Positions 1-31,624 of a DNA stretch of 31,624 nucleotides are shown one piece after another. The notes under the pieces are model-generated. The model was not told where the DNA came from. It worked only from the letters and a program-made list of their open reading frames with translations, and did not search any database. Origin of the DNA: a virus (lineage: Duplodnaviria > Caudoviricetes); the IMG/VR virus record IMGVR_UViG_3300027899_000648, positions 1-31,624 of that record, one strand, 5' to 3'. The translations under genes and the position numbers were made by a program. Numbering within the stretch: the stretch's first letter is position 1; each line of letters begins with the position of its first letter.

Positions 1-1
1 A

Positions 2-193
2 GCAATCGAGCGTGCTTATAAAGCAAGCGGGATAGATCCTGCAACAATAGAACTGATTGAAGCGCATGGCACCGGTATCCCTCTTGGTGATAAAACCGAG
101 ATAGCTGCATTAAAAAGAATACTTGGCGAACGCAAAGGCAAGCAGGGAAGCGAGAGAGCGACAGGAAGAGATCGACAGGGTAGCACGGAATAA
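2..193 (+). pseudogene. Truncated fragment of a type I polyketide synthase ketosynthase (KS) domain; homology ends near 151
   Basis: Frame 2 reads AIERAYKASGIDPATIELIEAHGTGIPLGDKTEIAALKRILGERKGKQGS, containing the KS motif EAHGTGxxLGDxxE. The expected downstream GSVKS-x-IGH/ISH motif is absent and the frame stops at 191-193. Confidence 0.8.
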
Positions 194-359
194 AAGAGCA
201 CGTGCATTCAGAGAGAAGTTGAACCCGCATCCGTGCATCAGGAGAAAGACAGAGCAGAGGTGTTCACGCAGGCCGGGACTTACCTGTGACTTCACCAGGG
301 CGAAAGCGGTTAACTGTTCATACTTCCGTTCACGACTTGACAACGGGGTGAAGAGTTGA
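123..359 (+). CDS. Basic, Cys-containing hypothetical protein; 5' end uncertain because it overlaps the junction
   Basis: ORF track; Arg-rich with four Cys; same strand as the downstream viral operon. Confidence 0.4.
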   Translation: MANAKASREARERQEEIDRVARNKRARAFREKLNPHPCIRRKTEQRCSRRPGLTCDFTRAKAVNCSYFRSRLDNGVKS

Positions 360-382
360 CTTTCCACCCTATAGAATCAAAC

Positions 383-420
383 ACTGTAGTACAGTACTAC
401 AGTAGTACAGTACTACAGTA
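383..420. repeat. Inverted repeat overlapping a 16-bp tandem repeat (putative operator or origin element)
   Basis: ACTGTAGTAC-A-GTACTACAGT at 383-403 is a perfect 10-bp inverted repeat; GTAGTACAGTACTACA occurs at 386-401 and 402-417. Confidence 0.85.
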
Positions 421-430
421 CACCAGAGCT

Positions 431-450
431 GAGAGAGAGAGAGAGAGAGA
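431..450. repeat. (GA)10 microsatellite
   Basis: Directly visible, 10 nt upstream of the TTG start at 461. Confidence 0.95.
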
Positions 451-460
451 GGCGATCTGA

Positions 461-862
461 TTGAGTGATCGAAAGTTCATTCAATCGACTGTTACCTCTG
501 TTCGTGCTGAGTGGCAGGATATCCAGTTCTGTAAGGCTCTTAATGTTGCCCTTTCTGATGCTCTGAAATTAGGGATTCAGACTATCGCAGAAGTAAAATT
601 AAGAGAGGCATCACCGGACTTTACTCCTGATTTAATTGAACAATTCCTCGAAATGAAACGCAGGGACGCATCAAAACTCAAAGAATATCTCTCAAAATCA
701 GAAGGACAACAGCAACTCATTTCTGAAATCTTAGAAGACCGGAAGAAGAAGGCAATCCAGAGCAACGAGACAATCAAGGTGAGGAACATTGACACAGATG
801 AAATCGAGTATATCCAGGCATCGAAGTTTAACCAAACCCTTCATGTGAGGATGAAAGCATGA
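461..862 (+). CDS. Probable ribbon-helix-helix DNA-binding protein
   Basis: N-terminal TVTSVR strand followed by two helices (WQDIQFCKAL, NVALSDALKLGI) fits the RHH pattern; ATGA overlap with the next gene. Confidence 0.55.
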   Translation: MSDRKFIQSTVTSVRAEWQDIQFCKALNVALSDALKLGIQTIAEVKLREASPDFTPDLIEQFLEMKRRDASKLKEYLSKSEGQQQLISEILEDRKKKAIQSNETIKVRNIDTDEIEYIQASKFNQTLHVRMKA

Positions 863-1194
863 AAACCCCTCACACATCCAAGCGACCGCCACAGGTTGAA
901 ATTCCCTTATCCGTCATTCACGAACGAACCCGGGAATACATGCAGACAACCCCGCACTCAATCCGGAATGTCAACGATATCCTCTGGTCCTTCCCGGAGA
1001 AACTCGCAGAGAAACGTAACCAGGGCGACGGGTGGAAGTGGTCACAGGTAAAGAAGGGCATTTCAGATTACATGAACTCCGAGAAGATGAACACCGCATG
1101 GCGACTATCATCACCAGCCCATGAGGGAGCCGTGAAGTTATGGACCCGGATCCCCGCGACCACAGCAACGACAGCTGAGGAAGTGAGAGCATGA
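859..1194 (+). CDS. Hypothetical protein
   Basis: ATGA overlaps at both ends. Confidence 0.7.
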   Translation: MKTPHTSKRPPQVEIPLSVIHERTREYMQTTPHSIRNVNDILWSFPEKLAEKRNQGDGWKWSQVKKGISDYMNSEKMNTAWRLSSPAHEGAVKLWTRIPATTATTAEEVRA

Positions 1195-1418
1195 TAGACG
1201 GATCTTTGCAAATCTATCAGTGCCCGTTCTGTGGATACCGGCAGTCATCAGGTGCACGAATGGCATGTAAATGCAGGAATGAACAATGCGGGAGGACGTT
1301 CACCCCAAAGAATCAGCACATTGTTCCGGGGTTCAGGTCCCCGCCAGCGGATACTGCGTTCGTCACCGCAGACCAGATACCCCGTGGGAACTTTGCAAAG
1401 AGTGAGGCGAGGGAATGA
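1191..1418 (+). CDS. Small zinc-ribbon protein
   Basis: CPFCG and CRNEQCG motifs; ATGA coupled. Confidence 0.7.
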   Translation: MIDGSLQIYQCPFCGYRQSSGARMACKCRNEQCGRTFTPKNQHIVPGFRSPPADTAFVTADQIPRGNFAKSEARE

Positions 1419-1555
1419 AAATGGCAAAAGGGAAATGCAAGGTGTGCGGTCTTGAGTTTTCATTATCAGAACAGGCCCATACCGTATATCGCGAGTATTG
1501 CCCGAACCACTGGATGAACATGCTTGAGGACCACGACCTGGAGGCAATCGAATGA
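1415..1555 (+). CDS. 46-aa zinc-finger microprotein (not in ORF track)
   Basis: MKMAKGKCKVCGLEFSLSEQAHTVYREYCPNHWMNMLEDHDLEAIE; CxxC and CxxH; ATGA overlaps on both sides. Confidence 0.7.
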   Translation: MKMAKGKCKVCGLEFSLSEQAHTVYREYCPNHWMNMLEDHDLEAIE

Positions 1556-1830
1556 CCGCCGACTTATTCCTCATCCTGAACAATGAGGTAAAGTCAGGAA
1601 AACTCACGGAAGAACAATCAAAGATAATCGGTGAGAGATACCTGGATATTCAGGCGTTCGAATGGGCAACCGAAATGGAGAAATCTGAATTTTTTAAAGC
1701 ATTTATCGCACAAGTCGTTTACCCGGACGGAGATCCCGAAATGAAGGCATGGCAGGAGGCCGGCCGGAAGGACACGGTAAAGTTACTGGAGAAAATAGAA
1801 GGCCAGCAAACATTATTCACTGGGGTGTAA
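1552..1830 (+). CDS. Hypothetical protein
   Basis: ORF track; GGAGG upstream; ATGA coupled. Confidence 0.7.
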   Translation: MTADLFLILNNEVKSGKLTEEQSKIIGERYLDIQAFEWATEMEKSEFFKAFIAQVVYPDGDPEMKAWQEAGRKDTVKLLEKIEGQQTLFTGV

Positions 1831-1831
1831 C

Positions 1832-1999
1832 ATGCCGGAACAGGTAATCTTAAGCCACGATAACCCGTGGAATTTCCGTTGCCCGTTACCTCACTGTTGC
1901 GGGGTCTTGTGGGAGAAAGAGACGAACAACGAGAAGGAGAAATTATTCTATTGTGATACCTGCGGGAAGTCTTTCTTATGGTGCGAGGTTGACGCATGA
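1832..1999 (+). CDS. 55-aa zinc-ribbon microprotein (not in ORF track)
   Basis: MPEQVILSHDNPWNFRCPLPHCCGVLWEKETNNEKEKLFYCDTCGKSFLWCEVDA; starts 1 nt after the previous stop; ATGA overlap with the next ORF. Confidence 0.7.
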   Translation: MPEQVILSHDNPWNFRCPLPHCCGVLWEKETNNEKEKLFYCDTCGKSFLWCEVDA

Positions 2000-2163
2000 A
2001 AGTCAAATTCAACCTCATCAAACATAACGGTCACACGGCATACACCGGGGAACTTGAAGAGGAATCATTAAAACAATTTCTCCATGGGTCAGGGGCGTAT
2101 AAAATCCAGTATGAAAAAGACGGCATAACTCACGAGATAATAAGCGAGGAGTGGGTGATATGA
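1996..2163 (+). CDS. 55-aa hypothetical microprotein (not in ORF track)
   Basis: MKVKFNLIKHNGHTAYTGELEEESLKQFLHGSGAYKIQYEKDGITHEIISEEWVI; ATGA overlaps on both sides. Confidence 0.65.
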   Translation: MKVKFNLIKHNGHTAYTGELEEESLKQFLHGSGAYKIQYEKDGITHEIISEEWVI

Positions 2164-2321
2164 GATTCATACTCGTAGACAGTGAAATTCTCATTGGGAC
2201 CGCCGATACCAAAGAGGCCGTTAAACGCATGAGTACCATCCACTTCAACGATACCGGCCGGCATCCGCAGGTGTATTGCAATATCGCGGGTAAAATTACA
2301 CCGTGGGGTGAGACGGCGTGA
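2160..2321 (+). CDS. 53-aa hypothetical microprotein (not in ORF track)
   Basis: MRFILVDSEILIGTADTKEAVKRMSTIHFNDTGRHPQVYCNIAGKITPWGETA; ATGA and GTGA overlaps. Confidence 0.65.
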   Translation: MRFILVDSEILIGTADTKEAVKRMSTIHFNDTGRHPQVYCNIAGKITPWGETA

Positions 2322-2569
2322 CGGGGCAATGGGTAGCCTCATGCAGACGTAACCGCCGAACCGGCCTGCATACCGTCCACTATCAGGTGGAACCCGGAAA
2401 GAACCTATGCGGAAGAGTATCAGAGAGAACCATACCAGCTGATGTTAACGGCCCATGGGATCCCGAAGACCCGAACACCTGTTCAATATGCAGGAGCTGG
2501 TACCTGTTATTTTACGCCAATTGCACCAATACTTCCAACACGCCATTAGTGAATGGTAAAACCCCATAA
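2318..2569 (+). CDS. Small putative zinc-binding protein
   Basis: H...LCG...CSIC pattern; GTGA coupled; GGTGA upstream. Confidence 0.65.
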   Translation: MTGQWVASCRRNRRTGLHTVHYQVEPGKNLCGRVSERTIPADVNGPWDPEDPNTCSICRSWYLLFYANCTNTSNTPLVNGKTP

Positions 2570-2571
2570 TA

Positions 2572-2587
2572 TCTCTCCTCTCTTTTT
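2572..2587 (+). terminator. Pyrimidine/oligo-T tract, possible archaeal-type terminator
   Basis: TCTCTCCTCTCTTTTT directly after the stop at 2569 that ends the coupled gene chain. Confidence 0.4.
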
Positions 2588-2594
2588 AGAATAC

Positions 2595-3434
2595 ATGGCA
2601 AATCAGAATCGGTGGTGGAAATTAAACCCATCGAATCAAAGGAAACTCGTTTCATATTGCACCATTGCCCTGGTTGCAGTAGGATGTGTCTTCGGTGCCA
2701 GTGCCCAGGCGGCATCAGTTGACATATCCATGATGAGTAAGGCGGATCACATCGGGGCAAAAACAACCCTGAACTGGGCCGTAAGTAACCAGGGCCTCAA
2801 CTGTCCCAAACCACTCCCCGCCGGTGCAGAGATAATCATGGGACAATACCAGGACTCATTCATCGGTGAGAACGCCACCTACATGGCAACCACCAGCCTG
2901 AACAATCTCGAAATCATCCAGCAGGACACCGAGCGAATGGTGACCATGGAGAACGGGATCTATACTGAAGAGTTCGCATACTTCGGGGCGGGTAATTCTG
3001 CCAATCCCTTGATGACATGCGGCGACTGGGGAACCAACGCAGCGGCATTAGGACTCTCACCCACTGATATCGTCAACGGCAGCAACCCGAACGAGAACAG
3101 TGCAACCGCATACTGCGAGATAGTGATTGGTAAGAACTTCATGAGCAACGGGGAGATGAAATACCAGTCACAGGGCCGGATAACAGCACTCGATATAACA
3201 CCCGATAAGGTAGAGTTCCAGGCACTATCAGAAGGCAACCTCGGGATAGGGTCCATGTCAGTTGCAGGTACCTCAATGGCAGGACTGTTCAACACCTCAA
3301 CACTAGGATACACCAACGACTTCCACCAGTCACAGATGACACATGGCAACTACCAGATGAGCGAGGCGTTCACCTGGAGTTCATTCCGTAACACGTGGGA
3401 CTTTCCAGAGAACCTCCCGGAGACAACCGGGTGA
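2595..3434 (+). CDS. Secreted or surface protein with signal peptide (ORF track start 2553; ATG 2595 preferred)
   Basis: Basic n-region, hydrophobic IALVAVGCVFGA, AQA-A cleavage-like site; acidic, Ser/Thr/Asn-rich mature part. Confidence 0.7.
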   Translation: MANQNRWWKLNPSNQRKLVSYCTIALVAVGCVFGASAQAASVDISMMSKADHIGAKTTLNWAVSNQGLNCPKPLPAGAEIIMGQYQDSFIGENATYMATTSLNNLEIIQQDTERMVTMENGIYTEEFAYFGAGNSANPLMTCGDWGTNAAALGLSPTDIVNGSNPNENSATAYCEIVIGKNFMSNGEMKYQSQGRITALDITPDKVEFQALSEGNLGIGSMSVAGTSMAGLFNTSTLGYTNDFHQSQMTHGNYQMSEAFTWSSFRNTWDFPENLPETTG

Positions 3435-3469
3435 ACAAATCGTTTCGAAACTTTTTGGAGACACAGAAA

Positions 3470-3838
3470 ATGGCAATTGATATCAGTATAATCCCGCCGG
3501 CAGTCTTTGACGCATGGTGGGCACTCATCATCGCCGTCATTGCAGCGGCAATCGCATGGATGCAGAACAGTCAGAAGAAAGAAGTAATTTCATTCTTCAC
3601 CCCGGGGGACCAGACGGTAATGGCGCCACCCGCCGGAGTAGAAGGTAAGACCTGGAAGATGGATGCAGCCACAAAGGACTGGTTAACATGCGACCTCACA
3701 CCGGAGAATAAGGCACTGGCACTCGCACAGGTAGACTCCAACGAGGCAGCCGGGAAGATTGAGTACACAATCGTCCTGCCAAATCAGGTATACTGGATTG
3801 AATACGGTCTCATCAAGGGATCGACATCACAGGGATAA
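3470..3838 (+). CDS. Membrane-anchored protein with one N-terminal TM helix (ATG 3470 preferred)
   Basis: WWALIIAVIAAAIAW hydrophobic segment; GGAG upstream of ATG 3470. Confidence 0.7.
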   Translation: MAIDISIIPPAVFDAWWALIIAVIAAAIAWMQNSQKKEVISFFTPGDQTVMAPPAGVEGKTWKMDAATKDWLTCDLTPENKALALAQVDSNEAAGKIEYTIVLPNQVYWIEYGLIKGSTSQG

Positions 3839-4230
3839 ACCACCCTGTTTCTTTCTGGCGGGTTCACTGTTCCTTTCAGGAAGATTACCCCGGAACGGCG
3901 AGGGGCTGCTTTTCGCCACCTTGATCACAGAACCAAACCCGACCGGGGAACCATAGCCAGACGAGACAACACTAAAAAAGGAGTTGAAAGCCCCCTTATC
4001 ACCGGCTTTCGTCTGGTTATCAGAACATCATCAAAAGAGGCGGGGTTCGTGTATCGCAACTTTCGGGTATTCATCGCAAATCATCCTTGTAACAGAATCA
4101 TAAACTATCTGCATTACCCTCATGAAATGCAAGCCAAATCGCAACCAGTGTACATCCAGCAAGTCAGGCAGCAATAGGAACCCAGATACAATAATTGTGT
4201 ATTGACCCTCACAAGGTCACCCCGCATTCA

Positions 4231-4401
4231 ATGCCCCCTCCGCGTAAAGCATACCAGCCAGAGAAGCCATCAGAAGAACTCTCTACTGTAAAAGTTTTGA
4301 AATTCTTATTCGACCTGGTAGACGGAACATCCGATCCGAAGTGCAACGCCGCCTACCTGCAGGTAATGGCAGAAGTTAATTCAGGACGGTTGGACGCATG
4401 A
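4231..4401 (+). CDS. Small hypothetical protein (ORF track start 4195)
   Basis: MPPPRKAYQ...SGRLDA; stop overlaps the next ATG. Confidence 0.5.
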   Translation: MPPPRKAYQPEKPSEELSTVKVLKFLFDLVDGTSDPKCNAAYLQVMAEVNSGRLDA

Positions 4402-4490
4402 CCGGAACCATTGCAATATATTACCTTCACAGTGACGACGGCACCACAAAGGTATACCGGAAGGCAACAGTTGGAGGATTAAACACATGA
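4398..4490 (+). CDS. 30-aa microprotein (not in ORF track)
   Basis: MTGTIAIYYLHSDDGTTKVYRKATVGGLNT; ATGA overlaps at both ends. Confidence 0.45.
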   Translation: MTGTIAIYYLHSDDGTTKVYRKATVGGLNT

Positions 4491-4579
4491 CATTCCTCGA
4501 AGGCATCATCCTTGCCGTAATAGGCATCGGACTGGTATACGGTGCATTGCAGTTCTTCGTATGGATGGTGAGAAGGTAA
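4487..4579 (+). CDS. 30-aa single-TM microprotein (not in ORF track)
   Basis: MTFLEGIILAVIGIGLVYGALQFFVWMVRR; GGAGG at 4473-4477; ends 2 nt before the terS ATG. Confidence 0.6.
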   Translation: MTFLEGIILAVIGIGLVYGALQFFVWMVRR

Positions 4580-4581
4580 CT

Positions 4582-5055
4582 ATGGCTCGTCCTTCAAAAT
4601 ATGATCCCGAACAGCATCCACAATGGGCCGAAGGATTAGCCAAACTCGGAAAAACAGAAGCAGAGATCGCGGTTGAATTTGGGGTAAATGTTGATACTAT
4701 CACCAATTGGAAGAAATCACACCCGGAGTTTCTCGTATCCTTAAAGGTGGGTAAATCAGCAGCGGATGTAAAAGTTGAAGCATCTTTGTATAAACGGGCA
4801 TTAGGATATGATTTGGACGTTTTAGAAACAACTGAATATCCTGATGGAGGACTTCAGGTTAAGAAAACAACAAAGCATATCGCACCCGATACAACAGCCC
4901 AAATATTCTGGTTAAAGAACAGGAAACCGGACGAATGGAGAGATAAACAACAGACGGAGATCACCGGGAAAGACGGCGGGCCCATTCTCCTGAACAACCT
5001 ATCAGACGAGGAGGTGGAAAGGCGTGCTCGTGAAATCCTCTCAAAGCGCCAGTGA
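4582..5055 (+). CDS. terS: Terminase small subunit
   Basis: MARPSKY start, HTH (TEAEIAVEFGVNVDTITNWKK), SLYKRALGY, PDTTAQIFWLKNRKPDEWRDK; directly upstream of TerL. Confidence 0.9.
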   Translation: MARPSKYDPEQHPQWAEGLAKLGKTEAEIAVEFGVNVDTITNWKKSHPEFLVSLKVGKSAADVKVEASLYKRALGYDLDVLETTEYPDGGLQVKKTTKHIAPDTTAQIFWLKNRKPDEWRDKQQTEITGKDGGPILLNNLSDEEVERRAREILSKRQ

Positions 5056-6316
5056 TACCGATATACTCCGGGAGTATGCGTCAAGGTGGACGTTCCAGGC
5101 ACATCAAGGACAAATCCCACCGAAGGATAAAGCATGGTTCTGCTACCTCATGCGTAGCGGAAGAGGCGGGGGGAAGACCCGGGCAGGTTCTGAATGGGTA
5201 TTGCAGCGGGTAAGAGACGGATACAAAAGCATTGCTCTAATCGGTGCCAACGCCGCTGACGTTAGAGATATTATGATAGAATTAGGCGAATCATCCATCT
5301 GCAAGGTAGCACGCCCGGATGAGATACCAACCTACGAACCCTCGAAGAGACGTTTAACCTTCCCGAATGGTGCCGTTGCAGTTGCCTTTTCAGATGAAAC
5401 CCCAGACCAATTACGGGGACCACAGACCGACACCGTCTGGATAGACGAGTTAGCCAAATTCAAGAACCCGCAGGAAACATGGGATAACATGATAATGGGT
5501 TTGAGATTAGGCAAGAACCCGCAGGTATTTATTACAACAACACCACGCCCAACGAAATTATTAAAGGAATTACTCAAAGCACCCGATACAATAGACGTTA
5601 GATTCTCAACCTTCGATAATGCAGATAATTTAAGCCCTAAATTCTTGGCGAAAGTAAAAGAGAAATACGAAGGAACCCGGTTAGGCAGGCAGGAACTCGA
5701 AGGGGAAATCCTTGATGACAACCCGTATGCACTATGGCAAAGGGAAACAATCGAAGGGTTACGCATCAGGCCCGACCAATGCCCGCAACTCATCAGGGTT
5801 GTAATAGGTGTAGATCCCGCCGTCACCAGTGGTGAAACTTCAGACGATACCGGGATAATCGCAGCGGGAATGGGAGTTAACGGGCATGGATACATTTTAG
5901 GCGATAATACCATCCACGGAACGCCGCACGATTGGGCATTAGAAGTCGTTAAATCATTCAGGAAATATCAGGCCGATATGGTGATAGGTGAAGTGAATAA
6001 CGGCGGTGATTTAGTAGAAGTCAACATCAGAACGGTAAACCCAAACATCCCGTTTAAATCCGTGCATGCATCCAGGGGAAAGGCAATCAGAGCGGAACCC
6101 GTATCAGCAATGTATGAACAAGGCAGGATTCACCATGTGGGAACCTTCCCGGAACTGGAAGATCAGCTTTGCGAATGGCAACCAGGGGATAAGAGCCCGG
6201 ACCGACTGGATGGGATGGTATGGAGCGTATGGGAACTATTCAACCTTGGGGAAGATACGTTAAGTCAGGAAGTAATCAGCCATTACCCCGGCGATTATTC
6301 CATCAGCCCGATTTGA
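5024..6316 (+). CDS. terL: Terminase large subunit
   Basis: Walker A GRGGGKT, Walker B VWIDE, TTTP coupling motif, RNase H-like IGVDPA and DRLD. Confidence 0.95.
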   Translation: MLVKSSQSASDTDILREYASRWTFQAHQGQIPPKDKAWFCYLMRSGRGGGKTRAGSEWVLQRVRDGYKSIALIGANAADVRDIMIELGESSICKVARPDEIPTYEPSKRRLTFPNGAVAVAFSDETPDQLRGPQTDTVWIDELAKFKNPQETWDNMIMGLRLGKNPQVFITTTPRPTKLLKELLKAPDTIDVRFSTFDNADNLSPKFLAKVKEKYEGTRLGRQELEGEILDDNPYALWQRETIEGLRIRPDQCPQLIRVVIGVDPAVTSGETSDDTGIIAAGMGVNGHGYILGDNTIHGTPHDWALEVVKSFRKYQADMVIGEVNNGGDLVEVNIRTVNPNIPFKSVHASRGKAIRAEPVSAMYEQGRIHHVGTFPELEDQLCEWQPGDKSPDRLDGMVWSVWELFNLGEDTLSQEVISHYPGDYSISPI

Positions 6317-6394
6317 GGATGCAACTATGAACACTACACCACAAACACATTCTAACAAGAAAACTCCGGGAAAAAAAGGTTTTGGAGGCAGGAT

Positions 6395-8995
6395 ATGGCA
6401 GTAAAGAAACCAACCATAAAGGAAACCATCACACAGTTACAGCAACAGGTGCAGGCGGGAGAGAACAACCGCGAACTTCTGGAGGAGGCACTATACGCAG
6501 TAGAGCAGCAACTCATGCAGGATGGATGGATGCAGATCAGCGCAACCTCCGGCAAAGAGTTAACAAAACAGGCATTAGACATTGCGGAGGGATGGGGTAG
6601 AGCGTATTGGATTAAGAACCCGCTGGTAAGGAGAGCCATCGAACTACAAGCCCTATACGTCTTTGCGCAGGGGATGACAATCAAGGCGGAATCGGAGGAG
6701 GTTGATGTTGTCGTTCAGGACTTCATGGAAGACCCGAAGAATTACCTTTCACTCACCAGCCACCAGGCATGGAAGCAGAACGAACGAGCACTCTTCACAA
6801 GTGGAAATAGATTCTTCGTATTCTTCACCAATGAATCCACCGGAGTTGTCAGGGTCCGGACTATCCCGTTCAGCGAGATCCGGGAAGTCATTAAGAATCC
6901 CGAAGACTCCCTTGAGCCGTGGTTCTACCGCAGAGATTACACCGTTTCACCCCTTGACTATAACAGCGGTGCGATTTCAATGCAGATCGAGACGGCGTAT
7001 TATCCCGACTGGCAATACATTCCGGACGATAAACCGGAAACCATCAACAGCAAGCCGATCATGTGGGATAACCCGGTATATCATGTAAAAACCAACTGCC
7101 TTGACGATATGACCTTCGGGATTCCGGAAACCCTGTCAATCACCGATTGGGCTAAAGCATACAAGAGATTCCTGGAGAACCTTGCAACCGTATGGGAAGC
7201 ACAGGCCCGGATAGCGCAGGTCATCACCACCAGCGGAGGCCCGCGAGCAGTTGCAGCGGCGAAGGCGAAATACGAATCCGTAATGGGTGAAACATCAAGA
7301 CTCACAGGTGATAATTTAGACGTTGGCAGGCCGGTAGGAACCACCTTCACCGCATCGGAAAGCGTGAAGATCGAGCCATACCGGACGGGAGGTAGCACAA
7401 CATCAGTAACAGACGGCATCCCGTTAAGGCTCATGGTAGGTTCAGGCAGTGGTATTCCCGACCAGATGCTATCAGCAGACCCGAGCACCGGGAACCTTGC
7501 AACTGCGAAGGCAATGGAACGCCCGCTTGAGTTGCAGTTCCGGGACCGGCAAACCTTATGGGCCGATGTGTGGATGGATATCCTCGAATACGTAATTAAT
7601 CAGTCAATCGCAGCACCGTTAGGCAAACTGCATGACTCGGGAACTGTAACGGTGGACGATGAAGGCAGGGAGATCTACACACTCACGGCAACAGATGAAA
7701 ACGGAGAACCGTTATCAAAAGCAGTATCCGTTACCTTCCCGCCTATCCTTGAACACGATGTAATGGCAACCATCACCGCCCTGAAAACAGCAGCAACGTT
7801 AGACGGTGCGCCACTTGCCGGAATATTCGATATGAAAACCCTTGCAGAGCAGATCTTCCAGGCGTTAAGGATACCAAACGCCGAAGAAATATTAGGCGAG
7901 ATCTTCCCGGACGGAGCCGAAAGGCAGATGCAGACACCGTATGCACAGCAGCAATCTGATAACGCAGCGGCACAGGCAACGGCAATGCAGGCACAAGGCG
8001 ATATTAACAATCAAATTCAGGCGGATGCCGCCATTAACCAAATGGCAGCGGAAGCCGCAAGAGAACTGAAGGAAGTTGCAGCACGTTTTCAGGAAGCCGA
8101 TGAGGAAGGGAGATGGATTACAACCGACAGCGGAAACAAACTACTCATCGGCGGAGACGGAAAGATTGCAGGCGGTAGGAACAAAGGAAAAACATTAGAG
8201 CAGGCGTTCGGTGGAAAGGATAAAGGATCATCCGATACCCAGAAGGGAACGGATAAGGCAACCTCTAAAAGCACAACAAAAACCGCCATAAAAACCACCG
8301 CCACAACGGATAAAGACGTTGCAAAACAGAAAGAGAAATCAGCAAAGGCGATATTCAAACAGAAATCAAAGGATGTTGAAAACAACCTTAATACTCTATA
8401 CTCCTCGAAAGAATACGCCGATAAGAAAGATGTAATGACCAGAGCCGATATTACCCCTGAAGAACTTAACACGGTTGGAGAATACCAGGGTGCAGCATAC
8501 CGGGATATGAACGCCCGCCAACGTGGGAAGGATTTAACCAATTATGAAACGGGTTCCGGGTTAAAAGGAGATACCAAAGCGATAGATGGACACATCGAAC
8601 GGATGAACTCTGTTATCGATAAATCACCACTCCCAGAAGGATTATCATTATATCGCGGGGTGTCTGGATCAGCCGGTGCAAAGATGGATGGTGCGGGTAT
8701 AGGGGATATTATCGAAGATAAAGGATTTCAGAGTTTTACCGCAGATCCAAATATCGCATCCAACTTTGCACGAGGGGTAGCCCGCCCTGTAAAAGATGCA
8801 CCGGCTCAAGATGTAACCCTTGTAATGCAGTATGTTACGGGTAAAAACGATAAAGCACTCCCATTAATCGCGGGAAAAGCCGGGTTTGAAAAAGAATTTG
8901 TAATGAAGCCTGGAAAGTTCAAGGTTATGGAAACAACGGAATATAAAACCGGATATAATAAAGTTACGAAGGTGATCCAACTTGCCGCAGCCTGA
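6395..8995 (+). CDS. Portal protein fused to a C-terminal ADP-ribosyltransferase domain
   Basis: Follows TerL; the N-terminal ~510 aa are portal-like (NPLVRRAIE, GNLATAKAMERP, VTFPPILEHD). The C-terminus has LYRG (R754), FQSFT (S780) and FEKEF (E832/E834), the R-S-E clade signature. Confidence 0.85.
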   Translation: MAVKKPTIKETITQLQQQVQAGENNRELLEEALYAVEQQLMQDGWMQISATSGKELTKQALDIAEGWGRAYWIKNPLVRRAIELQALYVFAQGMTIKAESEEVDVVVQDFMEDPKNYLSLTSHQAWKQNERALFTSGNRFFVFFTNESTGVVRVRTIPFSEIREVIKNPEDSLEPWFYRRDYTVSPLDYNSGAISMQIETAYYPDWQYIPDDKPETINSKPIMWDNPVYHVKTNCLDDMTFGIPETLSITDWAKAYKRFLENLATVWEAQARIAQVITTSGGPRAVAAAKAKYESVMGETSRLTGDNLDVGRPVGTTFTASESVKIEPYRTGGSTTSVTDGIPLRLMVGSGSGIPDQMLSADPSTGNLATAKAMERPLELQFRDRQTLWADVWMDILEYVINQSIAAPLGKLHDSGTVTVDDEGREIYTLTATDENGEPLSKAVSVTFPPILEHDVMATITALKTAATLDGAPLAGIFDMKTLAEQIFQALRIPNAEEILGEIFPDGAERQMQTPYAQQQSDNAAAQATAMQAQGDINNQIQADAAINQMAAEAARELKEVAARFQEADEEGRWITTDSGNKLLIGGDGKIAGGRNKGKTLEQAFGGKDKGSSDTQKGTDKATSKSTTKTAIKTTATTDKDVAKQKEKSAKAIFKQKSKDVENNLNTLYSSKEYADKKDVMTRADITPEELNTVGEYQGAAYRDMNARQRGKDLTNYETGSGLKGDTKAIDGHIERMNSVIDKSPLPEGLSLYRGVSGSAGAKMDGAGIGDIIEDKGFQSFTADPNIASNFARGVARPVKDAPAQDVTLVMQYVTGKNDKALPLIAGKAGFEKEFVMKPGKFKVMETTEYKTGYNKVTKVIQLAAA

Positions 8996-9146
8996 AGAAA
9001 AGGAAAGCAGATTTTCCGGAGAATATGAAATCGTCGGAAAGTCAGAGGTATCGGAGGAAGAACGCAAAGAGCACCAGAGAAGACACGAATTAGCAATGAA
9101 AAACATTCCTGTGTCGGATGAAGAGGACGAGGAAGAGGACTCTTAA
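8982..9146 (+). CDS. 54-aa acidic microprotein, candidate ART immunity or decoy protein (not in ORF track)
   Basis: TTG start with GGTGA at 8971-8975; MPQPEEKESRFSGEYEIVGKSEVSEEERKEHQRRHELAMKNIPVSDEEDEEEDS; fills the gap to ATG 9149. Confidence 0.65.
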   Translation: MPQPEEKESRFSGEYEIVGKSEVSEEERKEHQRRHELAMKNIPVSDEEDEEEDS

Positions 9147-9148
9147 CC

Positions 9149-9421
9149 ATGGAACTTTCCGATATTTACGTCAGGGAAAAAGACAAGTTGGATGCCAGAA
9201 TCCGCAACCTTGAGCAGCGGTATAAAATCATTGAAAACGACAACCTGGTATTAAGGCAGAGGCTGGCAGTGGTAGAGGATAAGTTCAGGCAGGAGCCAAT
9301 GCCATCTGACGTTGGACAGGTAGAGCATATTTCAGAACTTACCTTAACGGATTCAGGGACTTCCAATATGGTGAAGATGAAGAAAACCCGAACCCGGAAG
9401 GCATCAGGTAACACAGCATGA
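9149..9421 (+). CDS. Coiled-coil hypothetical protein
   Basis: Heptad pattern LDARIRNLEQRYKIIENDNLVLRQRL; ATGA overlap with MuF. Confidence 0.7.
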   Translation: MELSDIYVREKDKLDARIRNLEQRYKIIENDNLVLRQRLAVVEDKFRQEPMPSDVGQVEHISELTLTDSGTSNMVKMKKTRTRKASGNTA

Positions 9422-10455
9422 CACCGCCACAACTACCAACCAACATAGCATCAATCCGCAGGGTAGTTGACAATTATCTCATCGCAGACAACATCAGAAC
9501 CACCGATATAAAATTGCAGCAATTAGAGAAGGCAACGGCGCAACGTATAGCCCTGATAATAAAACGGCAGGGTGATATTACCCTTAAAGAATTTGCAAGA
9601 CTTGAAAAGATATTCGAAGAGAAAGCAGAGAACGCCAACCTAAACACCGCCATAGCAACGGCACAGATGGAAACACGGCAGGCGTTCATTGATGCACTTA
9701 TCGGGCCAATGCAGATTGCAAGTGCATTAGGCGGGCAAACTCTTTCAAAGCAGTTAGGGATAAAACTCTCTTTTAATCCCGTTGACCCAGCAACTCACGC
9801 ATACCTACAGGAGAAAGCAGCCTCACAGATCGCAGGCATAGACGAAACAACCCGGAGGAGGTTAAACACAATTATTGAAAAAGGGTATGGAGAGGGTAAA
9901 ACCTATACGCAGATTGCACGGGATTTAAAGCAGGACTTCGCGGAGTATTCTTTACCCGGAGGAGGGCCACGGGCGAAACTCATTGCAGTCACGGAAATTC
10001 ACGAAGCCCATGAAGGCACAAAAGAGGCCATGACACGGCAGATTGCCCAAGCAGGATTCAAGATGCTTAAATTTTGGCTCACATTGAAAGATGAACGTGT
10101 CTGTACCGAAATGTGCGTACCCAATATGAAAGACGGTTGGATTCCCATCGACCAGCCGCATTCATCAGGCCATACACGATCACCTGCTCACCCAGGTTGC
10201 CGGTGCGTACAGTTATACAAAGCAGACTTACCTGCACCATCCGGCCCGCAGGGAGACTTTGCATTAAACGTCAGCATGACAGAATCTTTCCAGCCTGCAC
10301 AGGTAATAGAAATCAGGGAAGCCGAAGAGCTACAGACAAGTAACTACTCATATCACTTTCACCCTGCACCCATCGGGACCGTAGCGGGAACCATTGTCGA
10401 TTGCGGAAGACCGGGAAGGATAGCGGTTACTGTCCTTGACGGAGGGAGGCACTAA
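9418..10455 (+). CDS. Head morphogenesis protein (Mu gpF / SPP1 gp7 family)
   Basis: IDETTRRRLNTIIEKG, RAKLIAVTE, KFWLTLKDERVC, PAHPGCRC. Confidence 0.9.
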   Translation: MTPPQLPTNIASIRRVVDNYLIADNIRTTDIKLQQLEKATAQRIALIIKRQGDITLKEFARLEKIFEEKAENANLNTAIATAQMETRQAFIDALIGPMQIASALGGQTLSKQLGIKLSFNPVDPATHAYLQEKAASQIAGIDETTRRRLNTIIEKGYGEGKTYTQIARDLKQDFAEYSLPGGGPRAKLIAVTEIHEAHEGTKEAMTRQIAQAGFKMLKFWLTLKDERVCTEMCVPNMKDGWIPIDQPHSSGHTRSPAHPGCRCVQLYKADLPAPSGPQGDFALNVSMTESFQPAQVIEIREAEELQTSNYSYHFHPAPIGTVAGTIVDCGRPGRIAVTVLDGGRH

Positions 10456-10458
10456 ACA

Positions 10459-13400
10459 ATGACAATTAAAACTGTATTCGAGGACACCCGGTTTCAGTTA
10501 GCAAGAGGCACGGAGCAGGAATGGTCAGATGCAAACCCTATACTGGCAGAGGGTGAAGAGGGCGTTGTATTCTCTGAAGGAAGGGCATCTTATTCTAAAA
10601 TAGGTGATGGAAAAACACGGTGGAATGATTTAGAAATCTTCCACGGGCTCCAGGGAGATCCCGGACCACAGGGTGAACCCGGAGAGACGGGACCGGAAGG
10701 ACAACAGGGAGAAAAAGGCAAACCCGGAGCAGATGGGATAAACGGTAGGGACGGGGTAAACGGCAAACAAGGCAAAGACGGCAAACCCGGAAAGGATGGG
10801 GAACCCGGGGAACCCGGAGATACTGGTGAGAAGGGAGAACCGGGAGCCGGACTTCCACCAGGCGGAGAACCCGGACAAGTGCCGATAAAGAAATCCAAAG
10901 AAGACTTCGATACAGAATGGCAGTATCCAACCGGCGGGGTAATGTGGACAGGTTCATCGGGCGGCGGCGGAGCGTCTGCATTAGACGACCTCACCGATGT
11001 TACCCTTGCCTTGCCACTTGCAGATCATGAAGTCCTTCAATACGATGCAGGCACCCTAAAATGGGTAAATGCCGTTGTTGCAGGAACTGGTGATGTAGTC
11101 GGGCCTGCGGGTGCAACCGCCGATGACATTGCAACCTTCAACGGTGCAACCGGGAAGATCATCAAGGACTCCGGCAAAAAGACTACGGACTTTGCAGCAT
11201 CCATCCACGCACATGCAGGTGCAGATATCACAAGTGGAACAGTTGACGGCGATAGACTTCCTGCGTTATCAGTAACGAAGAAAGGCGGGGTTCCGGCAAC
11301 AGGCATTGTATCAAGCACAAAGTATCTGCGAGACGATGGCACATGGCAAACTCCAGCAGGCGGCGGAGACGTTGCAACTGATGCAATATGGGATGCAGCA
11401 GGAGATCTTGTCATAGGCACAGGCCCGAATACGGCACACCGGTTAGCAGCCGGAGCGACCACCACAATACTCGTTGGAGGCGGAGCGGCAGATCCGGTCT
11501 GGACTGCTGCCACCGGGACAGGAGCACCAGCCCGGGCGGGAGATCCCACCTTCACCGGAACAGTAACCATACCAACCCTTGACACCGGAGTAGCAGCGGC
11601 GGGAGTAACCCTGTCAGGCACAACTCTTGCAGCGGATGGAACCGATGCAGCCATTGACATCAACATCACGCCGAAGGGGACCGGGGAAGTTAACCTGCCT
11701 AAAGTGGATATCGATGCCGGAACCATCGACAACGTAACCATTGCAGGAACGACTGCGTTAAAGTTCGGCCTAACTCCCACGGTAGTAGGAACACCGGATA
11801 ACGGCAGCATCTATTGGAAGGCAACAGAAGAAACACCAACCGTTCAACTGCATGCGAATGTAGCACTCCCATTAGGCCAGAAAGAATTGAGAATGGTGTA
11901 TAATCCTTCACTTACCGATACCATTTCTCGCGGTTCGGCGGTGTACACCAACGGAATAGGCGGTACTCCTACCATCGTAACGGTGGGACTTGCCCAGGCC
12001 AATGCAGTAGCCACTTACCAGGTTCTGGGACTGGCAGCCGAAGACATCCTACCGGAAACACAGGGATTTGTAATCGTTCGAGGGCATCTTGGAGAACTGG
12101 ATACCAGCGGATTCGATGGTTCAGCGGGAGACTCGCTATACCTGTCTGCCACGGTACCCGGAGGAGTAACGTCTACACCACCAGAAGCACCAAACTTTGA
12201 GATAAGAGTTGGAAGGCTCATAGTAAAAAACGCATCAGGAAAAGTAAACGTAAGAATCACGCAGTCATTGTCCCTGGATAACCTTACTGATGTTCAGGCA
12301 GCATCACCAGTCGCAAATCAGTTACTCAAATTCGATGGGGTTTCATGGGTAGCAGCTGATTCGGCGGTAGTCTCGTCAGCAGGTGGGACTGACTTCTACC
12401 CAACTGATGCAGATGGAGTTATTGAGGGAATGACCCGGGCGGCGGCCTGCGTGGTAACGTGGACTAGTCATGGACTAGCAACAGGGTCATTGGTAAAATT
12501 CGAGGGAATAACACAGGCAGGATGGACGGCTTTAAACAGCCCTTCTGGAACCGCAAATGTATTCCATACAATCACATGGATAAGCGCAGACTCCTTCAGC
12601 ATCCCGGTAAATACATCCGGATACGCGGGTGATTACGTCCCGGCAACAGACCCGGGTACCATTTCATCAGGTAAGATATTCTCTGCACCCGATACCACCA
12701 TTGCAACCCAAACCGATTCAGCGCAGTCAACCGGGAGTGTTGAGGCATTAATAGACTCATACTGCACACCATTACCATTAGGCAGAACATCAATCACGGC
12801 GGGAGAATGGGTCTTTAAAACATGGTGCTATGCATCCAGCACATCAGATGTTAATACCGTAGTAATCCGGGTGTATAAGAGAAGTGCAGCGGGAACGGAG
12901 ACATTATTATTCTTCGTGGAAACTGCTGACCTGTCAACCACCAATACCCTGTCACAGATTTCTACAATTCAACCAGCCTATGCAATTCTAGCAACGGATC
13001 ACCTGGTGTTCAAGTATTTCGCCAAATCTAACCGGGGAGGAGGATCTTTCAGAACCTGCTCAATTACCCACAACGGGACAACGAATTACTCATACGTTAA
13101 AACACCGCTGGCATTAGCGCATAACGATTTAGGCGGGTTACAGGGCGGTGGAAGTGGTGCGTATTACCATATTCCGGCACCATCAGCACCAGCAGCCGCA
13201 TTAATGAACGTCCCCGGTATTGTAAACGGTGAGACTACATGGAGCAACAAGGCAATATTCGATGCAACTTCACCAGAGATGAACGGGGCTGTGGCAGCGG
13301 GAACAGCAACAACGGCATCACACCGGGATCACGTTCACCCCGTCGATACCTCAAGAGCACCTACAAACCCACTTGCAACCGATACCCTATGGGATGCAGC

Positions 13401-15144
13401 GGGGGATTTGGTGGTCGGGACAGGACCGAACACGGCGGGTAAATTAGCAAAGGGAACTACCCTGCAAGTCCTGCGTGTTAAGGCGGATGAATCAACTCTC
13501 GAATGGGCGGCCTCGGCAGGTGGTGCAGACCCCGCAACCGCCGTACCCTTACCAAACGGTATTGCAGGACTTGTTGGAACAACAACGAAGTACGCACGTG
13601 AAGATCACGTTCACCCCGGAACACATATCCTCGATCCAATCGGAGTAGAATGGGACCCGAGTTTTTCAGCATCAGCGTCCCTACAGCGAGTGGATGTTTT
13701 CGGTAATATACTATCAGCGATCACACCCCTGTCGTTCACAACCCACCCCACGTACGCAGGCATTAGAAGAGTTAACCTTGCAGATAACGGCACGGTAAAC
13801 GCGGTATACGGAGATGCCGGGTTCAAAGTAGACGGTTCGAACGGGCAGGTAATGGTCCAGGTCCCGAAGTTCTGGTATAAAGCAACAAAAACCGGGACCC
13901 GATATCAATGGCTCATATCAAGCACTGCACAAACGGGGTTCGTTGTTCATCCGGCCTTCATCAAAGACACCGTGGAAAAAGACTATTTCTATCTCTCGGC
14001 CTTTGAGGGTTCAGTCTACGATGTTTCAGCCGCTGCAACAGAGGTAAACACAATCGAAGTTACACACGTGCCGACCTCAAACGGCGCCATGGTGCTGACG
14101 ATCAACACCGGGCCAGCCATCGGAGTCTCGGTAACTACCGCAGACAGTATTGAAAACATTGTTGATAGGATCGTTGCACTCGGTGTGCAGGTTGATGCAT
14201 TCGGAGTAACATGGACTCCTGCAAAAACAAGCAGTAGCACCCTGACCTATACCGCATCTGTTGCCCGGGTTGCAACCACCCTGACGCTGCCAACAGCATA
14301 CGGGGTAACGTCAACCATCACGAAAACCACATCGGGTGCAGGGGGTTATCTCACTGCTGATAATGCCGGAGTCGATGTAACCGCAACCACCGGGGATAAA
14401 CTATGCTCTGTTGCAGCGGTCAAACCCGCATCGTCCAAAAACACCAACATTACCTTACCGAGTTTCAGGACCCTGGCACACAACCGGGGATCCGGATGGG
14501 AGCTCCAGACCTTCAACCAGATCTCTGCAATTCAACTATTATACCTGGTTGAATACGCCAACTTCGATACCCAGTCAACGATAGGTGCAGGGGTCTCTGC
14601 AATAACCGACGATGGATCAACCAACATGGCGATTCCAACAGGTTACACGGCAGGCATCGGGACCAACGGGGTGCAACTCGGAAACACAACCGGGGAATGC
14701 CCCCTTGTTGTCTCCGGGGCGTATGCCGCAAAAGCCATGTCATACAGAGGTGTTGAAAACTTCTATGGGAATATCTGGAAATGGGTCGACGGTATCAACA
14801 TCAAGGCCGACCGGCAGCCATGGATCGCAGACCACGACTATGTCTCCGACCAGTTCTCGCATCCTTATGTGAACACGGGACTTGCAAACGGGGCAACGGA
14901 CGGATATATTTCAAACATCGGGTTTAACAGCACGATGAATTACGGGTTCATCCCGTCTGCCGTTGGCGGTAGTTCGAGCACGTATATCCCGGATTACTAT
15001 TATCAAACGACCGGAAACAAATCGGCGCTGCTCGGTGGTTATTGGTATCATGGCGCGAATGCCGGGGCTTTCAGTCTCGATCTGAATAATGCTGCCTCCT
15101 TTGTCCATCGTACTGTTGGGGCCCGGCTGAGCTTTTGGCCCTAG
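10459..15144 (+). CDS. DGR target: 1561-aa fibre/adhesin with Mtd_N-like N-terminus, collagen, fibre repeats and C-terminal C-type-lectin (FGE-like) domain
   Basis: RGTEQEWSDANPILAEGEEG...KIGDG; Gly-X-Y run; YRGVENFYGNIWKWVDG; C-terminal GGYW...GARL encoded by the VR. Confidence 0.9.
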   Translation: MTIKTVFEDTRFQLARGTEQEWSDANPILAEGEEGVVFSEGRASYSKIGDGKTRWNDLEIFHGLQGDPGPQGEPGETGPEGQQGEKGKPGADGINGRDGVNGKQGKDGKPGKDGEPGEPGDTGEKGEPGAGLPPGGEPGQVPIKKSKEDFDTEWQYPTGGVMWTGSSGGGGASALDDLTDVTLALPLADHEVLQYDAGTLKWVNAVVAGTGDVVGPAGATADDIATFNGATGKIIKDSGKKTTDFAASIHAHAGADITSGTVDGDRLPALSVTKKGGVPATGIVSSTKYLRDDGTWQTPAGGGDVATDAIWDAAGDLVIGTGPNTAHRLAAGATTTILVGGGAADPVWTAATGTGAPARAGDPTFTGTVTIPTLDTGVAAAGVTLSGTTLAADGTDAAIDINITPKGTGEVNLPKVDIDAGTIDNVTIAGTTALKFGLTPTVVGTPDNGSIYWKATEETPTVQLHANVALPLGQKELRMVYNPSLTDTISRGSAVYTNGIGGTPTIVTVGLAQANAVATYQVLGLAAEDILPETQGFVIVRGHLGELDTSGFDGSAGDSLYLSATVPGGVTSTPPEAPNFEIRVGRLIVKNASGKVNVRITQSLSLDNLTDVQAASPVANQLLKFDGVSWVAADSAVVSSAGGTDFYPTDADGVIEGMTRAAACVVTWTSHGLATGSLVKFEGITQAGWTALNSPSGTANVFHTITWISADSFSIPVNTSGYAGDYVPATDPGTISSGKIFSAPDTTIATQTDSAQSTGSVEALIDSYCTPLPLGRTSITAGEWVFKTWCYASSTSDVNTVVIRVYKRSAAGTETLLFFVETADLSTTNTLSQISTIQPAYAILATDHLVFKYFAKSNRGGGSFRTCSITHNGTTNYSYVKTPLALAHNDLGGLQGGGSGAYYHIPAPSAPAAALMNVPGIVNGETTWSNKAIFDATSPEMNGAVAAGTATTASHRDHVHPVDTSRAPTNPLATDTLWDAAGDLVVGTGPNTAGKLAKGTTLQVLRVKADESTLEWAASAGGADPATAVPLPNGIAGLVGTTTKYAREDHVHPGTHILDPIGVEWDPSFSASASLQRVDVFGNILSAITPLSFTTHPTYAGIRRVNLADNGTVNAVYGDAGFKVDGSNGQVMVQVPKFWYKATKTGTRYQWLISSTAQTGFVVHPAFIKDTVEKDYFYLSAFEGSVYDVSAAATEVNTIEVTHVPTSNGAMVLTINTGPAIGVSVTTADSIENIVDRIVALGVQVDAFGVTWTPAKTSSSTLTYTASVARVATTLTLPTAYGVTSTITKTTSGAGGYLTADNAGVDVTATTGDKLCSVAAVKPASSKNTNITLPSFRTLAHNRGSGWELQTFNQISAIQLLYLVEYANFDTQSTIGAGVSAITDDGSTNMAIPTGYTAGIGTNGVQLGNTTGECPLVVSGAYAAKAMSYRGVENFYGNIWKWVDGINIKADRQPWIADHDYVSDQFSHPYVNTGLANGATDGYISNIGFNSTMNYGFIPSAVGGSSSTYIPDYYYQTTGNKSALLGGYWYHGANAGAFSLDLNNAASFVHRTVGARLSFWP
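10645..10851 (+). repeat. Collagen-like Gly-X-Y repeat (23 triplets)
   Basis: GLQGDPGPQGEPGETGPEGQQGEKGKP...GEKGEPGAG. Confidence 0.95.
15022..15129 (+). repeat. DGR variable repeat (VR)
   Basis: 108-nt ungapped match to 15203-15310 with 22 mismatches, all opposite TR adenines. Confidence 0.97.
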
Positions 15145-15155
15145 TTAACAGAAGG

Positions 15156-15163
15156 TTTATATA
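15156..15163 (+). promoter_or_regulatory. Putative archaeal TATA box for the TR-RT transcript
   Basis: TTTATATA preceded by purine-rich ACAGAAGG; the predicted start near 15185 coincides with the 5' arm of the TR-enclosing helix. Confidence 0.55.
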
Positions 15164-15184
15164 GGAGTAATTGAAATGACAAAA

Positions 15185-15456
15185 CACGGTTTACCCAGGC
15201 TGACAGCACTACTCAGTAGTAATTGGAATAATGGCACGAATGCCAGGGCTTTCAATCTCAATCTGAATAATGCTACCTCCAATGTCAATCGTAATATTGG
15301 GACCCAGCTACCAGAAGTCATTTTCTTTGCGGAATTAACATGCTGCCTGGATAGACCATGCCTCTTGGCAAAACATAGCAATATTAAACCCTGTATTGGT
15401 AGGGGCGTAATAAACGCTCTCGAAGATTCAGGGATCTCCCAAAGAAGGGGGATGCT
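15185..15456 (+). ncRNA. Predicted structured DGR template RNA (5' arm, TR, 3' spacer)
   Basis: 15188-15200 pairs with 15345-15357; hairpins at 15359-15370, 15389-15433 and 15434-15453. Confidence 0.6.
15203..15310 (+). repeat. DGR template repeat (TR)
   Basis: 35 adenines and 11 AAT codons in the VR frame; lies between the target gene and RT. Confidence 0.97.
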
Positions 15457-16464
15457 ATGAAGCGTTACGGTAACCTTTTTGAGCAGATCTACTCTATGGA
15501 TAACCTTTTTTCAGCACACATCAACGCCAGGAAGGGTAAAACCCATTACAAAGAAGTCCAGATGGTTGATGCAAACCCTGCATTATACCTTACAAATATC
15601 CAGCAGATGCTTGAAGAAAAGACTTACACAACATCAAAATACCGTGTATTCACCAAGATCGATAAGAAGAAAGAGCGTGAAATTTTCGCATTACCGTATT
15701 ACCCGGACCGCATTATCCAGTGGGCAATTGTGCAGGTGTTGGAACCGATATGGATGGATGCGTTCATAAAAGGAACTTACTCCAGCCTTAAGGGACGGGG
15801 GATCCATAAAGCCCTGATGGACTTAAAACACGACCTTCAGAACGGCCATGATACCAGGTATTGCCTGAAATTCGATATTAAAAAATACTATCCCTCAGTA
15901 GACCACGCGATCCTTAAACAGATCATACGGAAGAAGATCAAGGATCCGGAAGTCCTGAAATTACTCGATGAGATCATCGACAGCAACAACGGCGTTCCGA
16001 TTGGCAATTACCTCTCGCAGTATTTTGGCAACTTATACCTGAATGACTTTGACCACTGGATGAAAGAGGAATGCCACGTAAAATATTATTATCGATACTG
16101 CGATGACGTGGTCCTGCTGCAGCCGGATAAGCGGGACCTGCATACCCTGTTCGGTGAAATAAAACGGTACCTGTTTGATAATTTGAAACTGCTGGTGAAA
16201 GAGAACTACCAGATATTTCCAACGAATATCCGTGGTATTGACTTTGTTGGTTATCGGTGCTTTGGTAATTACACGCTGTTACGAAAAACAACCGCTGCCA
16301 ATATGAAGCGCAAATTACAACCCTTGCAGAGTTTTGAAGATCTAACCCATCACGACCAATGCGTAATTGGAAGTTATACCGGCTGGTTGTCCTGGTGTGA
16401 CGGGTACCGGCTATCGAAGAAGTACGTGAGTCCATTGTTATCAAAGGAGGTAAGTTATGGTTAA
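15457..16464 (+). CDS. DGR reverse transcriptase
   Basis: YYPDRIIQWAI, KGRGIH, KFDIKKYYPSVDH, GVPIGNYLSQ (the SQ typical of DGR RTs), YRYCDD, GIDFVGY; 335 aa with no endonuclease or maturase extension. Confidence 0.95.
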   Translation: MKRYGNLFEQIYSMDNLFSAHINARKGKTHYKEVQMVDANPALYLTNIQQMLEEKTYTTSKYRVFTKIDKKKEREIFALPYYPDRIIQWAIVQVLEPIWMDAFIKGTYSSLKGRGIHKALMDLKHDLQNGHDTRYCLKFDIKKYYPSVDHAILKQIIRKKIKDPEVLKLLDEIIDSNNGVPIGNYLSQYFGNLYLNDFDHWMKEECHVKYYYRYCDDVVLLQPDKRDLHTLFGEIKRYLFDNLKLLVKENYQIFPTNIRGIDFVGYRCFGNYTLLRKTTAANMKRKLQPLQSFEDLTHHDQCVIGSYTGWLSWCDGYRLSKKYVSPLLSKEVSYG

Positions 16465-16741
16465 TTCAGATGTAGAACCCCAAACCCTGCAACTCGACCG
16501 TATTGACAGGGGAAGTGCCAGGGTATTAATACGGTGGAATATCCAGCAGGTTGAGAAGGTAGACCCCATGACCCAGGAGGTCCGGTCCTCATGGGAGTAT
16601 GATGAGAAAGTGCTATGGTGGGCATTACCCGAAGCGTACCCAACAACGCAGGATGTAATTGACTATCTCGTCACCCAGGAGTCTGTAATTCTGGGGTATG
16701 CACAGGCGAGTAAAATGACATACGGATTAGGTGAGGTGTAA
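16457..16741 (+). CDS. Small acidic protein downstream of RT (possible fibre chaperone or DGR accessory)
   Basis: GGAGGT RBS; overlaps the RT 3' end. Confidence 0.75.
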   Translation: MVNSDVEPQTLQLDRIDRGSARVLIRWNIQQVEKVDPMTQEVRSSWEYDEKVLWWALPEAYPTTQDVIDYLVTQESVILGYAQASKMTYGLGEV

Positions 16742-16742
16742 A

Positions 16743-17051
16743 ATGGCAGGAACCATTGATATTGGAAGTATTAAGATCGATGATGAAATCGTGAAGAAAC
16801 ACGAGGCAACCATCGACGCAATGACTACGGATGAGAAAACCATTGCAATTGCCGTTCTGTTAGAGACGGAAGAAGTCGGAGATAAACAGAAGACCTTTTA
16901 CCGGGCAAAGGAGGCCGCACTTGCACAACAGAAGGCAAGTGGGATTCTGTCTGTAGAGACCGCACGGAATAAGGCACAGTCCGACCTGGAGAAATTACAA
17001 CAGGTATGGAAAGATGCCGAGGGATTGGGAACTTGGGTGATACCAGGATGA
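16743..17051 (+). CDS. Helical/coiled-coil hypothetical protein (ATG 16743 preferred)
   Basis: GGTGAGGTG upstream; ATGA overlap with the next gene. Confidence 0.7.
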   Translation: MAGTIDIGSIKIDDEIVKKHEATIDAMTTDEKTIAIAVLLETEEVGDKQKTFYRAKEAALAQQKASGILSVETARNKAQSDLEKLQQVWKDAEGLGTWVIPG

Positions 17052-17278
17052 AAGGCAACATCCACGCAAAACCACCAACATTAATTTTAACCACGCGAGA
17101 AAAACGTTTAATATGGGCGGTAGTAATGGACGGTGGAAATGCATCTGACAAATGCATTGCGGATTTTCTCGCTAACTGTTATCCCGAAGACAACAACCAC
17201 AAAAGAGATCCTTCCACAATCTACAATTACCGGAAGGAGATTATTGCTGGTATAAATAAATCCATACCCTTGGTGTAA
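17048..17278 (+). CDS. Putative HTH DNA-binding protein (ATG 17048 preferred)
   Basis: LTTREKRLI, SDKCIADFL and DPSTIYNYRK resemble a three-helix HTH. Confidence 0.55.
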   Translation: MKGNIHAKPPTLILTTREKRLIWAVVMDGGNASDKCIADFLANCYPEDNNHKRDPSTIYNYRKEIIAGINKSIPLV

Positions 17279-17280
17279 AC

Positions 17281-17418
17281 ATGGTAAACTGGACGGCAAC
17301 GATTTATAATTCCCTGGAGGAATTGGAGACGGCGGTGGAGGCCGTGGTAAACTCATCCACAATTGAGATTGTAGCAGACCCGATTACAGGAAGATTCCTG
17401 CTGGCAAAGACAGTGTGA
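17281..17418 (+). CDS. 45-aa microprotein, paralog A (not in ORF track)
   Basis: MVNWTATIYNSLEELETAVEAVVNSSTIEIVADPITGRFLLAKTV; similar to the next ORF. Confidence 0.7.
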   Translation: MVNWTATIYNSLEELETAVEAVVNSSTIEIVADPITGRFLLAKTV

Positions 17419-17422
17419 TATA

Positions 17423-17581
17423 ATGGCTGTATTCATGGCGGCTGACCTTCATAACTCATTAGAGCAATTGAAAGCAGCCTTTGAAACTATTGATAATTCA
17501 TCCGGGACCAGGGCGGTATCAAATCCACAGGGAAGATATATCCTTGCATACGGAAACGGGTTAGATATCCCAATTCCCTGA
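17423..17581 (+). CDS. 52-aa microprotein, paralog B (not in ORF track)
   Basis: MAVFMAADLHNSLEQLKAAFETIDNSSGTRAVSNPQGRYILAYGNGLDIPIP. Confidence 0.7.
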   Translation: MAVFMAADLHNSLEQLKAAFETIDNSSGTRAVSNPQGRYILAYGNGLDIPIP

Positions 17582-17607
17582 AGAAAACACTTCTATTTTA
17601 TTGTTGG

Positions 17608-17619
17608 TATATATATAAA
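17608..17619 (+). promoter_or_regulatory. Putative archaeal TATA box of the capsid operon
   Basis: TATATATATAAA in an AT-rich gap about 21-32 nt upstream of ATG 17640, preceded by a T-rich tract. Confidence 0.6.
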
Positions 17620-17639
17620 TCTCTTCTATAGTTCACCTA

Positions 17640-18803
17640 ATGCCTTACACCGAGGAGGGGGCTATAGATGTGACTGATGAAAATATTGTAGTTCAAACTG
17701 AATTTGACGAGGCTGTAATCCCGTCGAACTTCACAGAAAAAACCATTCAATCTAACGGCACCGCCCGGATAAGGATCATCAAGCCGGGATGGGGAAGTTC
17801 CGGATACTATTCTGAAAAGATGCTTGAACGGGATGCAGCGAAAGTCTACACATATGGGCTTCACATGTACCTCGACCATCCAACGAGCATTGAAGAAAAG
17901 GGAAGGCCCGAACGAAGTATCAAAGACCTTGCTGCCGTTATCGAAGGGAACGTAAAATACGAAAAAGACAATCCAGACGGTGCCGGTGTTTATGCCGATG
18001 CTCATGTATTTACTCCGTATCGCGGGATGCTGAAAGAGATGGCTCCATACATCGGGCTATCTCACAGAGCACAGGGAACATCCAAGGCCGGACAGGCAGA
18101 GGGTAAATCAGGCTCAATTATTGAATCCCTCGATAAGGCGTTTTCAGTAGACTTCGTAACCCTTCCGGGAGCCGGCGGTGGACTTGTGCAGATGTATGAG
18201 TCCTGGAAAGAACCCGAAAAGAACAGCGAGCAGAGCAAAGAAAAGATCGAGGAAAACAAAGAGGAAATCATGACAATCACCACAAAAGAACTCAAGGAAA
18301 CCAGGCCGGAGATCATCGAAGAGCTCAAGGCAGAAACTCTTAAAGAACTCCGTGAATCTGAAATCGTCAAGGTATCAGAGGGAGAACTGGAAGATGCACA
18401 GGCGGAGATCATTGCACTTAAAGCCGAAATTGCAAGGTTGAAAGAGAAGACTGCGGTTGGGGAAGCGGCAATAATCGCAACCGACGCCCTGAAAGATGCC
18501 AAAGTCCCGAACCTTGCAAAACCCCGCATTATAGAAGCAATCGTCTCGAAAGCCACCCTTAAAGAAGGCGTTCTTGATACCGATGCATTCAAGGCAACCA
18601 TTGAGGAATCCATCAAGGCCGAAACCGACTTCTATGGAAAACTCATGGAAACCGGGAAGGTCCGGGGAATGGGAACCATGCCAACCGCATCAGCTGATGT
18701 CTCGAAGGCACTGAAGGAATCATTCAAGGAAGACTTCATACGGGCCGGTAAGAGTCCCGCAGAAGCCGAGAAGATGGCAGAGATCGCCGCAACTGGTAGG
18801 TAA
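17640..18803 (+). CDS. Prohead maturation protease fused to a C-terminal scaffold (alternative start GTG 17670)
   Basis: MYLDHP (His), IGLSHRAQG (Ser), SVDFVTLPGAGG (Asp), then a long Glu/Lys-rich coiled-coil region; upstream of cement and MCP genes. Confidence 0.85.
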   Translation: MPYTEEGAIDVTDENIVVQTEFDEAVIPSNFTEKTIQSNGTARIRIIKPGWGSSGYYSEKMLERDAAKVYTYGLHMYLDHPTSIEEKGRPERSIKDLAAVIEGNVKYEKDNPDGAGVYADAHVFTPYRGMLKEMAPYIGLSHRAQGTSKAGQAEGKSGSIIESLDKAFSVDFVTLPGAGGGLVQMYESWKEPEKNSEQSKEKIEENKEEIMTITTKELKETRPEIIEELKAETLKELRESEIVKVSEGELEDAQAEIIALKAEIARLKEKTAVGEAAIIATDALKDAKVPNLAKPRIIEAIVSKATLKEGVLDTDAFKATIEESIKAETDFYGKLMETGKVRGMGTMPTASADVSKALKESFKEDFIRAGKSPAEAEKMAEIAATGR

Positions 18804-18805
18804 TC

Positions 18806-19216
18806 ATGGTAGTATATGACGTAACCCTGCGAGAAGCCGGAGATGAACTATCCAGCACCGGAGAGGGGCGGCATATCACCGTAGTAGAATCCGATATCTT
18901 GCATTCATCCAGGGGTAGCGGATTCGTCAATAAGGGAGATCCCGTCAGCATCGGTGCAACTCTCGTAGGGGTAGCACTCACCACGGCAACCGCAGCAACA
19001 GACAGAGTAGCTGTTGACACCGAAGGCATATGGGTTCTGCCCGTTGTTGCATCAGACGGTAACGGGGTTTCAGATGTAGCAATCGGGGATATTCTCTATA
19101 TTGCCACAGGGGTCGTCTCTAAAATTAACACTGGTATCGTGTATGGAAAAGCACTTTCAACATTAAGCGGAAGTGTCACGGCGCAATTGGCAGCCGTGAA
19201 AGTCCACATGGAATAA
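18806..19216 (+). CDS. Capsid cement/decoration protein (DUF2190-like), short paralog
   Basis: KGDPVSIG...VGVA...VDTEGIW...IGDILY...YGKAL; lies between protease and MCP. Confidence 0.75.
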   Translation: MVVYDVTLREAGDELSSTGEGRHITVVESDILHSSRGSGFVNKGDPVSIGATLVGVALTTATAATDRVAVDTEGIWVLPVVASDGNGVSDVAIGDILYIATGVVSKINTGIVYGKALSTLSGSVTAQLAAVKVHME

Positions 19217-19240
19217 ACAGAATAAGGAGGAATTAACAAA

Positions 19241-20263
19241 ATGACAGCACTAAACGCATACCGCGTAGCAACTCCTACCAGGACGGCGGGAGAGGAATTA
19301 TCAAGCACGTTTGAGGGAAGATACCTCAACTGCCTGGAGTCAGAACTTGTCCACCCATACCACGCAGACGGGTTTGTAGACAAGGGAGATCCGGTTCTCA
19401 TCGGTGCAAACATCGTAGGGATTGCAATGGCATCCGCCGCTGCAGCTACCGATTACATCAGCGTAGACACCGAAGGCATTTGGGCGTTAAACGTCCTCGG
19501 ATGTGTCAGCGATGGAACGGAAGACGGGATTGCAAAGGCACTCGTAGCAGGAGACCCGGTTTATTTCCAGGTAACACCCTCAACTGATGTCTACCTGCTT
19601 TCAGGTGAGCAAGACCCGGCCCGGTTCAGGTTCTTCGGCACTCTCATGGGCTCCGTTTCTGCTCATGTTTCAACACCTACCCTTGTTGGTGTTAAGGTCC
19701 ACTCTGCACCAATGCCGGAGGAAGGCCGTCTTCATTTCGGGTCCGGATACACACAGGGAGCCGTAACAGGAAACATGCTGCTCGAAGGAGATGCAGCACT
19801 CCGTAAGAACAGACTTCTGGAAGCGTGCCTTGCACCCAAGACGGTTCTACTCGCAGGGGAGCAGATTCACGGTTTCAATATCCGGGTTGTGGATAACGTC
19901 ATTTCAACTGGTGGAGAGATCACAGCCGGGGAACTGAAGGTAGTCCGAGACGAAGGCACCGATGCAAGCGTATCATCAGCAACCGCCCTGAAACTCAACA
20001 CCGATAATAAGAACGGTGGAATTGCGCCATACGTTCGTGGTCTTGACATCAAGATGGAAGGGGTGCCCGGAGCAACTCCGGCTGTTAGGTCTGCAATTCA
20101 TATCGGTAGTTCAGGCACAGCGGGAACCCTTGAATCACTTCTCGAACTGGATGCATTCACCACTTGTGGCGGTTCTGCAAGTGATACCCTGAACACACCA
20201 AGCGGGACAATCGCGGTTAACGTTGCAGGTGTAATCCACTTCATCCAGTTGTATTCGACGTAA
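19241..20263 (+). CDS. Capsid cement/decoration paralog with a ~185-aa C-terminal extension
   Basis: N-terminus aligns with 18806-19216 (ELSSTxEGR, GFVxKGDPV, VDTEGIW, VKVH). Confidence 0.75.
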   Translation: MTALNAYRVATPTRTAGEELSSTFEGRYLNCLESELVHPYHADGFVDKGDPVLIGANIVGIAMASAAAATDYISVDTEGIWALNVLGCVSDGTEDGIAKALVAGDPVYFQVTPSTDVYLLSGEQDPARFRFFGTLMGSVSAHVSTPTLVGVKVHSAPMPEEGRLHFGSGYTQGAVTGNMLLEGDAALRKNRLLEACLAPKTVLLAGEQIHGFNIRVVDNVISTGGEITAGELKVVRDEGTDASVSSATALKLNTDNKNGGIAPYVRGLDIKMEGVPGATPAVRSAIHIGSSGTAGTLESLLELDAFTTCGGSASDTLNTPSGTIAVNVAGVIHFIQLYST

Positions 20264-20307
20264 TCAATCCAATCCAATAACTGACAAACAAAGGAGGAAT
20301 TAACAAA

Positions 20308-21450
20308 ATGACAGAAACCTTATCCGAATCAATGAATGCCTGGGATTCATACCACGGCGTAAAAAACACACAGGTACAGGAAGCAGACCTAATCAGAGCG
20401 AAGGACCTGCTCTCGAACCGTGCTGGTTACAGACCGCAGATGCACAAAGCCATTCTCGAAGAGGCCATCACCACATCAGACTTCCCATACCTGTTCGGGC
20501 ATGTAATCGACAGGCAACTTCTCGCCAATTATAAGGCGGTATATGCAGACTGGAGGACTTACGTTAGGGTAGCAGGAGTCCCGGACTTCAACACCGTCAG
20601 GAGAGAGAAACTTTCAGGCAGTGACAACTATCTTGATGTCGTGCCGGAGAAAGGCGAATACCTGCCAACGAAGCCGGTGAACTGCCGATACACCTATAAC
20701 GTGAAGAAATACGGCCGTCAGTTCGATATCTCATGGGAGTCTCTCATTAACGACCAGTTGAACGCATTTGCAGACATCCCGCAGAGGTTCGCAACAGCAG
20801 CACTTCGCAGCGAGTCCCGGTTCGTAACCGGTCTCTACGCAGCATCAGGAGGGCACGGTAACACCAGCCTATACGGTGCAGCATTAAGCGATTGCGGGCA
20901 ATCTGTCTGTAACCTTGGCGTTCTCCCGTTGACACTTGCTAACCTTGAGACCACAATGGCACTCATGGTAGCACAGACCGACCCGAACGGAGAGCCAATC
21001 GGTGTCATGGCAAAGCATCTCGTTGTTCCGCCGGCACTTGAGTTCACCGCCCGGAGTATCATCACTTCCGGCCTGAAGATGTGGACCTCAACCGCAGACG
21101 ATGAATCAGCATCCCTGCCATACCCGACAACCAACGTGATCCCGCAGATGGGGCTCCAGTTGCACGTAGACCCGTTCCTGCCAGTCATCGACACCACGCA
21201 CGGCGGAACCGGATGGTACCTGTTCGCAGATCCTTCACAGGGTGCAGCCCTTGAGATGGGATTCCTACGCGGGCATGAGACCCCGGAGATCGTCATGAAG
21301 GGCTCCGATAAGGTTCTCGTTGGCGGCGGAGCAGTCTCACCGTTCGATGGTGACTTCTCAACTGACAATATCATGTACCGGGTCAGGCACGTATTCGGCG
21401 GAACCCAGTTAGACCCAAGGTTCACCTATCACCAGGCAGGCGCAAGTTAA
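20308..21450 (+). CDS. Major capsid protein (HK97 fold, Mu gpT-like)
   Basis: EAITTSDFPYLF, VPDF, KYGRQFDISWESLIND, LVVPPALE, WYLFADP, YRVRHVFGG; strong RBS. Confidence 0.9.
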   Translation: MTETLSESMNAWDSYHGVKNTQVQEADLIRAKDLLSNRAGYRPQMHKAILEEAITTSDFPYLFGHVIDRQLLANYKAVYADWRTYVRVAGVPDFNTVRREKLSGSDNYLDVVPEKGEYLPTKPVNCRYTYNVKKYGRQFDISWESLINDQLNAFADIPQRFATAALRSESRFVTGLYAASGGHGNTSLYGAALSDCGQSVCNLGVLPLTLANLETTMALMVAQTDPNGEPIGVMAKHLVVPPALEFTARSIITSGLKMWTSTADDESASLPYPTTNVIPQMGLQLHVDPFLPVIDTTHGGTGWYLFADPSQGAALEMGFLRGHETPEIVMKGSDKVLVGGGAVSPFDGDFSTDNIMYRVRHVFGGTQLDPRFTYHQAGAS

Positions 21451-21460
21451 ACCGATCATC

Positions 21461-21469
21461 CTTTTTTCC
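21461..21469 (+). terminator. Oligo-T putative archaeal-type terminator after MCP
   Basis: CTTTTTTCC about 11 nt after the MCP stop, with no GC hairpin. Confidence 0.45.
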
Positions 21470-21491
21470 AATTAAAAGGAGGATGATTATT

Positions 21492-21845
21492 TTGACTTTT
21501 ACCTATACACCCGGAACAGACATAGCAAGAGTGAGAAGGGAGATACCGACAGAAAAGGTATCAACAACCGCAATTCTCACCGATGAGGAGATCCAGTCTT
21601 ACCTTGATGATGAAGGAGACTGGAGACTTGCAGCAGCCCAAGCCCTTGACTTTGCGGCAAACAACTGCACCCTTATTCTGCAGCAGATGAGTGATTCAGG
21701 GTATTCCATTTCAGGTGCTACCATGGCTGCAGACCTTCGCACCCGTGCCAGGGAACTCCGGACACAGTATGATGAGGGCGGGAGTGAAGAGTCAGGGGAT
21801 ATAGGTTTTGACTTCGCAGTTACACGCCGGGAGTCTTACCTATGA
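21492..21845 (+). CDS. Head-tail adaptor (TTG 21492 preferred from RBS spacing)
   Basis: DIARVR...LTDEEIQSYL...AAAQALD; position after MCP. Confidence 0.7.
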   Translation: MTFTYTPGTDIARVRREIPTEKVSTTAILTDEEIQSYLDDEGDWRLAAAQALDFAANNCTLILQQMSDSGYSISGATMAADLRTRARELRTQYDEGGSEESGDIGFDFAVTRRESYL

Positions 21846-22195
21846 CCGGAATTTCAACCTTTATTCATACCTGCACAATCCAGATGAAAACGGTTGGTGC
21901 GTCTGATCATCACGGTGGCGGGGCGAATACATGGGCAAACAACCAGGTAGGGATTCCATGCCGGTTCACCAACCTTTCAGAACAGAAGAGATACCCGGAA
22001 CCCGCCGGGATAGTCGTATCTGATATTCCCGTTGTTCTCCTGCCTAATACCACCACGGTTGAGAAACTGACTTATCGGGTTGTCACGACTCAAACCGGAT
22101 TCGAGGGAACCTATGATATAATCCGCATCCACCGCCGACCTACCGCCACAGGAACGAACCACATAACGAGTATTCTCCAGGTGGTGACGGCCTGA
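21842..22195 (+). CDS. Head closure/stopper protein
   Basis: HTCTIQ...W...IPCRF beta-rich pattern; synteny. Confidence 0.65.
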   Translation: MTGISTFIHTCTIQMKTVGASDHHGGGANTWANNQVGIPCRFTNLSEQKRYPEPAGIVVSDIPVVLLPNTTTVEKLTYRVVTTQTGFEGTYDIIRIHRRPTATGTNHITSILQVVTA

Positions 22196-22344
22196 TGAAC
22201 CCTGAAGACTGCAAGGGAAAATTCGACAGGGAGATCCTTGAATATCTCCTGCGTAAACAGGAAGAGTTAACAGCACAACTCAAACGCCGCCCCTGTATTC
22301 TCCTGGACAATATCCTAAATAAACCACAGGAGGGAACATCCTGA
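22195..22344 (+). CDS. 49-aa microprotein similar to the N-terminus of the next gene (not in ORF track)
   Basis: MNPEDCKGKFDREILEYLLRKQEELTAQLKRRPCILLDNILNKPQEGTS; TGATG overlaps at both ends. Confidence 0.65.
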   Translation: MNPEDCKGKFDREILEYLLRKQEELTAQLKRRPCILLDNILNKPQEGTS

Positions 22345-22697
22345 TGGAAGACTTCGAAGCAAAAACCGATCATGATCTGTTGGTGATAATTGCAACGAAA
22401 CAATCACTCATGCAGCAAACGCTTGAGGTCTTCCAGGATGCGCAGGCGTTCTGGAACTGTGCAATGGAGGAACGGGTAAGATACCTGGAACAGAACGGGG
22501 CTAAAATATCACAGGAGAACGCGAAAGGATTAGCCGTTGTTGCCGGGCGTGTGGATGTATTAGAGGGATTCGTTACGGTGCATGATGCACAAGTCAAGCA
22601 GTCTGCAAAGATCGCCGGAATTGTTGCAGGAATAATTGCGACTATAGGTGTTCTTGTAACTATCGGAGTATCTCTCTATTATTGGGGGAAACCCTGA
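22344..22697 (+). CDS. Coiled-coil protein with C-terminal TM helix (XhlA/holin-like architecture)
   Basis: IAGIVAGIIATIGVLVTIGVSLYYW at the C-terminus. Confidence 0.65.
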   Translation: MEDFEAKTDHDLLVIIATKQSLMQQTLEVFQDAQAFWNCAMEERVRYLEQNGAKISQENAKGLAVVAGRVDVLEGFVTVHDAQVKQSAKIAGIVAGIIATIGVLVTIGVSLYYWGKP

Positions 22698-23095
22698 TGG
22701 TGCTTGAGGGTAAGGCGGAGGCATTCGCAAACGCAGACCGGGAGATCCTTACGAAGTGGGAGTTAGCAGGCCCGGCGTTATACGTTGCCCTTCAGCCAAC
22801 CCTGAACAAATCGGTTGAGCAATGCCCGAAGAAAACCGGCACACTCGCAGGGTCCGGAAGAATCGACCCACCTGAAACAGAGGGGAATTTAACGTATTGC
22901 ACGATCGGATATCACACTGCGTATGCATTGAGAATCCACGAGGATTTAACCATCTCCCACCCATGGCACATCGACCCGGAAACAAGAATGCCGTATAACT
23001 GCACCGGAAAGGCAAAGTATCTCGAAGACCCGTTACGGGAAGACCTTGATATCATCCCTGACAGGTATAGGCAGGCGTTGGAGTCCATATCATGA
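22697..23095 (+). CDS. Tail completion/neck protein (HK97 gp10-like)
   Basis: CPKKTGTLAGSG, YALRIHE, GKAKYLEDPL. Confidence 0.8.
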   Translation: MVLEGKAEAFANADREILTKWELAGPALYVALQPTLNKSVEQCPKKTGTLAGSGRIDPPETEGNLTYCTIGYHTAYALRIHEDLTISHPWHIDPETRMPYNCTGKAKYLEDPLREDLDIIPDRYRQALESIS

Positions 23096-23481
23096 TGACT
23101 ATTGATATCGGCACGTATCTGGAGACACACGGAATCGGCACAATTGAAACCGATATATTCCTTGATTACGTCCCGGATACGCCACACCTATGCACCATCT
23201 TAACGCAGTATGCCGGCAACAGGCCGGAGATGTTACTATCGGGGCCGGGGGATGAGTCACCAGGGTTGCAGGTCAGGGGCCGGGGAGCACCCGATGGGTA
23301 TGAAGCAGGGTTCGCCCGGATGAAAGATGTTGAATTGCACTTATCAGGACTATCAAACACCACCCTATCAGGCACGGCCTACAAGTCGATTATCCCAACC
23401 GGAAGCATTGCCAACATGGGATACGATGAGAAAGGCAGGCCGGAATGGGTGCAGAATTACATTGTGACAAAAGCAGTATGA
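23092..23481 (+). CDS. Tail terminator-like protein
   Basis: DIGTYLETHGIG, PGLQVRGRG, GYDEKGRPEWVQNY; directly upstream of the tail tube gene. Confidence 0.75.
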   Translation: MMTIDIGTYLETHGIGTIETDIFLDYVPDTPHLCTILTQYAGNRPEMLLSGPGDESPGLQVRGRGAPDGYEAGFARMKDVELHLSGLSNTTLSGTAYKSIIPTGSIANMGYDEKGRPEWVQNYIVTKAV

Positions 23482-23504
23482 GAGAAAGGAGTTGAAACAG
23501 AACT

Positions 23505-23921
23505 ATGGCATCAGCAGGATTCGCAGCACTAACCTCGAAGATAACAGTTGGAGCAGGTGCTACGGAGGTAAAAGAAACCACCAAGATTAATGTTGATTTT
23601 GGAACGGTTGATAGTATCGACATTTCGAACAACAACAGCCCGGACGCAACGGAAGAATCAGTTGCAGGACTCATCAGAACGGGAACGATTGATATTGAAG
23701 GAAACTGGGTTCCAACCGATATAGGACAGGCGGCATTAATCACAGCACTCCAGGCAAGGACTATCGATCTTGCAGTAGTTGTTACCTGTTCGGATTCAGG
23801 AGCTGCAACGTTTACCGGGGTAGGTATGGTAAAGTCATTCAAGCCGTCCTTGCCGTTCGACGGAAAGGCATCGTTCACCAGTTCCATAAAAGTCACCGGG
23901 AAACTGACGTTCGCAGCGTAA
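23505..23921 (+). CDS. Major tail tube protein, short paralog
   Basis: TVDSIDIS...EESVAGLIRTGTIDIEGNW...FTG...SIKVTGK. Confidence 0.85.
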   Translation: MASAGFAALTSKITVGAGATEVKETTKINVDFGTVDSIDISNNNSPDATEESVAGLIRTGTIDIEGNWVPTDIGQAALITALQARTIDLAVVVTCSDSGAATFTGVGMVKSFKPSLPFDGKASFTSSIKVTGKLTFAA

Positions 23922-23935
23922 AGGGGGATTCCTGA

Positions 23936-24661
23936 ATGGTAGCAAGTTCTGGATTCTCTCCATTCGGCTCCACGCTGTTGTGGAACAATACGCCACTGCT
24001 GGAGTTAACGAAGATTTCACCTACTTTCGGCACGGTGGATGAAATAGACATCTCAAATAACGATTCCGCCGATGCTACTGAAGAGATGGTGCCGGGAATA
24101 ATCCGGGTTGGAACGGTAGATGTAGAAGGTAATTTAGTCCCGTCTGATAACCTTGGACAGATAACCACACTCACAGATCTCCAGGGTAGAACCGAACGGG
24201 CAATGGCGGTAATCCTACCAGCCGGCAAAGGCATGATGACCTTTAACGGGACGGCGGTTGCATTCAAGCCAACACTTCCATACGATGGAAAAGCAGGTGT
24301 TGCCATTTCATTCAAGGCGGAAGGAAAGTCAACACTGGTAACAACTCCCGCAACCGGCCTGACAACCCCGTTCTTTGCATTACGTGATAATGGTAGCAAT
24401 GCCGTCACACCGTCACCAGCGGCAGCAGGAGCGGTCTATAACTACCACGCAACACTTGATGCAGCCGATACGCATATTGCCATCCAGCCCACCGCAGCGG
24501 CTGGCACGATCTATGTGAACGGAGTCTTAACGGGAACCGGGGCATGGACGGGAAACATTGCAGTTGCAGCGGGAGCCACGAAGTTATTAATCGTGGAAGC
24601 CCGGGAAACAAATAAGGCAAGTAAAATATATCGCATATACGTAGCGAGGCCATCGGCATGA
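23936..24661 (+). CDS. Tail tube paralog with C-terminal cadherin/Ig-like beta-sandwich
   Basis: N-terminal part aligns with 23505-23921; the extension has YNYHA...IAIQPTAAAGTIYVNG...KIYRIYVAR. Confidence 0.8.
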   Translation: MVASSGFSPFGSTLLWNNTPLLELTKISPTFGTVDEIDISNNDSADATEEMVPGIIRVGTVDVEGNLVPSDNLGQITTLTDLQGRTERAMAVILPAGKGMMTFNGTAVAFKPTLPYDGKAGVAISFKAEGKSTLVTTPATGLTTPFFALRDNGSNAVTPSPAAAGAVYNYHATLDAADTHIAIQPTAAAGTIYVNGVLTGTGAWTGNIAVAAGATKLLIVEARETNKASKIYRIYVARPSA

Positions 24662-24996
24662 TTACAATCAATCTCGATAAACCAAGAAACATCAGTTACC
24701 CGCTCGGGTCTATCCGGGCGGGAAAGCGTCAGTTTTCATGTGGAATCTTATCAATGCTTCAGCCTAATATGATGGGTCCGGATGTCGTTGTCGATTTATT
24801 ATGGATGGGATTAATCCATGAAGATCCGGCCCTGACACCTGGAGCACTTGATACGATCATATGGGAGTGGTTACAGAAGCCGGGGAACTCGTTTAATATT
24901 CTTGAAACTACCGTTCTGGAAGCATTACAGGTTGATAAAGTCCTGAACTTTGCGGGAGTGGCGGAAAAAAACCCGAAGCAGAAAAAGATTACCTAA
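24658..24996 (+). CDS. Tail assembly chaperone (lambda gpG-like)
   Basis: INLDKPR, LLWMGLIHEDPALT, ends EKN; lies between tail tube and tape measure. Confidence 0.8.
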   Translation: MITINLDKPRNISYPLGSIRAGKRQFSCGILSMLQPNMMGPDVVVDLLWMGLIHEDPALTPGALDTIIWEWLQKPGNSFNILETTVLEALQVDKVLNFAGVAEKNPKQKKIT

Positions 24997-25334
24997 CGGA
25001 TCTTTATGACTTTTGCGGGATTAGACCGGGAGAATGTGAGAGTCTTACGCCTGCAGATCTCGATCTCATGCTCGTTGTTGCGATTAAGAACCGTAAGAGA
25101 GCTGAGAAAATTGAGTATTTTCATGCATATCGGGAAGCGTTTCTATGCAGTATTTTCACCAACCTATACCGAAATCCTGATAAAATACCCGAGCCAGTCA
25201 GCCTATACGACTTCCTGCCGGAATATCCCAGACCTGAAGAGAAACCACCGGAGAGAACTATTATGACCGATGAAGAAATCGAATCAACTGTAATTAATTT
25301 TGTATATCCGATGTTAAAGGCAGGTGAGAGGTAA
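24658..25334 (+). CDS. Frameshifted tail assembly chaperone (gpGT-like, ~225 aa); includes ORF 25068-25334
   Basis: The -1 frame reads PEAEKDYLTDLYDFCGIRPGECESLTPADLDL into MLVVAIKNRK. Confidence 0.75.
24966..24972 (+). promoter_or_regulatory. Programmed -1 ribosomal frameshift slippery site A AAA AAC
   Basis: X XXY YYZ heptamer in the chaperone frame; the -1 frame is open to 25334. Confidence 0.8.
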
Positions 25335-25337
25335 ATC

Positions 25338-27143
25338 ATGGTTGGCGAAACGGAATTGGGCGGATTCTTCTGGCGGTTAGGCGTTAGGTCAACGGTCAGG
25401 GAAGATGTAGCAGGTGCGAAATCTGAAATAGCCGGGTTAGAAGTTGCCGGACAGAAGACAGCGGATTCTATAAACATCCTTGATGCGGCAACCGGAAAGA
25501 ACATTAAGGGGTTAAGGACGTTCGGCTCTGTTGCTTCAATGACAGGCGGCTCGTTAATGATGCTGTCGATGACGATGAAGGATGCAGACGGCAACATTTC
25601 ACAAACCGGGAAGATGTTTCAGGCCGCCGGGATGACTCTTACCACCTTTGGAATGGTTGCCAACACCCTCGGGCCGATTATAAGGGCAATAGGATTCGCA
25701 CATACCGCTATAATTCCAGCCATCCAGGGAGCGACAGCAGCAAAGGCGGCATCAGTAGCAGCAGATCAGGCAATGGTTGCATCCCAAACTGAATTAACCG
25801 CAGTTAAAACAGCCAGTGCCGGAATAACCGGGGCATTAGAAAACGCAGAAGCCGAAGCATCAGCCGTAACACTTCTCAATGCATCGGCTGCACAGGTTGA
25901 AGTCAATGCACTCCGGGAGCAGACGGTAGCCAAACTTACGGTAACAGGTGCGACTATAGCTGAAACGGTTGTAACAGGAGGAGCAACAACGGCAACTGCT
26001 GTCAATACTACAGGTAAGGTAATTGCAACAGGGGCAACCCTTGCCCTTGCAGGAGCCACAATCACACTCGCAGGAGCCATGACAGCATTAGCGGCAGCAA
26101 CCGTTATAGGGGCTGTAATTGTGGCTGCATACCTGCTCTATACGGCATGGGATAAAGCACAACAGGGAGCCCGGGAGTTAGAGAAGCAATTGAAATCCCT
26201 TTCTGATGAAATGAGTATTCTCGGACAGGTGCAGAAGACACAATCTTACGAAACCGGGATATTCGAGGATGCCTTAAAGGGCATGAAAGATGAGGCCGAT
26301 AAGACCGCTGATAAAATTAAGGATCTCACAGATGAAATTGATAATTATAAGGATGCCGTTGAAGATGCATCCAACGTTGAATTAGATATCAAGTCTGCGG
26401 AATTGGACTTAAAGAAATATCCCGCTGAATTAAGAGCAGCGAATAAAGCAATTGCAGAAGCAAAGACGGCTGATGAAAGATCACTGGCAAAGATCGCCAG
26501 GGATGAATTAAAAGTCACTCACGAGCGGGAATTAAACAACCTTGATGACTTAAAAGCCAAACAACTCGCAGATGCAGCCATAATAAAATCCGTTGAAGAT
26601 AAAGGAGGAGTTGCGGCCATTGAAGATGCGAAAACAACCGCATTAAAAGAACAGAAAACCCTTAATGATGAAATCATCACGCAGGAAGGAGAATTAAGAA
26701 AACTTAAACTCGAAGAACTGGCAACGAATCAACAACTTGCTATCCTTTCATTCCAGGAGTATTTCTTAAAAATGAACGAGGCGGGGAAGTCACTCACGCA
26801 GGAACAATACGATATCTTCACGAAGAACCCGAACTCTCCAGCAGCACAGGCAATGAAATTAATTCCACCCACTGTAAAATTCGATGCATTGAAAGCCGAA
26901 CGGGAAGCAACCGGGGGGAGAGGGTATCTATGGGGTGCTCCGGCGGGAACTCCAAAAGAGGGTGATATGGTCACAACTGCATTGTTATCAGGAGTTACAC
27001 AACGGGGTTTCAGGGACGAGGGGGTTCCGGGTGCTACATGGGACCGCCAGACAGGGACTTATATCATAAAGGTGGTAGGAACCGTGAGTAATACCGATAT
27101 TGATATTACACCCGCAATTAATGCAACTCTTGGAGGTTACTGA
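25338..27143 (+). CDS. Tape measure protein (601 aa)
   Basis: Ala/Thr-rich helical protein with hydrophobic segments and coiled coil, following the chaperones. Confidence 0.85.
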   Translation: MVGETELGGFFWRLGVRSTVREDVAGAKSEIAGLEVAGQKTADSINILDAATGKNIKGLRTFGSVASMTGGSLMMLSMTMKDADGNISQTGKMFQAAGMTLTTFGMVANTLGPIIRAIGFAHTAIIPAIQGATAAKAASVAADQAMVASQTELTAVKTASAGITGALENAEAEASAVTLLNASAAQVEVNALREQTVAKLTVTGATIAETVVTGGATTATAVNTTGKVIATGATLALAGATITLAGAMTALAAATVIGAVIVAAYLLYTAWDKAQQGARELEKQLKSLSDEMSILGQVQKTQSYETGIFEDALKGMKDEADKTADKIKDLTDEIDNYKDAVEDASNVELDIKSAELDLKKYPAELRAANKAIAEAKTADERSLAKIARDELKVTHERELNNLDDLKAKQLADAAIIKSVEDKGGVAAIEDAKTTALKEQKTLNDEIITQEGELRKLKLEELATNQQLAILSFQEYFLKMNEAGKSLTQEQYDIFTKNPNSPAAQAMKLIPPTVKFDALKAEREATGGRGYLWGAPAGTPKEGDMVTTALLSGVTQRGFRDEGVPGATWDRQTGTYIIKVVGTVSNTDIDITPAINATLGGY

Positions 27144-27520
27144 TGACCGTTACCAACACCTTCGACGGAGTAACCCTGCAAAAGGTTTCTACACCGGACG
27201 GAATAAACTACCCCTTCACCCTTGGAATATCAGAACTTGAAACCGGCGGCTTCGGGCTCCAGGGTTCGGCAACCTACGGCTTCGAATGCACGGTAAAATG
27301 TTATACGTCCACCTATGCCGATATAACCGCCTTTAAGAATAAGATCGGGACGGTGGGAGATCTCGTTCTTGGATCAATCATTTATTCCAACGTAATGATG
27401 AAGTCCTTAAAGGAAGTGCCTGTCTTCCCGGCGGCGGCAGCCTGGTTCTATTATATTGCATTCGTGCAGGGAGTAGTTGCCACGGCAGGAACGGGAACAT
27501 TTAACGGAGGAACACCATAA
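27143..27520 (+). CDS. Distal tail (Dit-like) protein
   Basis: Position after tape measure; TFDGVTL start; beta-rich. Confidence 0.55.
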   Translation: MTVTNTFDGVTLQKVSTPDGINYPFTLGISELETGGFGLQGSATYGFECTVKCYTSTYADITAFKNKIGTVGDLVLGSIIYSNVMMKSLKEVPVFPAAAAWFYYIAFVQGVVATAGTGTFNGGTP

Positions 27521-28026
27521 TGGCAAGAATAGACTTATACCAGTATAGAAGGGGAACAACGGCAGAATGGACGGCAGCCAATCCAGTCCTTGCATTAGGA
27601 GAACCCGGGATAGACACCACGTTAAAGACCATCAAGTTCGGGGATGGAACAACTGCATGGCTATCCCTTGCCGTATGGGCGCAGTCAACCGGGACAATTG
27701 CAGCATGGGTAGAAGTTACCGCAACAACACAGGCCGTGGCAATTAACACCGGATACATTGCCAACAACGCAGACCCCGTAGTCTTAACCTTACCCGCAAC
27801 GGCGGCGGTGGGGTCAGTCGTCCGGGTAGTTGGTAAGGGTGCAGGAGGATGGATAGTAGCGCAGAGGGCGAACCAGTATATCCAGATGGGTAGTTCACTC
27901 TCCACCACGGGGGTCGGGGGGTCGGTCGCATCCTCTGCACAGTTCGACTGCGTGGAACTCCTCTGCACGGTGGCGGACGTCGGGTTCACGGTAATATCCT
28001 CAATGGGTAATTTAACGGTGGTGTGA
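27520..28026 (+). CDS. Tail fibre protein with Mtd_N-like N-terminal domain
   Basis: RRGTTAEWTAANPVLALGEPGIDT...KFGDGTTAW, then LTLPATAAVG...GGW. Confidence 0.75.
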   Translation: MARIDLYQYRRGTTAEWTAANPVLALGEPGIDTTLKTIKFGDGTTAWLSLAVWAQSTGTIAAWVEVTATTQAVAINTGYIANNADPVVLTLPATAAVGSVVRVVGKGAGGWIVAQRANQYIQMGSSLSTTGVGGSVASSAQFDCVELLCTVADVGFTVISSMGNLTVV

Positions 28027-28030
28027 GAAC

Positions 28031-28711
28031 ATGGCAACGAACAACTCGATTAATAATACAATGGCTATAGGAACGGTAACCGCATTAACAAGCACAACCG
28101 CCCTTGTTACAACACTTGATACAAATGTTGCTGCCGCCGGGGTAACACTGGCTGGAACAACATTAGCAGCGGATGGCACGGATGCAGATATTTCCATAAC
28201 CATTACACCGAAAGGCACTGGCTCTGTGGTAATGTCAAAGGTCGATATTAATGCTGGAACCATTGACGGTGCTACTATAGCTACCTCTGATATAACAGTC
28301 GGTTCTGGAAAGACGCTGGATATTTCAGCAGGAACCTTAACTCATCAGGCGTGGGCAGGATATTCGCCTACACTTGTATGGGGAACGGCAGACCCAGCAA
28401 CAATTACTACGGTTGCACGATGGACTAGATTAGGAAAAATCGTGTTCTTCCACATCGACATTTCAAGTGCCGATAGTAACGCCTGTTCCTCATTGACAAT
28501 ATCCCTCCCTGCTGACCCAGTAGATAACAATGATTATACCGCCATTGCATCCCGGCAGATTGCTGGTGCTGGCGGTGTTACATGGAGTGATCCGCTTGCC
28601 TATATTGATATGGATTCTGCAAGTAAATTAATAAAATTCGGAGCATTTACTACCGGAACAGATGCGCAGATAGTCCGCATAATTGTTTCGGGTAGTTATG
28701 AGGCGGCCTGA
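28031..28711 (+). CDS. Tail fibre / receptor-binding protein
   Basis: Shaft module shared with the DGR target; C-terminal head WAGYSPT...ARWTRLGKIVF...ISLP...VSGSYEA. Confidence 0.75.
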   Translation: MATNNSINNTMAIGTVTALTSTTALVTTLDTNVAAAGVTLAGTTLAADGTDADISITITPKGTGSVVMSKVDINAGTIDGATIATSDITVGSGKTLDISAGTLTHQAWAGYSPTLVWGTADPATITTVARWTRLGKIVFFHIDISSADSNACSSLTISLPADPVDNNDYTAIASRQIAGAGGVTWSDPLAYIDMDSASKLIKFGAFTTGTDAQIVRIIVSGSYEAA

Positions 28712-28713
28712 AG

Positions 28714-29592
28714 ATGGCACTTACCAATGGGGACTTCGAGACGGGGGATTTTACCGGATGGACCCCATACGCATCTGATGTTGTCGTTATCTCATCGGAT
28801 AAGCACGGAGGCACATACTCCTGCCAGTTAGGACCAGCGGGTTATACATTTGACGACCAATGGTTTATTCAGCAGACTGTAAGCCTAACCGATATAGAAA
28901 CAATAACATTCTGGCGGGAGTGGCCTGATGCAACCGCCAATTTCCACTTATACGTTTACCGCGATCCGATGCCGGGTTACGGAATCACCGGTGGAACGAA
29001 ATTATGGGAGGAACATTCAGGAACTTCAGGTGATTGGGGGCAGATTAGTATTGATATCAGTAGCTTGGGATTATCAGGGGATCACCTGTTAAGTTTCTGC
29101 TTGTATTTTAATGGGCCTGGATTATCCCCGTATCCAAAATACGTTTTACTCGATGATATTATTGTTTCAATTCCAGAAGTAACCCCCGTTGCAGCATTTA
29201 CCCAAGATAAAATAACTGGCGGAATCCCCTGCACCGTACAGTTTACCGATACCTCCACGAATACACCAACCGCCTGGAGTTGGGATTTTGATGATGGATC
29301 AGCCCCAGACACCACCCAATCACCGGAGCATGTCTTTACTGATATGGGGGCATTCCATGTTACCCTTACTGCATCAAACGGAGGAGGAAGTGACGTTTCA
29401 GATGCCACCACCATCACCGCCACCGCCGGGCCTGTTGCCTCATTTACGGTTGCCTTTAACGGTGATATTGTTGTATTGACGAATACCACTACCGGGTATC
29501 CGACTCCCACGTATGACTGGGACTTCGGGGATGGTTCAATTCATGCCACGACCACGAATGCCTCTCATAAATATCCAAAGTCCGGGGGATAA
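28714..29592 (+). CDS. Adhesin-like protein: carbohydrate-binding-like jelly roll, one complete and one incomplete PKD domain
   Basis: LTNGDFETGDFTGW; PVAAFT...VQFTDTS...WSWDFDDG...VTLTASNGGG; the second PKD (YDWDFGDG...HKYPKSGG) stops early. Confidence 0.8.
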   Translation: MALTNGDFETGDFTGWTPYASDVVVISSDKHGGTYSCQLGPAGYTFDDQWFIQQTVSLTDIETITFWREWPDATANFHLYVYRDPMPGYGITGGTKLWEEHSGTSGDWGQISIDISSLGLSGDHLLSFCLYFNGPGLSPYPKYVLLDDIIVSIPEVTPVAAFTQDKITGGIPCTVQFTDTSTNTPTAWSWDFDDGSAPDTTQSPEHVFTDMGAFHVTLTASNGGGSDVSDATTITATAGPVASFTVAFNGDIVVLTNTTTGYPTPTYDWDFGDGSIHATTTNASHKYPKSGG

Positions 29593-31380
29593 ATGACTTA
29601 CACGATCACCCTTACGGCAACCAATTCAGAGGGTACGGATACGGCAACCTACACCCTTACGGATCTGAACGAGGAGATCCTTTCACATTCCGCGGTTTCA
29701 ACCACCGTATCAAAGGGAATAAACGATCTGATGTGGCTGTGTCAGATTGAATACGATGGGCATCCGGCAATCGACTCTTCCGATATCACCGTCTATATGA
29801 AGGACCATACCGATACCGATCAACTGGTATTCATGGGGTATATCCCTAATCCCGCATATAGGACGCAGGAGGGGGGAAATAAAACAACAGTAACGGCGTA
29901 TTCTTATTTCTGGTATCTTACAAAACAATATCTGCCGGTATTAGAATCAGACGGGACGGGACCCCGAAACACACTATTCTGTAATGATACTACCGCAGCT
30001 GTAACACCTACGGTTGATATTTACAACCTCCGTCCTGGAATGACAACCGTAGAAATCGAGGAATCTGTTTATATTAATATTAAAAAATATGTTGAGTATC
30101 TCCTGGGGGGCATATCATCCACAACGATAAACGGACTTACTATCCACGAAGTTGTTGATTGTGATGATTGGAACGATGGAACGATAAAAAACAAGGGGTT
30201 TGATTTCGTCCGGGAAGATATCACCGTCATGGATGCAATCCAGGTGATAAAGGAGTATTTAAGTTATTATTTCATGGAGGTATTCTATAATTCCTCCACG
30301 GATCTCGATTATGCCATTTTCGTTCCAGATAGTGCAACCGATGACCAATTGCATGTGCCGGAAAAAGTAACATTCACATGGCCCGATGCGTATGTTGTCG
30401 GACCGGTATATGGTGATAATAAATTAGGTGAAATGTGCAACCGGGTTAGAGTCAGATGTTCCCCTGGCATCCTTACCAAGACCTTTACCTCGACCTCCTC
30501 ACCTGATACATTTACCCTTTACGTTGCCAACCCAGGGAGAGCGGATAGCTGCACAGTATCAGTCCAGCACGGTTCTACCGGTTACATAGATGATAATGCA
30601 CCGGCCTATACCGGTGTAACGTATTACGCAGGGGATATGGTAACATATAGTGGTGTGGTCTATGAGTGTATCTTATCCTGTTCCGGGCGAACCCCTGATG
30701 TAAACCCAACCTACTGGCAGGTTTACGAACTCCCGGAAGTCACGGAGCATTTATCCGGTGGTGCGGTGGACTGGGTAACCTGTAATAATCTCCATTACAC
30801 TCCAACACATGCCCACGCTGATATCGTTACGGTTACCTATCTCCCTGATGTGGATTACTATGAGCAGTCAATTCAAACCGCAGCGGTAACGGCGGGAACG
30901 GAAAAACCAATTGATGCACCTCCGGTTTACGATACCGATGGATCTCTAGGACTTACCACGCAGGACGAAGTGGACGAATACTGCAATGCGCTATGGGAAC
31001 TCTACCGGACTGATTCAAGTATCTATCATGCAACACTTTTAAAAAGAACAGACTTACGTTTAATGCAACTAGTTAAGTTCGTAGGGTATGATAAGATTCC
31101 AGAGGATGATATGAGGATAACCCATATCACGTACAGAAAAGGACCTAATGGTATATTTGTCGATATTCAATGCACCCTTGATAAGATTCTCACGTTAAAC
31201 CAGATACTCAAGGAAAGCACTACCATATCAGACGTTAATTTAATCGAACGGATTATTGATAAGAAAATAAAACAGACGAATAATGAAAAGACCATGAAGG
31301 CGTGGGTGGCGAAAGTCCAGGGAGATGTTGCAACCGTAAAGACTGACGCAGGAGTATTCGTGGAGAAAGAGAACGTATGA
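29593..31380 (+). CDS. Tail tip/baseplate hub-like protein with N-terminal PKD strands and an internal CBM5/12-like module
   Basis: LVFMGYI...TTVTAYS, CNRVRVRC, MRITHITY; insert YYAGDMVTYSGVVYEC...P...PTYW. Confidence 0.65.
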   Translation: MTYTITLTATNSEGTDTATYTLTDLNEEILSHSAVSTTVSKGINDLMWLCQIEYDGHPAIDSSDITVYMKDHTDTDQLVFMGYIPNPAYRTQEGGNKTTVTAYSYFWYLTKQYLPVLESDGTGPRNTLFCNDTTAAVTPTVDIYNLRPGMTTVEIEESVYINIKKYVEYLLGGISSTTINGLTIHEVVDCDDWNDGTIKNKGFDFVREDITVMDAIQVIKEYLSYYFMEVFYNSSTDLDYAIFVPDSATDDQLHVPEKVTFTWPDAYVVGPVYGDNKLGEMCNRVRVRCSPGILTKTFTSTSSPDTFTLYVANPGRADSCTVSVQHGSTGYIDDNAPAYTGVTYYAGDMVTYSGVVYECILSCSGRTPDVNPTYWQVYELPEVTEHLSGGAVDWVTCNNLHYTPTHAHADIVTVTYLPDVDYYEQSIQTAAVTAGTEKPIDAPPVYDTDGSLGLTTQDEVDEYCNALWELYRTDSSIYHATLLKRTDLRLMQLVKFVGYDKIPEDDMRITHITYRKGPNGIFVDIQCTLDKILTLNQILKESTTISDVNLIERIIDKKIKQTNNEKTMKAWVAKVQGDVATVKTDAGVFVEKENV

Positions 31381-31624
31381 GTTTAACCACAGGAGACAGG
31401 GTATCAATCACTCCAGTATCTATTTTTAAATCCTCTTCACTATTGACAGGAAACCGTGTAAGAGTGAATGATACGGTAAAACGGCCCTGCCAGAGATTAG
31501 TGATTGGAGATCGGGCAACATCTGATCCAATAGGGATAATGAAATCAGAATGCGGTAGGATATGCACAGGGACACCGGATTTATTTGTTCAGGATAGCGG
31601 AATTACATGGGGATTACATGCATC
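31377..31624 (+). CDS. Partial tail-associated protein running off the window (not in ORF track)
   Basis: ATGA overlap; open to the window end: MSLTTGDRVSITP...LLTGNRV...LVIGDRA. Confidence 0.65.
   Translation, partial: MSLTTGDRVSITPVSIFKSSSLLTGNRVRVNDTVKRPCQRLVIGDRATSDPIGIMKSECGRICTGTPDLFVQDSGITWGLHA

Follow-up and report, generated by a model that had tools for sequence, protein, structure and literature searches.

The 31,624-base stretch of viral DNA analysed here, called the window throughout, encodes one PKD domain in two adjacent genes, with the cut in the loop between strands E and F. The arrangement is best explained if the two proteins are made separately and joined by rebuilding the split domain, a reading that we hold with a probability of roughly four in five. 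The N-terminal F-G hairpin of the downstream protein, a tail-tip hub, would complete the beta-sandwich at the C-terminal end of the upstream protein. Since strand F contributes core residues of the PKD sandwich, the half domain is expected to need the hairpin in order to fold. The reading is preferred because the cut is conserved, one relative carries it out of frame, both halves are conserved, fused sister proteins exist, the same hub family contains a second, independent split domain and a crystallographic precedent is known.

The window is a record of an uncultured tailed virus, about 75% complete, in which terminase, capsid, tail-tube and tail-terminator genes are present. The host is probably an archaeal methanogen, because proteins on the contig of the related locus L003 carry the NCBI label Methanoregula sp. 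MAG, which is a binning label and not proof. The upstream gene (positions 28714..29592; all features described are on the plus strand) encodes a predicted adhesin or accessory protein of 292 residues, comprising a CBM4/9-like domain, a whole PKD and an incomplete PKD, and predicted to bind sugar. Residues 1-155 (28714..29178) correspond to a CBM4/9-like jelly-roll domain by a Pfam CBM_4_9 match (E 4.5e-5, under the curated cut-off) and by an Atlas structure search, in which a CBM_4_9 cluster matched with TM 0.81; the domain was modelled with low pLDDT in the read-through prediction described below. The first PKD, residues 156-238 (29179..29427), is complete as judged by Pfam PKD_4 and by structure, matching the archaeal surface-layer PKD 1l0q with a Z score of 13.5 and an rmsd of 1.0 over 81 aligned residues. 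The second PKD, residues 239-292 (29428..29589), comprises strands A-E only in the Pfam match and the model and is the predicted acceptor.

Positions 29584-29601 read GGG GGA TAA ATG ACT TAC, and the extended junction reads ...ACT TAC ACG. The upstream open reading frame (28714-29592, ending KYPKSGG) abuts that of the hub (29593-31380, 595 residues, starting MTYTITLTATN) with zero gap and in the same frame. The junction (29590..29595), consisting of the TAA at 29590-29592 and the ATG at 29593, lies in the E-F loop of the split PKD. When the stop was read as X, the Pfam scores rose from 68.9 to 78.7 bits for PKD_4 and from 55.4 to 69.5 bits for PKD, and a six-frame search of the virus record returned a PKD_4 match at 29500-29658 with 40 bits against a cut-off of 27 and a single TAA within it. 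The composite domain (PF00801/PF18911) passes the curated profile cut-off across the junction. The letters, the open reading frames, the profile match across the TAA and the relatives with the same cut bear out the sequence-only reading that an in-frame TAA-ATG divides a PKD domain between two genes. The abutment in frame, which that reading took to be special, is ordinary: seven other zero-gap in-frame stop-ATG junctions were found at normal gene boundaries in the six related loci scanned, one of them with nearly the same letters (GGGA-TAA-ATG). Short gaps are frequent along this operon and are not specific evidence for coupling of the pair. The GGGGGA run (29584..29589), previously described as resembling a ribosome binding site, is a candidate short-spaced Shine-Dalgarno site; a G-run is also present in the fused relative L003. 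Phase variation of the run was rejected by reasoning, in that an altered run length would leave the hub frame.

The downstream gene (29593..31380) encodes a tail-tip hub of 595 residues with a gp27/gp44/Tal-like fold, as the sequence-only reading had proposed. Pfam and PHROG searches of the protein gave no hub match. The AF2 model (pLDDT 88.5) was assigned with Foldseek, for which the best PDB matches were the Mu baseplate protein gp44 (E 4e-10), the MuSo2 43 kDa tail protein, Tal and VgrG; E values for the Mu, MuSo2, 80alpha, VgrG and HFTV1 tail hubs ranged from 4e-10 to 1e-7. By analogy with these proteins the hub is probably a trimer at the tail tip. The predicted donor is formed by hub residues 3-22 (29599..29658), modelled as a beta-hairpin equivalent to strands F and G of the PKD fold. 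In the model of the hub alone the strands span residues 3-11 and 14-22 and the hairpin has a pLDDT of 83-92. In the read-through model, with X at the stop, the same strands are residues 295-304 and 307-316, and residues 241-316 form one complete sandwich with a pLDDT of 90-97, the last two strands of which come from the hub. This model was built in cis and was guided by intact PKD homologues in the alignment, so that it speaks to compatibility only. A short modelled helix or linker (hub residues 23-32, 29659..29688) joins the hairpin to the hub core, and a CBM5/12-like insert detected with Pfam (hub residues 341-376, 30613..30720) is shared among close relatives only by P0002. Completion of the upstream PKD by the hub hairpin, also put forward from the sequence alone, stands as the best explanation and is compatible with the model in cis, with binding in trans as a prediction.

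A search with the hub scored 7,994 candidates and yielded seven relatives (P0002-P0008). The proteins P0002 and P0003 start at the hairpin, P0004, P0006 and P0007 carry a whole PKD fused to the hub, and P0008 is distant; P0132, encoded at locus L003, is also fused with a whole PKD. The comparison of fused with split homologs that had been suggested therefore produced both forms. Locus L001, which encodes P0002, has 64% hub identity to the window and is cut at the same point of the PKD. Its upstream gene encodes the same N-half followed by approximately 200 unrelated residues and a TGA; after one base (T) comes the ATG of the hub, which is thus at +1 and out of frame. The same cut is indicated in P0003 by the protein start and in P0030 by the protein end, and among 120 listed matches to the upstream protein none but P0030 and the query itself stops at this residue. 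Splits of the PKD are confirmed at the DNA level in two cases only, the window and L001, which have in common an ATG-ACT (Met-Thr) start. P0030 lies on a 986-bp contig, and its end may be a mere contig cut. Two candidates for hubs lacking the hairpin were also considered: P0005 was rejected because its start call lies beside a contig gap and P0131 shows a continuous loop, and the start of P0137 is unsure, the protein lying on a 657-bp contig.

Since L001 keeps the cut and not the frame, and since other relatives are fused, the split is not an error and read-through is unlikely. An error of sequencing or assembly might be entertained on the grounds that the stretch derives from one source sample at a depth of about 10; the contig in the sole public run that holds the stretch has identical letters at a depth of 9.8, and this run is possibly the window's own source. 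The relatives that keep the same cut are the stronger check. Against an error, the same start site is found in L001 and P0003, and what separates the junction from the fused form is an entire codon together with substitutions. The chance of an error is consequently almost negligible, in line with the earlier judgement that the junction is hard to explain as a single-base error.

Read-through of the stop codon or another form of recoding, the alternative offered with the sequence-only reading, would yield a fused protein of 888 residues at some rate. It has in its favour that the junction is in frame with zero gap, and that the fused chain folds in the model and matches the architecture of P0006 and P0132. 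It is disfavoured by the relatives, in which the in-frame stop is not conserved (L001 is at +1, and the junction of a further locus, L056, is a -1 overlap), and by the zero-gap junctions at ordinary gene boundaries. The ATG directly after the stop is common to L001, where it is necessarily a start. Moreover, TAA also serves as the stop codon of 9 among the 22 other complete genes listed, so it is not reassigned genome-wide. Recoding is accordingly very unlikely, and separate production of the two proteins is retained.

The length of the E-F loop bears on how the junction arose. The sequence-only reading had noted that removal of nine nucleotides restores a PKD consensus; the deletion does give the generic loop of 5 residues, which is found in 265 of 271 generic PKD repeats, and the insertion history that it implied is not supported. 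In the hub-proximal PKD of six fused proteins the loop has 7, 5, 4, 7, 8 and 5 residues. The nearest fused relatives, P0132 (L003, with the loop PSSGGAS ahead of strand F) and P0004, have a 7-residue loop, which is one codon shorter than that of the window counted with its stop. These lengths indicate that the loop is labile in this position and that the window is one codon, not three, from the nearest fused forms. The ancestor may have been a fused CBM-PKD-hub protein whose E-F loop had lengthened and then gained a stop and a start. The split would have been tolerated as the halves re-associate, and would have opened a new C-terminus, used by L001 for its addition of 200 residues. With the stoichiometry the same as in the fused form, the initial gain was possibly nil and the free C-terminus may have been a later opportunity.

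The added segment of L001 had no PHROG or NCBIfam match, its Atlas scores were under 0.8, its model was of low confidence and no relatives of it were found. A second N-half match within it scored 9.5 bits, which is weak and not significant. These 200 residues might complete the half-PKD of L001 in cis.

Conservation of the two halves was examined by comparison of the window with L001. In hub codons 2-11, which encode strand F, 9 of 10 residues are identical (pS 0.55, pN 0.05), while codons 12-22, encoding the turn and strand G, are weakly conserved with 5 of 11 residues identical (pS 0.60, pN 0.44); in the hub core 80 of 98 are identical (pS 0.81, pN 0.12). A neutral-drift null reached 9 of 10 in strand F in none of 20,000 runs at p=0.57, in 0.2% at p=0.35 and in 5.8% at p=0.2, and reached the 14 of 21 of the whole hairpin in 0, 1.1% and 41%, respectively; the test is weaker at low divergence and presumes a single origin of the split. 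The PKD N-half has 27 of 49 residues identical between window and L001 (pS 0.66, pN 0.31), similar to comparisons with the fused form (25 of 52 and 27 of 49), and its core is kept with no decay.

These data bear on the explanation that the two half-domains are remnants of a broken gene that have yet to erode, with a hub that functions by itself. The hairpin is absent from many hub-family members, which indicates that the hub core does not need it, an observation that counts for the fold-completion reading as well. Accessories of the BppA type are non-essential in phage Tuc2009, as described in the accessible part of the report (PMC9692632). The weak conservation of strand G points the same way. 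In the whole-hub tree the three split-type proteins group with the fused P0004 (support 89/95), which is sister to the split P0002 (100/100), and a split-only clade was rejected on the whole hub (p-AU 2.8e-5) and not on the first 260 residues (p 0.22). The splits could thus be recent, and fused forms in the recent ancestry could account for the conservation. The shared Met-Thr start fits a single split with later re-fusion in P0004, or with recombination; the split may also have arisen more than once, in which case the conservation argument is weaker. On the other side, strand F is intact in both the window and L001, with their common start codons, despite 55-60% synonymous change in the hairpin, the N-half is without decay, and the same pattern recurs with a CBM domain at several places in the tree. 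On balance vestigial halves are unlikely, and halves retained for rebuilding the PKD domain remain the preferred explanation.

A further alternative is that the halves are folded and under selection with other partners, the hairpins packing against the hub trimer or against one another, with the half-PKD forming a dimer or binding another tail protein. The confident model of the hairpin in the hub alone would suit this, and the partner in L001 is ambiguous. Such pairings appear highly improbable for halves that are exactly complementary, adjacent and intact in fused sisters. In addition, scans of the window and of the related loci turned up no further F-G donor and no further N-half acceptor, and each genome examined has one donor and one acceptor, these being counts on incomplete records, with the window about 75% complete. 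A DNA pattern search for hubs starting with the hairpin returned only L001. A generic PKD pattern gave 10 loci, 8 of which were read (2 overlapped others); 10 of 11 matches were intact PKDs and one was cut by the contig end. As a control, the 52 loci found with P0030 gave 97 matches to the PKD N-half, some of them overlapping, 25 of which were flagged by a strict pattern. Departure from the fold at the E-F loop was confined to the L001 copy and L069; five flagged N-halves stop after strand F with no donor seen, and the remaining ones are intact. No relatives were found in genome contigs with hub or tail-tube alignments or in the annotated phage collection, and viral contigs searched with the single hub or with P0255 gave no relative.

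The predicted complex would be trimeric with a 3:3 stoichiometry, as extrapolated from known gp27/Tal hubs. Each hub subunit would hold one CBM-PKD arm, so that the tail tip would carry as many as three arms predicted to bind carbohydrate, and the joint may have a role in host attachment. Separate translation of the two genes could proceed by termination-reinitiation or from the short-spaced Shine-Dalgarno site and is probably coupled. In Haloferax, reinitiation is efficient over a range of gaps including 0, +1 and -1 nt, and abutting gene pairs of this kind are enriched for subunits of heteromeric complexes, as stated in the accessible text of the source (PMC10666635). The three junctions verified at the DNA level here (gaps of 0, +1 and -1 nt in the window, L001 and L056) fall within this efficient range, which makes coupled translation probable, the range having been measured in Haloferax.

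The closest known arrangement is that of phage Tuc2009, in which a 25-residue hairpin of BppU completes the sheet of the last, Ig-like domain of BppA in the crystal structure; BppA has 286 residues and a CBM4-like domain, and the BppU-BppA composite resembles a titin domain (PMC4742702, available portion). BppA improves infection by Tuc2009 and is not required for it (PMC9692632). As in that system, to the extent that the available portions describe it, the acceptor of about 290 residues combines a CBM4-like domain with an incomplete Ig-like domain at its end, and the predicted donor is a two-strand hairpin (residues 3-22 here, approximately 25 residues there). Unlike that system as so described, the donor is the N-terminus of the central hub, where Tuc2009 uses a C-terminal extension of BppU. 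The completed domain is a PKD, and its parts follow each other in the same order as the two genes. Further differences are a host that is probably archaeal, the existence of fused sisters and the splitting of the CBM itself within the same hub family. BppA was not among the matches listed in fold searches of the read-through model, and no homology to BppA or BppU appeared among the listed fold matches, the lists being filled by other Ig folds. By analogy, the joint would work like BppU-BppA and is not a member of that system. The principle is therefore not new, being known crystallographically in Tuc2009; what differs here is the hub N-terminus as donor, and the split CBM adds a second fold. 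A published split PKD or CBM at a hub N-terminus was not found in the open-licence literature, nor were publications on this virus group, and the accessible portions of PMC13252515 and PMC13370021 contained nothing on split domains.

The sequence-only reading had likened the joint to donor-strand complementation. For the predicted joint, the two-strand hairpin of Tuc2009 is a closer parallel than pili. In chaperone-usher pili an N-terminal extension completes the incomplete Ig-like fold of the neighbouring subunit, and an N-terminal extension is likewise the predicted completer here. Unlike in pili, two strands (F and G) are donated in the PKD case and not one, and there is no polymer, the hub carrying a single donor and the upstream protein a single acceptor in a record about 75% complete. 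No chaperone or usher genes were detected by the Pfam scan among the 28 open reading frames of the window, many of which had no match at all. The fold, the variable adhesin modules and the position downstream of the tape-measure gene are shared with the gp27, Mu gp44 and Tal hubs, including "evolved" hubs with fused carbohydrate-binding modules. In contrast to those hubs, the modules are N-terminal and some members attach them through a split domain in a predicted non-covalent manner.

A second split domain was identified in the hub family. A profile search found 205 hub-family representatives, of which the best 150 were listed and 147 were used for counts of N-termini; the N-terminal parts vary widely among the listed representatives and many have none. 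The search with P0030 gave 52 new viral loci, seven with a hub-family gene. In two of the loci, L056 and L057, whose hubs are distant members of the family, a 149-residue CBM4/9 protein (28.5 bits, over the cut-off) runs only as far as the penultimate strand; the hub gene overlaps its stop as TAATG (-1, out of frame), and the hub protein starts with MTTYTNTIYLDDF. The sequence MTTYTNTIYLDDF corresponds to the strand that closes intact CBM domains as YVLLDDI, FYVDDI or VYFDDV; in related modules, an aspartate of this last strand binds structural calcium. L057 is a near-identical copy of L056, with 1 difference in 2,840 bases, and several assemblies contain both proteins of the pair. The fused counterpart of L056 is P0217, with 63% identity over the hub and 30% over the CBM, and the L056 cut maps between the last two CBM strands of P0217. 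As in pili a single strand would be donated, here to a jelly-roll.

A whole CBM is present in 12 of the 147 representatives. A last-strand profile scored at least 16, a threshold set after the scores were known, in 5 of 147 N-termini, of which P0153 is a false positive; besides L056/L057, four more of the 147 thus start with the last CBM strand. In controls, the profile scored in 0 of 119 N-termini of PKD proteins, 8 of 4,410 shuffles and 2 of 1,862 hub-body windows. In a quick tree built from 33 rows chosen from the family, the five CBM-strand hubs required five state changes and lay apart from the PKD-split group, with L056 as sister to the fused P0217. When 20 short hub leaders were compared by BLAST with 88 long upstream parts, the PKD leaders were recovered and the CBM leaders were missed; finding the latter took a position profile. 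With the CBM split seen in its DNA context in L056/L057 only, the hub family, judged by profile and sequence comparison, splits two unrelated folds, PKD and CBM, at the same hub end.

A possible, still tentative generalization is that the hub N-terminus acts as a general strand-donor plug, repeatedly fitted with the terminal strand or strands of the upstream domain (PKD F-G, the last CBM strand, perhaps others). Fused and split states would then interconvert between sister lineages, the adhesin gene and its leader would swap as a host-range cassette, and the pairs would be orthogonal peptide-protein couplers across unrelated folds. The relatives, 53-65% identical, provide a testable series that leads from a covalent domain to a predicted non-covalent joint and includes fused forms, split forms, a split form that has gained a domain and a form that was probably re-fused. 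Such joints would explain the truncated look of many small "hypothetical" tail genes and predict tail-tip decorating proteins in poorly known, probably methanogen-infecting viruses, and the donor leaders of 11-22 residues are candidate natural peptide tags. The adhesin had earlier been called exchangeable, for which there was no sign of alternative adhesins within one virion, given one acceptor and one donor per genome in these incomplete records; N-terminal modules differ between lineages in fused forms too. Three different leaders occur in one cluster of hubs that are more than 90% identical, a pattern that would be compatible with cassette swapping.

The cut domain adjoining the tail-tip hub gene is a CBM4/9 domain in two near-identical viral loci, L056 and L057. 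The genes encoding the CBM4/9 protein and the hub (5001-5450 and 5450-7129 in L056; also present in L057) divide this domain ahead of its last strand, and the hub begins with that strand. A fused sister of the split CBM/hub pair was found in protein P0217. The last CBM strand is also one of three differing short N-terminal leaders carried by the hubs P0255, P0281, P0282 and P0284, which are more than 90% identical. The hubs P0186, P0242 and P0253 open with short beta-like leaders which may be donor strands for additional folds. The leader of P0186 matches a repeat within the long N-terminal part of P0250.

PKD-repeat proteins ending early are encoded on unrelated viral contigs. Five stop after strand F (L030, 5955; L025, 457; L037, 2987 and 3457; L036, 3010) and one stops in the E-F loop (L069, 5127). 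No donor strand was seen in the gene following these proteins.

In L001 (7244-7999), the relative with the same PKD cut out of frame, the half-PKD is followed by a segment of approximately 200 residues, for which a search found no relatives. A PKD-like echo at residues 145-194 was weak and not significant. Two hub variants, L002 (1-1639) and the fused L003 (7035-9557), are located on one 44.9-kb contig and have junction DNA in common at the two contig ends; the contig probably represents two strains of a circular genome joined during assembly.

The hub of the window contains a CBM5/12-like insert (30613-30720) that, among close relatives, is shared with P0002, the L001 hub, only. The split pair and the tape-measure region are separated by a stretch that includes a gene with an Mtd N-terminal domain (27520-28026). 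Two neighboring and similar tail-tube-like genes (23505-23921 and 23936-24661) are retained as a pair in relatives; the product of the second one ends in a cadherin-like domain.

The 866-residue product of the gene following the terminase (6395-8995), a putative portal by position, contains an ADP-ribosyltransferase-like domain at residues 678-759 (E 5.8e-6), and the next gene is MuF-like. Among the head genes, outside the tail module, is a diversity-generating retroelement comprised of a variable repeat (15025-15128), a template repeat (15206-15309) and a reverse transcriptase (15457-16464). The variable repeat is located at the 3' end of a 1561-residue collagen/fiber gene (10459-15144), and 19 of 19 mismatches between the repeats are at template adenines.
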